A stretch of DNA of 64,000 bases from an uncultured delta proteobacterium. GTDB lineage: Bacteria; Desulfobacterota; BSN033; UBA1163. Of the stretch, positions 1-64,000 are shown piece by piece. Both the position numbers and the translations under genes were made by a program. The stretch spans positions 87,408 through 151,407 of the forward strand of contig CAVPSJ010000016.1 in NCBI GenBank assembly GCA_963708295.1, in the 5' to 3' direction. Under the pieces are notes generated by a model. That model was given only the letters and a program-made list of their open reading frames with translations. It had not been told where the DNA came from and made no database searches. Within the stretch, counting starts at the first letter, position 1, and every line of letters starts with the position of its first letter.

Positions 1-90
1 ATTAGTTTCTGACCTCCGCCTCCATTAGGGTGAATATATGGTTATCGTATCATAGCTTTTTTGAGGTATCGAAGGGTGCGGATTTATAGC

Positions 91-248
91 GAGACTGTAG
101 GAAAAGTCCCTGAGCAGATTCTCGGGGAGATGCAGAAAAACATGACCACACAGAATGCGCCACAATCAACGATCTCACGATGATGAAGGATCATGAGACC
201 CCCCCCAAAACACCCGTTAACTCTACTGAAGGGTTTTTCGACAGTCTC
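91..248. mobile_element. 158-bp MITE with GAGACTGT terminal inverted repeats and AGC target duplication
   Basis: Left end GAGACTGTAGGAAAA (91), right end TTTTTCGACAGTCTC (248); AGC at 88-90 and 249-251. The first ~85 bp match 57570-57653 on the minus strand. Confidence 0.8.
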
Positions 249-314
249 AGCAGATAGTGAACCCTTTAGATCCTCCACGGGTGTTTTAAAGTTTGGTAGA
301 TCTCTGGCAAATGT

Positions 315-1609
315 TTACTTGAGGAACCACGATGCACGAATGATCGTTCCTTTTCCCTTGGTCGATTCGATGGCAAAAGAACCCCCCGAAAGCTCGATTC
401 GTTCCCTCATGCTCGTAAGACCTAATCCCCGCTTCGTGCTATCCGAATCGAGCACTTTTTTCAGATCGAAACCCCGACCATTGTCTTCGAGAACAAGTTC
501 AATTCTCCCGTCCATCTTTCGCAAAGACAAATGGACAACATCTGCTTTGCTGTGCTTGGCGATGTTGTTCGTCGCTTCCTGCAAGACTCTGAAGATTGCT
601 ATCTTCAAGGGATCAACCACTTCATCTTCTTGGATATCGATCTCCTGTCTGATACGGATATGCGCATACGTTGATTCAAATTGTCGGCAGAACCACTCGA
701 TGGTTGCCAAGATCCCAAGATCGTCCAGCATGGAAGGTCTTAGAGCCATCTGGATTCTTCGGGTTTCTTGAATTGTTTCCTGAAGGATGGGGATCATACT
801 CTCCACGGAGGCTCTTGTTGGGGATTGCTGTCTCCTACTTGCCCCAGTATATCTTCCACCTTGAATTTAGTGGCAGCCAGGGATGATCCGATACTGTCGT
901 GGATTTCCTGGGCAACCCGTCTTCTTTCTTTTTCCTGGGCAGTGAGGAGTTCCGTAGAGAGATGCCGAAGGTAACTTTCTGACTCCCGCAACTTATTTTC
1001 TATCTTTTGACGCTTATCAATCTCGGTCTTCAATTCTTCGTTAATTACCTCCAATTCCTGAGTTCGTTGATGAACACGAGTCTCCAACTCGTCACGGCAT
1101 TTTCTGAGTTCCTCCTCCATTTGCTTATGCCTGCTGATGTCGCGCACGACACTCACCACGAAGATGTCTTTCTCAATTTCCAACGGTCCAAGGGATATAT
1201 CTAAGGGAAACTCGCTTCCGTCCTTCCTTCTGCCATATAGTTCCAACCCCATACCCATAGGACGGACATGAGGTTTATCAAAATAACTCTGCCGATGTTC
1301 TATATGCCTTTGCCTGAAGCGTTCCGGCATTAAAATCTCAACCGGCTTGTCGAGCATTTCATCTCGCCCGTAACCGAAAAGTCTTTCCGCCTGTGCGTTA
1401 ACTTGAACGAGGTGTCCGTCACGGTTAACGACCACTATAGCATCGGGAGCAAATTCGAAGAGACCATGGTACATCGCCTTGGTTCTAACGAGTTCCTCGT
1501 AGGTCTTCTCGTGCTGATCCTTGATTTTTTCCAGCTCATTAATACGCTGACGCAATTTTATTAAATCGTTAATGAGCTGTTCCTTTGTCAGATCTTCGTA
1601 GGTTGCCAT
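315..1609 (-). CDS. PAS-domain sensor histidine kinase (HisKA_3 + HATPase_c), split by a frameshift near 810-820
   Basis: ORF 794-1609 has PAS (FEFAPDAIVVVN...RRKDGSEFP) and ERRRVAQEIHDSIG. ORF 315-806 has LRPSMLDDLG, QEATNNIAKHS, EDNGRGF, GLGLTSMRER. Confidence 0.9.
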
Positions 1610-2114
1610 TTGCCCTTTCTATATCTTGAGATATCGATTCGGGCCGTGGGTTTTCAATCCATGACCCTTCATTTTTAACCATTCGGGTCATTATAACCTG
1701 AATCCAGCGATAAAGAAAAAAAGGTACTTATTTAAAGTGAGCTATCGGCAGCATGGAGATGTCAAAGGAGAACTTCTGCTTTCACTCTGTGATTCCTTTA
1801 TTCACATGGGTATTTATAAGAAGAAACAAAAAAGGCAGCAATGAAGAATTCTAAGCGGTGAGTATCTTACCAATACAAATTGCCGGGGGAAAATAAGGCA
1901 ATACAAACCTCTGATCGTAGTGAATCGTTCTTACCCAAGGTACGGGATTTTTTAAAGAAAAATACATGCATCACCGTATTGATTCGTTTCGTAGAGGTGG
2001 TAGCTTGAAAATAGGCTCTAAAAGGCGTGAACTGTGAACCGAGGCTATTTTCAAAAGGGCAAAACCGCTGGAGCTGGATGGGGGCGTTCTTATGGAGAAA
2101 GAGAGAAGAAAAAA

Positions 2115-5100
2115 ATGAAAGAGAAAAAGGACCGGTCCTCATCCTCTGCGGCCCTTGCCAGAGGTTCACAGCCAAATTCACCTGTGAGAAGGACTCCCGG
2201 GACTGCGAAGATTAGCTCCAGAACGTCTCCTGCCAAACCCAAATCGAAGACAAACACCTCTTCAAAATCACCTGAGAAAGAGCTCCCGAAATCCAAATCG
2301 TTCATGATCGTTGGCATTGGCGCGTCTGCCGGTGGATTAGAGGCATTTGCTCAACTTCTCCGAAACCTCCCTGCCAATACCGGTATGGCCTTTGTGCTGG
2401 TCCAACATCTCGATCCGAAGCATGAGAGCGTGTTGACCGAACTTCTCTCCCGGAGAACGAATATCCCGGTCAACGAGGTAAAGGACGGGATGGCAGTGGA
2501 ACCCGACCGTGTCTACGTCATGCCGCCCAACACGGATATGACCATTTCAGACGGGGTCCTGGGCCTGAGGCCCCGCACCGAGGTGCGCGGGCATCATATG
2601 CCGATCGACCATTTTTTCCACTCCCTGGCGGAAGATCAAAAGGAGAATGCAATCGGGGTGATCCTGTCGGGAACGGCTTCGGATGGCGCGCTGGGACTCA
2701 GGGCAATCAAGGCAGAAGGAGGCATTACCTTTGCCCAGGACGAAAAATCGGCCAAATACGGCGGCATGCCGCATAGCGCCGTTGTGGCCGGTGCTGTCGA
2801 TTTAGTTCTGCCCCCGGAGGGGATTGCAAAGGAGCTGGTCAGAATCAGCCGTCATCCTTATCCCCGGGCCTATCTTCCGGGCAGAGCCGTGACACTGGCG
2901 AAGACTATAGAGGCAGAAGACTCCTTTCCCAAAAATGGGAATGATCTTGGCAAGATTCTCACCCTCCTTGAGTCCTCCAGCGGCGTGAATTTTACATATT
3001 ACAAGCCTTCGACGCTCAAACGGCGGATCCTGCGGCGCATGGCTATTTGCAAAATGAAAGACATGAAAGATTACAGCAAGCATCTTCAGGAAAACCCTGC
3101 TGAATTGGAAGCCCTGTACCATGACGTTCTGATCAATGTGACCGGCTTTTTCCGGGATCCTGAAACATTTGAAGCCCTGAAGGCAAAGGTCTTTCCCGAG
3201 ATCACAAAAAATCGAGGACCGCAGACGCCGATCCGGGTATGGGTGCCTGGATGTTCCACCGGCGAGGAGGCCTACTCGCTCGCCATCTCCCTGGTTGAGT
3301 TCCTGGGGAAAAAAGCCACGAATATCCCCATCCAGATCTTTGCCACGGATCTCAGTGACGAGGTCATCAATAAAGCCCGCTCCGGCAGATACCCGGAGAA
3401 CATTGCACAGGATCTCTCTCCGGAACGTCTGGAGCGCTTCTTTGTCAAGGTGGATGGCAGCTATCAGGTCAGCAAATCCATCCGGGAGATGTGCGTCTTT
3501 GCCAAGCATGACCTGACCCGGGACCCCCCTTTCTCGAATCTCGATCTCATCAGTTGCCGTAATGTGCTGATCTATATGGGGCCGGTTCTGCAGAAACGGG
3601 CCATGAGGGTTTTTCACTACGCCCTCAAACCGACCGGATTTCTCCTGCTTGGGAAGTCGGAGGCGATCGGCAGGTTCCCGGATCTCTTTGCCTCTGTGGA
3701 CAGAAAATATAGGATCTATTCCAAGAAGCCGAGCTCAACCCGGCTTGACCTCGACCTTCCCAGTGCGATGTCCGGCTTCAAGAAGACCGATATCAGCCGC
3801 GAAACGGGTGAGGCAGGATTCGATTTCAAGAAAGAGGCTGAGCGCATCCTCCTGTCGAAAGCCCCTGCCGGTGTCGTCGTCAATGACCGCCTGGAAATCC
3901 TTCACTTCCAGGGACAGACCGGCCTTTATCTTGAGCATTCACCGGGAGACGCGAGCTTTAACCTTCTAAAGATGGCCCGAGAGGGTATACGGCTGCCGCT
4001 GCGCACGGCGATCCACGAGGCGAAGAAGCAGGCTGCCCCTGTGAGGAATGAGGGTTTACAGGTCAAATTCAACGGTCAATTCAGAGAGGTAAATCTGGAG
4101 GTCATCCCGCTCAAGGCCCCTCACCCGGGTGAAGGCTACTATCTGATCCTGTTTGAGGATCGCACCGCCCGCCCTACGCGTGAGCCCGGGACAAGAGCAC
4201 TCCCTCATGCGAGAGGCAAGGTAAGGCCGGGACAGGCAAAGAGGAGGAGAAGAAAATGCCGAAGTCGCCCGATTGGAAGAGGAGCTTGAGGCAACGAAGA
4301 AACATCTCCAGTCGATTATTGAGGAGTCCGATACCCTGAACGAGGAGATGAGGGCTGCCAATGAGGAGGTTCTGTCGAGCAACGAGGAGCTCCAAAGCCT
4401 CAACGAGGAACTGGAAACATCCAAAGAAGAACTTGAGTCGGCCAATGAGGAGCTGACGACGCTCAACGATGAGCTGCAAAACCGGAATATGGCACTGGAC
4501 CAGCTCAATAACGACATGATCAATCTGCTTACGAGCGTCAATCTCCCTGTCATCATGTTAGGAAGCGATCTTCGCATCCGACGTTTCACCCCGGTTGCAG
4601 AGAAATTGCTCAACATAGCGGCTACCGATGTAGGGCGTTCCATCCTTCACATCCGGCTCGGTATGAACGTCCCCGACTTGGAGACATCGATTCTGGAGGT
4701 CGTTAACACAGGCGCCACCAAAGAAGAAGAGGTTCAGGACCGGGAGGGTGTCTGGTATTCCATGCGGATAAGGCCCTACAGGACTCTGGAAAACAGGATT
4801 GACGGTGCCGTTCTGACATGGGTTGATATCAATGCGCTCAAACGGAGCCTGGAGCAGATAAAAGAGTCGCGTGATTACGCTGAAGCGATCGTGGAGACGG
4901 TTCGGGAACCTCTCATCGTCCTGGACGGGGACCTGCGTGTGAAGACGGCGAACCGCTCTTTTTACCAGATATTCCAGACCTCGCCCGAGGAGACAGAAGG
5001 CCGTCTGATTTACGAACTCGGCAACCGGCAGTGGGAAATGCCGGAACTCAGAAAACTGCTGGAGGAGATTCTCCCCAAGAACACTTCATTCAAGGACTTT

Positions 5101-5934
5101 GAGGTTGAACATGATTTTCCTGCGATCGGGCGCAGGATCATGCTGCTTAATGCCAGACGCATCGCTCAAAGGGGCAACGGGACGCAGATGATCCTTCTTG
5201 CCATGGAGGATGTCACAGAGCGTAAGCAGATGGAGAAAATATTGAGGGATTCTTTAGAGGATTCCCGGCATGTCTCCTCCCGGGCTCTGGAAGTACATGA
5301 AAGAGAAAGAAAACGGGTGGCCCATGACATCCACGACGGCATCGGGCAATCTTTGCTAACTGCCAAAATGAAGGTACACGATGCTCTGCAACAGGCCTTC
5401 GGATCCAACTCCGAACCAGGATCCAGGATCTCTGAAACCATCGACGCAATTCTTCAAGAAAACATCGCCGAAATCCGAAGGCTCTACATGGGACTGCGAC
5501 CCGCCACCCTCGATGATCTGGGTATTCTGCCGACCATTACGTGGTTCTGCCGGGAGTTCCAGAGCACTTATCCCGGCATTCGCCTCGAAACAGAAATCGA
5601 GATAGAAGAAGAAAAAGTCCATCCTCTTCTAAAAACAACAATCTACAGAGTCATGCAGGAAGCATTGAAAAACGTTGCAGAGCACAGCAAGGCAGATCTT
5701 GTCCATCTTTCATTGAGCAATATCGGCGATAAGGTCCAATTGATTATTAAGGATAACGGTCAGGGCTTCAATGTCGAGGAAGTCCTTTCTGCCGAAAGTC
5801 CCAAAAGGGGATTCGGCCTTACCAGCATGAGAGAGAGGACTGAGATTTCGGGTGGAGTTTTTGCCGTTGAGTCGGTCAAAGGGAAAGGGACTACCATCAC
5901 GGCTTCATGGAAAGCCACAACTGCGCCGCAATAG
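2115..5934 (+). CDS. CheB methylesterase-CheR methyltransferase-PAS-HisKA_3 kinase fusion, frameshift near 4250
   Basis: IVGIGASAGGLEA (CheB); NVTGFFRDP, RVWVPGCSTGEEAYS and DLISCRNVLIY (CheR); EELQSLNEELETSKEELES coiled coil; PAS domains; ERKRVAHDIHDGIG kinase. Joins ORFs 2034-4289 and 4273-5934. Confidence 0.9.
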
Positions 5935-6320
5935 CCGAGATCATTCTACCCCTATGATGATCTGGGCGTCCAAGGAGTCTAATGGGATCTGCTACCACCA
6001 AATGGTCCAAAGCAGAACCGATCCGTCCAAATACCCCTGCGGTTCGCAATCTGATTCATCAATACCATGAGGGCAGTCATCATCCGTACGGTTCTTTCAC
6101 AAATTTCGTGGGTGACACACGCTCTTACCCATAGTCACCTTTGCAATATTATTGAGAACTGGATAGCAGAATCTTCAAAGGAACCGTCATAGAGTTTTGG
6201 CGATAGATCGCCCGGCGCTGCCATTATCTTTGTGTTTTAGCCGGCCCAGTACACCCACCTGCCTCCTGTATAGTCTTTTATCCAAGGGTGTGGTTTATTG
6301 AACTGGCAAGGTTAACTTCT

Positions 6321-7629
6321 TCAGCGGTTCTCTTTTCGCTGGCGAAAGAGTACGTGTTCGAGGAGCAGGGAAAAGAGGATGCCCATCACCAGGCTATTTC
6401 CGACCAGGGACGCGATGACGTTCGGAAAGAGCTGAAAGAATGGCTTGGGGATGATGGAAATCATCGCCCCCATGAGGATTGGAATCCCTACGGTGAAATA
6501 GTCCCTCCGTTCGATCGCTCCCTTTCCCCGAGAGCATCACATTAATACCCACCAGGAGCTGAGAGGAGAGAGCAACGAAAAGGACGGAACCGATCACGGA
6601 AGGTGGAATTGCGGTAAGAACGGCCCATAGCTTGGGAATAAAAGCACAGACGATCATGATTGCTCCGCTCATGGTGAGCACATAACGACTGGCCACTCGC
6701 GTCACCAGGACGATTCCCGGACTGATGGAAAGGCTCACGAGGCCTGCGACTCCCAAAATTCCTGCGATCACCCCCCCGACACCGTTCATGCCGATGCCTC
6801 GATGGATCCGATCTTCCAGACCTTCTGTTCCGACCACTTCGGAGATTCCCTGGATACTTCCCAACGAGTTTGCCGTAACCGCCAAATAGGTGCAGACGAT
6901 GGCCAGGATTGCCGGTAAGGAGAAGCTTGGCCATACTCCTAAGAAAGGCGACGGCAGGGCGAACCAGCTTGACTGGCCGATCAGACTAAATGAAATTCTT
7001 CCCTGAAGAAGAAAAAGGACCAGGCCGAATAAGATCCCGGCCAGCATGGAGGTGGTTTGCAGGAATCCTCGTAACCGGTGGGACATGAAGGCAACGAGGA
7101 GGATGATGAGAAGAGAAATTCCAAAAACACTCAGCTCTCCATTGGGAGAAGCCTTGTTGATGCCGATGAGCAAGGGGGAGATGAAAGAGAGCAGGGTGAG
7201 CGCCACCAGGATTAAGATCACCCCCACCACATGAGGCGTAAAGAGAGACGAAAGCCATTTAAGCCATTTAAATACTCCGATGAGTATCAGAAAAAGGCCT
7301 CCGAAAATCATCCCGCCCTCGATCACAGGAAGCCCGCCTTGAGGAGCCAAAACCAAAAACGTTACCAAAATGGCCGAGGAGGGTCCTTCCAGCACAGGGT
7401 ACCGGTGACCGATCAAGCTCTGAAGCATGGTCATCAGACCTGCAGCGATCAGCAGACGTTGCGAGAAGCTGATCTGGCCTGCGGGATCAAGCCCCAGGGC
7501 CACCCCGCAGAGGGTAGAGAAAAAGACCACCGTTGGAATGGACGTCATGACCCATTGAAGGCCATAAATTAGATTCTTATGGAAAGGCGGCCTTTCATTC
7601 AATTGATAAAGGAAGGTTTCTTGTCCCAA
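6321..7629 (-). CDS. NCS2 (xanthine/uracil/ascorbate) family permease, frameshift near 6520
   Basis: Multi-TM protein with YGLQW, GHRYPVLEGPS and TRVASRY motifs. The C-terminus continues in another frame to a TGA at 6321. Confidence 0.85.
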
Positions 7630-7943
7630 CGGTCCTTCACCTCTCAGATTAGACGAGTAATGGGCCCCACTGCCCTGCAGCGGGGAGCTTGACAGCTACG
7701 TCCGTAGCTTTTCCAGCACATCTCGGGCGTTAGTAGACTTGTCTCTAAACGGGGCATAACACGGGCAAATAGGTTTCTACTTTTTTCTGCTCAGTATGGA
7801 AAAGAGAATAGCATGGGGCCACTCTTCGTGCAATTACGAAATTTGCACTTCACCTCGATGGGGGTGTTGAAGAGTAAGGATTTGACCTTCTCATTCGTAC
7901 GTTCCGGCGAGGAAAAGCTTGGGGAGTAAGCACCACTTTGTCA

Positions 7944-7972
7944 TTGACAAATCGTTTTAATTTGTTTTAATT
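7944..7972 (+). promoter_or_regulatory. Putative sigma70 promoter of the TTT operon, with a GTTTTAATT direct repeat
   Basis: TTGACA at 7944-7949, TG-n-TTTAAT ending at 7971. Conserved in the duplicate copy near 62095-62134 (minus strand). Confidence 0.6.
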
Positions 7973-8125
7973 GATTCAAGGTCAAGGCCAACGATAAAAT
8001 CTCAGAATGGCTTGGGCTAGAGTGCCGTTTGGGTTGATGGCTCCCAAGACAACTCCTCGATGGAGTTGTTCAGGGCGTGTCGTTAAAGTGCGATTCTTGA
8101 AAGAAGATCAAAGGAGGATAAGAAA

Positions 8126-9139
8126 ATGACGAAATGCTTTTTCAGCTCATCAGAAAAGTGGTCTTGTGTCTTCTGGGTATGTTCGTCATGGTTGCTTTCA
8201 GCCGCCACTGCCTTTTCGCAGGATTATCCCACCAAAGCAATCACCGCAGTGGTGGGAATGGAGCCCGGAGGTATCGTGGACGTCGCCACCCGTGTCCTCG
8301 TGGATGACGCAAAAAAGGTGATCGGCCAGGATATCCTCGTGGAAAACAAACCCGGTGCGAGCCACATGGTTGCAGGAAGTTATGTCATTTCCTCCAAACC
8401 GGACGGATATACTCTCTGGAGTTCCACGGATGCACCCTTTGTCCGGATGCCCCACATGATGAAACTGAAATTCGATCCCATCGCGGAAACGACTCCGATC
8501 ATCTTTTACGGGGTCTTTACCCATTTCATCCTTGTCCCGGCAGAGAGCCCGTTCAAAACCCTCAAGGATCTGCTGACGTTTGCCAAGGAAAACCCCGGCA
8601 AGCTGACCTTCGGCAATCCGGGTTTCGGCATGGTTCCCCACATGGCCATGGCAGGGATGGAAATCGAAACAGGCCTGAAGGTTTCCCATGTTCCTTTCGC
8701 GGGTGAGGCAAAGGAGATCGCGGCCCTGCTCGGAGGCCACCTGATGGCCGCAGGGATTGCGATTGAATCCTCCATCTCGCAGGTGAAGGCGGGAAAGCTC
8801 AGGGCCCTCGGAATTCTTCAAGGGGAAGAACGCGTCTCGGCATTCCCTGACATACCTACTCTGAAAGAGGCCGCCAAAGAGTTCGGGATGAAGACGGCCG
8901 TAAGTTACCCCGGTTTGATGGTGTCCGGACCAAAAGGTCTGCCCGAGCCCATCGTGAAGAAGCTTGTCACGGCTTTCGACACCGCCCGAAAGTCAGCCGC
9001 GTTCCAGAAGTATGCGAAGGAAACTTATATCTTCCAGGATAAGATGCCCGTGACCGGAGAGGCCCTCCGGAACCAACTGAATCGTGGATATAAAGAGACC
9101 GGCGACCTGGTCCAGAAACTCGGAATCCAGAAGAAGTAG
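8126..9139 (+). CDS. Tripartite tricarboxylate transporter substrate-binding protein (TctC/Bug)
   Basis: QDYPTKAIT, ENKPGAS, KPDGYTL, HVPFAG, PDIPTLKE; N-terminal signal peptide. Confidence 0.9.
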   Translation: MTKCFFSSSEKWSCVFWVCSSWLLSAATAFSQDYPTKAITAVVGMEPGGIVDVATRVLVDDAKKVIGQDILVENKPGASHMVAGSYVISSKPDGYTLWSSTDAPFVRMPHMMKLKFDPIAETTPIIFYGVFTHFILVPAESPFKTLKDLLTFAKENPGKLTFGNPGFGMVPHMAMAGMEIETGLKVSHVPFAGEAKEIAALLGGHLMAAGIAIESSISQVKAGKLRALGILQGEERVSAFPDIPTLKEAAKEFGMKTAVSYPGLMVSGPKGLPEPIVKKLVTAFDTARKSAAFQKYAKETYIFQDKMPVTGEALRNQLNRGYKETGDLVQKLGIQKK

Positions 9140-9164
9140 GGAACGGTTTGAAACCGTTCCCTGC
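9136..9164. repeat. GTAG-type REP hairpin (copies at 9136, 12723, 18616, 29753)
   Basis: GTAGGGAACGGTTT-G-AAACCGTTCCCTGC; related palindromes at 12723-12750, 18616-18643 and 29753-29781. Confidence 0.8.
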
Positions 9165-9684
9165 AGGTTTTCCACGGGGGCTTTGGAAAGGAAACATCGC
9201 TTTGCAAAGTGGAAAAGGATGGATTGCAAAACAAAATGCGGATTTCTGGACGGGTCTTTTTCTGATGATCTTTTCCGGTGCGGTCATCAGTGAAGCGATC
9301 CAGCTCGAGATAGGAACACCCAAAAGTCCAGGGTCAGGGTTTATGATTTTCGGAGCGGCGGGAGTTCTCGGACTCCTGGCGCTCCGTCAATTTATTAAAT
9401 CGCTCCATTTCCAGGGACGAGAAGCAAGACAGGCTTCGGGAGCGATGCGTTGGAGACGGGTCGTTTTGGTGATATTGGCGAATATTATCTATATTTTTCT
9501 TTTACAGCCTTTGGGCTACCTTCTCTGTACGTTTCTCCTCTTATGCTTTCTGTTCCAGGCTCACGAAAAGGGAAGATGGGTCTCGGCTGTGGGAGGAGCA
9601 GCCTTGACCTCCTTTTTGTCGTATCTCGTCTTCTCCCGGATGTTGCAACTACATCTTCCCAGGGGGTTGTTCCCTTTCTTTTGA
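9148..9684 (+). CDS. TctB family small membrane subunit (true start probably ~9220)
   Basis: GTPKSPGSGF, LGYLLCTF and LQLHLPRG motifs; lies between TctC and TctA. Confidence 0.8.
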   Translation: MKPFPAGFPRGLWKGNIALQSGKGWIAKQNADFWTGLFLMIFSGAVISEAIQLEIGTPKSPGSGFMIFGAAGVLGLLALRQFIKSLHFQGREARQASGAMRWRRVVLVILANIIYIFLLQPLGYLLCTFLLLCFLFQAHEKGRWVSAVGGAALTSFLSYLVFSRMLQLHLPRGLFPFF

Positions 9685-9775
9685 AGGGAAAGGGCACCGC
9701 CCACACGAACGCTCACTTCCTCTCTTTGAGACGGGCTTTCTCTTTTTCACCGACAGTGGTTTTTAGGAAAGATGG

Positions 9776-11285
9776 ATGACTTGGTCAGATATCTTTAGCG
9801 GTTTCCAGGTTGCGACCCTTCCGATGAACCTCGTTTTCTGCTTCTTGGGGGTCCTACTCGGAACACTGGTCGGCGTCCTCCCGGGGATCGGACCGGCCGG
9901 CGCGATGGCACTTCTCCTCCCGATCAGCTTAAAGATTACGCCCCTGGGCACGATCATTATGCTTGCGGGGATTTATTATGGTTCGATGTATGGCGGATCG
10001 ACCACCTCGATCCTGGTCTCCATCCCCGGAGAACCGGCAAGCGTCATGACGTGTGTGGACGGTTACCAGATGGCCCTCCAGGGGAGAGCGGGGCCGGCAT
10101 TGGGGATCTCCGCCTTTGGTTCCTTTATCGCCGGGACGTTCAGTGTGATTGCCCTGATGATTCTTGCAGGTCCCCTCGCCAAAGCGGCGCTGAAATTCGG
10201 GCCGCCGGAATTCTTTTCACTCGTCCTGATGGGACTGACCTTGGTGACCTACCTTTCCCAGAAGTCTGCCGCGAAGGCGTTCATGTCTGCCCTGATCGGA
10301 ATGCTTCTTTCGTGGGTGGGATTGGACATGATCAATGGAACAACGCGGTTTACCTTCGGAATGATCGAGCTCAATGACGGAATTGGCGTCATCCCTCTCG
10401 TCATGGGACTTTTCGGGATTTCAGAGGTTTTCATGGAACTCGAAAAAAATGAGAGGGTCGACCTCGTCAAGGCGAAGATCAAGAATCTCCTGCCCACCCG
10501 CGAGGATTGGCAGCAGAGCAAATGGCCGATTCTCCGGGGATCCGTGCTTGGGTTCTTTTTGGGAATCATTCCCGGGAGGCGGAGGCATCATCGCAAACTT
10601 CATGTCCTATATCATGGAAAAACGCCTCTCCAAACACCCGGAGCGCTTCGGGAAGGGGGAAATTGCGGGTGTGGCAGGCCCGGAATCGGCGAACAATGCT
10701 GCGGCGGGAGGAGCCTTCATTCCCCTTCTTTCCCTTGGAATTCCCATGAACGCAACCGTTGCCCTCTTATTTGCAGCCCTCTTGATCCACGGAGTCAGGC
10801 CGGGACCTCTCCTCATTTCAGAGCATCCTGAGATTTTCTGGGGGATCGTGGCTTCCATGTACATCGGAAATGTCATGCTTCTTGTCTTAAACCTTCCCCT
10901 GATAGGGGTCTGGGTCAAGGTGCTCAAGATTCCTTACCGAATTATTTTTCCATTAATTCTTCTTTTTTGCATCATCGGCGCCTATGCGATCAGCCTGTCG
11001 ACGCTCGATTTGAAATTGATGTTTGGCTTCGGAATCCTGGGCTATTTGATGCGAAAGTTTGATTTCGATCCCGCTCCGCTTTGTCTGGCGTTTATCCTGG
11101 GACCTCTCATGGAGGTTTCGATGCGTCAGGCATTGCTCCTGTCGCAGGGAGACTTTTCCGTCTTTTTCACCCGGCCGATTTCAGCCATCTGCCTGGGGAT
11201 TGCAGCGATCCTGCTTTTGACGAATCTGATTCCTTTCATGAAAAAGCGCCGCCGGAAGCTTGAGGAGATTCAGGTCAAAGAGTGA
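9776..11285 (+). CDS. TctA family permease, frameshift near 10575
   Basis: GVLPGIG, YGSMYGGS, PGEPASV, GPESANNAA and LSLGIP. Joins ORFs 9776-10831 and 10374-11285. Confidence 0.9.
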
Positions 11286-11365
11286 CGTCCAAGAACGGGT
11301 TTCGTTTTTTTATAGGACATGCTGAGCACATTCCAAAAGTCCCAAAACGGGAAAGGAGATAACCG

Positions 11366-12559
11366 ATGCCGGATCTGTTGAAGGAGAGAGTGATTCGTCC
11401 TATTTCGACGCAGGAGCTTGAGAGGAGATGGAAGGCGGTTCGGGAGGTGATGAAGGCAAAGAAGGTCGACTTCTTACTCATTCAAAACAATAACGATTAT
11501 CTGGGAGGCTATGTCAAATGGTTTACGGACATGCCGGCGGTCCACGCCTATTCCAGTGCGGTGATCTTCCCCGTGGCCGACGAGATGACTTTCTTTTCCC
11601 ACGGGCCGAATGATCCCAAGCATGTTGGTCCTGCCCCGTGGCTTTTGAGGGGCGTGAAGAAGCGGATCTGCACACCAGGCCTGCCCTCGTTGAACTACAC
11701 CTGCATGTTCGAGGGTGAAAAGGTGGTGGAGGAACTCAAAGGCCACAAGAAGATCCGCGTCTCTTTCGTGAATGAGGGCGCGATGGTCGCCGGGTTCTCC
11801 AGATATATTCGGGAGCATTTGACAGGGGCGACGTTTACTGACATGACGGATGAGATCGATGAGATCAAGGCGATCAAAAGCCCCGAAGAGGTCGAATGCA
11901 TAAAATACAGTGCCTATCTCCATGATCAAGCCATGAAGGCTTGTTTTGAGGCGATCAAGCCGGGAGCGAGGGAGTTCGAGGTCGCTGCCATGGGGAGATT
12001 GAAATGCAGGATGCTCGGCAGCGAACAGCAGTTTATCCTCATCGGCTCCGCACCGGCAGGCAATGCGTTCGGCTACAATCACATCCATGCGATGAATCGT
12101 GCATTACAGGAAGGGGACCAGGTCGGGATCCTTGTAGAGGCAACAGACCCCGCCGGGTATTACACTCATTTACACCGGATTGCCTGCATCGGCAAAATCC
12201 CGGAAGACCTTCAGAGGCAGTTTGAGGATGAGAAAGAGCTTCAGGCCCTCAATCTGAAGATGCTCAAACCGGGGGTCGATCCGATGGAGATGTGGAATGC
12301 GAATAATGAATTTTTGAGGAGCCACGGATACCCGGAAGAGACCAGGCTCTATGCCCACGGGCAGGGATACGATCTGGTGGAAAGGCCCTCTTTCCAGATC
12401 GGTGAAACGATGAAGATCAGGGAAGGGATGAACATTGCGGTTCATCCTGTGGTGGCCACGCCGAAGGCAACGGCGATTCTGTGCGATAATTATATGGTGA
12501 CCAAGACAGGTGTGAGCGAGTGCCTGCATAAGACGCCCAAAGAGATTTTTGTTGTATAG
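11366..12559 (+). CDS. M24/creatinase-fold hydrolase
   Basis: KAIKSPEE, PGAREFEV and HGQGYDLVERP; creatinase-like N-terminal domain. Confidence 0.85.
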   Translation: MPDLLKERVIRPISTQELERRWKAVREVMKAKKVDFLLIQNNNDYLGGYVKWFTDMPAVHAYSSAVIFPVADEMTFFSHGPNDPKHVGPAPWLLRGVKKRICTPGLPSLNYTCMFEGEKVVEELKGHKKIRVSFVNEGAMVAGFSRYIREHLTGATFTDMTDEIDEIKAIKSPEEVECIKYSAYLHDQAMKACFEAIKPGAREFEVAAMGRLKCRMLGSEQQFILIGSAPAGNAFGYNHIHAMNRALQEGDQVGILVEATDPAGYYTHLHRIACIGKIPEDLQRQFEDEKELQALNLKMLKPGVDPMEMWNANNEFLRSHGYPEETRLYAHGQGYDLVERPSFQIGETMKIREGMNIAVHPVVATPKATAILCDNYMVTKTGVSECLHKTPKEIFVV

Positions 12560-12823
12560 CAGGCTGCTGAAAAACGCCCCTGCCTACCGGCAGGCAGGCA
12601 TCTGCTTCGTTATCCGGCCCCCCTTCGGGGGCGTGCCAGGAGTTGCTCCTTATTCGTCGCAACGGCACCCCTCATCTTTCCCTATGTCAAGCACGGGGCG
12701 GGCTCATTGTGGGGGGCATTTCGTAGGGAACGCATATATGCGTTCCTTACCAAGGACTTCGGGGGCCTTGCATCTGGCCCTTTTTGAGCAACCTGGAAAA
12801 GACGACTTTTTCAGTAGTCTGCT
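12558..12823. mobile_element. Composite MITE family (CAGGCTGCTGAAAAA ends), copy 1
   Basis: AGCAGGCTGCTGAAAAA...GCCTTGCATCTGGCCCTTTTTGAGCAACCTG...TTTTTCAGTAGTCTGCT; relatives at 22109-22253 and 29613-29883. Confidence 0.75.
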
Positions 12824-12888
12824 GAGTATTTAGATACGTAGCGCCCCCATTTACTGGGGGCGGATTAACTTGGAGAAAAGAATAAAAG

Positions 12889-13040
12889 CCCCTCCCCCTC
12901 GACGGGGGAGGGTGAGGGTGGGGGTGAATGATGCTCCCGCCAGGAGAGAGGAGGTAACTTTACAGGAATGAGAGTTTGAGAAATTTGAATTTTAAAATTT
13001 CAGATTTGTTTCGAGTTTCGATATTCGGATTTCGAATTTC
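12889..13040. repeat. G/C hairpin repeat followed by a degenerate 7-nt periodic tract
   Basis: CCCTCCCCCTCGACGGGGGAGGGTGAGGGTGGGGGTG, then ...TTTCGAG TTTCGAT ATTCGGA TTTCGAA TTTC. Confidence 0.6.
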
Positions 13041-13067
13041 CTCAACTCAAGGTAGTGAGGTTTTTTT

Positions 13068-14090
13068 ATGAAAAAGAAGTATAAAATTGGAGTGATTCCA
13101 GGAGACGGGATCGGGAGAGACGTGATCAAGGCAGCGCAGATTGTATTGGATACGGTGAACGAGGTATCGAAAGAATTTTCCCTGGAGTTTCATAAAATGG
13201 ATACAGGGGATGCAGCCATTGCAAAATATGGAGACCCCTTTCCAAAAGAGACGGTGGAGGGAGTCAAACAGACCCATGCCGTCCTTTTCGGAGCGGCGGG
13301 GAACCCCAACACTACGAAGGTGCTCATGGGGTTTCGACTGGGATTTAACCTCTATGCCGGCGTGAGGCCCATCAAGGCATTGCCGGGGTCCGGTGCGTTG
13401 AGGCCGAAGGCGGACCTCATCATCGTAAGGGAAAACACCGAAGGCCTTTACAGGGGAGACGGCTATATCGATGGAGACACCTATGTCAATCTCAGGGTCT
13501 TTACAAAACAGGGCATGGAGCGGATTCTGAAATTCTGTTTTGAGCTGGCCCTCAAAGAAGGACGGAAGAAGGTAACCTTTACGCACAAAGCCCACGTCCT
13601 CATCTATACCGACGAGCCCATGCGCCAGATGTTCTATGAAATTGCCAAGAAGTATCCATCCGTCGAAGCAGAGGACATGACGATCGACGCGTGCGCTATG
13701 CAGATCGTCATGAGGCCGGAGAGGTTTGACATCGTTTTTGCAGAAAATGCGAATGGCGATGTTCTGAGCGACGTGGGAGCGGGTGTCGTCGGAGGAATGG
13801 GCTTCGCGTATAGTGGAAATATCGGTGATGCGTTGGGAGTGTTTGAGCCAATCCACGGGACAGCTCCGAAATATGCGGACAAGAACGTGGTCAATCCCAT
13901 TGCCGCCATCATGGCGGCGAGAATGATGTTTGATTATCTCGGAGAGAAAGCGATGGGATTCCGGATCGAGAAGGCCATCACCGATGTTTTGGTCGAAGGA
14001 AAAGTGAGGACCTACGATCTCGGTGGGAGCTCATCAACCAGTCAGGTAGCGGAGGCGATCTCCGAAAAACTGCGCAAATGCGACGGCTGA
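13068..14090 (+). CDS. Isocitrate/isopropylmalate (beta-decarboxylating) dehydrogenase family protein
   Basis: IPGDGIG, VRENTEGLY, GDVLSD, EPIHGTAPKYA, NPIAAI, TYDLGG. Confidence 0.9.
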   Translation: MKKKYKIGVIPGDGIGRDVIKAAQIVLDTVNEVSKEFSLEFHKMDTGDAAIAKYGDPFPKETVEGVKQTHAVLFGAAGNPNTTKVLMGFRLGFNLYAGVRPIKALPGSGALRPKADLIIVRENTEGLYRGDGYIDGDTYVNLRVFTKQGMERILKFCFELALKEGRKKVTFTHKAHVLIYTDEPMRQMFYEIAKKYPSVEAEDMTIDACAMQIVMRPERFDIVFAENANGDVLSDVGAGVVGGMGFAYSGNIGDALGVFEPIHGTAPKYADKNVVNPIAAIMAARMMFDYLGEKAMGFRIEKAITDVLVEGKVRTYDLGGSSSTSQVAEAISEKLRKCDG

Positions 14091-14126
14091 GGTCTCTTTG
14101 TGACCAAAATGGAGGGTGATATTTCA

Positions 14127-14318
14127 CCTCCCTTTCGCAAAGGGAGGCGGGGAGGGATTTCAGGCGCCAGCTTAATACTACTTCCACAGCTATCCCATCC
14201 CCTTCCTCACCTCCCCCTTGAAGGGGGAGGAACAAAGAGTTCTTCCTTCCCCTTCAGGCGGAGGAACAAAGTGTTCTCCCTCCCATTCAGGGGGAGGGGT
14301 AGGGTGGGGGTGGGGTTG
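14127..14318. repeat. Cluster of G/C hairpins (CCTCCCCCTTGAAGGGGGAGG family)
   Basis: Four tandem or inverted hairpin units; same family as at 28221-28312 and around DUF559. Confidence 0.75.
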
Positions 14319-14411
14319 AATAGTTGTCTTTGGGTAAGATCAATTGGCATCGGATTTGTTAAATAGTCCACTTAAGATGTTACCAGCAATCGAATAAGAG
14401 GTGTCAGACTC

Positions 14412-15506
14412 ATGTCTATTCTTTTTGAACCCTATAAAATTGGTCGATTAACTCTCAAAAACCGTTTCATCAAATCTTCGACGTTGGAAAGCATGGCAGG
14501 ACCCGATGGCGAGGTGACGCCGGACATGCTGGAGTTCTACGAGGCTGTTGCTCGTGGTGGCGCAGCTTGCATCTTCTTGGGGCATGCCTATGTTCATCCG
14601 CTTGGGAAAGCATCTCCGAAGATGATAGGCCTATACGATGACCGCCTGATTCCGGGGCTCCGCTCCTTAGCCGACGTGATTCATCAACATGATTGTTTTG
14701 TTTTTGCTCAGATCAATCACGGGGGAAGTCGGATTCAAGGGGGATGTGCGGAGCCCGTAGGGCCCTCTCCTGTCGTCGATCCCTCCGCAGGACTTCTCGC
14801 CCGCGAGCTTAAATCTTCAGAGATCCGGGAGATCATCGATGCCTTTGGCCAGGCGGCTTGCCGGGTTCGAGAGGCGGGACTGGACGGAATTCTCATCCAC
14901 GGTGCCCATGGATATCTGGCAAGTCTCTTCACTTCTCCTTTTACGAATCATCGGACCGATGAATGGGGCGGAGATGCCTTGAGACGGTTCCGGTTTCTTG
15001 AAGAAGTCTACCGTTCGATCCGCAAAGCAGTCGGAAACGATTATCCGGTGGCCATCAAATTAGGAATCAAAGATGATACGGAAGAAGGGTTAACCGTGGG
15101 AGAGGGCGCGGAAACAGCTGGCCGCCTTGCGAGGTTAGGGATCGACGCAATCGAGATAAGCGCCGGCGTCGCGACAAAACCAGTCCCAAGCCGCAGCAAC
15201 ATCCTTTCAAGAGAACAGGAAGCCTATTTTCTCCCTTACGCGAAAGCCGTTCGTCCAAAGGTGGGAAAGCTGCCTCTCAGTTTGGTGGGCGGACTCCGTT
15301 CCCCGGATCTCATGGAGGAGATCATCAAGGAAGGATGGACCGATTTTGTCTCTCTTGCGAGGCCCTTTCTCTGCGAACCCGATCTCGTCAACAAGATCCG
15401 CGCCGGCCGCTGGGAGCCGGTCTCCTGCACAAGAGATGACCGCTGCCGGGCCGGCATCGGCAAAGAAGGACTTCGCTGCCACCGCGACGAAGACCCCGTC
15501 GGTTGA
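14412..15506 (+). CDS. NADH:flavin oxidoreductase (old yellow enzyme family)
   Basis: TLKNRF, AQINHGG, IHGAHGYL, NHRTDEWGG, SLARPFLCEPDL. Confidence 0.9.
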   Translation: MSILFEPYKIGRLTLKNRFIKSSTLESMAGPDGEVTPDMLEFYEAVARGGAACIFLGHAYVHPLGKASPKMIGLYDDRLIPGLRSLADVIHQHDCFVFAQINHGGSRIQGGCAEPVGPSPVVDPSAGLLARELKSSEIREIIDAFGQAACRVREAGLDGILIHGAHGYLASLFTSPFTNHRTDEWGGDALRRFRFLEEVYRSIRKAVGNDYPVAIKLGIKDDTEEGLTVGEGAETAGRLARLGIDAIEISAGVATKPVPSRSNILSREQEAYFLPYAKAVRPKVGKLPLSLVGGLRSPDLMEEIIKEGWTDFVSLARPFLCEPDLVNKIRAGRWEPVSCTRDDRCRAGIGKEGLRCHRDEDPVG

Positions 15507-15818
15507 ATCTTCTAAGATATCCTGAAGGCCCCCAAAATATTCACCCTCGACCACAGAGATTTTTCTGTTTACCGATTCAAACAGAAAAGGCGATTTACAA
15601 TTACTCCCTCAAAAAACATGAATTCAATATCATTACCGACTCCTCACGCCTGGCGCCTTCTGGTCTTACAATTATTCTATACCCTATACCCTATGCCCCA
15701 TGCCCTTTGCGCTGTTTAGATTGATTTAGATATCTTGACCCCTCTCCCCTTTTTTGATAAAGTCGTATTCCAGAAACACCTAGGCTGGATGTCCGGAGAA
15801 CCTGCGCGATGAAAAACG

Positions 15819-16885
15819 GTGTCAGGTCTTGACATGAGACATTAATTTATGGTAGATAGTGTGGTATTATGTCGAGACCGCTGCGAGTCGAGTGGGAAGG
15901 TGGCTTTTATCACATTACGGCAAGGGGAAACGAGAAGCGGCCGATTTTTCTGATAGAGCAGGACTATCTTCGCTTTGTTAGTCGTTTTGAGCCGATTTAC
16001 GGGCGCTACGGCGTTGTGATTCATTCTTATGTCCTCATGACCAATCATTATCACGTTCTTGTTGAAACCCCCCGGGCAAACTTATCTGCCGCTTTGCACG
16101 ATTTGAATACCGCTTATACAAATTACTTTAACCGGAGGCATGATCGGGTGGGGCATCTTTTCCAGGGTCGCTATCGAAGCATTGTTGTGGAAAAGGATCC
16201 ATATTTGTTAGAGCTGTCCCGTTACATCCACCTAAATCCAGTGAGGGCGGGAATGGTGAAGAGGCCGGAGGCCTATCGATGGAGCAGTTATGCTAGTTAT
16301 CTGTCTTCGGGGTCTTGTCCGGGGTGGCTTCGGAGAGAGGACATTTTGGGACAGATGGACAAGAGCCTGGGTAAGGGGCGGCGTAAATATCGAGAGTTTG
16401 TGGAGGAGGGACTAAAGGGGGAGGTCAGGGATCCTTTGGAGGCAGTAATGGGGGGGATCGCTCTGGGGGGCGAGACATTTTGGGTGGAAGTAAAGAATCG
16501 GGTGGAAGGACTTCAGGGACGGAATGAGGTTCCTGTGCTCAAGGAAATTCATCGCAAGACGGAGGCTGGAGTGATTGTGGAGAAGGTAGCATCATTCTAT
16601 GGAGTTCCAGCCGATAGGATCACACGGCTAGCGCATCCTCTCCACCGCGGGACTCAGGTTGCGATGTATCTGGTGAGGAAGAAGACGGATCTTACGCTCA
16701 ATGAGATTGGGGCCATCTTTGGCAAAAGGCACTATACGGCAGTGAGCGTAGCCTTCAGGAGGGTAGAGGGGAAGCGGCAGCGAGACCGAGGATTTGATCG
16801 GGAATTGAGCAAGATTGAGAAAGAACTTTCTTAGACGGGGTTTTCCCGAAAGATACTCAAATTGTCTCATGTCAAGACCTGACAC
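15819..16885 (+). mobile_element. Element bounded by perfect 23-bp inverted repeats, carrying a Y1 transposase gene
   Basis: GTGTCAGGTCTTGACATGAGACA (15819-15841) and its exact reverse complement TGTCTCATGTCAAGACCTGACAC (16863-16885). Confidence 0.8.
15869..16834 (+). CDS. HUH/Y1 transposase (IS200-like/RAYT) with a C-terminal DnaA domain IV-like HTH
   Basis: YHITARGN, VLMTNHYHVL (HUH), SRYIHLNPVRAG (catalytic Tyr), YRWSSY; tail QVAMYLVRKKTDLTLNEIGAIFGKRHYTAV. Confidence 0.88.
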   Translation: MSRPLRVEWEGGFYHITARGNEKRPIFLIEQDYLRFVSRFEPIYGRYGVVIHSYVLMTNHYHVLVETPRANLSAALHDLNTAYTNYFNRRHDRVGHLFQGRYRSIVVEKDPYLLELSRYIHLNPVRAGMVKRPEAYRWSSYASYLSSGSCPGWLRREDILGQMDKSLGKGRRKYREFVEEGLKGEVRDPLEAVMGGIALGGETFWVEVKNRVEGLQGRNEVPVLKEIHRKTEAGVIVEKVASFYGVPADRITRLAHPLHRGTQVAMYLVRKKTDLTLNEIGAIFGKRHYTAVSVAFRRVEGKRQRDRGFDRELSKIEKELS

Positions 16886-16921
16886 TGGATGTGATGCTGG
16901 ATGTGATGTGCATTTTAACTT

Positions 16922-17290
16922 ATGAGTAAGAAAGGTGATTACATTACCGAGATTCTGGAAGAGAGAACGAAAGGAAGTATCAGGATGAACGATGTCATAG
17001 GAATTGCTTGGTTCAAGGACGAGGCTACTTACCGTAGGGCGCTCGCTATCTTTACCGATCCCGAAAACTTGCCCGCCAGTTTTGAAGACTGGAAAGCTCT
17101 TGTGGGAAGGGAATGCGAATTAATTAAGGGTAGCGGCAATGTTGCTATTCGCGCAGATATCGATCCGGAAACATTTACCGCTTGGTGCGCCTCCCGTGGA
17201 TATCAAGCCAATTCCCAGGGGAGGATCGCGTTCGTCAACCATGTCGAGCTTGAGTATCAGAAGACCGGCAAAGGAAAGGTGATTGAATAG
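16922..17290 (+). CDS. Hypothetical protein (start possibly 16985)
   Basis: Plausible globular sequence (IGIAWFK...RADIDPETFTAWC). Confidence 0.65.
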   Translation: MSKKGDYITEILEERTKGSIRMNDVIGIAWFKDEATYRRALAIFTDPENLPASFEDWKALVGRECELIKGSGNVAIRADIDPETFTAWCASRGYQANSQGRIAFVNHVELEYQKTGKGKVIE

Positions 17291-17528
17291 CTCGTGGAGT
17301 TTGTCCTGGAGGGCCGAGGGATCGATGATTGTCTTTTAGTCGGTCCCAGTGTAGCTGTAATTAACTCTACCTGTTCTGGATTCAGGAAAAGACTTGTGAA
17401 ATTATGCGAGCCTGTATCTGAAACGGGTCCTCGCATTAGCCTAAGACTCGCTCGGAGAATGGAACAGCCCGGATGGGCGAAGCGGATGCTCCTGAAATGT
17501 TGACATGTGACGGGAGTAATAAGGCATA

Positions 17529-17612
17529 GCCCAACTAGTCGCTCGAGCCTCGCGTCGCCTCGCCGTCTGACTCCGGCAACCGGCGCCGCTCACCGCAGTT
17601 CGCCGTTCAGGC
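17529..17612 (+). other. Degenerate attC-like site
   Basis: GCCCAAC-5nt-GCTCGAGC...GCTCACC...GTTCAGGC just before an RBS and ATG; right-arm spacing is non-canonical. Confidence 0.35.
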
Positions 17613-17640
17613 AGATTGAAACGAGATGCGGAGGTGGACA

Positions 17641-18027
17641 ATGCCTATCGAGTTTCACTGTGACCACGGAAAACGACTGGTTCTGGCCAAGGCATACGGA
17701 GTTCTGACCGATGAAGAAATCTTCGGCTATCAGCGCGAGGTCTGGTCCCGCGAAGAAGTTGTCGGTTATGACGAAGTGATAGACATGAGTGAGGTCGAAA
17801 AAATCGTGGCGGCTCGAAGCAACCGGATTAAGGACTTGGCTGCTCTCGCCGCTTCTATGGACTCTCGGTCCACTCGAACGAAGTTCGCCATTGTCGCCCC
17901 AAACGACTATGCGTTTGGGTTAGGGCGGATGTACGAGGCCCACCGGACTATGAATGATAGGAGCACGAAAGAGGTTGGTGTCTTTCGAACAATGGAAGAA
18001 GCTTTGGCATGGATCGGCCACAAATAA
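17641..18027 (+). CDS. Hypothetical protein, STAS/SpoIIAA-like
   Basis: RBS GGAGGT; KFAIVAP.DYAFGLGRMY and VFRTMEEALAWI pattern. Confidence 0.7.
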   Translation: MPIEFHCDHGKRLVLAKAYGVLTDEEIFGYQREVWSREEVVGYDEVIDMSEVEKIVAARSNRIKDLAALAASMDSRSTRTKFAIVAPNDYAFGLGRMYEAHRTMNDRSTKEVGVFRTMEEALAWIGHK

Positions 18028-18097
18028 TCTCAGACGCAGCGTTCGGTCTTTTGAAGTCGTGGAGGCACAGGTGGGATGACCAAATCGGAGCGTCGGA

Positions 18098-18598
18098 ATG
18101 AACTATAATAACCAGAATGAAATACCTGCCAGACATGGCAGAAAATACGTAGATTTGATTTGGTCGGCCATTGGCGGGAGCGATAGCCATTACTCTTGCC
18201 CTTTTGCTTGTGGCTGGTCGAAATTCTCCTTTTGTGCTCTTTTCTCTCGGGGGCTCCACCGTGTTTCTTTTTGTCTTGACCGAGACGGAAGCAGCCCAGC
18301 CTCGGGCCTTGCTCGGAGGGCACATCGGCGGGGCTTTGATTGGGATTCTCTGTTACCAGATACTCGGTGATGCGCTTTGGGTTTCTGTGACTGCCGTCGT
18401 AATCACAATGATGTTTATGGTCATGACCCGGACGATCCATCCACCGGCGGGCGCGAATCCGCTGATCATGGTGCATCATCATGCCGGGTTTCTGTCGTTG
18501 CTGAACCCCGTCGGGGCGGGTGTGCTGACGCTGTTTATCGTTGCCATGTGTGGAGTCATGTTCGCCCCGGGAAGAAGTATCCGATGAGGTGGTGGTGA
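18098..18598 (+). CDS. HPP family membrane protein, two frameshifts (~18178, ~18548)
   Basis: AQPRALLGGH and TIHPPAGANP; C-terminal YPMRWW lies in a shifted frame. Confidence 0.8.
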
Positions 18599-18680
18599 GA
18601 ATATAAGATAAGCCGGTAGGGAACGCATAATGCCGTTCCCTACAAGGGACTTTCGGCTGCTCCGTTGCAGTCAAGGAGCC

Positions 18681-19205
18681 ATGAACATGATACGCAGATG
18701 CACTGAACGAGACCTTTCTGAGATGTACGAAATCATCAATGACGCGGCACACGCGTACAAAGGGGTGATCCCTGAGGACCGGTGGCATGAGCCATACATG
18801 CCGATCGAAGAATTGAAGCATGAGATAGACGACGGCGTCGAATTCTGGGGGTACGAGGAAGCAGGACACCTGATGGGCGTCATGGGACTTCAAGACAAAG
18901 GCGATGTTTATCTCATAAGACATGCCTATGTGTTCAGAAACAGTCAATACCATGGCATTGGAACGAAACTGCTCCGCCATCTCGAACAGATGACCGACAA
19001 GCCGATCCTGATCGGCACGTGGGCGGATGCAGCCTGGGCCGTTCGATTTTACGAGAAGAACGGGTATCGCCTTCTCGCTCGTCCGGAGATAGAGCGACTG
19101 CTGAAGAAGTACTGGAAGATCCCGGAGAGACAGGTGGTCACCTCCGTCGTTCTGGCAAATCCGAGATGGAAGGGGGAAACAAAGAATCGAGATAACGCCC
19201 AATAA
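18681..19205 (+). CDS. GNAT family N-acetyltransferase
   Basis: RBS AGGAG; RHAYV...QYHGIGTKLL and AVRFYEKNGY. Confidence 0.85.
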   Translation: MNMIRRCTERDLSEMYEIINDAAHAYKGVIPEDRWHEPYMPIEELKHEIDDGVEFWGYEEAGHLMGVMGLQDKGDVYLIRHAYVFRNSQYHGIGTKLLRHLEQMTDKPILIGTWADAAWAVRFYEKNGYRLLARPEIERLLKKYWKIPERQVVTSVVLANPRWKGETKNRDNAQ

Positions 19206-19210
19206 TCAAA

Positions 19211-19819
19211 TCATATGGACGACAGAAGGGCAACCTTTGCGCAATCCTCCACTAAATCCGCGATGTAGTAGGCGCTGGCAAGATCAGGTCCCATGCCAAT
19301 AGTGCCGTGGCCCTTCAAGAGTAAAGCCTTCACCTCCATATTTTGCCTGGCCGCCTCTGAGACGTAATCACACAATTCCTTCGTACCCATCAAGGCAAAT
19401 TCGACAATCGGAACCTTTACCAGATTGACCATTCCAGGAGCGGTCAGAAGGGGAAAGGGTTTATCCTTCAGGGATAAGGCAGTGGAAAAGGGTGGGTGAA
19501 CATGGGCAATCGCCATCACATCATTTCTTATACGGTAGATGGAGGTGTGGAAAGGGGTCTCTTTGGATGGCTTCAAATTCTTTTTGCCTTTTAAGAGATT
19601 GCCTTGGATGTCGACTTCGATAATAATGTCCGGCGTGATATCCCTCAGGGAGATCCCGCTGGGAGTGATCAACACGTGTTCGGTCCCGGGGATCCGGATG
19701 CTGAGATTCCCGCCTCTCGCTGCGACCAATCCCCGGTCGTAAGAAAGGCGTGAGAATTGAGCCAGGTCTTTTCTATACGCGTTGATTTTGTCCTTTTGAT
19801 ATTTCAATGTCTTTGCCAT
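19211..19819 (-). CDS. Class II aldolase/adducin family protein
   Basis: GGNLSIR, ITPSG, PSKETPFH, AHVHPP, LLKGHG. Confidence 0.9.
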   Translation of the reverse strand: MAKTLKYQKDKINAYRKDLAQFSRLSYDRGLVAARGGNLSIRIPGTEHVLITPSGISLRDITPDIIIEVDIQGNLLKGKKNLKPSKETPFHTSIYRIRNDVMAIAHVHPPFSTALSLKDKPFPLLTAPGMVNLVKVPIVEFALMGTKELCDYVSEAARQNMEVKALLLKGHGTIGMGPDLASAYYIADLVEDCAKVALLSSI

Positions 19820-19865
19820 ATCAACTCCTCACACAATATTTGAGTTGAGCCGTTAGTTGCTTATT

Positions 19866-19928
19866 TGTCATTCTGAACTTGGTTCAGAATCTCCGATGAG
19901 TAGACCCTGAAACAAGTTCAGGGTGACA
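19866..19928. repeat. REP-like double hairpin
   Basis: TGTCATTCTGAACTTGGTTCAGAATCT...ACCCTGAAACAAGTTCAGGGTGACA. Confidence 0.65.
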
Positions 19929-19986
19929 TTTAGGCCCGGTGGCTCCTCCTAAAATTTTAATGCCCGTTCAGGCAAAACGAGGCAAT

Positions 19987-21513
19987 CTATTCTAATATGA
20001 CTGTCCTGTCTTTTTCTTTTTTGCCCCTTATCTTCGGCAGGATATACTGGTAGAAGACGATCACGACAATAAAAAGGATAAGGGCAATGCTGACCCCGCG
20101 AGTAAAGAATGGAGCAAGCGAACCCTTGCCAGCCATTAAAGCCCGCCGAAATTGAACATCTAACAGGTCCCCTCCAAGAATCAAACCCAATACCAAAGGA
20201 GACACGGGGAAACCAAGAGCACTCATGATAGTCCCAAGCACTCCAAAAAAGAATGCAAGGAAGATGTCGTTGATGTTGATGTTTGCGGCATAAGAGCCCA
20301 AAACACAAAGGACAGCAACAATGGCAGCCATGGCGGTTCTGGGTGTATTCACAAACATGCGAACCAGGCCTTTCCCGGCATAGGTGCCGATGATCACAAA
20401 CAATATCCCTGCCAGAAAAAGAGCGACTGCAATCTCATAAAGCCAATGGGCATTCGTCAGCAGGAAGGTCGGCCCGGGCCGAACCCCATGAATCATCAGA
20501 ATACCTAACATGATGGCGGTTGGAGCATCTCCTGGAACAGACAACGATAAAACGGGGGCGTAAGCTCCAGGGACGTTCGCCATGTTACAGGTTTCGCTTC
20601 CTATCAAACCCTCGATGCTTCCCTTCCCAAACTTCTCAGGTTCTTTGCTTGTGCTCCTGGCATGATCATAACCCACCCAACAGGAGACGTTGGCTCCGAT
20701 TCCAGGGGCCACACCAATGATATATCCTAAGATCGAAGTCCTTACACTGAGCCAGCGATATTTCCACCACAGTTTGGCGGCTCCGATCAGAGAAGTTTTC
20801 TTTAAGGGAAAGCTTTTTACGCTGATATCCGTCAGACCCGAAAAGACTTCGGTAAAACCATATAAACCGATCATGGCTGGAATGAGCGGGATGCCTCCTA
20901 CGAGATAAGTCGTGCCGAAGGCAAAGCGTGGAGAACCATCAATGGGATCAAGGCCAACGCATCCTAAAATAAGACCCACTGTGGCTGCGATCAATCCCTT
21001 GATGGTGTCCCCTTCGGATAGGTTGGCGGCGATGAAGACCCCAAATACCCCAAACCAGAACATCTCCCAGGGACCGAACATCATGGATAGCTTTACGAAG
21101 AATGGCATGGTAAGGAGAAGCAGAACCAGACCCAAATTGTTGCCCATGAAACTCGCAAAAACATTAATGCCGAGAGCGACCTCCGCTTCTCCTTTCTTGG
21201 TGAGCTGATAACCTTCGATCGCGGTGGGTGCTGAGGCTGGCGTGCCCGGAATATTGAGTACGGTGGCAGAGATGCTTCCTCCGTACGTTCCACCTAATTG
21301 GGTTGCGGATAGCATGATGATGGCCCAAAGAGGGTCCATTTTATACGTTACGACAGCCAGCAATGCTACGGTCATCGTGGTGGAAACCCCGGGCAAGGCC
21401 CCACCCAGAATGCCGACGGCCACACCCATCGTGATCAGAAATAACCCGTAAGGGGTCGACAGGTCCCAAAAGGCCTTAGCCAAACCCGTCAGCATCTGTG
21501 TCCAATCCATCAC
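19987..21513 (-). CDS. TctA family permease
   Basis: GALPGVS, GTYGGS, NIPGTPAS, GSETCN, LSLSVPGD. Confidence 0.9.
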   Translation of the reverse strand: MMDWTQMLTGLAKAFWDLSTPYGLFLITMGVAVGILGGALPGVSTTMTVALLAVVTYKMDPLWAIIMLSATQLGGTYGGSISATVLNIPGTPASAPTAIEGYQLTKKGEAEVALGINVFASFMGNNLGLVLLLLTMPFFVKLSMMFGPWEMFWFGVFGVFIAANLSEGDTIKGLIAATVGLILGCVGLDPIDGSPRFAFGTTYLVGGIPLIPAMIGLYGFTEVFSGLTDISVKSFPLKKTSLIGAAKLWWKYRWLSVRTSILGYIIGVAPGIGANVSCWVGYDHARSTSKEPEKFGKGSIEGLIGSETCNMANVPGAYAPVLSLSVPGDAPTAIMLGILMIHGVRPGPTFLLTNAHWLYEIAVALFLAGILFVIIGTYAGKGLVRMFVNTPRTAMAAIVAVLCVLGSYAANININDIFLAFFFGVLGTIMSALGFPVSPLVLGLILGGDLLDVQFRRALMAGKGSLAPFFTRGVSIALILFIVVIVFYQYILPKIRGKKEKDRTVILE

Positions 21514-21536
21514 TCGATCTCTCTCTAATCCGTTTA

Positions 21537-21622
21537 CCCCGTTAGAAAGCCCCGCTGCTTACAATGGGGGTATATCCGTAGAGCTTCAATGCACCGGCAA
21601 AGCTCCGTCTTTTCTAACGGGG
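21537..21622. mobile_element. 86-bp MITE, CCCCGTTAGAAA/TTTCTAACGGGG family
   Basis: 12-bp terminal inverted repeat; a related copy sits inside recQ. Confidence 0.7.
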
Positions 21623-21623
21623 C

Positions 21624-22094
21624 TTACCAAATCTGTAACATAAATAATTTATTGAAAATGAGATACAGGCAAACCGTGATGCCGATTGATACAGGCAGGA
21701 AAAACCATCGCCGCCACCTCTTCACGTAGGCATAAAACATAATAGTCATAAACAGAGCACTCGATATGTAGAAACCAATCAGTGGAATGGCAACGAAAGC
21801 ATAGATGGCCGGGAAGAGAATACCCAGAATAAGCGGTCTGTTTTCCTTCGAGGCAAATAAGGGTACGAAGGAACGGAAGAGCTCGTCAAGCTTGATTCTC
21901 CCACCCCGACTCAACGATCTGATCGCATAGGCAACCCCGAAGAAAAAGAGAATAACGCTCATGAGTCCCGGGAAGACCGCGGGACTCTCAATGAGGTCTC
22001 CACGCATAGGCATCCTCATGGAAGCCGAGAAGATGAAAATAGCCAATGCTACGACAAAACAGGCGATGAGAAAATCTCGATCATGCTTGGACAT
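21624..22094 (-). CDS. TctB family protein
   Basis: Small TM protein with SPAVFP and IGFYIS; lies between TctC and TctA. Confidence 0.85.
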   Translation of the reverse strand: MSKHDRDFLIACFVVALAIFIFSASMRMPMRGDLIESPAVFPGLMSVILFFFGVAYAIRSLSRGGRIKLDELFRSFVPLFASKENRPLILGILFPAIYAFVAIPLIGFYISSALFMTIMFYAYVKRWRRWFFLPVSIGITVCLYLIFNKLFMLQIW

Positions 22095-22108
22095 CTTCTA
22101 CTCCATTT

Positions 22109-22253
22109 CAGGCTGCTGAAAAACGCCCATCTGCAGCGTTCCCTCTGCCTATTGGTTGACAGGCAGGTCCTTCATCGTTGCAGCGTACACAAAAGTACGC
22201 CTCACTCTTCAGGATTTCGGGCGCCTTGCATCTGGGCATTTTTGATCAGCCTG
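22109..22253. mobile_element. Composite MITE family, copy 2
   Basis: CAGGCTGCTGAAAAACGCCCATCTGC...GCCTTGCATCTGGGCATTTTTGATCAGCCTG. Confidence 0.75.
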
Positions 22254-22330
22254 GGAAAATGACTTCAAGCCTCGAGCCCTTACCCCTTGAGTCCTCGGTC
22301 TTTCGACCTTCTCGAGACAAGATGCGGGTT

Positions 22331-23359
22331 CTATTTCCCTGGCCTCGGGATTCCAAGCTCTTGAGGGTTCTTTTTTGCTTCCTTAATATCATAAAGGAGC
22401 CAGGCCTGAACCTGTGTCTGATTTTCCCAGACTTTATCCGCATCTGCGCCCACTGTGCCATTCAGAGGCAACAAGGTCTTTTTACCAAAATTCTTTACGG
22501 CATCGCTCGCCATGGCGATCTTAAACGCATCGATCAATTTCTTGATTCGGTCTTCGGGAATCCCTTTTGCATAACCTAAAGCCCGAAATCCCTTTCCGGC
22601 GGACAGTTTGTCCTTCATTTGAGGGACAAATTGAGTGATCGGTGGGATCACACCGAACCCTTCCAGGTTAAAGGGTTTATCATCGAAGACGAAGATGGGA
22701 CGCACCATCTTCGAGTTGATGACCGTGAGGGCCTCGGATAGATCGCTGGTTCCAAAGTCGACCTCTTTCTTGGCAACCGCCATGGCTGAAGGAGCCCCGC
22801 CTTCATACGGGACGGCCTTAAATTTTCCGCCAAGGGTATTCATGACGATGAGCTGGGGGACATGCCACATCCCACCGATACCACTGTTCGACCCTGTGAG
22901 ATCTCCCTTTTTGAACCCCTCGATCAAATCCTTTGGGGTTTTGATAGGAGAATCCCAGGGTACGGAAAAGGTGGGGAGGGTGTCAAAGACAAGGCCAATC
23001 ATCCCAAATTCTTTATAGGTCAGTTTTGATAGGCCTGTTGCAGGGAAGGTCGAAACCGCGCTGCTGATCCCGAAGAGGGTATAGCCGTCTTTGGGCTGCT
23101 TGTAGACATGATCCATCGCAATCGCTGAGTTCGCTCCAGTCATATTGACCACCGGCATGGCGACGCCGAGTGTTTTCCTCATCTCTTCCGAAAGGATCCG
23201 TCCCATCATGTCCATCCCGCCGCCCGGTGCGTATCCGATATAGATTGTGATAGGCCGGGTGGGCCATTTCTCCTCCGCTGCAAAGGACGACGTTGAAATA
23301 AACAGAACACTGAGAATCGCTAATCCGATGACCCTCTTGAAGATCTCGCTTGCTTTCAT
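22331..23359 (-). CDS. TctC/Bug substrate-binding protein
   Basis: WPTRPIT, APGGGMD, KDGYTL, VPYEGG. Confidence 0.9.
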   Translation of the reverse strand: MKASEIFKRVIGLAILSVLFISTSSFAAEEKWPTRPITIYIGYAPGGGMDMMGRILSEEMRKTLGVAMPVVNMTGANSAIAMDHVYKQPKDGYTLFGISSAVSTFPATGLSKLTYKEFGMIGLVFDTLPTFSVPWDSPIKTPKDLIEGFKKGDLTGSNSGIGGMWHVPQLIVMNTLGGKFKAVPYEGGAPSAMAVAKKEVDFGTSDLSEALTVINSKMVRPIFVFDDKPFNLEGFGVIPPITQFVPQMKDKLSAGKGFRALGYAKGIPEDRIKKLIDAFKIAMASDAVKNFGKKTLLPLNGTVGADADKVWENQTQVQAWLLYDIKEAKKNPQELGIPRPGK

Positions 23360-23459
23360 CTCTTTCTCCCTTCTTGATAAGTAGAATAATCAAATTGCCA
23401 CTGCGAGCCAAAAGTGCTGTTTCACTCCTCGCAATGAGGATTATTTAGAGCTGTGGGTG

Positions 23460-23870
23460 TTATTTCACCCAGGGGTCCTCCATGTAAACCGTCCCGGCAG
23501 CCTTCTTGCTCGAGCAGTTTCCGTAAGTGAAGATGAGCTCTGCGGTTTCGGTGTTGCTCATGTTGAGTAAGCCGTGAATTCCTCCTGCCGGAGAAAAGAC
23601 GATGTGGTTCTCGGGGACGATGTATTCTTTCTTCTCCTCACCGATGAAGACTTTGATGGTTCCTTTTCTCACAAAAAAAGCGGCATCACAGTTGGCATGG
23701 TAATGGCGCTGATTCCTTCCGCCCGGGGGAATGATGGTCCTCCCCATGGTGATTGTCTTTGTTCCGGTGGTGGATTCATCGATTCCCCATGCAATCATCA
23801 GGGGAGGCTCATATTTTACGTCCTTGTCCACCTGATCGGTATTGATGATTCTCGGTTCAAGCTTCGCCAT
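23460..23870 (-). CDS. Cupin domain protein
   Basis: IPPGGRNQRHYH...PAGGIHGLLN. Confidence 0.85.
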   Translation of the reverse strand: MAKLEPRIINTDQVDKDVKYEPPLMIAWGIDESTTGTKTITMGRTIIPPGGRNQRHYHANCDAAFFVRKGTIKVFIGEEKKEYIVPENHIVFSPAGGIHGLLNMSNTETAELIFTYGNCSSKKAAGTVYMEDPWVK

Positions 23871-23922
23871 CGTGTATTCCTCCTCTTCAGGGTATTAGAA
23901 ATTGAAGAACAATGAAATTCTG

Positions 23923-25422
23923 TCAGCTCGATTGAATGATACCTTTCCGTCTCCAAAGTCGTTTTAAGATTGGAGTCAGCATTAAAAATGCTGCAACGCA
24001 CAACAGGGCCGCTGAGATGGGCTTCTGGATAAATAGGGAAGGATCTCCTCCGGAGGAGATCAACGACTGTTGCAGGGACCTTTCAAGGATGGGACCCAGA
24101 ATCATTGCCAGGATTAATGGAGCAGGCGGAAAGCCTCCTTTGCGCATCAGATATCCCATGACTCCGAAAGCCACCATGGTCCCAACATCAAAGACGGCAC
24201 TCTTTACACTGTAGGCGCCGATGACACAGACGATGACTACGACGACCGCCAGGAAGTGGTAGGGAACTCTCAGGAGACGAACCCACAGGCCGATCAGAGG
24301 CAGATTCAGTGCTAAAAGCATGATATTGCCGATATACATGGAAGCGATCACCCCCCAGAACAGATTCGGATACTCCTGAAGGAGCAGGGGGCCTGGTCGT
24401 ATTCCATGGATCATGAGGGCGACAAAAATCATCGCGATCGTCGCATTTCCTGGTATCCCTAACGTAAGAAGGGGGATGAAGGAGGATGTGGAGGCTGCGT
24501 TGTTGGCTGCCTCCGGTGCGGCGACTCCCTCGATCGCTCCTTTGCCAAATTGTTCTGGGTGTTTGGAAATTCTTTTTTCGACGGCATAGGATACGAAGGA
24601 ACTGATGATGGCGCCGCCGCCCGGAAGGACTCCAATGAAAAAACCAAGGAAAGACCCCCTGAGCACCGACGCCCAACACCTTCGCCAATCCTCCCTTGTG
24701 GGAAGGAGTCCTTTAAAAGAAGTCTTGAAAACATCTCTGATCTCGGGAGCCTCAAGGTTGATGAGTACTTCTGAGATTCCAAAAAGCCCCATGGCCACGA
24801 CGACAAAATCAAACCCGTCCAGCAAACGAGAGACGCCGAAGGTAAACCGGGTCGCACCATGGACTGGATCAATCCCCACGGTGCCAAGCAAAAGCCCAAG
24901 GGCTGCCATGGCAAGCCCCTTCACAATGGACTCTTCAGAGAGATAGACGGCCATCATCAAGCCGAGGAGGACCAATGAGAAATACTCCGGCGGTCCAAAC
25001 TTGAGTGCGAAGGAAGCGAGGGAAGGCGCTACCAGTGACATGCCGAAAACACTGATGGTCCCGGCAACAAAGGAACCTATCGCCGATATGCCTAACGCAG
25101 GGCCAGCCCGTCCTTGCCTTGCCATCTTATAGCCATCGAGACACGTTACGACAGAAGCTGCTTCGCCAGGGATGTTCAGGAGGATGGACGTGGTTGACCC
25201 GCCATACATGGCCCCATAAAAAATCCCTGCGAGCATGATGGTCGCAGAAGCAGGGTCCATTTTGTAAGTTACAGGAAGGAGTAGAGCCACCGTGGCTGGA
25301 GGGCCTAAGCCCGGCAATACACCGATCGCTGTTCCGATGACTGCGCCTATGGCTGCAAAAAAGAGGTTCCACGGGCTCAATGCCACGGAGAAGCCTTGAA
25401 TCAGACTGACGAGAAAATCCAT
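23923..25422 (-). CDS. TctA family permease
   Basis: GVLPGLG, YGAMYGGS, APEAANNA, LTLGIPG. Confidence 0.92.
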   Translation of the reverse strand: MDFLVSLIQGFSVALSPWNLFFAAIGAVIGTAIGVLPGLGPPATVALLLPVTYKMDPASATIMLAGIFYGAMYGGSTTSILLNIPGEAASVVTCLDGYKMARQGRAGPALGISAIGSFVAGTISVFGMSLVAPSLASFALKFGPPEYFSLVLLGLMMAVYLSEESIVKGLAMAALGLLLGTVGIDPVHGATRFTFGVSRLLDGFDFVVVAMGLFGISEVLINLEAPEIRDVFKTSFKGLLPTREDWRRCWASVLRGSFLGFFIGVLPGGGAIISSFVSYAVEKRISKHPEQFGKGAIEGVAAPEAANNAASTSSFIPLLTLGIPGNATIAMIFVALMIHGIRPGPLLLQEYPNLFWGVIASMYIGNIMLLALNLPLIGLWVRLLRVPYHFLAVVVVIVCVIGAYSVKSAVFDVGTMVAFGVMGYLMRKGGFPPAPLILAMILGPILERSLQQSLISSGGDPSLFIQKPISAALLCVAAFLMLTPILKRLWRRKGIIQSS

Positions 25423-25437
25423 CCCTTGTCTCCTATT

Positions 25438-25893
25438 TCACAGACCCAGCCGGACTAAGATGCCCACAGGGAGCTCAATCCCCAGAAGTTTGTCGAAGAG
25501 GATGTAGGTCCCGATGGATAGGCAAAGGCTTGTGAGGAGAAGTACCCGCCACGACTTCACATTCAAGATGCGCAGGATGAGACCAGATGCGATGAAGGTA
25601 CCGATAACATACCCGAGGCGGTCTAAGACCCCCACCAATACAATCATTACGACAAGCAAGAGAGCGGGGCGTCCGACATCCCCAAAGACCACTTTCTTCT
25701 GACCCTGTCCGGTCCGTCCCTTGAGAAAAATAATGGCCGAAAAAACGATGAGGGAGAGACCCCCCAGGAAAGGGAAGAAGCCAGGCTGAGGCTCCGTCGG
25801 TGAACCCACTTTGAGGCGAATCGCTCCGATGACGGCTCCCACACCCAGCAAGAAGAGGAAGAGGCTTCCCGCCGCGTCGCTTCGATTTTTCAT
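25438..25893 (-). CDS. TctB family protein
   Basis: EPQPGFFP, LGYVIGT, LLGIELPVG. Confidence 0.85.
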   Translation of the reverse strand: MKNRSDAAGSLFLFLLGVGAVIGAIRLKVGSPTEPQPGFFPFLGGLSLIVFSAIIFLKGRTGQGQKKVVFGDVGRPALLLVVMIVLVGVLDRLGYVIGTFIASGLILRILNVKSWRVLLLTSLCLSIGTYILFDKLLGIELPVGILVRLGL

Positions 25894-25910
25894 AGGGACT
25901 CCGGAAGGGG

Positions 25911-26885
25911 TCAATTGGTTTTCTTGAAAACTTTCCCGAGCTCCTTATGAGCTTCGTACTCTTCTCGCCAGAATTTCGCGAGTTCGTCCGGGCCCAGGTA
26001 ATGGAAATTATCCCCCAGCTTCTTGATCATTGCGATGGACGAGGGGTCCTCCAACATCTTCTTAAAGGCGGAAGCCAGCTTGTCGATGACCGGGCGGGGC
26101 GTGGTTTTCGGAGCCATGATTCCCTTCCACAGAAGATTTACGACGTCGACCCCCTCTTCTCGGAGCGTCGGGACATCGGGCAGATCGGGATCTCGCTTCG
26201 TGTCTGAAATGGATAAAGCCCGGAGCTTTCCTGCCTTAATGTGGGGTGTGCTCTGGGTGGGAGCCAAGCAACTGACATCAATGTGGCCTCCCAGGAGCCC
26301 AACCATCGCTTCCGCACCACCGTCATAGGGTATGATTTTTGCTGTAATCCCGGCCTTCAGTTGAATCTGTTTCCACAAAAGGTCAGGCCCTCCCCAGATG
26401 CCCGCATGACCAAATTTTAACTGGCCGGGATGGGCCTTGGCATACTGGATTAACTCTTTAAGTGTTTTGTAAGGGGCATTCGCCGGGACGAGTGTTAACA
26501 TGGCCGAGTAGTTGATCCGACACACCGCCGCGAGATCATCCGGCCCTCTCGATCGCCCCTCAATAGCCGGCAGGGTCGTGTTGGGGCCGGGTCCACCCAT
26601 CAACAGCGTATAGCCGTCGGGAGCCGCCTTTGCGACGATATCCGAAGCAATAGCTCCTCCTCCTCCGGGCTTGAGCTGGATGATGACGGGTTGTCCGAGA
26701 GCTTCCGGCGCGGCACCGACAAAGGCCCGTGCCGTCAGATCACTTGCTCCTCCAGGGCCAAATGGGATGATCAAGGTAATTGATTTGGTTGGAAACTCCT
26801 GGGCATGGGTGACTTGAAACCAGACGAGGGGAACCGCTAGCAGAACCAAGAAAAACAATCCTCCCTTTCCGCATTGCTTTTTCAT
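25911..26885 (-). CDS. TctC/Bug substrate-binding protein
   Basis: FPTKSIT, PFGPGGASD, APDGYTL, LPDVPTLRE; RBS before the ATG at 26885. Confidence 0.9.
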   Translation of the reverse strand: MKKQCGKGGLFFLVLLAVPLVWFQVTHAQEFPTKSITLIIPFGPGGASDLTARAFVGAAPEALGQPVIIQLKPGGGGAIASDIVAKAAPDGYTLLMGGPGPNTTLPAIEGRSRGPDDLAAVCRINYSAMLTLVPANAPYKTLKELIQYAKAHPGQLKFGHAGIWGGPDLLWKQIQLKAGITAKIIPYDGGAEAMVGLLGGHIDVSCLAPTQSTPHIKAGKLRALSISDTKRDPDLPDVPTLREEGVDVVNLLWKGIMAPKTTPRPVIDKLASAFKKMLEDPSSIAMIKKLGDNFHYLGPDELAKFWREEYEAHKELGKVFKKTN

Positions 26886-27022
26886 AAATCCTCTCCCTTC
26901 CCATCCTGCCTTTTCAGCATGATGCTTAAGCTTCGTCTCTACTGTAGGAGTGTCTACGTCATACAAACGGGGTTGTTCTTTTTCCGGTGTCCCTGAATGA
27001 TCTCCTGAAATCCCTATTTTAT

Positions 27023-28150
27023 TTATCGATAAAACTCCTCCAAGTCAATAGGGAGCTTTAGGGCCAAACCCCGTTCTGCCGACAGATCCATGGCCATGGT
27101 CAAAACAAGATTCCGGTGTCCGTCTTCTGCAGTGGCGTGAGGGGTTTCAAGTCCTGTATAGAGGCGCGAAAACCAGGCATTGGTTTCTTCCCGGATCGGT
27201 CCCCAGGTCTGGTTGAAGGCGACGTCTCCGGGCGGGTAGCTGGTGAGAAAGTCGACATGACGCTCAAAATCGGGTTTGTAGCCCTCGGGTCTATACCCCG
27301 CCCATTGAGGGAGTTCGGAAGCGATTACTACGTCACGATGGGTATCCTCAATGTCGATCACCCCTTTCGTCCCTACGATTCCGACCTCGATTCCGTAAAC
27401 AGCTCCCGGCCAAACAATGGGCAAAGCCCAGCTGATATTCATGCTCCAAAGCGTACCGTCTTTGAAGGTGAATATGGCGAAGGTGGAATCCTTGGTTCCC
27501 CATTTCCCGAGCGCTTTATCGACGGCGCGTGCGTAGACTTCGACCGGTTCCTTCCCTTCCAGCATCCACATCATCAGATCGAGGCTGTGTGTGCCGGACA
27601 CGACCATCGGTGTCAAATGCTTCCGATCCTCGGTCCGGCGGACGGTCGCCATGGGAACCATCCGGTTCATGAAGGCTCGAGTGACGACAGAGGTGACTTC
27701 ACCGATCTGGCCCGTTCTGATTTTCTCCTTGACTGTCAGAAAGCGGCGTCGGAACCGATTGGTGTAGCCGATCACGGCATCCACACCGCTTGCCCTGATC
27801 GCATTCAACACCTTCAACGAATCCTTCGCGTCCGTGGCCAATGGCTTTTCGATCAGCAAGTCATGTCCCCGCTCCACGGCGGCCAACGTAGGGGCGACAT
27901 GGTTATTCTCATCCGTCGAGATGATGGTCGCGGTGATTTCAGGCCGCCTGAGAAGTTCTTTGTAGTCGGTGGTGAAAAAATCAGCTTTTGTATCCTCAGC
28001 GAGTTGTCTCACAAGATTCTCTTTGACATCACATACCCCGAGCCATGCCACTCCAGGGTAATTTCGAGCATAGAGCGCGCGGAGACGGCCGATGGTTCCG
28101 CACCCGACGATGGCCAATCCGATCTCCTTTTTCTTTCCCTCTTTCTTCAT
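27023..28150 (-). CDS. Gfo/Idh/MocA family oxidoreductase
   Basis: IVGCGTIG, LIEKPLA, GYTNRF, GTHSLD. Confidence 0.9.
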   Translation of the reverse strand: MKKEGKKKEIGLAIVGCGTIGRLRALYARNYPGVAWLGVCDVKENLVRQLAEDTKADFFTTDYKELLRRPEITATIISTDENNHVAPTLAAVERGHDLLIEKPLATDAKDSLKVLNAIRASGVDAVIGYTNRFRRRFLTVKEKIRTGQIGEVTSVVTRAFMNRMVPMATVRRTEDRKHLTPMVVSGTHSLDLMMWMLEGKEPVEVYARAVDKALGKWGTKDSTFAIFTFKDGTLWSMNISWALPIVWPGAVYGIEVGIVGTKGVIDIEDTHRDVVIASELPQWAGYRPEGYKPDFERHVDFLTSYPPGDVAFNQTWGPIREETNAWFSRLYTGLETPHATAEDGHRNLVLTMAMDLSAERGLALKLPIDLEEFYR

Positions 28151-28170
28151 CCTGCCCCCCTAGTCTTAAC

Positions 28171-28347
28171 TTACTAATGAGGCCATAATTGAGAAGACAT
28201 ATTGACACTGCTCCGACAAATCCCCATCCCCCTCCTGACCTCCCCCTTGAAGGGGGAGGAACATAACGATTTCCCTCCCCTTCAGGGGGAGGGAAGGGTG
28301 GGGGTGGGGTTAATCAGATGGCTATTCAATTATGGACCGATTAATAA
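28171..28347. mobile_element. MITE with ...CCATAATTGA / TCAATTATGG... ends enclosing G/C hairpins
   Basis: TTACTAATGAGGCCATAATTGA versus TCAATTATGGACCGATTAATAA; relatives at 33134-33307, 56686-56828 and 60500-60662. Confidence 0.7.
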
Positions 28348-28381
28348 TTTATCGATTCATTGAAACATCAATGTTTCAGAA

Positions 28382-29578
28382 TCATCCGCAATATTGGGCG
28401 ACGCGCTGGGAAACAAAGTCAACCATCGACTGGGTCGCTCCGGAAAATTCCTTGGCCGTAGCCACCAGGGCCGGATGGGTATTGAACTCGTCGATGGTGT
28501 AACCGTCCTCCGCATAGCCTCTTTTGAAATAAGGGATCTTGAGCAGTTTTTCCATGACTCCTTGCGGGACGGGTTCATCGATCTGGTTTCGAAATTCGAG
28601 GTGACGACCGGTTTCGAGGAGACCCTCCAGATAACCGGGTGGGCAGGTGTAGACGATGTCCGCCCCGGCCGCTTTCTCGACATGCCAGGACCGAATTACG
28701 CCATCGACTTTAGGACTCATCCTCATGGAACAAAGGAGCATCTTGCCCGGATAATCGGAATTCTCTTTCACCAGGCGGCAGGCCTTCTTAAAAATTGCAA
28801 TTTCGGCCCAGCGAATCTCGGCTTCGCTCAAGTCAATATTTCTTTCCGTTGCCTCTTTCTGCAAGTCACCCAGGGTTCCATACCGGGCGCTCATCGCCGT
28901 GATGACTGAACGCCATTCGGAGAGGTCAACTCCTTTGGCCCGGGCCTCTTTCAAGCCTGCGACCACCGCTTGCATGCAAGCGATGAACTGGGGAATGACG
29001 AAAGCAAGGGTGTTATTGGTCGGAATCCCTTTGGCGGTCAACTGTCGGATTACCTCATAGCCTTCTTTGGTTCCGGGGGCCTTGATCATCACATTGGGTG
29101 AAAGAGTATGAAGTTCGACGCCTTGAGCGACCATTCTGTCCACATCGTGCCGGATACGAGGGTCGACCTGCCCTGAGATGTATCCGTGCTTGAAGTGAGA
29201 AGCCTTAAAGGTGGGGAGATACATCTCTGCCCCCCTTTTTACGATCTCTTTATACGTATTCCAAAAAACAACCTCCGTGTCCGTGCACCGGTCTTTGGCG
29301 ATGAGCTGATCCACCCAGCCGCTCCAATATTCAGGGTCGTCCTTGATGGCATTGTAGGACAAAGGGGGGTTGGTGGTGACACCCCGGAAGATGTTTTTCT
29401 CAGGGGGGTTGTCTTTACGATAGAGACGGTCCAGCCACTCCTTCATTTGATTCTTATCGGAGGCCCTCTGAATCATTTTGGCGCGCCAGTTGTCGTAGAT
29501 GATGGGGGAGGAATCCCACCAAATCTCCGCTTCCGGATTGACCTCCCATAACTTTTCGATCACACTCTTTGATCCCAT
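28382..29578 (-). CDS. Transaldolase family protein (long, divergent)
   Basis: IWWDS, GVTTNP, SGQVDP, NVMIKAPGT (Schiff-base Lys), TNNTLAF. Confidence 0.85.
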   Translation of the reverse strand: MGSKSVIEKLWEVNPEAEIWWDSSPIIYDNWRAKMIQRASDKNQMKEWLDRLYRKDNPPEKNIFRGVTTNPPLSYNAIKDDPEYWSGWVDQLIAKDRCTDTEVVFWNTYKEIVKRGAEMYLPTFKASHFKHGYISGQVDPRIRHDVDRMVAQGVELHTLSPNVMIKAPGTKEGYEVIRQLTAKGIPTNNTLAFVIPQFIACMQAVVAGLKEARAKGVDLSEWRSVITAMSARYGTLGDLQKEATERNIDLSEAEIRWAEIAIFKKACRLVKENSDYPGKMLLCSMRMSPKVDGVIRSWHVEKAAGADIVYTCPPGYLEGLLETGRHLEFRNQIDEPVPQGVMEKLLKIPYFKRGYAEDGYTIDEFNTHPALVATAKEFSGATQSMVDFVSQRVAQYCG

Positions 29579-29612
29579 TGATCACTCCTTCTTCTATTGA
29601 ATATGGATTGTT

Positions 29613-29883
29613 CAGGTTGCTGAAAAATGGCCGTCGGCTGCGTTATCCGGTCCCCTTCGGGGACGTGGTAAAAAGTCGCTCCTTATTCGTCGCGACGCCA
29701 CCCCTCATCCTTCCCCGTGTCAAGCACGGAGCAGGCTTGTTGCGACGGACCCGTAGGGAACGGCTTAAAACCGTTCCCTACAAAGGATTGCCTGCCTGAA
29801 CGGCAGGTGAAAAGCACCGCGGGGGCCTTGCATCTAGCCCTTTTTGAGCAATCTGGGAAAGATGACTTTTCAGCAGTCTGCTA
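29613..29883. mobile_element. Composite MITE family, copy 3, with a nested GTAG REP
   Basis: CAGGTTGCTGAAAAA...GCCTTGCATCTAGCCCTTTTTGAGCAATCTG...TTTTCAGCAGTCTGCTA. Confidence 0.75.
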
Positions 29884-30654
29884 CCGGAGATACCTCCCTC
29901 CGCTCACATCGATTGTGATCCCTGTCACGTAACTGGATTCATCGGAGGCAAGAAAGACAACCACAGAGGCCACTTCTCCCGGGGTTCCCAATCGACCCAG
30001 GGGGATGTTCGAAAGGACCTTTTTCTTTTCCTCCTCGCTTCTGTTATCCCAAAGCGATTGGATCCGATCCCCGGTCATGGTCACAGTGGGAGCCACCGCA
30101 TTGACCCGGATACCTGCCTTTCCCCAATCATAGGCAAGTTGCCGGGTGAGTCCTTCCACTCCGGCCTTGGCTGCCGTATATTGGACGCCTGCCAGGGAGG
30201 CTCTCCAGTGGCCCGCCAGAGCCGAGATGTTCACAATAACTCCACCTCTCTGCTTCACCATCTCCGGAATAACCGCTTGACAGCATAAGAACGCTCCCTT
30301 CAGATTCACATCCAGAACGAGGTTCCAATCCTTTTCTTCGATCTCTTCGAGAACATAAGGGGTATTGAGAGCTCCTCCCGCGTTATTCACCAGGATGTCC
30401 ACACTTCCCCATCGCTTCTTCATCTCCTGGACAAACGAACGGACATCGGATCTTTGGGTCACATCGATTTTTCTTCCCATCGTGCGATCCTGTCTCTCAT
30501 CCAATTGTTTCGCGGCCTCAGCCGCTCCTTTTTCGTCGACGTCGAGGATGGCGACCCGTGATCCCTCCTGATGCAGGGCTTTGGCGATGGCAAACCCCAT
30601 CCCACGGGCGCCGCCCGTTACGATGGCATTTTTGTTCTGAAGGCGTTGACCCAT
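29881..30654 (-). CDS. SDR family oxidoreductase
   Basis: TGGARGMG, NNAG, YTAAK, NAVAP. Confidence 0.92.
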   Translation of the reverse strand: MGQRLQNKNAIVTGGARGMGFAIAKALHQEGSRVAILDVDEKGAAEAAKQLDERQDRTMGRKIDVTQRSDVRSFVQEMKKRWGSVDILVNNAGGALNTPYVLEEIEEKDWNLVLDVNLKGAFLCCQAVIPEMVKQRGGVIVNISALAGHWRASLAGVQYTAAKAGVEGLTRQLAYDWGKAGIRVNAVAPTVTMTGDRIQSLWDNRSEEEKKKVLSNIPLGRLGTPGEVASVVVFLASDESSYVTGITIDVSGGRYLR

Positions 30655-30689
30655 ACTTTTCTCCTGCTCAGGGAGCTATGACCGGCAAG

Positions 30690-30812
30690 TGCCCCGCAAG
30701 CCCCGCCTCGTAGGCGGGGTCAAGGGGCATCATCAGAATGAAATTTCCTTTGCTCGCATCCGGCTCGCCGCTCCGTGCCCGCGAAGCCCCGCCCTATGGG
30801 CGGGGAGCTTCA
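30690..30812. repeat. Two-hairpin element resembling IS200/IS605 ends
   Basis: CCCCGCCTCGTAGGCGGGG (30701-30719) and GAAGCCCCGCCCTATGGGCGGGGAGCTTCA (ending 30812). Confidence 0.5.
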
Positions 30813-32054
30813 TTTTTGTTTCTCCATCACCGAAAGAAAAGCTTCTGTCACGGGATCGATGAATTCGGGATCGTTGATATGGGCATCCAATTCGACGACG
30901 GGAATCGAAGGGTTCAGGCTCGCCTTGAATGAATCGATGAACGCTCGATTTCCCTCCGGCTCCCAGTGAGGCAAACCTTTTCTGTCAGGGTAAGAGAATC
31001 CCTTCATGGGAATAAATACCCGGATGAGTCCTTTCCCGCGATTGAGCTTCTGAGCCGTCACTTTCCCGACGCTGACGAGTTCGTCCGAACTCAGTCGAAC
31101 AAGGGTCAAGTTTGGATTGTGAACGATGTATTTTCTGGATTTGAGCTCCTTGGAAAGGCTGCCCAACGGGCCCCAGACCGCATAATTGATGCTTCCCGGA
31201 GCGACGACCTGAGGAAGGCCAAGGGCACCCGCGGCTTCTAATCGGTCATCCCGGATGGCACCGTGCAACCCCCCGGCAAAACGATCTCCGATCTCATGGA
31301 GGTTCAGATCCACCACCCCGCGGAAGGCGCCTTCCCGGATCATATCCTCCATGGCAATTCCCCCTGTCCCGTTCTGGTGGAAGGTCACCACCTCAAAGCC
31401 CCGGTCCTCCAGAATCTTCTTGCAGCGCAGAGCCCCTGGGGTGGTCGTGCCTAGCATGGACAAGGCGACGGGGATTCCCTGCGGGTTCAAGGAACTTCCT
31501 TCGAATCCCTCAAGCATTCCACAAATCGCCCCTGCGGCATTCTCCAGGATGCGTTTGGTGACGAAGTTTAGCCCCTGAATGTCCGCCACCGAATGCATCA
31601 TGGCAATGTCTTTCGTTCCGACATACGGACCAAATGTAGCCCGGCCCGAAGCCACGGTCGAGACCATGAATCGGGGGACGCCTACAGGAAGGGACCGCAT
31701 CGCCGAACAGCCGATATCCGTTCCCTGGGCTCCTCCCATGCCGATGACCCCCTGGAACCGGCCCTGGGTGTAAAGCTCTTTGCAAATGATTTCCGCACCC
31801 CGAATCATGTTCAAGATGCATTTTCCCTTGTCGCCTGTGGCCACGATTTCTCGAAGCGGGGTTCCGCCACGGAGAGCAATCTGTTGCTGATCGATATCCA
31901 CCTGAGCGCGGGGAGGGGCGAGGATTCCGGCATCCATGGTCAAGACCGAAACCCCCCGGGCTTCGATTTTCTTCTTGAGGAAAAGGGCCTCGTCTTCCTT
32001 GGTATCGAAGGTTGCGATAAGAAGAACTGTCTTTTTCACTGTTTCCTTTCCCAT
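30810..32054 (-). CDS. Tm-1-like ATP-binding protein (UPF0261)
   Basis: ATFDTK, GMGGAQGT, VSTVASG, SVADIQGLN, FHQNGTGG, HINDPEF. Confidence 0.88.
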   Translation of the reverse strand: MGKETVKKTVLLIATFDTKEDEALFLKKKIEARGVSVLTMDAGILAPPRAQVDIDQQQIALRGGTPLREIVATGDKGKCILNMIRGAEIICKELYTQGRFQGVIGMGGAQGTDIGCSAMRSLPVGVPRFMVSTVASGRATFGPYVGTKDIAMMHSVADIQGLNFVTKRILENAAGAICGMLEGFEGSSLNPQGIPVALSMLGTTTPGALRCKKILEDRGFEVVTFHQNGTGGIAMEDMIREGAFRGVVDLNLHEIGDRFAGGLHGAIRDDRLEAAGALGLPQVVAPGSINYAVWGPLGSLSKELKSRKYIVHNPNLTLVRLSSDELVSVGKVTAQKLNRGKGLIRVFIPMKGFSYPDRKGLPHWEPEGNRAFIDSFKASLNPSIPVVELDAHINDPEFIDPVTEAFLSVMEKQK

Positions 32055-32100
32055 CTCCGTCCCGGTAGAAACGATGGCCGGTAAGCTATTTCCTCTGTGC

Positions 32101-33009
32101 TTATTTCAAAAATCCAGAAGCCTTGAGGTCCTCCAGGAGTTTCTTCGTCTCCTCCGCTGTCAGGGGAGCCAAAGGAGATCGAGGGGGACCGCCATAAAAG
32201 CCTGCAAAGTCCATGGCTGCCTTCACCCCTGCGACGCCGAATTTTCCGGAGACCTTTTGATTCAGCTCCATGAGCTGAAATTGTAGCTCGCGACCCTCTT
32301 TGAGCTGGCCGTTGACCCCTAAGTCATAGAGCTTGCAACAGGGCTCTGGAAAAGCATCAGCCAGGGAAAGGACCCCTCCCACTGCGCCCATGAGCAATCC
32401 TGTAAAAAAGAAATTCGCAGACCCGGCGAGAAGGGAGAACCTGGGTTTGGCGTTTAGGATATAGGCGCTGAGATTCCCCGGAGAGCTGTCTTTCATCCCG
32501 ACGATTTTTGGGTGAGAGGAGACCTCTTTGATCACAGCCGTAGAGAGGGTAACGCCGGTCACACCCGGATTGTTGTAGAGGAGAACGGGGATGGGAGATT
32601 GATCTGCCACCTGGACGAAGTGCTGAATCAGGATCTTGTCCGTCATCTTCTTAGCAAAGAAGAACGGGGTGATGAGGCTTCCGTAATGGGCGCCGATCTC
32701 TGCTGCCTGGTGACAGAGTTCAATGGAGACCTTAGTCGACTCCGCGCCGGTTCCCGCCATAATGACTTTCCCGGGCGAGGCCGTTTTGACGACCGTTTTG
32801 AGCACTTCCATCTGCTCATGGCTGGAGAGGCTGCGGAACTCACCGTTCGTCCCCAATACCAGATAGCCACGAAGTCTGCTTGGATTGAGCCTCTGAATAT
32901 TGGAGGTGAGTTTTTCCAAAAGAAGATCGCCCTGTTCATGAAATGGAGTGGTGATCGGAGCGAAGACTCCCGAAAGCTTTTCTCGATGCATGGATTCGTT
33001 CTCTTTCAT
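32101..33009 (-). CDS. DapA/class I aldolase family protein (HOGA/KDG-aldolase-like)
   Basis: TTPF, GTNGE, LYNNP, GMKDSS. Confidence 0.9.
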   Translation of the reverse strand: MKENESMHREKLSGVFAPITTPFHEQGDLLLEKLTSNIQRLNPSRLRGYLVLGTNGEFRSLSSHEQMEVLKTVVKTASPGKVIMAGTGAESTKVSIELCHQAAEIGAHYGSLITPFFFAKKMTDKILIQHFVQVADQSPIPVLLYNNPGVTGVTLSTAVIKEVSSHPKIVGMKDSSPGNLSAYILNAKPRFSLLAGSANFFFTGLLMGAVGGVLSLADAFPEPCCKLYDLGVNGQLKEGRELQFQLMELNQKVSGKFGVAGVKAAMDFAGFYGGPPRSPLAPLTAEETKKLLEDLKASGFLK

Positions 33010-33133
33010 CGTTTGAAAACCCTTTCTTTTATGGCTCGGTTCAAAAGTAATATGACCGCCTGGCAGTCTGACAATTTATTGAAATCCTCGCCTCTTGTCA
33101 ATAGAAAAGGAGAGAGGATTTCGAGTCACCCAT

Positions 33134-33307
33134 CAGTCCATCATTGTATGGAAATTGGAGACTGAATCATTTCTTCCTTACCTTTACAAAACGAAGGCAT
33201 ACCCCTCTTTGGCAAATGGTTCGACTTGCTCACCATCCTGAGCTTGTCGATGGAGAGGGGTTAGGGGAGATTTTCAGAAGAAGATGTCTTTTCAATGATG
33301 GACTCCC
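33134..33307. repeat. MITE of the 28171 family with a nested hairpin
   Basis: CAGTCCATCATTG...CCCCTCTTTGGCAAA-[TGGTTCGACTTGCTCACCATCCTGAGCTTGTCGATGG]-AGAGGGG...TCAATGATGGACTC. Confidence 0.65.
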
Positions 33308-33310
33308 GGC

Positions 33311-34924
33311 TCAACCGATTTTTCCTAGGACTTCCTCTTTTTTCCCCTGACTCAGGACCTTACCCTTTTGAAGACGCATGACATGGGTCACGCAATCCAG
33401 TATCTCCTCCTTGTGATTCGTCACGTAAAGAAGGTTGGTTTGGGTGTGGCCGATTCGTTCCAGAATGTCCAGGACCCTTTTTCGATTCGGGATGTCCAAT
33501 CCGTGACAAGGTTCGTCCACAATCAGAAGCGCCGGCGACTTCACCATGGCCCGCGCCAGGAGGATCATCCGCCTTTGTCCGTAAGAAAGGTGATGAAAAG
33601 GCTGATGGGCAATATCCTCGATACAAAGAAGCCGGATCCATCGGTCGACGGCCTTCTTCTGGTCTTCGGTCGGATATTGATACAATCCGATGGAATCATA
33701 GAATCCCGAGGCGATCACGTCGTAAGCGCTCATCTTCTTACGGTATTGAACCTGCAATTCCGACGAAACCGCCCCGATCCTCTTTTTGATTTCCCATAAG
33801 GTTTCCCCGGTTCCCTTTTGCTTTCCGAACAGGATCACTTGATTGGCATAGCCTTGGAGATTATCTCCGAGGATCAGCTTCAGGATCGTCGATTTTCCGG
33901 ATCCATTGGGCCCGACGATCGCCCAGTTTTCACCCCGCCTCATCATCCAGTTCAGACGATTGAGGACCGGGAGGCCCTGATATTGGACGGTCGTATCCCT
34001 CATCTCAATCAGAATATCGGGCAGGACTTCGGGCAGAATGCCGGGTTCATTTAAGTTCCCTCCGTCGGCCCTCGGGGCCGTCGCCATGGACTTGCTTTCG
34101 TCCTTCCCAAAAGAAACCAGGTAAGTCCCGTTGTTTCGCTCCAGCTCGAGCGGGCATCCGTAGAGTTGGCTGATGTTTTCAGAGGTCAGCAGGTATTCCT
34201 TCGGCCCTTGCATAAAAAGCTGACCCTCTTTAATGAACAGCACGTGGGTGATACGGGATAGGATCTCTTCCAGTCGATGGGACACGAGAATGACCCGCAC
34301 CGACCCAGTCATGAGGTGGTTGATCGACTCGGCGAGGGACCGGCGGGCGGATTCGTCGAGTCCATCGAAAGGTTCGTCCAGGATGAGTAGCTTCGGAGCC
34401 TTAATCAATGCCCTGGCGATCAGGGTCTTGCGCATCTCGCCGGTAGACAGGGAGATAACATTCTTTTCGAGGAGAGGACCAATTTCCAGGAGGTCTGCGA
34501 TCTCACCGCACCTGGCTTCATCTTCGGCAGTCAAGGTACGGTTGGTGAGGATGCTGGAGTAGATGACATCCCGGGCGGTCGTGATTTCACCCGTTTTATT
34601 GGCGAAGGCCCGAAGATCCTCTTGCATCTCCTCGTGCTCCATCAGCCGGTGATGGGTCTCAAAGGAGACATAGCCGATCGCCTCCCTTTGGGAGAGAGGA
34701 TTCTCGGTCGTTGAGTCTGAAAAATGGAAGAAGATCTTTCCCTTCAGAAGGGGCACGCCTCCCCAGAGGGCCCGGACGAAGGTAGATTTTCCGGCTCCAT
34801 TCGGCCCCAGAATGGCCCAATGCTCATCCGAATGAATTCGCCAGGAGCTGTTTTGAAGCATTAACCGACCCTGTAGGCGGCAGGTGATGTTTTCAACGCT
34901 GATAAAAGGCCGCTTCTTAACCAT
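33311..34924 (-). CDS. Tandem-domain ABC ATPase, ModF-like
   Basis: GPNGAGKS, LSTGE and LDEP in domain 1; GPNGSGKS, LSYGQ and VDEP in domain 2. Confidence 0.85.
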   Translation of the reverse strand: MVKKRPFISVENITCRLQGRLMLQNSSWRIHSDEHWAILGPNGAGKSTFVRALWGGVPLLKGKIFFHFSDSTTENPLSQREAIGYVSFETHHRLMEHEEMQEDLRAFANKTGEITTARDVIYSSILTNRTLTAEDEARCGEIADLLEIGPLLEKNVISLSTGEMRKTLIARALIKAPKLLILDEPFDGLDESARRSLAESINHLMTGSVRVILVSHRLEEILSRITHVLFIKEGQLFMQGPKEYLLTSENISQLYGCPLELERNNGTYLVSFGKDESKSMATAPRADGGNLNEPGILPEVLPDILIEMRDTTVQYQGLPVLNRLNWMMRRGENWAIVGPNGSGKSTILKLILGDNLQGYANQVILFGKQKGTGETLWEIKKRIGAVSSELQVQYRKKMSAYDVIASGFYDSIGLYQYPTEDQKKAVDRWIRLLCIEDIAHQPFHHLSYGQRRMILLARAMVKSPALLIVDEPCHGLDIPNRKRVLDILERIGHTQTNLLYVTNHKEEILDCVTHVMRLQKGKVLSQGKKEEVLGKIG

Positions 34925-35194
34925 CGATTACCCTAACCTTGTACAGCCATCACTTGAAATCCCAAGCGTTAAACCCCAAACTCCGGATAAGTTCCAACCG
35001 CCAATGACCTAAACTCTTCTGTTTGGGGATTTGGTTATGGGTGCTTATTTGGAGTTTGGCCTGCCTGCGCGTAGCCCCGCCTTGCAGGGCGAAGGCAGGA
35101 GCTTGGGATTTGATGCTTATGATTCCCTTGAGTAAAGCACTGTCAACATTTTCCCCTGAGGATCGGGAGAAGGGGAAAGCGGGGTCTCCTGGGA

Positions 35195-36253
35195 TCAGGC
35201 TTCTCTTTTCCAGTTTTCAGGACGGAGGTCTCTGACCTTCTTGCCGGCTTCCCACATTTCCGAACTTCCCATCTCCGCAAGCTCGGCATTCAGCTTTTCC
35301 CGATAGTCCGGCTGACTGTTCCTTTCGAGCACAATCTTGGCTTCTGTGCCGTTGGCAACGCTTTCGTAGAGCTGGGAGAACAAGGGGGCAACGGCTTCTC
35401 GAAACCTTCCCTTCCAATCCAGAGCCCCTCGCTGGGCCGTCGTGCTGCAGTTGGCGTAAAGCCAGTCCATGCCCTTCTCTGCAGCGAGCTTGATCAGGCT
35501 CTGCGTGAACTCTTCGACGGTTTCATTAAAGGCTTCACTGGGAGTGTGGCCATGTTTTCTCAACTCGTTATACTGGGCCTCCATGATACCGGCAATGGCG
35601 CCCATCAATACCCCTCGCTCGCCCACCAGATCGCTATAGACTTCGCTCTTAAAAGTCGTCTCGAAGAGATAGCCCGATCCCATGGCGATGCCCAAAGCGA
35701 GGGTCTTTTCTTCAGCCCTTCCCGTGTAATCCTGGAAGACGGCAAAGCTGCTGTTGATCCCGCTTCCCTCCAGGAAGTTACGCCGAACGGAGAGCCCAGA
35801 GCCTTTTGGGGCCACCAGGACGACATCGATATCTTTTGGAGGGATCACCCCGGTCAGGTCTTTATAGGTGATCGAAAAACCATGGGAAAAGAATAAGGTT
35901 TTCCCTTTCGTGAGATGAGGTTTCAGTTTCGGCCAGAAGGTCTTCTGCCCCGCATCGGAGAGGAGGTACTCAATGACCGTCCCTTTCGCAGCGGCCTCCT
36001 CAAGGGGATAGAGTGTGACACCGGGTACCCAGCCGTCTTTAAGGGCTTTATCCCATGAGGATGTATTCTTGCGCTGTCCGACGATCACGCGGATCCCATT
36101 ATCTCTCATGTTGAGACTCTGTCCCGGGCCCTGTACACCGTATCCAAGGACAGCGACGGTGTCCCCTTTGAGGACCTCTTGTGCCCTCGAAAGAGGAAAT
36201 TCTTCACGGGTCACTACCCTTTCTTCGACTCCACCAAAGTTAATCCTTGCCAT
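35195..36253 (-). CDS. ilvC: Ketol-acid reductoisomerase
   Basis: GYGVQGPGQ, FSHGF, VAPKGSG, SDLVGERGVLMG, CSTTAQRGA. Confidence 0.95.
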   Translation of the reverse strand: MARINFGGVEERVVTREEFPLSRAQEVLKGDTVAVLGYGVQGPGQSLNMRDNGIRVIVGQRKNTSSWDKALKDGWVPGVTLYPLEEAAAKGTVIEYLLSDAGQKTFWPKLKPHLTKGKTLFFSHGFSITYKDLTGVIPPKDIDVVLVAPKGSGLSVRRNFLEGSGINSSFAVFQDYTGRAEEKTLALGIAMGSGYLFETTFKSEVYSDLVGERGVLMGAIAGIMEAQYNELRKHGHTPSEAFNETVEEFTQSLIKLAAEKGMDWLYANCSTTAQRGALDWKGRFREAVAPLFSQLYESVANGTEAKIVLERNSQPDYREKLNAELAEMGSSEMWEAGKKVRDLRPENWKREA

Positions 36254-36427
36254 AGGCAGTCCTCCTAGAATGATAGAAAGTAATCATTACATTTTAATGC
36301 ATTTGTCGAGTTAAAGCAATCATTTCCAAAAGTTCTGGATTTTTCTTGGAATTTCGAGTAGGATGATATAGGTATCGAAATACCGTATTTCAGGATAGAT
36401 GGAGAGTAACTTGAAGGAGACTTTGAA

Positions 36428-37711
36428 ATGAAAAGAAAGAAATCGGTGGGACTTTACCAGAGGGCATTGGGATTAATTTCGGGAGGAGTGAACAGCCCGG
36501 TCAGAGCTTTCAGAGCCGTTGGCATCTCACCCGTGTTCATTGATCGTGCGAAGGGGGCAAAGATTTGGGATATCGACGGGAATGAGTACATCGACTACGT
36601 CGGATCCTGGGGTCCAATGATTTTAGGACATGCTCACCCGAAAGTGATTGCGGCACTCAAAAAGATGGCCCCCAAAGGTACAAGTTTTGGGGCTCCGACG
36701 CCTCTGGAAGTCGAGCTTGCCATCAAAGTGAAGAACGCCTTCCCTTCGATGGAGTTGTTGAGGATGGTGAGTTCCGGCACAGAGGCAGTGATGAGTGCGA
36801 TTCGGGTGGCCAGGGGATTTACGGGAAGAGATAAGATTCTCAAATTCGAAGGCTGTTATCACGGTCACGGTGACAGTCTCCTGGTAAAGGCAGGTTCCGG
36901 AGCGACCACCTTCGGAATTCCGGACAGCCTCGGAGTCCCTGAAGACCTGGCGAAACATACTCTCACGGCATCCTATAATGATCTGGAAAGCGTCAGAACG
37001 TTAGTAGATCGGTATCCGGAACAGATCGCGTGTATCATTGTGGAGCCTGTGGCAGGGAATATGGGCGTGATCCTTCCTGAGCGAGGATTTTTGGAAGGAT
37101 TGAGAAAGATCTGCGATGAGCAGGGGAGCCTGCTTCTTTTTGACGAAGTGATTACAGGATTTCGGATCGCCCATGGAGGGGCTCAGGAGGTTTACGGGAT
37201 AAAACCAGATCTGACCTGCCTCGGGAAGATTATCGGAGGCGGTCTTCCTGTAGGGGCTTATGGCGGGAAAGAGAAGATCATGGAGACGGTGTCTCCTCTC
37301 GGAGGGGTCTATCAAGCGGGGACACTCTCGGGAAACCCCCTCGCCATGGCAGCCGGTCTCGAGACATTAAAGCTCCTCAGGGCCAAAAAGGTTTATAAGG
37401 ACCTGGAGAAAAAGACCACCACCTTGACCGAGGCCCTGTCCAGAAGTGCTGAGGAGAAGGGCATCCCCGTCACCATCAACCGAACGACGGGGTTGTTCAC
37501 CCTCTTTTTTACGGAAGGGCCGGTGAGAGATTATCAAACGGCCAAAACGAGCAATACGAAGCGATTCGCCCAATTCTTTGTCGAGATGATGGAGCAGGGG
37601 ATCTATCTTCCACCCTCCCAATTCGAAGCCTGGTTCCTCTCTTTGGCACATACCCAGAAGGATCTGGATAAGACCATCGAAGCTTGTGATATCGCCTTCA
37701 AAAAGATTTGA
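36428..37711 (+). CDS. hemL: Glutamate-1-semialdehyde 2,1-aminomutase
   Basis: GGVNSPVRAF, SSGTEA, FDEVITGFR, GKIIGGGLP, YQAGTLSGNP, PSQFEA. Confidence 0.97.
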   Translation: MKRKKSVGLYQRALGLISGGVNSPVRAFRAVGISPVFIDRAKGAKIWDIDGNEYIDYVGSWGPMILGHAHPKVIAALKKMAPKGTSFGAPTPLEVELAIKVKNAFPSMELLRMVSSGTEAVMSAIRVARGFTGRDKILKFEGCYHGHGDSLLVKAGSGATTFGIPDSLGVPEDLAKHTLTASYNDLESVRTLVDRYPEQIACIIVEPVAGNMGVILPERGFLEGLRKICDEQGSLLLFDEVITGFRIAHGGAQEVYGIKPDLTCLGKIIGGGLPVGAYGGKEKIMETVSPLGGVYQAGTLSGNPLAMAAGLETLKLLRAKKVYKDLEKKTTTLTEALSRSAEEKGIPVTINRTTGLFTLFFTEGPVRDYQTAKTSNTKRFAQFFVEMMEQGIYLPPSQFEAWFLSLAHTQKDLDKTIEACDIAFKKI

Positions 37712-37812
37712 TCTTTGAATGATCCAGATGCCTCCACTTTTGCCGTAACGAGTTCCATCGGTGTCGGCTACCCCACAATCTAAGGATCAATCATTACTGG
37801 GATGAAATGTGC

Positions 37813-37844
37813 AAAAAGGCAGGCTCTTTCTGATCCTGCCTTTT
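37813..37844. terminator. Probable bidirectional intrinsic terminator
   Basis: AAAAGGCAGG-loop-CCTGCCTTTT between convergent genes. Confidence 0.6.
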
Positions 37845-37914
37845 CCCTATCTCTCTTGCTGCACTCGGCTTTACTTCTTTAAGAACCCCTCTCTCCGCCC
37901 CTGCCTATGGATCC

Positions 37915-38178
37915 TTAATCATCATCACCGCCATCATCATAATCCCCGTCATCATCATCATCATTCTCATCGTAAGGAAGTACAGGCACCATCTTTGCAA
38001 CTACGGCTCTGCAAGGAGATGAGGTGCCTATCAAACTTTCGTTACATTTATGGAAGAAAAGTAAACTCCCCGCTTTTTCGTCTCCATTTTCATATGCCCT
38101 TACGATTGATACAAGGACTATAAACATCAAGACCATCATGAGAATTACCAGCTTTTTCATGGCGTCCTTATCGAGCAA
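37915..38178 (-). CDS. Small secreted hypothetical protein with an Asp-rich tail
   Basis: MKKLVILMMVLM signal-like N-terminus; tail YDENDDDDGDYDDGGDDD. Confidence 0.55.
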   Translation of the reverse strand: MLDKDAMKKLVILMMVLMFIVLVSIVRAYENGDEKAGSLLFFHKCNESLIGTSSPCRAVVAKMVPVLPYDENDDDDDGDYDDGGDDD

Positions 38179-38704
38179 AAATGATTATGAGCCTTTGAGT
38201 AACTTTTTGCTCTCACACAATTGTCACTAATCCAAGCCCCAGTGTGTTTGAGTAAATTTACTAACCCCTCTGTCCAGATAAAGAAAAGATACAAGATACT
38301 ACTACCTAATCAAACTACCTTACCATAAATCAATTGTCAAGAATTTCTCCCGAAGAATAGAATCACCTAACCACTTGTAAAATCAAATAAAATGGCACAA
38401 GTGATTTTTCGGGGAACCCTTCTCTCTAAGCGCTGATTTCCGATGTCGAAGAGGATTTGATTCTTCAATGGATTACCGGTTGGAATGTGGCAATACAAAG
38501 GGTTTTTGAAAAATAACGAGTTAGGAAGGAAGATATGTGGCCTTATTCCACAGAAGGGGATATCCCCTCCTCATGGAGGGGTAAGTTTTTTCAGGCAAAC
38601 CAACTTTGACCTGGATGACAATTGTGTGAAACTTAGGATTTCGGCAGGAATTGGACAAAAAAGAAGGACCGCATAGGTCCTTCTCCCGACCTTATTCTTT
38701 TAGT

Positions 38705-40123
38705 TTACCGGTGGCCTCCTCCACCTCCCCCCTCCATGACCTCCTCCGCCGGAGCCTCCAAAGCCCCCGCCGCCTTGGGAATTTCCAGAGAAACCGCCAC
38801 CTCCTCCTTGACCTCCCCCGTGAGAACCCCCGAAGCCGCTACCGCCATGGAAGCCTCCGGAGTAACCACCACTACGAAAACCGCCAGAGGAACTTTGTCC
38901 GCCCGTAGAAGGCGCACTAAAAGTCCTGCCTGATGGGCTGCTGAAGCTTCTGCTACTGGATGACCCGCCTGAGCCCGTCCGTGCGCCTTGGAAGTTTCCG
39001 GAGTAACCACCACTACGAAAACCGCCAAAGGAACTTCGTCCGCCCGTAGAAGGCGCACTAAAAGTCCTGCCTGATGGGCTGCTGAAGCTTCTGCTAAAAG
39101 ACCTACCGGAGCCTGTGGATGGGTTTTGGAAACCTCGATATTGTCTGCCCGTATTGCCAGGCTGACTCAATCCCTTACCGTTCGCACTTCGGTTGAGAGA
39201 TTGAGGTAGCGCCCACTCTGGCCGCCGGGGATGCAAACCCACGGGAACCTGTTCCCCCAGAGGTGCGTGTTGCAGCCGTTCCTCTCGTCCTCGTTGTCGG
39301 ATCAACCCTAAGAGAGGCACGGGTCGTCGGGTCGACGAAGTGATTGAGTGATGGAGTGATGACCATGATGGTGATGAAAATCGTTCAGGATAAAAAAACC
39401 AGGGAAGAAGAAACCAGAACACCAGAATGGGTAGGGAACCCATCCGTAAAGGTAGTTATAATCCCAGGGCGGTGGATAATAAGTAACTACCGGAGGACCT
39501 TCATCGTAGTAGTATTCGTCAATTACCGTAGGCGGAACAAATTCACTGCTTGTCGGAGGCTGACTTTCGGCGTACTGACCAGGCGCAATAGCTAAACCAA
39601 ACTCAGCGGTCAGGCCCTCTAATGCCCGCAAAGCCTCATCTTCTCCCATGGATAACTTCTTTGAGGCTGCGGCGGCAACCACAGCATTTCGCACCTGACC
39701 GATAATGATGGGTGTCATCGGATAATCGGCAATCCACCCGTTTTTGGGTACGACACCAACTGTGGCCAACATACTCTCAGCTTCCGCCTCACCCTTAGCT
39801 TGCCCTATCTTGAGTACTTCAGCCAGTTTGAAAGCAAAGTCTCCCTCACGAATCAGGGTCTGAGCAATTGGAGGGGCCTGCTTTCCCGCCTCCCCTTGCT
39901 GTGTATTAACCGCCACCTTTCCAGGAGGGGTTTGGGAAGGGATTGAGGATCCCTTTTGGGCTACATTCACTATTTCAATCTTACTACGATACGCAGAAGG
40001 GACCCTACTCTCGTCGTCCGTAAAGTTCACTACGCCTTCTTTGTCGACCCATTTGTAAATAGCTGCCGATGCAGAAGAAGCGAAAATGAATGAGAATAAT
40101 AGGGCAGCAATAAGTTTTTTCAT
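38705..40123 (-). CDS. DUF4124-domain secreted protein with a Gly/Ser-rich tail, at least two frameshifts
   Basis: Signal peptide then IYKWVDKEGVVNFTD; YYPPP/YGWVPYPFW segment; tail continues in ORF 38700-39443. Confidence 0.7.
38856..39096. repeat. 100-bp direct repeat with a 141-bp period
   Basis: 38856-38955 versus 38997-39096, two mismatches seen; encodes SRSFSSPSGRTFSAPSTGG...GGFRSGGYSG twice. Confidence 0.85.
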
Positions 40124-40436
40124 TTTTCCCCCGCTTACCTTGAAGTTAGGTATTGGCTTATTTTGCCCGCACCTTGCACCTCACGAACACCTTCCTCTAA
40201 ATTCTTAGACGTTTCATTCAAGTTTTTATTCAAGATTTCACCGTGTCGATCGCATGGATCCCGCTTTGCTCCTTCTGGGGTTGATAATATAAGAAATGAA
40301 TCTTTTGTCAATACCAAAAATGAGGTTGTGAAAAGGAATAGGCCAAGAAACCTTCAGAATATTTCCTCATCTTTGCCTCATGTAAATGACTTTGTCGCTT
40401 TCCTTATTTTCTCACCCTCTTTTCTTCAGAAGCAGT

Positions 40437-40646
40437 TCACCAAGCAAGGAGGGTATAAGTATGAGGGTATAACCGTGTGAAATTCTGTTGCGGGCGATTT
40501 AGGTCAGCCGGATATTGCGGGCGATTTAGGTCAGCCAGTGCCTTGCTGCCATAGTAGTATAAAGCTGGCCGGTGCCAGGCCAAGTTGGAATTGGCGCAGC
40601 CGACAAGAGTCAGAAGCAGAAGTGATACAAATAATATTCTCATAAT
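40437..40646 (-). CDS. Small putative lipoprotein with a duplicated ADLNRPQ motif
   Basis: MRILFVSLLLLTLVGC lipobox; 22-bp repeat at 40488-40509 and 40515-40536. Start uncertain. Confidence 0.5.
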   Translation of the reverse strand: MMRILFVSLLLLTLVGCANSNLAWHRPALYYYGSKALADLNRPQYPADLNRPQQNFTRLYPHTYTLLAW

Positions 40647-41174
40647 TTCAACACCTTTCCCATTTTTTGCCAGCCTTTGGAAGCTGGTCGTCATCAACAA
40701 TATAGATGTACGATCAATGTACGATCATAGGTTCCTTTTAGCATTAGTATCCCAAAAGGAATGGGTTCTGTCTATAAGACCTTAGTCCTATACCGCAAAA
40801 GACACAGGTAATGCAGAATTATCACGGAGAGAACAAAGGGATTATGAGTGATGAGAACTTGCTCCGAGACGGGTTGAATATTCAAAAAAGAATCTAGTAT
40901 TTTGAGAAAGGTCGATCACAAGCTATGACAGTCCCCTCCGTATACTTTTGAGCGCCAACCGGGCAAGAAGAAGGACATTCATGATTACCAAATTCAAATC
41001 ATGCATACCTGGTCAAAAAGCTGGATTGTTGACTTCAGAAAGTTATCTTCGGAAACCTCCCTCTTATTTTTTCGTATCTTCCGACACCAAACTTAAAACG
41101 TCTCTTCATTGACCGGCCTATCGTAATTTAGTAGAATTTCATAGTCGAATGAAACGGTTTAAAGTCGTCCTTAA

Positions 41175-43882
41175 ATGTCTTCTCATCCATTAAATGCTTC
41201 CATGAAAGATGAACTGCTCCGAACTCTGAGAGAGAAGTTCCATTTCTCCGGTTTTCGAAAGTGGCAGGAGGAGATCATCGATACCCTCCTGACCCGGCGC
41301 GACGTGGTCGTCGTCATGCCCACAGGAAGCGGCAAATCGCTCTGTTACCAGTTGCCGGCACTGCTCCTGGACGGGGTGACACTGGTCATCTCGCCCCTGA
41401 TTGCACTGATGAAAGATCAGGTGGATGGACTGGTGCAGAATGAAATCCCTGCCACCTTCATCAACAGCGCATTGACCCCTTCCGAGCAAGGGCAGAGACT
41501 GAGGGAGATTCAGCAGGGCAGGTACAAGCTGGTTTATATTGCTCCCGAGCGGTTTCGGAATCCGGGATTTATGGAGGGGATTCAATCCTGCCGTGTCTCA
41601 CTGTTTGCTGTGGATGAGGCCCACTGCGTCTCCGAATGGGGGCATGATTTTCGTCCTGATTACCTTCGTCTCAAAGGGGTTGTTGAAAAACTGAGCCATC
41701 CGCCCGTTGCCGCTTTGACGGCAACGGCCACTCCGGATGTCCGCCATGATATCATCACCCAGTTGGGTCTCAGGCAGCCGATCGCCTTCGTTGCCGGTTT
41801 TGATCGGCCCAATCTACGGTTTCATGTTAAAAAGGTGGACGGTGAGAAAGATAAGATCGATGCGATTGTCACCCTGCTCAAAAAGGGGTTGCGGAAAGGA
41901 ATCATCTATGCCGCCACCCGTAAGAACGTGGAAGCCTTAACCCTGGCATTACGATCCAATGGCTACAAAGCGGGAAGTTATCACGCCGGCATGGAGATGG
42001 AGTCCCGCAAGGTTGTGCAGGACCTTTTTATGGAAGGAACCCTGCCGGTGGTGGTGGCGACAAACGCCTTCGGCATGGGCATCGATAAGGCGGATCTCCG
42101 TTTTGTCGTCCACTATGACATCCCCGGTTCCCTCGAGGCTTACTACCAGGAAGTCGGGCGTGCCGGCCGTGACGGGAAGCCTGCGACCTGTCTGCTCCTT
42201 TTTAACTACGCCGACACTTTCACCCAGGAATTTTTTATCGACGGAAGTTACCCACCCCAAGACATGGTCGAGAGGACGTACGAGGTCTTATGTGATATCG
42301 GGACGGATGAGATTGAGATGACCCAGAAGGCCCTGGCGGAACGCCTTGGTCGTTCAAAATCGAATGAGATGGCCGTCTCTTCGTGCTTGAAGATCCTGGA
42401 GAAGGCCGGCTATATTGAGCGCGGATCGGAAGGGGAGCATCAGGCCAGGGTGACCCTACGCGTCGAGCCGGAGGAGCTTCATCGCCAGGTTGAGGGAAAG
42501 AGCAAATACCAGAAAGAGATTGTCAATTATTGTGTCGATGTTCTGGATGGATCGAAAGACAGAACTCTTCTGGTGGACCTGGATGTGATGGCCGAGCATC
42601 TGAATCTTGCACCGGAGCAGTTGAGACGACATTTCTCTACACTTCATCAAGCGGGGTCAATAGAATATCGACCGCCGTTTCGGGGCCGGGGTCTGAAAAT
42701 ACTGTCACGGGTTCCCGTCACTGAGCTGAATATCAATTTTCAAGAGATTGAGCGCCGGAGCCTTTTCGAGCGTAAGAAACTCCGAAGGATGATCGATTAC
42801 GCCTATACCGACGAATGCTTGAGGCGCTTTATTCTCGAATACTTCGGCGAACGGACTACAAAGGACGGTTGCGACAACTGCTCTAACTGTCTCCATGAGA
42901 CTGAGACTCGCACGCTCGGGACATTGACCCTGTTAGGAAGCCCCGCCATTCTTGGAAAGAAGGATATAAATAACTCCTCCCTCCGGGCCAGAAGGCCCTC
43001 TGGGCTGGCGGCAATTCCTTCCAGAAAGGGTGGGGTTAAAGCCCCGTCCTTTCTAACGGGGCAGGCCAAGAAACAAAAGGTGCGTAAGGAGAAATTTCCG
43101 GAGAAGTCTCCGGTAGAATCAGACCTTCCGTGCCATGAAGACCTGTTTGTCTCCCTGAGGGAGATGCGTCTTAAACTCGCCCGGGCATCCAACCTTCCTC
43201 CCTTTGTTATCTTCCATGACCGAACACTCCTATCCATCAGCCAGAAACTGCCTCAAACAACCTCTGAATTGCTTGCCATCAAGGGCTGTGGCGAATATAA
43301 GGTATCGACTTACGGGGATCAGACGATTGAGGTCAGGGCTTATCTGAAAAGGCATCCTGAGGCTAAGCCCTTGAGCAAGTCCGGAACAACCACGACGGAT
43401 CTGCTGCCATCCGGCCTATCTGGAAGAAACCTTTGGGAGGAAGCACTGTCGAGATTACCTGGACGTTGTGGGAAAAGGGAATGAAGGTGGATGAGATTGC
43501 CCGGAAGCGGGGCCTCACTCCATCGACGATTAGCGAACATCTTGTGCAGCTCATCGGCGAGGGCAGGTCGATCGACCTTAACCGGATTCTTTCAAAGGAG
43601 CGAATCGCCCTCATCGGAGAAGCGATTGCTCGGACCGGAAGTGAGCGATTGGCTCCGATCAAGACCCTGCTTCCTCAGGATGTAAGCTATGAAGAAATTC
43701 GTTTGGTTGCAGGCAATATAAGGGCAAAAGATAAAAAAGAGAGGCAAGGTGTCAGCCCGTTATCGGAAAATGGTCAAGAAATAAACCAATTTTTATCCTC
43801 TCCCCAGGAGGGCTTAAGCGCTAACTTAAATATTTCCTCCCCTTCAAGGGGAGGGTTAGGGAGGGGATGGGGTAGATTATGA
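41175..43882 (+). CDS. recQ: RecQ family DNA helicase with HRDC and C-terminal HTH, frameshift near 43430
   Basis: MPTGSGKS, VDEAHCVSEWGHDFRP, ATNAFGMGIDK, QEVGRAGRDG, CDNCSNC, HRDC PPFVIFHDRTL. Confidence 0.88.
42928..43061. mobile_element. MITE (CCCyGTTAG.../...CTAACGGGG) read in frame inside recQ
   Basis: CCCTGTTAGGAAGCCCCGC...AAAGCCCCGTCCTTTCTAACGGGG matches the ends of 21537-21622. Confidence 0.75.
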
Positions 43883-44379
43883 TCGGCCAGACAAACAAGA
43901 AGATACGCTCAGGCAAGCTACAACGAACGTTACGCAGCAACATGTCCGATGCGGAACAGGCTTTGTGGCATCTTCTGCGATGTCGGCAGATTTCCGGTTT
44001 GCAATTTCGCCGTCAACATCCATTTGGTGATTACATTCTTGATTTTGTCTGTCTGGAAAACAAGCTGGTAATTGAGGTGGATGGGGGACAACATGAACAG
44101 CAGGCTTGGTATGACGAGAATCGCACACAAGAACTACAGGCTGCTGGTTTTCGCGTTCTCCGATTCTGGAACAATGAGGTTCTTAAGGAGATAGAATCGG
44201 TAAAGGAGAAGATTTGGTTGGTAGTCCAGGAGCTGCAATCCCATCCCCCTCCCAACCTCTCCCCTTGAAGGGGGAGGAATTAAGAAAGTCCCCCCTGTGA
44301 TTCCCTCCCTTTCAGGGGGAGGTAAGGGTGGGGATGGGGTAAATGAAAGGGAGGGAGAGTAAAGTTAGCGCTTATGCCC
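43810..44379. mobile_element. 570-bp TIR-bounded unit carrying DUF559
   Basis: GGGCTTAAGCGCTAACTT (43810-43827) versus AAGTTAGCGCTTATGCCC (44362-44379), a 17/18 inverted match. Confidence 0.7.
43879..44268 (+). CDS. DUF559 / Vsr-like endonuclease domain protein
   Basis: LRSNMSDAEQALW, FRRQHP, YILDFVC, IEVDGGQH, GFRVLRFWNNEV. Confidence 0.9.
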   Translation: MIGQTNKKIRSGKLQRTLRSNMSDAEQALWHLLRCRQISGLQFRRQHPFGDYILDFVCLENKLVIEVDGGQHEQQAWYDENRTQELQAAGFRVLRFWNNEVLKEIESVKEKIWLVVQELQSHPPPNLSP

Positions 44380-44476
44380 CAAGGGAGAGAGGGTAATAAT
44401 AAAGAATGTAGCAAAAAATGAATGTGCGGCCAATTTCAGAATTGACCAAAAAGTCTATTGAAGGAGGATTCCTATC

Positions 44477-44869
44477 GTGGATGACGAATTAAAAAAGAAG
44501 ACTCAGGAGACAGCCAGTCGATTGTTCGGTAAAGGGATCAAGATGGATCCTCCTTACCTGACGTGGAAAGAATTTGACAAAAGCCTTGCCAACGATTTTT
44601 CCCTTTTTATCACCGGCAAACTCTATTCGAGGACGGTTTTGACCCTGCCCGAACGACAGATGGTTGCCTGTGCCATGCTGGCGGCACTGCGTGCGACGGA
44701 TGAATTGAAGCTCCATGTCAATGCGGCGTTGAATGTGGGTTGTGACCCAAAGAAGCTGGCTGAGATCTTTTTCCAACTGGCCCCTTATGCAGGAATGCCG
44801 GCCGTCAATGAAGCACTCCATGTATACCGGGACGTCTTGAAGGAAAGAGGGGAGTGGCCGATCAAATAG
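44477..44869 (+). CDS. Carboxymuconolactone decarboxylase family protein
   Basis: YSRTVLTLPERQMV, ELKLHVNAALNVG, LAPYAGMP. Confidence 0.85.
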   Translation: MDDELKKKTQETASRLFGKGIKMDPPYLTWKEFDKSLANDFSLFITGKLYSRTVLTLPERQMVACAMLAALRATDELKLHVNAALNVGCDPKKLAEIFFQLAPYAGMPAVNEALHVYRDVLKERGEWPIK

Positions 44870-45087
44870 GGTGCTTCAGCCAGCGTCATTGTGAATCACA
44901 GGTCAATTGAATACGCCCATCCCAGGGGAGCTCCAAACTCTGCCACTCAACGCATTTCTCCTCCATCCTGGAACTCTCGTCCACCCTCTTTTCGATTTTC
45001 AAGACAACGGGTTGATCTATGGGTTGCTTCGAGGCGGGGGCCGGCTGCGCGAGGCCTGACCTGACTCAAAGCGAATCCATTTTTTTG

Positions 45088-45150
45088 TTGACAGGAGAGA
45101 AATTTAGTGCATAATAACATACCGGTCAGTATGTTACATACCGGCCGGGA
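45088..45150 (+). promoter_or_regulatory. Sigma70 promoter overlapped by a palindromic operator
   Basis: TTGACA at 45088, CATAAT at 45110; TAACATAC-cggtca-GTATGTTA at 45115-45136; a second half-site ACATACCGG follows. Confidence 0.7.
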
Positions 45151-45161
45151 GGAAGGATGGC

Positions 45162-45776
45162 ATGAAAGCAAGGGGCATCCATTTTGATACCGCAGACCCA
45201 AGACAAAGCCAGAGAATCATGAAAATCGCCAAGATCGCGGCAGGGCTGTTTGGCACGAAGGGCTATCTTGAAACGAGTATAGACGACATTGCTGCTGCGG
45301 CGAAGGTGACCAAAGGCGGTGTCTATCATTATTTCAGAAGCAAAGGTGAGATTCTCTATTTTATCTGCTCGACGTACGTGGACCTGGATCTTGAGAACCT
45401 GGCAGAATCGTTAGCCAGGATCGAAGATCCGGTTGAGAAAATTAGATTTATCATCTTTCGCCACATCCAGCATTATGCGACGCACGAATACGGAGCCAAA
45501 ACCCTGCTCAATGAGGCCTACTGCCTGCCTTCCAAGTATTACAAACAGGTGAAAGCGAGGGAGAGGCAGTACCTCCAGATCGTCACACGAGTCCTGTTTG
45601 AACACCTTGGCTCCGGGACAGAAAAGGATCTTGTCACGGCGCTCGCATTTAGCCTGTTCGGAATGATGAACTGGATTTACTCGTGGTACGACCCGAGAAA
45701 ATCGCTGAAACCGGATGAATTATCCAAACTCGTCTTTGAAATCTTTACCAAGGGGGCTCCTGGGGCTGTGGTTTGA
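45162..45776 (+). CDS. TetR/AcrR family regulator
   Basis: KGYLETSIDDIA..VTKGGVYHYFRSK; C-terminal GMMNWIYSWY. Confidence 0.92.
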   Translation: MKARGIHFDTADPRQSQRIMKIAKIAAGLFGTKGYLETSIDDIAAAAKVTKGGVYHYFRSKGEILYFICSTYVDLDLENLAESLARIEDPVEKIRFIIFRHIQHYATHEYGAKTLLNEAYCLPSKYYKQVKARERQYLQIVTRVLFEHLGSGTEKDLVTALAFSLFGMMNWIYSWYDPRKSLKPDELSKLVFEIFTKGAPGAVV

Positions 45777-45862
45777 GTTAAGTCCTGGCCCGGCCCCGGA
45801 ATGCACGGCACAGGGGGTGATCAGGCTCTTCGTCAAGGAGGTTTGTTTGGAAAGGAAACGAC

Positions 45863-47494
45863 ATGAGTGACGATTCAAAGATAAAAATCAATCACCTCGA
45901 GGGAGAAAAAATCAGGCATTTCAAATCGCTCTCGGGTCTGGAGTACAAACGGATCTATGATCAGAAGGATTGGTCCGGAACGCTTCCAGATGCTGGCGAG
46001 TACCCTTTCATCAGGGGGGTCCATCAGGACATGTACCGTGGACGCCTTTGGACCCGAAGGCAGCAAAGTGGTTTCGGATCCCCGGAAGAGAGCAATGATC
46101 TCATCAAATACCTACTGGGGATCGGGCAGACGGGGATCAACATGGACGCTGACGTAGGTACCAAGCTGGGTCTCGATCCCGATTACCCCCTTGCCCAAGG
46201 CGATGTGGGACTTCAAGGAACCTCCCTGTGCACCTACGAAGACATGAAAGCGCTCTTCAAGGATATTCCTCTCGACAAGGTAAGCTCCACCTTGATCATC
46301 CAGCCCCCCTGCTCTGCGATCATCATGGCCCAATACCTGCTCATGGCCAAGGAGCAGGGTATCCCCTGGGAGAAACTGATCGGAACCATCATGAATTGCG
46401 CCTTCACGCAACTCGTCGGGCCGACCTTTCAGGCAAATACCGCCTTCTTTCCGATCGATCTCCAGGTAAAGATCGCCCTCGACGTCATGGAGTTCCTGTT
46501 ACCCCGTGTCCCCCGGTGGAACATCATCAACGTCAACTCTAGAAATATCAGGGAGACGGGGGTCGATGCGGTTCAGGAGGTGGCTTTTGTCCTTTCCCTG
46601 GCCTGCGACTATATCCAAGGGCTGCTCGACCGCGGGCTTGGGATCGATGTCTTTGCCCCCCGGATGGCCTTCTTCTCGGCGGTCCACATCGATTTATTCG
46701 AGGAAGTGGCGAAATTCAGGGCGATGCGTCGGATATGGGCTCGAATCCTGAAGGAAAGGTTTGGGGCAAAGAATCCGAAGAGCATGTGGTGTCGCGTGGC
46801 CGTCCAGACTTCTGCACTGCCCCTGTCGGCCCAGGAACCGATGAATAACATTGTCCGCTCGTGCATCCAAACTCTCGCGGCGGTGCTGGCAGGCACACAA
46901 TCCATACACACCACTGCCTATGACGAGGCCTATTGCTTGCCCACCGAGGAGGCCCAGAAACTGGCCATTCGTACGCAACAGATCATCGCCTATGAAACGG
47001 GCGTGATGAAATCGGTTGACCCGCTGGGCGGTTCCTATCTCGTTGAGACGCTGACAAACGAGATCGAGGAGCGGATATGGGAACTGATGAAGGTGATTGA
47101 GGGGAAGGGCGGGTTCATTCGGTGCTTCAAAGACGGATGGGTTGAGGAACAGCTCAACGAGGCGAGGTACCGGATGGCGGATGCCATCGAAACGGGCGAG
47201 CAATCGATCGTGGGTGTCAACGTTTTCAGGCAGGAAGGGCAGGATACGGAAATTGAAATTTTCCAGCAGGCGCCGGACATGCAGGCCAAACGGATCGAGT
47301 ATGTGAGGCAGTACAAGAGGAACCGGGACCAGGAGCCTGTACGAAAAGCCCTCGATATCCTGTTCGAGACGGTCCGCCACCGGCCGGAGGCAAGCTTGAT
47401 GGAGCCCGTGACGGACGCGGTCATTGCCAGGGCAACACTTCAGGAGATCTGCGACGCCATGCGGGCAGCATGCGATTTTAAGATTCCTGCATAG
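45863..47494 (+). CDS. B12-dependent acyl-CoA mutase, substrate-binding subunit (divergent active site)
   Basis: GEYPFIRG, FEEVAKFRAMRRIWA, QEPMNNIVR, AYDEA, DPLGGSY, IVGVN. Confidence 0.9.
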   Translation: MSDDSKIKINHLEGEKIRHFKSLSGLEYKRIYDQKDWSGTLPDAGEYPFIRGVHQDMYRGRLWTRRQQSGFGSPEESNDLIKYLLGIGQTGINMDADVGTKLGLDPDYPLAQGDVGLQGTSLCTYEDMKALFKDIPLDKVSSTLIIQPPCSAIIMAQYLLMAKEQGIPWEKLIGTIMNCAFTQLVGPTFQANTAFFPIDLQVKIALDVMEFLLPRVPRWNIINVNSRNIRETGVDAVQEVAFVLSLACDYIQGLLDRGLGIDVFAPRMAFFSAVHIDLFEEVAKFRAMRRIWARILKERFGAKNPKSMWCRVAVQTSALPLSAQEPMNNIVRSCIQTLAAVLAGTQSIHTTAYDEAYCLPTEEAQKLAIRTQQIIAYETGVMKSVDPLGGSYLVETLTNEIEERIWELMKVIEGKGGFIRCFKDGWVEEQLNEARYRMADAIETGEQSIVGVNVFRQEGQDTEIEIFQQAPDMQAKRIEYVRQYKRNRDQEPVRKALDILFETVRHRPEASLMEPVTDAVIARATLQEICDAMRAACDFKIPA

Positions 47495-47507
47495 AGAGGG
47501 GTTCAGC

Positions 47508-47913
47508 ATGTCGAAGAAGAGGATTATTCTCGCCAAAGTAGGCCTGGATTCCCACGACAATGGTCTGAGAATCATCGCCAGATGGCTCATGGACAGGGGA
47601 TATGAAGTCATCTATGCAGGGGTCTACAATTCCCCCGAGGGCGTGGTGAAAACCGCCTTACAGGAGCACGTCCAAGCCATTGGCGTCAGTTTTCTGGGAG
47701 GCGGCCATCTCTTTTATGCGGACAAGCTTCTGCGGCTCATGAAAGAGAACGGAGTGGCGGATGTTGCCCTTATTGCCGGAGGCGTGATACCGCCCAGGGA
47801 TGTTGAGAAAATGAAGGGGATGGGAGTGGCTGCCGTGTTCACACCGGGAACGAAGCGTGACGTGATTCTACAAACCGATCGACGATTTACTCGAGAGACC
47901 CAGGAACTCTTGA
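47508..47913 (+). CDS. Cobalamin-binding subunit of the mutase (apparent +1 error near 47875)
   Basis: KVGLDSHDNG (DxHxxG), GVSFLGG, GGVIP, AVFTPGT; TGATG stop/start overlap at 47911-47915. Confidence 0.85.
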
Positions 47914-49304
47914 TGAAGGCCGAGGCCAAGCTGATTTCTTTTATCCATGACACGCGCTTCGGAGACATTCCCTCCGCGGCCGTCCAGACGGTGAAACATC
48001 AGATTCTTGCCGTAATCGGGACCACGATCGCGGGCGCGACTGCCGACGGGTGCGAGACGGCCGTTCGACTGTACAGAGATCTCAGGGGGAAGCCGGAGGC
48101 GACGATCCTTGTGCATGGCGGCAGGATCCCGGCGCAGGATGCGGCATTCGTTAATGGGGTGATGGCCCGGGCTCTCGATTTCTGTGACGCTTTAGCTCCG
48201 GGTCCCCATCTGGGTTCAGCGGTGATCCCGGCCGCGTTAGCCGCGTCGGAGTTGGCAGGGCAATGGAGCGGGCGAGAGTTTATTACCGCAGTTGCCGTAG
48301 GAACAGAGGTGGCGGCGAGGCTCAACCTGTCGGAGGCGGCATACGACGGGTTCGATCCGACCGGGGTCTGTGTTCCCTTTGGAGCAGCCGCAGCAGCCGC
48401 AAGGATCCTGGGCCTCAGTCCGAAGGAAATATGGAACGCCCTCGCCCTGGCCTTCAACTCCTGCGGCGGGAGCTTTCAGAGCCATATCGACGGGTCGCTG
48501 GGCGTCAGGTTCGTTCAGGGGCGTGTTGCTCAAAGCGGGGTCATGAGTGCCCGGCTGGCCTCGAAAGGGATCACCGGACCCAGGAATTTCCTGGATGGGG
48601 TTTATGGTTATTATCATCTCTATGGCAAGGACACGGCTACCGGGGAGACGGCCCTGTCCGATCTGGGAAGCAGGTATCATCTACTCAAGCTTGTGTTCAA
48701 GAGGTACCCGAGTTGCGCACTGACCGCGGGGAGCATTGACGTGATGCTTAAGTTGATTGGGGAGGAAGACCTTCAGGCCGACGGCATCGAGCGAGTCGAT
48801 ATCACTGTCCCGCCTTACACGTACAAGCTCGTGGGACACCCGTTTGAAATCGGGGATAACCCCAAGGTCAATGCCCAGTTCAGCATCCAGTACTGCGTTG
48901 CCAACGCGCTCCTGAGGAAATCCTCCAAGCTCTTGCACTTCGAGGAGGATTCCATTAAAGACCCTCGCATCGCCGCGCTGACAAAAAGGATCAACATCAT
49001 AGAAGACAGGGCCCTGGAGACGCGGGGCCATACACCTCTCGACATGAGAGTGGTCACCCGCTCAGGGAAGGAATATTTCAGGACCCTGGATATCGCCCCG
49101 GGTTTTCCGGGCAACGAATTGTCGCAGGGAGACCACGAGGAGCGATTCTGGGATTGCATCGAGTTTGCCGGACAACGAATCGCCAGGGAGAGTGCTGAGA
49201 AAATAGTCTCTCTGGTCAACGGCATCGAAGCCCTTGGGGACATCACGATGCTTATCCCACTCCTTCTTTCAAATACTCATCGATTTCAAGGAACAGAGTC
49301 ATGA
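47913..49304 (+). CDS. MmgE/PrpD family protein
   Basis: AAFVNGVMARALDF, VIPAALA, GITGPRNFLDG, FKRYPSC, AQFSIQY. Confidence 0.88.
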   Translation: MKAEAKLISFIHDTRFGDIPSAAVQTVKHQILAVIGTTIAGATADGCETAVRLYRDLRGKPEATILVHGGRIPAQDAAFVNGVMARALDFCDALAPGPHLGSAVIPAALAASELAGQWSGREFITAVAVGTEVAARLNLSEAAYDGFDPTGVCVPFGAAAAAARILGLSPKEIWNALALAFNSCGGSFQSHIDGSLGVRFVQGRVAQSGVMSARLASKGITGPRNFLDGVYGYYHLYGKDTATGETALSDLGSRYHLLKLVFKRYPSCALTAGSIDVMLKLIGEEDLQADGIERVDITVPPYTYKLVGHPFEIGDNPKVNAQFSIQYCVANALLRKSSKLLHFEEDSIKDPRIAALTKRINIIEDRALETRGHTPLDMRVVTRSGKEYFRTLDIAPGFPGNELSQGDHEERFWDCIEFAGQRIARESAEKIVSLVNGIEALGDITMLIPLLLSNTHRFQGTES

Positions 49305-50857
49305 TGAATATTACGGATCTAGTGTCGAGGAATGCGAGACAGCATCCTGATCAAATCGCATTTGTCGAGGTGCGGCCGCTTAGCAAGACCCGGAAGGTGA
49401 TCAGCTGGGCCCTGTTTGAAGAAAGAACAAACAGGCTGGCCCATGCTCTATTCGAAAGGGGAATAGGGAAGGGCCAGAAAGTTGCCTTGTTAGGCAGGAA
49501 TTCCATCCACTGGCTGGAGGCGTTTTTCGGAATCATGAAGACTGGCGCCTGTGCCATCCCCTTGAACTTCCGCTTCGTGGACGAAGACATCCGGTACTGC
49601 ACGAAGATCTCCGAACCGAAGGCATTTATCGTCGACGAGGAGTACGTCGAACGGGTCAACGCGATGAGACCCGCACTCAGGACCGTGACCGATTTCTTTG
49701 GAATCAGCGATGGCTCCCTGGACCAGATGACGACCCTGGAGAGTTTGATTCAGGGATCAGCTTCGTCTTCCACGTTTGTCGATATTGGCGACGAGGATGA
49801 TTGTGCTCTCTACTTCACGTCGGGGACGACAGGGGCTCCCAAGGCGGTTCTCCATGCCCATCGAAGCCTGATGGTTGCGGCGATTACGGAATCGACGAAT
49901 CATGGGTGGACAAATCAGGACATCAATTTGATGATGGCGCCCCTCTACCATCTGGCCATAGGCCACCTCCTCGGCGGCCTGATCGTTGGCGCACGGAACG
50001 TCCTGCTTGTAGAGCAGATCAGCCCTCAGGTCGTCATGGAAACCGTTGCCCGGGAACGGGTAACCATGGCATTCCTGCTTGTCCCGTGGGCTTCCGATAT
50101 CCTTCAGGCATTGGATCGAGGAGAGCTCAGGCTGGGCGACTATGATCTCTCGAGCTGGAAACTGATGTACATGGGCGCTCAGCCCATCCCGCCCATTCTG
50201 GTGAGGAGATGGAAGACCTACTTCCCGGAAATGCAGCATGATACAACGTACGGTTTGAGCGAGGGAGGCGGTCCCGGTGTCGTCCGCCTCGGGATGGAGA
50301 ACGAGCATAAATTGGGCGCTATCGGAAAGACAGGTCTGATCTGGGACGTGCGTATCGTCGACGAGAAGGGAAAGGACGTGAGGACCGGGGAAGTGGGGGA
50401 GCTGATCATCAAGGGAAGCGGGATCATGAAGGAGTACTATAAGAACCCCGTTGCCACCGCCGAGGCGGTCCGGGAGGGATGGCTCTACACAGGCGACCTC
50501 GGCAAGTGGGACGACGAGGGATTTATCTACATCGTCGACCGAAAGAAGGATCTGATCATTTCGGGCGGCGAAAATATATACCCTGTTGAGATCGAAAACG
50601 TGATTCGACGTCACCCGAAAGTTCGCGACGTTGCGGTCATCGGGATGCCCGATCCCAGACTCGGGGAAGTGGCGTGTGCGGTCGTCCAGGTGATCTCGGG
50701 CGAGCAGCTCACGGAACAGGAGATGGGTTCCTTCTGTGAGCAAAACCTTCCGCGCTACAAGCGTCCTCGCCGAGTCCTCTTTGCCGAGGTACCGCGCGGC
50801 GCCACCGGCAAAATAGAGAAGCCCAAGCTCCGGGAAAAGTACTGCAAGGGAAACTGA
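49301..50857 (+). CDS. Acyl-CoA synthetase / AMP-binding protein
   Basis: YFTSGTTGAPK, YGLSE, TGDLG, DRKKDLIISGGEN, TGKIEK. Confidence 0.93.
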   Translation: MMNITDLVSRNARQHPDQIAFVEVRPLSKTRKVISWALFEERTNRLAHALFERGIGKGQKVALLGRNSIHWLEAFFGIMKTGACAIPLNFRFVDEDIRYCTKISEPKAFIVDEEYVERVNAMRPALRTVTDFFGISDGSLDQMTTLESLIQGSASSSTFVDIGDEDDCALYFTSGTTGAPKAVLHAHRSLMVAAITESTNHGWTNQDINLMMAPLYHLAIGHLLGGLIVGARNVLLVEQISPQVVMETVARERVTMAFLLVPWASDILQALDRGELRLGDYDLSSWKLMYMGAQPIPPILVRRWKTYFPEMQHDTTYGLSEGGGPGVVRLGMENEHKLGAIGKTGLIWDVRIVDEKGKDVRTGEVGELIIKGSGIMKEYYKNPVATAEAVREGWLYTGDLGKWDDEGFIYIVDRKKDLIISGGENIYPVEIENVIRRHPKVRDVAVIGMPDPRLGEVACAVVQVISGEQLTEQEMGSFCEQNLPRYKRPRRVLFAEVPRGATGKIEKPKLREKYCKGN

Positions 50858-50858
50858 T

Positions 50859-52218
50859 ATGAGCCTGTTTGCTCTTCTGGAGAAAAGGCAAGCCATCCGC
50901 AGACCGGTCAGAATCGGCGTGATCGGCGCCGGAACCTTTAGCTCGGCGTTTTTAAATCAGGTCAGACGGGTTCCGGGGATGCAGGTTGTATGCATCGCCG
51001 ACCTTGACGCGGAAAAAGCGAAGAGGGCATGCATGGCAGCCGGGTGGGACGAGGCTGCTGTTGGGAATGGGGACTCCCCATCCTGTATCAACGAAGGGGC
51101 TGCTCGTGGAAAGGTGATGGTTACGGAAAGCGCTGATTACTTGCTCAAGGCGGACCTGGAGGTTGTGGTTGAGGCCACAGGGGTGACGGAGGCAGGGACA
51201 TTTCACGCGTGGACAGCCCTGGAAGCCGGCAAGCATGTGGTCATGGCCAACGTAGAAACTGACGTCCTTTTAGGACCACTCCTCAAGAAAAGGGCGGACG
51301 AGAAAGGGCTCGTCTACTCGATGGCCTATGGCGACCAGCCGGGAATCATCTGTGAAATGGTCGATTGGGCGCGAACGATTGGTCTGGAAATAGTCTGTGC
51401 AGGAAAGGGAACGCGCTACCAACCGGAATACCGCTATTCCACGCCGGAGACGGTCTGGAAATATTTTGGGTTTACTGAAGAACAGGTTTCGACCGGCAAT
51501 TATAACGCCCAGATGTACAACTCGTTTCTAGACAGCACCAAATCATCCATAGAGATGTGCGCCCTCTCGAATGCGACCGGCCTGGTTCCGCAGAAATGCG
51601 GATTGCGGTTTCCTCCAGTCGGACCCAAAGACCTTCCGAGGGCATTGAAGCCAAAAGCAGCAGGAGGACTTCTCGATCACAGCCGGAACCGTGGAGATCG
51701 TGGCGAGTGAAAACCGGGACGGCACACCGATCAAAGACCATCTTCGCTGGGGGGTCTACATCGTGTTCAGGGCGGGGACCGATTTCATGCGAAGGTTCCT
51801 GGCCATGCACGATTTTCTGCGGGATGAGTCGGGTGAATATGGCGCGGTGTACAGGTCGTTTCACCTGATTGGGATTGAACTCGGCATCAGCGTTGCGTCA
51901 GCCGCCCTTCGCGGCGAACCCACGGGTTCGGCAGAGGGTTTTATTGCCGACGTGGCATCGGTAGCCAAGAAAGATCTGAAACCGGGCGACGTTCTCGACG
52001 GTGAAGGCGGGTATACCGTGTTTGGCCGCCTGGTCACGGCTGAGGAGAGTCTGACGAATAAGTATCTGCCGATGGGCTTGAGTCGCGGGGCAAAGATGAT
52101 CAAGCCGGTCCCGAAGGACGCATGTGTGACCTATCACGATGTGGAGATGGATGCGAGTACACTCGCTTTCAGAGTCCGGAAAACTCTGGAGGAAAGTTCG
52201 AGGAAGCTCACACCGTGA
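50859..52218 (+). CDS. NAD(P)-dependent oxidoreductase with C-terminal SAF domain (homoserine dehydrogenase-like), frameshift near 51690
   Basis: GVIGAG, AYGDQPG, CAGKGT, KKDLKPGDVLDGEGGYTV. Confidence 0.85.
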
Positions 52219-52303
52219 GTGATGTCCTGGCCGCTGAAGAAACCGTATTTTCGGTTGCTTGATATAAAGGGTGATGAAGCGTCTTGCTGGCAAGGGGGTT
52301 TTC

Positions 52304-52789
52304 ATGAAGAGGTTTCAAAAGCTTGTCTCCAAATTGAGTAGGTTCCTGGCTGTGATCGCAGGCATCACTCTCATCTTCGTCATGCTTCTCACGGTTCTCG
52401 ATGTCATCCTCCGATATTTCGGTTACCCCATCACCGGTGTCTATGATCTTGTCGCCCTTGGGGGTGCCATCGTGATCGGTTTCACCATGCCTTTGGCCGC
52501 GGAGAAACGAATCCACGTCTACATGGAGATGGCCTTCCAGGGGCACAGTCGGACCGTAAAGCAGATCCTTAATCTTCTTACCCGCCTGATCGTCTTCGGG
52601 ATAAGCTTCATCGTCGCATGGAACCTTGTCCAGCTGGGCATCGATTTTCGCCACACAGGCGAAGTTTCTCTTACGATCAAGATCGTCTATTATCCCATAG
52701 CCATTGGATTGGGAATCTGTTTTTTCATACAGATGTTAGTCTTGGTTGTCCAAATCCTGCAAGTTTTTTCCGGAGGAGGCAATGAGTGA
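52304..52789 (+). CDS. TRAP transporter small permease (DctQ)
   Basis: DVILRYFGYPI; four TM segments. Confidence 0.85.
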   Translation: MKRFQKLVSKLSRFLAVIAGITLIFVMLLTVLDVILRYFGYPITGVYDLVALGGAIVIGFTMPLAAEKRIHVYMEMAFQGHSRTVKQILNLLTRLIVFGISFIVAWNLVQLGIDFRHTGEVSLTIKIVYYPIAIGLGICFFIQMLVLVVQILQVFSGGGNE

Positions 52790-54083
52790 AGTTTCGATTG
52801 GGCTGCTGGGTCTGGGAGTCCTTATAGCACTGTTCGTCACCGGTCTCGAACTGGCTTTTGCGATGCTCGTCGTAGGCTTCTTAGGGTTTGCCTATATTGT
52901 CTCACCGGCGGCGGCGTTGAACCTGGTGGCTAAGGATATCTTCGATTCGTTCGAGTCGTACAGCCTCACGGTTGTGCCGCTCTTCATTTTAATGGGACAG
53001 CTGGCCTTCCATGCGGGGATCGCGAAGAGGCTGTATGACACCGCCAACAAGTTCGTGGGGCATATTTCAGGCGGTCTCGCAATAGCCACGGTTGCGGGAT
53101 GCACGGTATTCGGGGCCATCTGCGGCTCTGCCACGGCGACGGCAGCCACCTTCGCTGCGGTCTCCATCCCCGAAATGGACCGGTTTGGGTACAGTCGGAA
53201 GTTTTCCGCGGGGCTGGTCGCCATCGCCGGAACGCTCGGCATCATGATTCCACCGAGCGTCCCCATGATCATCTTCGGAATTCTTACCCAGCAATCCATC
53301 GGCAAGCTGTTTGTCGCCGGCATCCTTCCCGGTGTCGTTATTGCCCTCTTGTTCATCTTTATCATTCTGGGCAGGTGCAAGATCAATCCCCTCATCGCAC
53401 CCAAGGCAGAGCGATTCGCATGGAAGGCACGGTTTCATTCGCTTTGGGGGGTGATCTGGCCTCTCATCATTTTCGTGGTTGTGATCGGGGGGCTTTTGAG
53501 AGGGTTCTTCACGCCGACAGAGGCGGGAAGTGTTGGTACATTCGCAATCCTCCTTTTGTCCTTGGCCAGGAGGGACCTCAACATGAAGGCCTTTATCACA
53601 TCGATTACCGAGAGTCTCCTCACGGCGGCGATGGTTCTCTTCCTTCTTGCTGGCTCGATCGTGCTTGGACACTTCCTGGCCGTCACAAAAATACCCATGA
53701 TCGCATCGGAGTGGGTCGTCAACCTGCCTCTTCCTCCCACGATGATTATGGTACTGATCTGCTTGATTTATCTCATCGGGGGCTCTTTTATTGACGATCT
53801 GGCCTTCATGATCCTGGCCACACCCATCTTCTTCCCGGCGGTTGTCAAACTTGGCTTCGACCCCATCTGGTTCGGGATCATGATCACCCTTACGGTCATG
53901 ATCGGGATCGTCATCCCGCCGGTGGCCATCTGCGTATTCGTGGTCAAGAACATTACAAAGACCTCTTTTTCCGACATCTATATAGGCGTATACCCGTTTC
54001 TCATCGGGATGGTGGGTTGCGCCATATTGCTGTTTATTTTTCCGAAGCTTGCGTTGTTTCTTCCCAGCATATTGTATAAGTAA
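52782..54083 (+). CDS. TRAP transporter large permease (DctM)
   Basis: VPLFILMG, GTLGIMIPPS, FTPTEAG, GFDPIWFG. Confidence 0.92.
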   Translation: MSEVSIGLLGLGVLIALFVTGLELAFAMLVVGFLGFAYIVSPAAALNLVAKDIFDSFESYSLTVVPLFILMGQLAFHAGIAKRLYDTANKFVGHISGGLAIATVAGCTVFGAICGSATATAATFAAVSIPEMDRFGYSRKFSAGLVAIAGTLGIMIPPSVPMIIFGILTQQSIGKLFVAGILPGVVIALLFIFIILGRCKINPLIAPKAERFAWKARFHSLWGVIWPLIIFVVVIGGLLRGFFTPTEAGSVGTFAILLLSLARRDLNMKAFITSITESLLTAAMVLFLLAGSIVLGHFLAVTKIPMIASEWVVNLPLPPTMIMVLICLIYLIGGSFIDDLAFMILATPIFFPAVVKLGFDPIWFGIMITLTVMIGIVIPPVAICVFVVKNITKTSFSDIYIGVYPFLIGMVGCAILLFIFPKLALFLPSILYK

Positions 54084-54148
54084 AGGAGCATGCGAAACGT
54101 GTCCTGCAATACAATAATTTCACAAAATACAAGGAAAGGAGGTTTTCT

Positions 54149-55181
54149 ATGAAACGCTCTATGTGGGTTAAGTGTTTTGGGGTCGCTCTGGTGATGTCTC
54201 TTTCCATCCTTTTTTTGTCCAACGTCGAGGCGCAGCAGAAAACCATTTCCCTCAATTATTCTAATTTGCTCCCTGCCACTCACAAAATAAGTCTGGTGGC
54301 ACAAGAGTGGTGCGACGAAATCCAGAAAAGAACCAATGGCGGGGTGAAGATCACGATGTTTCACGGAGGCACCCTTACCCCTGCGACACAGGCTTATGAT
54401 GGGGTAGTGAAAGGCGTGTCCGATGTGGCCGTGAGCGTATTCAGTTACCACCGGGGGAGATTTCCGCTGACCGAGTTCTCGGACTTGCCCATCGGGGTCA
54501 AGAGCTGTGTGACAGCGGCAAAGCTGTTCACGGAATACTACGCGAAGTTCAAGCCTAAGGAGATGGAGGATGTGAAGGTCATGTATCTCCACGGGAATCC
54601 GCCTTCGGTCGTCCATACGGTGAAGACTCCTGTTTCAAAGCTGGAGGACCTCAAGGGCCTGAAGATGAGGGTCACCCCGCTCGGAACCCCAATCGCAAAG
54701 GCCCTCGGTGCCGCACCGGTGGCCATGCCTATGGGAGACGCCTATGACGCCTTGTCGAAAAACGTAGTGGATGGCGGCTTTTTCCCCTATGAGGCCCTTG
54801 AAGGGTGGAAATTAGGTGAGGTGGTGAAGTATAGCACCGAGTCGTGGCCTGTCGGATTCACGAGTGCCTGGTATGTCATCATGAACAAGAAAAAATGGGA
54901 TTCCATACCTCCTGATTGGCAGAAGGTCATAGAGAAAGCTGAATGCGGAATGGATAGAGAAGACGGGGAAGGCCTGGGACGAAATCGACAAATCCGGGCA
55001 GGCATTTGCGCAGAAACAGGGGGGTAAAGTTATAACCCTGTCGAAGGAGGAAGGGGAGCGCTGGGTGAAAGCAGTGCAACCTGTGCTCGACGATTATGTC
55101 ACCATGACGAAATCGAAAGGTCTGCCGGGAGACGAAGTACTGAAGTTTGCCCTGGATTATCTCAAGAAGAACCAGAAATAG
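54149..55181 (+). CDS. TRAP substrate-binding protein (DctP), frameshift near 54940
   Basis: Signal peptide, LEDLKGLKMR, LGAAPVAMP, MNKKKWDSIP; continues to a TAG at 55181. Confidence 0.88.
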
Positions 55182-55298
55182 TGAAGCTACGGGATCGGGT
55201 TCCGCCTACCAGGCGGAACCCGGTCTGCTGCAGGCCGCCTTCATGACAGTCCAGTCCAACAGAGAAAAGAGCTGCTCTCTTCACTTTACGTTTCCAAT

Positions 55299-56667
55299 TC
55301 ATGACCTTAGCCTGGCGCGTACGAATGTGATATGCCCGCGCAGGCCGTAGAATTGGTCTGCGAACGAGGCAGGCACTTTCATCCTGTTCACCGCTTCCTC
55401 GATGTTGTCGAGCCTTTCCATCAGCGCCTCGCGCTTTTCCGGCGTCCAATTGTGTGATGAGATCCTGCTCTATCATCAACAACGCACGGTACCACCTGAA
55501 AATGCGCGACCTGAACCGCCACCTGTAGATGGCAGGGATGAGCCGGAGCACGGGTAGAAGCAGCACGATCATGGGCACGAACACAACAATGACGCGGTTC
55601 ACAAGACTGGCGATCCGGAACGGCAGGGAGCGGTAGAGGAAGCCCTTGCCCGATTTATAGAAGCGACTCGCTTCACTGCCGATGCGGATCTCCTGCTCGA
55701 TCGGAGCGGGGAATTCGCCTTTGCGCCTGAGAAGCCCGGCGCCGGAGTGCACTTCTTGCGCAGCCTCAATGAGCAAGTCCGTGATCGCCGGATGCAAGGA
55801 CTCCCGAGCGATCAGTTCAACCGTCGGTGCAACCAGGAAGATATCTTGAGGAGGGGTGTCCTTCCCTAAATCGATCGACCCCCTCGGGAGGGTAATCTTA
55901 TTCAGGTAAGTGATGCGGCGCACGTAAGCGTCAGCCTGGGCAAAGTTGAAGAGCTTGACGTTCGGTGTATGTAGAAGCTGGCGTATCAGGGCTGTTGAGA
56001 CAGAATCGCCCATCAGAAAGACTGCATCCACCTCACCCTTTAGGATTGCATCTGCCGCTTTGTCGGAGTCCATCTCAAGGAGTTTTGTCGGGCCTCCCGG
56101 CTCGATGCCGTTGCTTGCGAGCAGCGCGAGCGAGAGGGTATGCGTTCCGCTGCCGACCTCTCCTACCGCCACTCGCTTGCCGATCAACTGGGATAGGAGT
56201 TCCATGTGAGACGCGCTCCTGTAAAAGACAAGGAGGGGTTGATAGGAGATGCTCCCCAGCGAAACAAGCTTGTCGGTGTTCATCCCTTTGTTCACTCCGC
56301 TCTGCACGAATCCGATGTCCACCTTTGACGAGGGATCAGCCAGCCTCTTGATGTTGTCACCCGAGCCCTCAGACGGAAGAATTTTGAGCGTTACGCCGTT
56401 TCGCTGGAGGATCTTGGCATATCTCTCTGCTGTTCTGCGAAACGTGCTGCCCTCGGGCCCGCTGGTGATCGTGATCGTACTGGGTGGCGCAAGGTAAAAG
56501 AACAGGAATATGCCGAGTACAAGAACGATCAATATCGAGACAACCGCGCTTAATGCAGCGGCGCGTCCGAGCCCGAAGACCTCGGTAAACATCGACTGAA
56601 GTTTGTGAAGACCCAATTTTTGTTCTGCTCTCATCGCTTGGACCTCGTCCTGCCTTGTGCTTTCCAC
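55299..56667 (-). CDS. TAXI-family TRAP solute-binding protein with membrane anchor, frameshift near 55430
   Basis: SEGSGDN, DIGFVQSG, GEVGSGT, RFYKSG, YRWRFRSRIFRWY. Confidence 0.8.
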
Positions 56668-56866
56668 TTAGCGCCCCCGACAGATCCTCCCCTTCCTCCT
56701 TCGGCAAGCTCAGGATGGTGAGCCTGTCGAACCATTTACGAAGGGAAGGAATTACCCCTCTTTGGCAAAGAGGGGCGTGGGGAGTTTTTCAGAACAATAT
56801 GTCTGTTTAACTATGGACTCCATAGTAACCAGGCCTTAAGCTTATTTCATTGGTTAGTTGCCGTCC

Positions 56867-57502
56867 TCACTTTTGTGAAACCGTCACGAGCAAGTCAGAC
56901 GAGATACATTTCGCCAGGGGAGATGACCGTCTCGTCCGTCGGAACTTTATTCGCGTAGCGCTCCTTGATTTAGTGAACCGTGCGCCCTCGGCCGATGAGG
57001 TCCCGACTTTTTCTTTGCGTCTGCCGATACGAATGCGATCCCCGATCATGGATCTTCCACACGAGTTCGAGGACAATAGATTCGTTTTGCGAGACACATT
57101 TTTGCAAGAGTTTGATAAGGAATCATCCGGTTTATTTGCTGAGGGTCTTTAGCTCCATCCTACCAGAGTTCTTCCGGCAGGTGAATTAGAATCCGGATTG
57201 GCCTAGTGAAGGCGTTTTACGAGGTTGGCGGCCACCCTCGCCTCGGTGACCCCATTTTCTTAGTGGAGTACATTGAACCATCAAAATACATCATAGACGT
57301 GGGGACTGGGCATCCCTGAGAAAAACGATTCCCGATATGGCTGTACTGTGAGTGGGTCGCCTTTTGAAACTTGGAATGTTCTTTTCTGACCGCGACGTTT
57401 GGAAGATGATGTCTCCGTCCCGAACTTGCTCCGCAAAGGAGGTACCGCAGCTGAGCAAATAGAACGGGCCAGAGGCACGGCAAGAACAAGTAATTTCTTC
57501 AT
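56867..57502 (-). pseudogene. YiiX/YaeF-like permuted papain-like amidase, multiply frameshifted; probable third cassette
   Basis: Fragments in different frames: MKKLLVLA, RDGDIIFQTSRS, ATHSQYSHIG, SDLLVTV*. Confidence 0.65.
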
Positions 57503-57569
57503 GATGGTTCTCTTGGCAAATATTGAGGTGTTTGGCGTGCATAGAGACCGGAAAGTGGAGATGGTCCCC

Positions 57570-57653
57570 ATCGTTGATTGTGGCGCATTCTATAAGGTCA
57601 CTTTTTTCTGCATCTCGCCCAAGAATCTGCTTGGCGACTTTTTCTACAGCCTC
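57570..57653 (-). mobile_element. Truncated MITE of the 91-248 family, directly after the GTT of a partial attC arm
   Basis: Minus strand reads ...CTGAGCTTGGTCGTT|GAGGCTGTAGAAAAAGTCGCCAAGCAGATTCTTGGGCGAGATGCAGAAAAA...AGAATGCGCCACAATCAACGAT. Confidence 0.75.
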
Positions 57654-57664
57654 AACGACCAAGC

Positions 57665-58687
57665 TCAGTGACCGCTTGGTTCCAGAAAGTCCTCCACTGC
57701 CTGCCAGTATGCGTCGAACCGTTGCACCTGAGGGAGGTGTCCCACACCCTCGATCTCTACAAGGCGACAATTAGGAATTGCCGCCTTTGTCCTGCGCCCC
57801 AACTCCGGGTAGTTGCCCATCCTGTCTTTCACACCCGCAGGGGCCCAAGCTTTGCCGAGCGCCGTGCTATCCCTTTGTCCAACGATCAAGAGAACAGGCA
57901 TCTTGAGGTCCCCGAATTCATAGAGCACCGGCTGCGTGAATGCCATATCTGTCGTCAGGGCAGACAACCAAGCCATTCGGCACCAATCGGGCCCTCGAAT
58001 CCAGCCAGCTTGTATCTCGACAAGACTTTCATATTCTGGCTTCCAAGTGCCGCCAAAATAATTCTCCTTCATGTAATTGCGGACAGTATCCGCGGTGGAC
58101 TTGAGTTCATTGGCATAAAGCTCATCAACGGTCTTGTAGGGAACCAGCCTCTTCCAGTCCTCCAAGCCGATTGGATTCACAAGAACGAGCCGCTCGACGC
58201 GCTCAGGAAACATCAGAGCGAACCTGGTTGCCAGCATGCCGCCAATGGAGTGACCCACCACGGATACCTTATCAATATGAAGGCTATCCAGCAGAGCTCG
58301 TGTATCCGTGGCAAGCTCTTGAAAGGTAAACTGGAAGTGTTCCGGCTTCGATGATTTTCCAAAGCCGATCTGATCCGGGACGATGGCCCGGTATCCTCTC
58401 GACACAAGAGCACGAATCGTGGGTTCCCAGTATGCGCCACAAAAGTTCTTGCCGTGCAAAAGCAGAACCGTTTGACCATTTGCCTTCTTGGGAACCACTT
58501 CCATATAGGCCATTCGAAGAGTCTGCCCCTGAGAGGAAAAGGAGAAGCTTTTGACCTCAAATGGATAGGAGTAACCCGATAGATCGGCGTCGTAGGCAGG
58601 GCCTGAGTCAACAGCCTGGGCCTTCCAAGCAGAGAAAAGTAGCGTTCCCATGATCATTAACAAAAGCATACCGGTATTATTCTTCAT
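57665..58687 (-). CDS. Secreted alpha/beta hydrolase (cassette 2)
   Basis: [28 protein letters not shown]; RBS GGAGG a short distance after GTTAGGC. Confidence 0.9.
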
Positions 58688-58717
58688 GTAAAGCCTCCTG
58701 GATAAGGCGCAGTAGTC

Positions 58718-59169
58718 GCCTAACGAGCCTGTAGAAAAAGTCACTTTTTTAAAAACTGCTTCTTCTGCTGGATCAAAAATAGGAAATTATTTTCTGTCAT
58801 CAAAAGTTTTTACGATCCTTGGTGCAATGTTCGTCTTTTCATGATATTTTTCTTACCACAATACCATATCACCCAATCCGGCTCCGTTCACGCAAACTCC
58901 AGACCGTATCGATCGGAATAATCATATTCTTTGTATCTCGCCATCCAGTCCCTCCTAAGCGGTCCCCGCTCTCTTTTCCCTTACTGATATGGCGATATTA
59001 TCATGCTTTTAGGACTTTTTCTACAGCCTCAACGCCCGCAATAAGCTGCGAGCGGATCAAATAATCGCGAGCGAAGCGAGCTTCCGCAAACCGCTCGTCA
59101 GCTTCATTGCATCGTTGAACAACGGATTGAAACGACTTCAGAAGTCGTCTCAATCCTTATTGGTTAGGC
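58718..59169 (-). other. attC recombination site interrupted by two insertions
   Basis: Removing both inserts gives GCCTAAC-gatgc-AATGAAGCTGACGAGCGG...CCGCTCGCAGCTTATT-gcgggc-GTTAGGC: complementary R boxes and paired L boxes with extra-helical bases. Confidence 0.85.
58725..59030. mobile_element. 306-bp MITE inserted in the attC R' box
   Basis: TIRs GAGCCTGTAGAAAAAGTC / GACTTTTTCTACAGCCTC (17/18); AAC duplicated at 58722-58724 and 59031-59033. Confidence 0.85.
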
Positions 59170-59185
59170 GGACGGCATTCGCGGG

Positions 59186-60198
59186 CTACAACAACTCTGC
59201 GACGCCCTGGAACTTTGGAATGCGTCGTCCATGGGCGGCGTGGTAAGACTGAACGCCGTGTCTGGTCGCCGCTTGGTAGTGTTTCGCGACCTCTAGCGGG
59301 ACGTCGTGATTCTGCGGTGAGTAGAACTCCCGAACACTCTTGTCCCACACTTCAGAGGAAGGTCGAGATGGCGAGATCGGCATCGTCGCTCTGTGCTCCC
59401 CAGAGACAGTCAGCATCGTTCTGGAGGGGCCGCAACAAGAGCCAGGGGATGTCTACTACACTACCGCGGTGAAAGAGGACTTCCCCTTTCTGCACGGCTT
59501 GCGCATCCCCAAGGTGATCGATCCATCGACGTACCCCACCGGCCACACGACCGTTGTCTCCGCGCGCCTGCATTCTTCGCAGCGAGTCGATCCCAGCCTG
59601 GTCGATCGTTAAGAGGCGCCCGGCAGAATGCCGCTCCAGCTGGTACGCCCGAACGATCGCGGGACCCGGCGATGATGTTCCGAGGATCGATACCATCCAA
59701 GCGGGGGTCAGGCGTCGTCGCCGACGGGAGAAGAAGGACTTGACCATGGGCAATCGTCACGCGCGGTGCGATGAGGTGGATGAAGAAGGGCTTCGTGCCG
59801 CGGTCTAGATACTCGCGATTGAAGGCGAGGCATGCGTGCGAGAGTGCTACTCCGAATGCGACAGCCTGGTGGAACGTGGCAGCTATTGCGAATGTCGCGT
59901 CTGAAAAGCGCCGCACCGTGACGTTTGGAAAGCGCTCCGTTACGAGTGTGGACGCGCGGTCAAAACGGATGATGTTATTCAGCACAACGGTCTCGGACCG
60001 GAGGGCGCGGGAGGCGAATGCAACGAGGTCTGCGTAGACAACCCACCTCTCAGCCCACTCTTCGCGCCACTCACGTGAATCGACACGGCCAAGCTTGGCG
60101 GTGGTGATGTGGGCTGCCAAGGCCGGGAATGAGCGGAAGTGAGGTACGGTTAATGGGTCCTTACGCGGCACAGCGCTCACCTTACCCTTGACCTGCAT
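59186..60198 (-). CDS. Class III nucleotidyl cyclase-like protein (cassette 1), two frameshifts (~59670, ~59355)
   Basis: VVYADLVAF, RRFSDATF, RVTIAHG, IAG/PAIVRAYQLE. Joins ORFs 59461-60198, 59352-59753 and 59186-59416. Confidence 0.6.
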
Positions 60199-60214
60199 CG
60201 ACTGTTCGTGTTCC

Positions 60215-60275
60215 GCCTAACAGATATTAGAAAGAAAAATAATATTATGAGTTAATAATCCTACCTATTATACAA
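60215..60275 (-). other. attI-like site with an upstream TATAAT
   Basis: AT-rich ...TTTCTAATATCT-GTTAGGC begins cassette 1, compared with attI1 CCCTAAAACAAA-GTT; minus-strand TATAAT at 60267-60272. Confidence 0.55.
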
Positions 60276-60499
60276 TGTCTTATTCTGGGCTAACCCGTTA
60301 CAAGCTAAAGGGTTCTATGGTGAAAATCATGGATATCCATAATTCCTCCATAGAGTCCGGCGGATATGTGAAGAAAGCAAAGAACAATAATATAATGCGG
60401 GCTCTCCGGGGCATGCAGTCTCGGTGTGCCCGGGATGATAGAACACTATCAAAAAAGGAAAGGGGCGTCAAGATAGCTAAAACGGAATGATTTTTGAAA

Positions 60500-60662
60500 G
60501 GAGTCGATAATTGATTAGACATACCCTTCTGAAAATCTCCCCCGACCCCTCTTTGCCAAAGAGGGGAATCCCTCCCTTTCGTAAAGCCTGCCCGCCGGTA
60601 GGCAGGGGAGGAAAGGAAGGATTCAGTCTCCAGCGTCTATACAATTATGGACTGACTAATAA
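60500..60662. repeat. MITE of the 28171 family with a nested CCTGCC..GGCAGG hairpin
   Basis: GAGTCGATAATTGATTAGACAT...CCCCTCTTTGCCAAAGAGGGG...CAATTATGGACTGACTAATAA. Confidence 0.65.
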
Positions 60663-60685
60663 TTATCGAAGGGAAAAAAGAAGAT

Positions 60686-61778
60686 TCACCCGGCAGGTTC
60701 TTCGTCGCGGCGGCAGCGAAGCCCCTCTTTGCCGATGCCGACCCGGCACCGGTCATCTCTTGTACAGGAGACAGGCTCCCAGCGGCCGGCACGGATCTTG
60801 TTGACAAGATCGGGTTCGCAGATAAAGGGCCTCGCAAGGGAGACAAAATCGGTCCATCCTTCCGTGATGATCTCCTCCATGAGATCTGGAGACCGGAGCC
60901 CGCCCACTAAACTCAGGGGCAGCTTTCCCACCTTCGGACGAACGGCTTTGGCATAGGGGAGAAAATAGGCCTCCTGCTCTCTGGAAAGGATATTACTGCG
61001 GCTTGGGACTGGTTTTGTCGCAACGCCGGCGCTTATCTCGATCGCATCGATCCCTATCCTCGCAAGGCGGCCAGCTGTTTCCGCACCCTCTTCCAGGGTA
61101 GCCCTTCTTCCGTATCATCTTTGATTCCCAATTTGATGGCCACCGGATAATCGTTTCCGACCGCTTTGCGGATCGAACGGTAGACTTCTTCAAGGAACCG
61201 GAAGCGCCTCGAAGCATCTCCGCCCCATTCATCGGTCCTATGGTTGGTCAGAGGAGAAGTGAAGAGACTTACCAGATACCCGTGGGCGCCATGGATGAGA
61301 ATTCCATCCAATCCGGCCTCTCGAACCCGGGCAGCAGCCCGGCCAAAGGCATCGACGATTTCCCGGATCTCTGAAGACTTAAGCTCACGCGCGAGAAGTC
61401 CTGTGGAGGGATTGACGACAGGAGAGGGTCCTACGGGCTCCGCACACTCCTTTTCAACCCGGCTTCCTCCATAGTTGAGCTGAGCAAAGACATAACAGTC
61501 GTGGCGGTGGATCACTTCAGCCAACGAACGGAGCCCTGGAATGAGACGGTCGTCGTGAACCCCTGTCATCTTCGGAGAGGCTTTCCCAGGGGATGAACAA
61601 AGGCGTGGCCCAGGAAGATGCAGGCTGCGCCGCCCCGCGCAATGGCCTCATAGAAATCGAGCATGGCCGGGGTCACCTCTCCATTGGGCCCTGCCATGCT
61701 TTCCAACGTCGAAGATTTGATGAAACGATTTTTGAGAGTTAATCGACCAATTTTATAGGGTTCAAAAAGAATAGACAT
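60686..61778 (-). pseudogene. Second copy of the OYE-family oxidoreductase, frameshifted (decay or read errors)
   Basis: Fragments MSILFEPYKIGRLTLKNRFIKSS, IHGAHGYL and GKEGLRCRRDE are nearly identical to 14412-15506. Confidence 0.85.
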
Positions 61779-62030
61779 CTCTTCACCCCAGATCAGAAAC
61801 CCAGACTTCAGACATCGGACTTTCCTATCGTGCCCGTGTTTCGTGCCTGTACGCTGGAGTGCGACGTTTCGGCGGACGCAGGCATGTCCGCTTTTTAGTT
61901 TACAACGGCTTTCCTGACCTATCTCCTCCCCGCCTTGCTATTTGCCGCAAGTCTGCGGTCGATCAGCTGACCATCTCTCCATTGTACTTCTCATAGTCTA
62001 TCGTCTGAAGTCTATTGTCTGAGGTCTCTT

Positions 62031-62072
62031 CGCAGCTTTTCAGAGATAGCTTCTCCTACCTGGCTGGTTGAT
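62031..62072 (-). pseudogene. 3' remnant of the dehydrogenase at 13068-14090
   Basis: Encodes STSQVGEAISEKLR versus STSQVAEAISEKLR in the intact gene. Confidence 0.75.
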
Positions 62073-62351
62073 GCTTCGAAATCTTTTTTAATACCTGAAC
62101 CAATTAAAACAAATTGAAACTATTTGTCAATGACAAACCGGAGTGTTTTAAATGGCTTTTATAGAAATTGACGCCAGACTTGACAGCTTAGAGAATGCTA
62201 AGTCCTACCTTTGCAATCCAACTGACGTTGGGAAGGCGAATTTTGTAATTGCAGGAAGGGTGGCCCCATGTTATTCTCTTTTCCATATCGAAGGAGAAAA
62301 AAAGTAAAACCTAATTATCTATTACGGGAATCTTTAAGAGGTAAAGGACCG

Positions 62352-63660
62352 TTGGGACAAGACACCTTTCCTTTTTCAATTGAATGAAACGCCACCCATC
62401 CATAAAAATATAATTTATGGGCTTCAATGGGTCATGACCTCGATCCCGAGCTGTCGTCGTTTTTTTCGACGCTCTGCTCGACTGCTTTGGGGCTCGATCC
62501 TGCCGGCCAGATCAGTTTCTCGCAACGCCTGCTGATCGCCACAGGTCTTATGACCATGCTCCAGAGTCTTGATAGGCCACCGGTACCCTGTGTTGGAGGG
62601 ACCATCGTCGGCCATTTTGGTGACCTTTATAGTCTTAGCTCCTTATGGACTTTCCGCCATCGAAGGCGGTATGATTTTCGGGGGCTTTTTTCTTATTCTT
62701 ATAGGAGTATTTAAATGGTTTAAGTGGCTTTCTTCTCTCTTCACGCCCCGAGTGGTGGGAGTCATCTTAATCTTGGTGGCTTTCACCCTTCTCTCTTTCA
62801 TTTATCCCTTACTCATCGGTATCAACAAGGCTTATCCTTATGGAGAGTTGGGTGTTTTTGGATCTTCTCTTTTGATCGTCCTCCTCGTTCTTTCATGTCT
62901 CACCGGTTACGAGGATTCCTGCAAACCACCTCGATGTTGGCAGGGATCTTATTTGGATTGATCCTTTTTCTTTTTAGAGGGGGAATTTCGTTGAATGTGG
63001 TCGGGCAGTCGAGTTGGTTTGCCCTGCCATCTCCATTCTTGGGAGTATGGCCGAGCTTCTCCTTGCCAGCCATTCTTGCCACCGTCTGTACCTATTTGGC
63101 AGTAATGGTAAACACAGTGGGGAGCATCCAAGGAATTTCTGAAATTGTAGGAAAAGAAGGTCTGGAAGATCGGATCCATCGAGGCATTGGCCTCACCGGT
63201 TTGGGAGGGTTGACTGCCGGATTCTTAGGAGTTGGGGGGCTTGTGAGCTATTCAACCAGTCCTGGAGTGGTATTGGTTTCTCGAGTCGCCAGCCGTTATG
63301 TGCTTACCATGAGCGGAGCGATCATGATCCTCTGTGCCTTTATTCCTAAGCTATGGGCACTTCTCACCGTCATTCCTCCCTCGGTGATCGCTTCCGTTCT
63401 CTTCGTCACCCTCTCGTCTCAGTTCATGGTGGGTATCAATGTGATGCTGTCAGGAGAGCGGAAGTTCGAACGAAGAGAATATTTCACCGTGGGGTTACCG
63501 ATCCTTTTGGGTACGATGGTTTCCATCATCCCCAAGGAATTCTTTCATCTCTTTCCGAACGTGATCGGCGTCTTTGGTTGGGAATGGCCTGGTGATGGGC
63601 ATTCTCCTTTCCCTACTCCTCGAGCATCTATTTTTTCGCCAGCCAAAAGAGAAAAACTAA
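62352..63660 (+). CDS. Second copy of the NCS2 permease, several frameshifts
   Basis: Fragments closely match 6321-7629 (GHRYPVLEGPSSAILVTF, RVASRYVLTMSGAIM). Confidence 0.85.
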
Positions 63661-63790
63661 AGAAATTTATCCTGCCAGTTGAATAAAAACCCTTCCCAGA
63701 AGGAGTTAGGGGTGCCGGGAAACCTTATGATATAAGGTTTGGAAGCACACCCAACTGTATTTTTAATGCGTCGTGTTAAGGGGAAGGAGA

Positions 63791-64000
63791 CTACAAAGTC
63801 TTCAGGCCAAAGAGCGCGACCGCATTTTCCCGCATGATCTTTCGCCGGTCTGCTGCCTTGATCCCTGAAAGTTTGGAAACGGTTTGGACAGGATTCGGGT
63901 CTCCCATATCGTAAGGATAATCACTCCCCAAAAGGACATGATCGCTTCCGGCGAAGGCGATGAGATACCGGAGCGCATCGGGATTGTGGGTAATCGTGTC
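63791..64000 (-). CDS. C-terminal part of an amidohydrolase_2 family protein (runs off the window)
   Basis: Manual translation DTITHNPDALRYLIAFAGSDHVLLGSDYPYDMG...IMRENAVALFGL. Confidence 0.8.
   Translation of the reverse strand, partial: DTITHNPDALRYLIAFAGSDHVLLGSDYPYDMGDPNPVQTVSKLSGIKAADRRKIMRENAVALFGLKTL

Follow-up and report, generated by a model that had tools for sequence, protein, structure and literature searches.

A single attC-type recombination site, probably interrupted by two unrelated insertion-sequence derivatives

The segment 58718-59169 of the window, the 64-kb stretch of DNA (64,000 nucleotides) from an uncultured delta proteobacterium that was analysed here, is with good probability one attC site of the integron type, whose top strand lies on the minus strand, interrupted by two unrelated non-autonomous derivatives of insertion sequences: a MITE of the IS1182 family and the end module of an IS91-family element, which we call H. 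Integron attC sites are recombination sites made of folded single-stranded DNA. The reading is built on the identities and ends of both elements, the statistics of their flanks, the rules of their orientation and the attC nature of their targets, each of which was established as described below.

An earlier note on this DNA had described two inserts with terminal repeats, flanking triplets and a pair of complementary boxes, and all of these are present where it had placed them. GCCTAAC at 58718-58724 is the exact complement of GTTAGGC at 59163-59169; AAC flanks a 306-bp element at both ends (58722-58724 and 59031-59033), and GTT flanks a 46-bp foldback at both ends (59114-59116 and 59163-59165). 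Once both inserts are cut out by coordinates, 94 nt remain, which fold with an energy of -27.5 kcal/mol (DNA parameters) into an 8-bp terminal stem, a small internal loop and then a long stem, with two single extra bases in the 3' arm of the plus strand that are extra-helical bases of the attC type. With both inserts removed, the segment displays the paired inverse cores, R'' (RYYYAAC) and R' (GTTRRRY), by which an attC is recognised; in the native sequence the true cores are replaced by look-alike boxes, GTTCAAC and GTTGAGG, on the minus strand. The R'' core is cut off from the remaining attC by insert 2, and the GTT of R' within the attC body occupies 59033-59031 of the minus strand. The features of the region are collected in Table 1.

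Table 1. Features of the attC-type site and its surroundings, in window coordinates
Feature	Position	Strand	Remark
Lone attC-type hairpin with two inserts	58718-59169	minus	
R'' core of attC (GCCTAAC)	59163-59169	minus	complement of 58718-58724; pairs in the 94-nt fold
attC body: spacer, L'' arm, variable loop, L' arm, spacer, GTT of R'	59031-59116	minus	
Second GTT (58724-58722) plus AGGC: distal R' core, start of the next cassette	58718-58724	minus	
306-bp MITE, internal-deletion derivative of a 1.8-kb IS1182-family IS (insert 1)	58725-59030	minus	
49-nt terminal (oriIS) module of element H, mini-H (insert 2)	59114-59162	plus	hairpin 59124-59156
Downstream cassette gene, alpha/beta hydrolase, 341 aa	57668-58690	minus	Pfam Abhydrolase_1, 95.4 bits
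Upstream cassette gene, 245 aa, without family match	59464-60198	minus	
Short AAC...GTT hairpin, weak attC-like site	57654-57689	minus	R1 13.3 bits, E 0.22, not significant
Truncated end (IRL half) of a related 158-bp-type MITE	57570-57653	minus	end motif with zero mismatches

A home-made covariance model, R1, built from 19 other target sites from other genomes, that is, from insertion targets themselves, returned one significant match in the 64-kb window, at 59031-59124 on the minus strand (27.2 bits, E 3.3e-6), with the architecture AAC, 5 nt, 3 bp, one bulged base and 6 bp. The claim that an attC is restored by removal of the inserts is supported by the complementarity of the cured cores, the 94-nt fold and the R1 match to the native site; the suggestion that the inserted site might still fold agrees with the R1 score of the native site, which is reached by way of the look-alike inner box. 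A weak sequence-only HMM gave 7.3 bits with the hairpin removed against 4.7 bits for the native sequence, a signal too faint to be used, and Rfam contained no family matching 57400-60400 at E values up to 1. The 18-mer end motif of insert 1, allowing three mismatches at most, occurs five times in the window against 0.04 expected, while the bare heptamer GTTAGGC is not enriched there (five matches against 4.3 expected).

Insert 1 is a real TIR element of 306 bp lying in the R' core with GTT duplicated, as had been claimed. Its 18-nt TIRs, IRR at 58725-58742 and IRL at 59013-59030 beside the attC body, are complementary at 17 of 18 positions. Its positions 1-189 match one end, and 191-306 the other, of copies 1.8 kb long that related genomes carry. 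The autonomous IS sharing these ends, which the earlier note had anticipated, was found; it is 1.8 kb long and encodes a 517-aa transposase, and the MITE has both of its termini but not its gene. For the transposase, the best NCBIfam match is IS1182 (NF033551) at 251.5 bits, just below the cut-off of 270, and the Pfam families DDE_Tnp_1_6 (79.4 bits), DUF772 (50.3 bits) and DDE_Tnp_1 all match above their cut-offs. The sole open reading frame of more than 50 aa overlapping the MITE (81 aa, 58819-59061) matches no Pfam family. The deletion joint follows 58913, and it is after this position that contigs from public sequencing runs diverge from the window into a different sequence, common among the contigs (agreement 0.9-0.99), which we read as the probable interior of the full-length IS. 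Full-length MITE copies occur in several related genomes at 82-93% identity, and 18 of the 61 genomes searched, G000 counted, contain a match. The window's own genome holds one full and one partial MITE, two related ends and an element at 91-248 of the window; these are too few for a test of flanks, and related genomes were used instead.

Enrichment of the lineage at the GTT of attC had been set beforehand as the test of the earlier claim. GTT or AAC adjoins 113 of 124 distinct ends of the IS1182-like lineage, taken over all loci and over autonomous IS and MITEs together. On the IRL side, the flank ends in GTT at 30 of 33 distinct ends and in CGTT at 28 of the 33; on the IRR side, it starts with GTT at 37 of 40 related ends and with GTTA at 31. 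The triplet is a true 3-bp duplication, since the copy at locus L042 has ATT at both flanks and the window element at 91-248 has AGC at both. The lineage sits in the R' core of attC, in one orientation, with GTT duplicated, and was recovered from genome records of three phyla (Thermodesulfobacteriota, Nitrospirota and Gammaproteobacteria), the gammaproteobacterial examples including cultured Pseudoalteromonas.

When 19 upstream flanks were aligned, 85.9% of cells paired in a structure of R-box and L-box against 22-46% in slid controls, the structure having been supplied by hand from the same sequences, so that the test leans towards it. Compensatory cells numbered 21 against 8.2 +/- 2.2 in shuffles, and none of 500 shuffles reached the observed value; three of the 19 rows (L010a, L052 and L054) were poorly aligned and were retained. 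RNAalifold predicted no consensus pairs on this 19-flank alignment (A1). Two other ways of locating the R'' partner were given up: sought as the full complement of R' in cured sites, it mostly showed 2-3 mismatches, and the choice by minimum free energy was noisy and was dropped in favour of alignment and model.

R1 detected same-strand sites 0.4-1.2 kb apart around insertions. At the loci from other phyla, where the transposases are 50-89% identical, the R1 match ends exactly at the base preceding IRL in 9 of 16 evaluable cases, and 20 of 21 R1 matches lie on the transposase strand. In the positive control, Pseudoalteromonas piscicida, all seven R1 matches beside the integron integrase fell on the expected strand, and that integrase is bona fide (459.7 bits, cut-off 265). 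Beside the second integrase of the Pseudoalteromonas record, at 595 kb, where there is one pair of repeats only, R1 gave no match. The record also contains an IS of 47% identity, flanked by GTT left and right and situated after an attC-like stretch and within a same-strand R1 array; at the flank of this IS itself, R1 gave no match. The flanks have in common TAAC/GTTA cores, an L-box with a bulged base, spacers of 5 to 6 nt, and a ribosome-binding site and ATG directly after GTTRRRY.

Insert 2 has another origin. The foldback (59117-59162, with 16-nt arms at 59124-59139 and 59141-59156 that are 94% complementary) had been taken for a second TIR element with its own 3-bp duplication, an identity that is not supported, as the sequence matches the terminal ~50 nt of an IS91-family element at 98% identity. 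Copies of the 49-nt module, mini-H, occur in other genera with 98% identity over ~52 nt, and the module runs collinear with the final 49 nt of element H (2.48 kb); no second copy was found in its own genome. The possibility that the hairpin is native attC sequence was considered and rejected because of the 98% identical copies elsewhere. Because GTT stands at both sides, the boundary of mini-H is ambiguous by 3 nt, and 59117-59165 is equally possible. In L171, the same form, starting with GTTGAAC, is found between two copies of H, and in L159 the end of H is followed by a variant.

H encodes a 363-aa transposase matching the NCBIfam IS91 profile (NF033538) at 354.3 bits (cut-off 125) and the Pfam families Y2_Tnp (180.7 bits) and Zn_Tnp_IS91 (99.4 bits); the window copy is without the gene. 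A second ORF of 318 aa is a tyrosine recombinase, its best profiles being XerA and integron integrase at 172 and 169.7 bits, both below their cut-offs. Relatives of H are numerous in metagenome contigs, with 494 confirmed stretches. Both ends of the element are defined by tandem copies, in which TTATTG is joined directly to GTTCAAG with a single GTT; the oriIS hairpin lies 6 nt from the end, GTT precedes CAAG at the left end of every full copy, and the left-end GTTCAAG has its exact complement in a CTTGAAC situated 49 nt from the right end. The right flank is GTTA in seven of seven family copies and in 36 of 55 metagenome copies, the other 19 differing by automatic projection, and its commonest heptamer is GTTAGGC (12 of 55). 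An attC remainder detected by R1 adjoins the left end in 21 of 37 copies, 16 having no R1 match, and 52 of 55 R1 matches in H loci are antisense to H. The available part of one source (PMC13181058) states that IS91-family elements make no duplication and need a tetranucleotide next to oriIS, and describes oriIS palindromes in the family and a GTTC terIS site in IS801 and IS1294. Since the family makes no duplication, the left GTT of the foldback is best read as the element's own; since the first letters of the element repeat the target's GTT, a 3-bp duplication by H would, strictly taken, also fit the sequence.

These data have led us to propose a history in which the two elements reached opposite ends of one attC. 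For the IS1182-like lineage, recognition of attC would most probably depend on the stem, the spacer and the attC-side GTT, and a staggered cut of 3 nt at the R' GTT would duplicate that triplet. Tandem insertions at GTT/GAGG, seen in L030 and L018, would fit a dependence on the attC side alone. Insertion always brings IRL next to attC, with the transposase gene co-directional with the cassettes; as IRL begins with GAGG, the upstream attC retains a look-alike R' core, GTTGAGG. H inserts at the other end, directly 5' of the bottom-strand GTTAGGC (the complement of R'') and antisense to the cassettes. It would make no true target duplication, the element itself apparently supplying GTT at its start (GTTCAAG) next to an obligatory GTTA flank. 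The rest of H may have been lost by internal deletion, or because the transposase cut at the CTTGAAC that lies inside the element, 49 nt from its end. On the H side, an AAC-ended look-alike stands before the spacer, CTTGAAC in H and GTTCAAC in the window copy.

A different account of H, which we regard as rather unlikely, makes it a self-integrating cassette-like element that enters a resident attC between G and TT (G/TT) on the strand avoided by IntI, by means of its own Xer/IntI-like recombinase. Its circular junction would be an attC-like site of ~60 nt, with 7-nt cores (CTTGAAC and GTTCAAG) that are perfectly complementary and spacers of 3 and 6 nt, and entry by recombination on the IntI-avoided strand would explain the strict antisense position at R''. 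Were this true, the 49-nt piece in the window would be the smallest possible cassette, consisting of attC only. Seen more widely, this account has at least four enzyme classes settling on attC hairpins, each independently (DEDD transposases, intron reverse transcriptases, DDE transposases and HUH transposases, the last with or without a tyrosine recombinase), and each leaving a surrogate core so that the cassette stays mobile.

We also consider it unlikely that H and the 49-nt module move, like cassettes, by site-specific recombination in place of rolling-circle transposition. The circular or tandem junction of H would here serve as an attC-like site (CTTGAAC, 3 nt, 16-bp hairpin, 6 nt, GTTCAAG), the recombinase of H or a host IntI would act at G/TT with resident R'' ends, and the 49-nt piece would be an attC-only mini-cassette. 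Such movement is suggested by the recombinase gene of H, with its best profiles below cut-off, by the exact complementarity of CTTGAAC to the left end, by the two mini-H junctions, which both read G/TT like cassette boundaries, and by junctions of oriIS end to terIS end in L171 and L214. The window copy has G+TTGAAC where H has C+TTGAAC, which is expected if the cut falls between the first base and TT at both sites. However, R1 does not recognise the H junction, with no match in L171 or L214 at E up to 0.1, and a 49-nt circle is very small as a recombination substrate. IntI normally disfavours the strand whose recombination integration at an R'' end would need, and this is the strand that H would have to use there. 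An oriIS palindrome, a flanking tetranucleotide and a GTTC terIS are, moreover, standard in IS91-family elements without a recombinase, as the available part of PMC13181058 describes them.

Returning to transposition as the preferred reading, we find it very improbable that both inserts are short DDE-type TIR transposons duplicating the invariant GTT, with the foldback as a minimal, TIR-only MITE. GTT does stand to the left and right of the foldback; in L078, L082 and L085, two copies of one end, inverted relative to each other, make up 46-nt palindromes; and the GTT before CAAG in every full H copy makes a GTT duplication possible from the letters alone. Yet the foldback is collinear with the interior plus end of an IS91-family element and not with two inverted ends, the 46-nt palindromes lie between TAAC and GTTA, an inverted pair rather than a direct repeat, and the TTATTG-GTTCAAG junctions of tandem H copies carry a single GTT. 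The H family encodes an HUH Y2 transposase, and such elements make no duplications, as described in PMC13181058. Of the earlier proposal that short TIR elements target the GTT of attC, the targeting survives and is widened to two lineages; the common nature of the inserts does not, as they come from the unrelated DDE and HUH superfamilies. The earlier note further conjectured that such elements may lock cassettes in place or hitchhike on them.

That the target is a generic hairpin (a terminator or REP-like), with AAC and GTT present by chance and visited by IS that merely seek hairpins, is hardly credible, even with no integrase in the window's genome, no array in the window and a relative in the same family, IS1272, that targets terminator hairpins without sequence specificity in the available text of PMC4923244, because the target flanks share attC-specific features (cores, bulged L-box, spacers, and ribosome-binding site and ATG after GTTRRRY), stand in same-strand arrays and are hit at one exact position in one orientation, and because R1 also detects the array beside a true integron integrase.

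The genes on either side of the attC are co-oriented, and the window contains one further weak site (E 0.22). The start codon of the hydrolase lies 35 nt past the MITE. At its other end, the weak hairpin overlaps the stop codon, and the GTT of this hairpin directly adjoins another IRL (57636-57653), which belongs to a MITE end with 86% identity over 80 nt to the element at 91-248. A further minus-strand GTTAGGC, at 60215-60221, may mark a cassette boundary. No intact canonical RYYYAAC...GTTRRRY pair was found in the window by a simple regular expression, so the surroundings are not an obvious cassette array. No integron integrase above cut-off was found in the window's genome (assembly 91% complete), and neither the IS1182-like nor the H transposase is encoded there. 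The window site stands alone as an attC or forms a mini cluster lacking an integrase. A scan of 58600-59250 for promoters and terminators returned one site each, no more than in shuffles, and so lends no support to an outward promoter in the MITE.

Among 41 related genomes, the cassette 59031-60230 had no homologue, the hairpin excepted, and neither insert had an empty site; the flank of another IS copy had no orthologue, and hence no empty site, among 15 genomes of the genus. As no empty site was found, insertion is read from the flanks and was not seen directly. Contigs of four public runs contained no joint skipping either insert, a result of little weight because these contigs are short and broken at repeats. 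Two of them (X1 record 7 and X3 record 15) extend from the right part of the MITE through the attC and the hairpin into the cassette, and the runs may derive from the source sample.

Several known elements also occupy attC sites. The IS1111-attC group (ISPa21, ISKpn4, ISPst6 and relatives, of the IS110/IS1111 family) likewise takes one end of attC in fixed position and orientation and is not known to make a target duplication. Its members have a DEDD transposase, seekRNA guidance and subterminal repeats, whereas the enzymes here are DDE (IS1182 family) and HUH Y2 (IS91); insert 1, with terminal repeats and a 3-bp GTT duplication, falls outside that group. Among group IIC introns, one lineage inserts into attC sites, and a group IIB intron has been reported among attC-homing elements (PMC3001079 and PMC7923331, respectively, each in its available part). 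The group IIC-attC introns rely on a ribozyme and a reverse transcriptase, and neither element described here encodes a reverse transcriptase.

IS1272 and TnSha1 of staphylococci have a transposase of the same family as insert 1 and likewise target hairpins, as excerpts of two papers describe for IS1272 (PMC4923244; PMC5678879). IS1272 has no specificity for a primary sequence and inserts either way round; it produces no duplication and removes a portion of the hairpin. The IS1182-like lineage, in contrast, selects the exact GTT of R' in one orientation, generates a 3-bp duplication and leaves the hairpin intact. H resembles IS91, IS801 and IS1294, as they appear in the available part of PMC13181058, in its Y2 HUH transposase, subterminal oriIS palindrome, obligatory tetranucleotide, GTTC-type terIS, imprecise or one-ended events and, probably, absence of duplication. 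The targets of these three are bare tetranucleotides (CTTG, GTTC, GTCC), whereas H stands next to GTTA, in most cases as part of a GTTAGGC-like core that forms the R'' end of an attC, and antisense to the cassettes; H further carries its Xer/IntI-like recombinase gene in place of orf121. IS1202-family IS lie at a fixed distance and orientation from dif/pdif sites (PMC10132070, available part), an analogy only, given the different recombination site and transposase family. Neither lineage was found described as attC-specific in the papers searched; a named IS with this property may exist in ISfinder or TnPedia.

The comparisons support a view in which one IS1182-family DDE clade and one IS91-family HUH clade would each home to attC, with its own position, orientation and junction rule. 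If confirmed, this would amount to repeated convergent evolution on one DNA structure. It would also open two new systems in which to study the reading of structured targets by transposases, and possibly provide a tool for orientation-specific insertion. Split attC sites may escape integron annotation, and their cassettes with them. Finally, the look-alike cores that both elements place beside the attC body suggest that selection may favour a cassette that stays recombinogenic, with the IS riding on it between genomes.

The earlier note had placed a 306-bp TIR element in the R' box and a hairpin in the R'' box of an attC site at 58718-59169; a sequence check confirmed all its coordinates for both inserts and cores, as well as both assignments. 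Since both flanking genes lie on the minus strand, this is the top strand of the site. GTTAGGC at 59163-59169 is the exact complement of GCCTAAC at 58718-58724, and removal of both inserts by coordinates leaves a cured site of 94 nt, whose fold has an 8-bp stem at its base, then a small internal loop, then a long stem in which one arm carries two single extra bases.

Features of the attC-type site and of its surroundings in the window
Feature	Position	Strand	Remarks
158-bp element	91-248		terminal repeats related to the 18-nt ones, with 2 and 4 mismatches
Palindromic repeats	56700-56830, 60520-60640		copies of an abundant short family
Truncated element end and adjoining hairpin	57570-57689		of the 158-bp type, beside the GTT of a 36-nt hairpin
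Alpha/beta hydrolase gene	starts 58690	minus	flanks the site
306-bp element (MITE)	58725-59030		18-nt terminal inverted repeats with one mismatch; AAC at both sides
Hairpin (foldback)	59117-59162		16-nt arms; GTT at both sides
Third GTTAGGC	60215-60221	minus	directly upstream of the 245-aa ORF
245-aa ORF		minus	other flank of the site; without a family match
NADH:flavin oxidoreductase (Oxidored_FMN) gene	60993-61778	minus	apparently split over several overlapping frames

The genome carries this one full copy of the MITE, some related ends and, on a different contig, a partial copy. The search was widened to 61 related genomes, 18 of which, G000 counted, contained matches. In several of them, MITE positions 1-189 and 191-306 match sites ~1.8 kb apart, the two ends of a full IS, which makes the MITE an internal-deletion derivative joined after 58913. 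Contigs from public runs diverge from the window exactly after 58913 into sequence common to the contigs, which we read as the putative IS interior. Complete MITE copies of 300 to 320 bp, 82-93% identical, are present in other related genomes. The autonomous IS with the same ends sought by the earlier note was found in related genomes: it is exactly 1800 bp long, occurs in seven identical copies in one genome and encodes a 517-aa protein. In NCBIfam this protein scores best against the IS1182-family transposase (251.5 bits, short of the cut-off of 270), and it exceeds the cut-offs for Pfam DDE_Tnp_1_6, DUF772 and DDE_Tnp_1.

The target of this IS1182-like lineage is the GTT within the R' core of attC sites. 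When every distinct end in the retrieved loci is counted, GTT closes the IRL-side flank in 30 of 33 (CGTT in 28/33) and opens the IRR-side flank in 37 of 40 (GTTA in 31/40). With all loci included, those of other phyla among them, 113 of 124 ends have a GTT or AAC flank, and upstream flanks resemble attC 3' halves, in line with the GTT/attC enrichment anticipated in the earlier note. Downstream flanks often read GTTRRRY followed by a ribosome-binding site and ATG, as cassettes start. Orientation is constant: every copy turns its IRL, and with it the transposase gene's 5' end, toward the upstream sequence. The triplet is a true duplication, because ATT is doubled around a copy at locus L042 and AGC around the window's 158-bp element, which lies outside any attC; this shows that the 3-bp duplication of the family is not tied to GTT. 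In two loci (L030 and L018) a second copy sits in tandem at the GTT|GAGG junction made by the first, which suggests that the attC side and GTT are what is recognised, not the bases after GTT. A site lacking either insert was not found in 41 related genomes or the contigs of four public runs, nor was an empty site for another IS copy in 15 genomes of the genus.

The attC nature of the targets was addressed by aligning 19 upstream flanks, with the window's site left out. In an R-box and L-box structure with one bulged base, itself read from the same 19 sequences, 85.9% of cells pair, compared with 22-46% in slid controls, and compensatory cells number 21 vs 8.2 +/- 2.2 in shuffles, none of 500 reaching 21. 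RNAalifold alone predicted no structure from this alignment. A covariance model built from it (R1), less sensitive to long attC sites, gave 55 matches in 47 loci, training sites included, and revealed further intact same-strand sites around the insertions at a spacing of 0.4-1.2 kb. As a positive control, Pseudoalteromonas piscicida NZ_CP074588.1 yielded seven R1 matches in 20 kb beside a 459.7-bit integron integrase, all seven in divergent orientation to the integrase; beside the second integrase of this record R1 found no match.

With filters off, R1 has a single significant match in the window (59031-59124, minus strand, 27.2 bits, E 3.3e-6), which takes the inner GTTCAAC for its R''. The next best (57654-57689, E 0.22, not significant) corresponds to a 36-nt AAC...GTT hairpin, overlapping the hydrolase stop codon, whose GTT adjoins a truncated IRL (57636-57653); this may be a second, degenerate attC struck by the same family as the 158-bp element. 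The third GTTAGGC, preceded by an AT-rich stretch with no attC body, may mark the outer boundary of a small cassette cluster. No integron is apparent around the site: the attC stands alone in the window, no intact attC was found by regular expression across the 64 kb, and the genome (91% complete, 20 contigs) has no integron integrase at the TIGR02249 cut-off. Two genomes of the same genus have 191-bit matches to the C-terminal half only of the integron integrase model (L069, G010:C1:720662-721045; L070, G003:C3:782919-783275), in ORFs of 135-141 aa that may be truncated intI genes. The window's genome also has three near-identical groups of neighbouring tyrosine-recombinase genes (C8:163885-165589, C12:133-1837 and C5:100209-101922), which resemble copies of one mobile element with several recombinases. 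The palindromic repeat family, with dozens of blastn-short matches on most contigs, is unrelated to both inserts, and the Oxidored_FMN gene is probably a frameshifted pseudogene or contains an assembly error.

The lineage extends beyond close relatives. A transposase scan of species-representative genomes returned 45 loci, with identities down to 50%, whose titles name Thermodesulfobacteriota or 'delta proteobacterium' MAGs, Nitrospirota, Thermodesulfovibrionia, Desulfobacteraceae and several Gammaproteobacteria. Junctions across these loci are still CGTT|IRL ... IRR|GTTA; of 16 loci where the IRL could be evaluated, 9 have an R1 match that stops exactly one base short of it, and 20 of 21 R1 matches lie on the transposase strand. 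A 47%-identical copy in the same cultured Pseudoalteromonas record as the positive control has GTT at both sides and lies within a same-strand array of R1 matches, preceded by an attC-like stretch of ~95 nt that R1 leaves unscored.

The foldback has no further copy in its own genome and recurs at 89-98% identity in seven other genomes of the family, from other genera. In most of them it forms the final ~50 nt of a conserved element of 2.48 kb (H). The foldback, taken in the earlier note for a TIR element, is instead the end of an IS91-family element. H encodes a 363-aa protein with Y2_Tnp and Zn_Tnp_IS91 domains (IS91-family transposase model, 354 bits, cut-off 125) and, upstream, a 318-aa tyrosine recombinase whose best models, XerA (172 bits) and integron integrase (169.7 bits), both score below cut-off. 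The window's genome encodes neither the H transposase nor one of the 517-aa type. At its left end H reads GTTCAAG followed by a small hairpin, and at its right end CTTGAAC, 3 nt, the 16-bp hairpin and TTATTG; tandem junctions in loci L171 and L214, where TTATTG is joined straight to GTTCAAG, fix both ends.

GTTA forms the right flank in 7/7 H copies within the family. Among 80 metagenomic relatives of H, from 494 confirmed stretches, automatic projection placed GTTA there in 36 of 55 evaluable copies and a few bases on in two more, the commonest heptamer being GTTAGGC (12 cases). In these loci 52 of 55 R1 matches are antisense to the H transposase, and an R1 site adjoins the left end in 21 of 37 evaluable copies, the first GTT of H substituting for the complement of the R'' AAC. 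H therefore lies exactly between R'' and the attC spacer, antisense to the cassettes, and the window hairpin occupies the same position. Passages of PMC13181058 describe IS91-family elements as making no target duplication, requiring a tetranucleotide beside oriIS and carrying subterminal palindromes in oriIS, with GTTC as the terIS site of IS801 and IS1294. H is compatible with this anatomy, with GTTA as the tetranucleotide; of the two GTTs around the foldback, one is thus most plausibly part of the element, as its first bases, and the other its target. The earlier claim that each insertion duplicated GTT holds for the 306-bp element and probably fails for the foldback.

The window copy opens with GTTGAAC, the H counterpart being CTTGAAC. 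A GTTGAAC-started form also lies between two H copies in L171, a variant follows the H end in L159, and L201 has a GTT-bounded 19-nt partial repeat of the end after H; thus, H end fragments are recurrent. Their origin would fit either of two events: cleavage at the CTTG-type site that lies inside H, 49 nt from its end, or a deletion running from the left-end TT to the TT of this internal site. The junctions and GTT-bounded repeats in these four loci (L171 34-72, L214 near 1260, L159 2487-2525 and L201 after the H end) look like by-products of rolling-circle initiation or termination. Perfectly palindromic 46-nt hairpins of two inverted H-end copies (L078 1509-1543, L082 1074-1107 and L085 1505-1539), with TAAC and GTTA flanks, stand among R1-type attC sites at cassette-like spacing and may be attC sites themselves or fold-back products of H.

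These comparisons establish what both inserts are and the rules of position, orientation and flanks that each lineage follows, and indicate that their targets are attC sites. The IS1182-like transposase would recognise folded or cruciform attC and would make a 3-nt staggered cut at GTT; IS1272 of the same family targets hairpins (PMC4923244, PMC5678879). H would insert beside GTTA by a rolling-circle, single-strand mechanism acting on the bottom strand in its folded form. The IS1182-like element would leave as a surrogate core GTT followed by GAGG; H would place by the spacer a heptamer with AAC at its end, which is CTTGAAC in H itself and GTTCAAC in the window's copy. With such cores left, the attC body may still recombine and the element may ride as part of a cassette; the R1 score of the native site through its inner box is compatible with continued recombination.

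Known attC-homing elements are the IS1111-attC group and group II introns (PMC3001079 for group IIC, PMC7923331 for group IIB). Both inserts fall outside these kinds: the transposases are DDE for insert 1 and, through H, HUH for insert 2, insert 1 differs further in its terminal repeats and duplication, and Rfam detected no intron over 57400-60400. No attC-specific lineage of the IS1182 or IS91 family was found described in the literature searched; named members may exist in ISfinder or TnPedia. The finding extends a known phenomenon, the parasitism of attC sites by site-specific IS elements.
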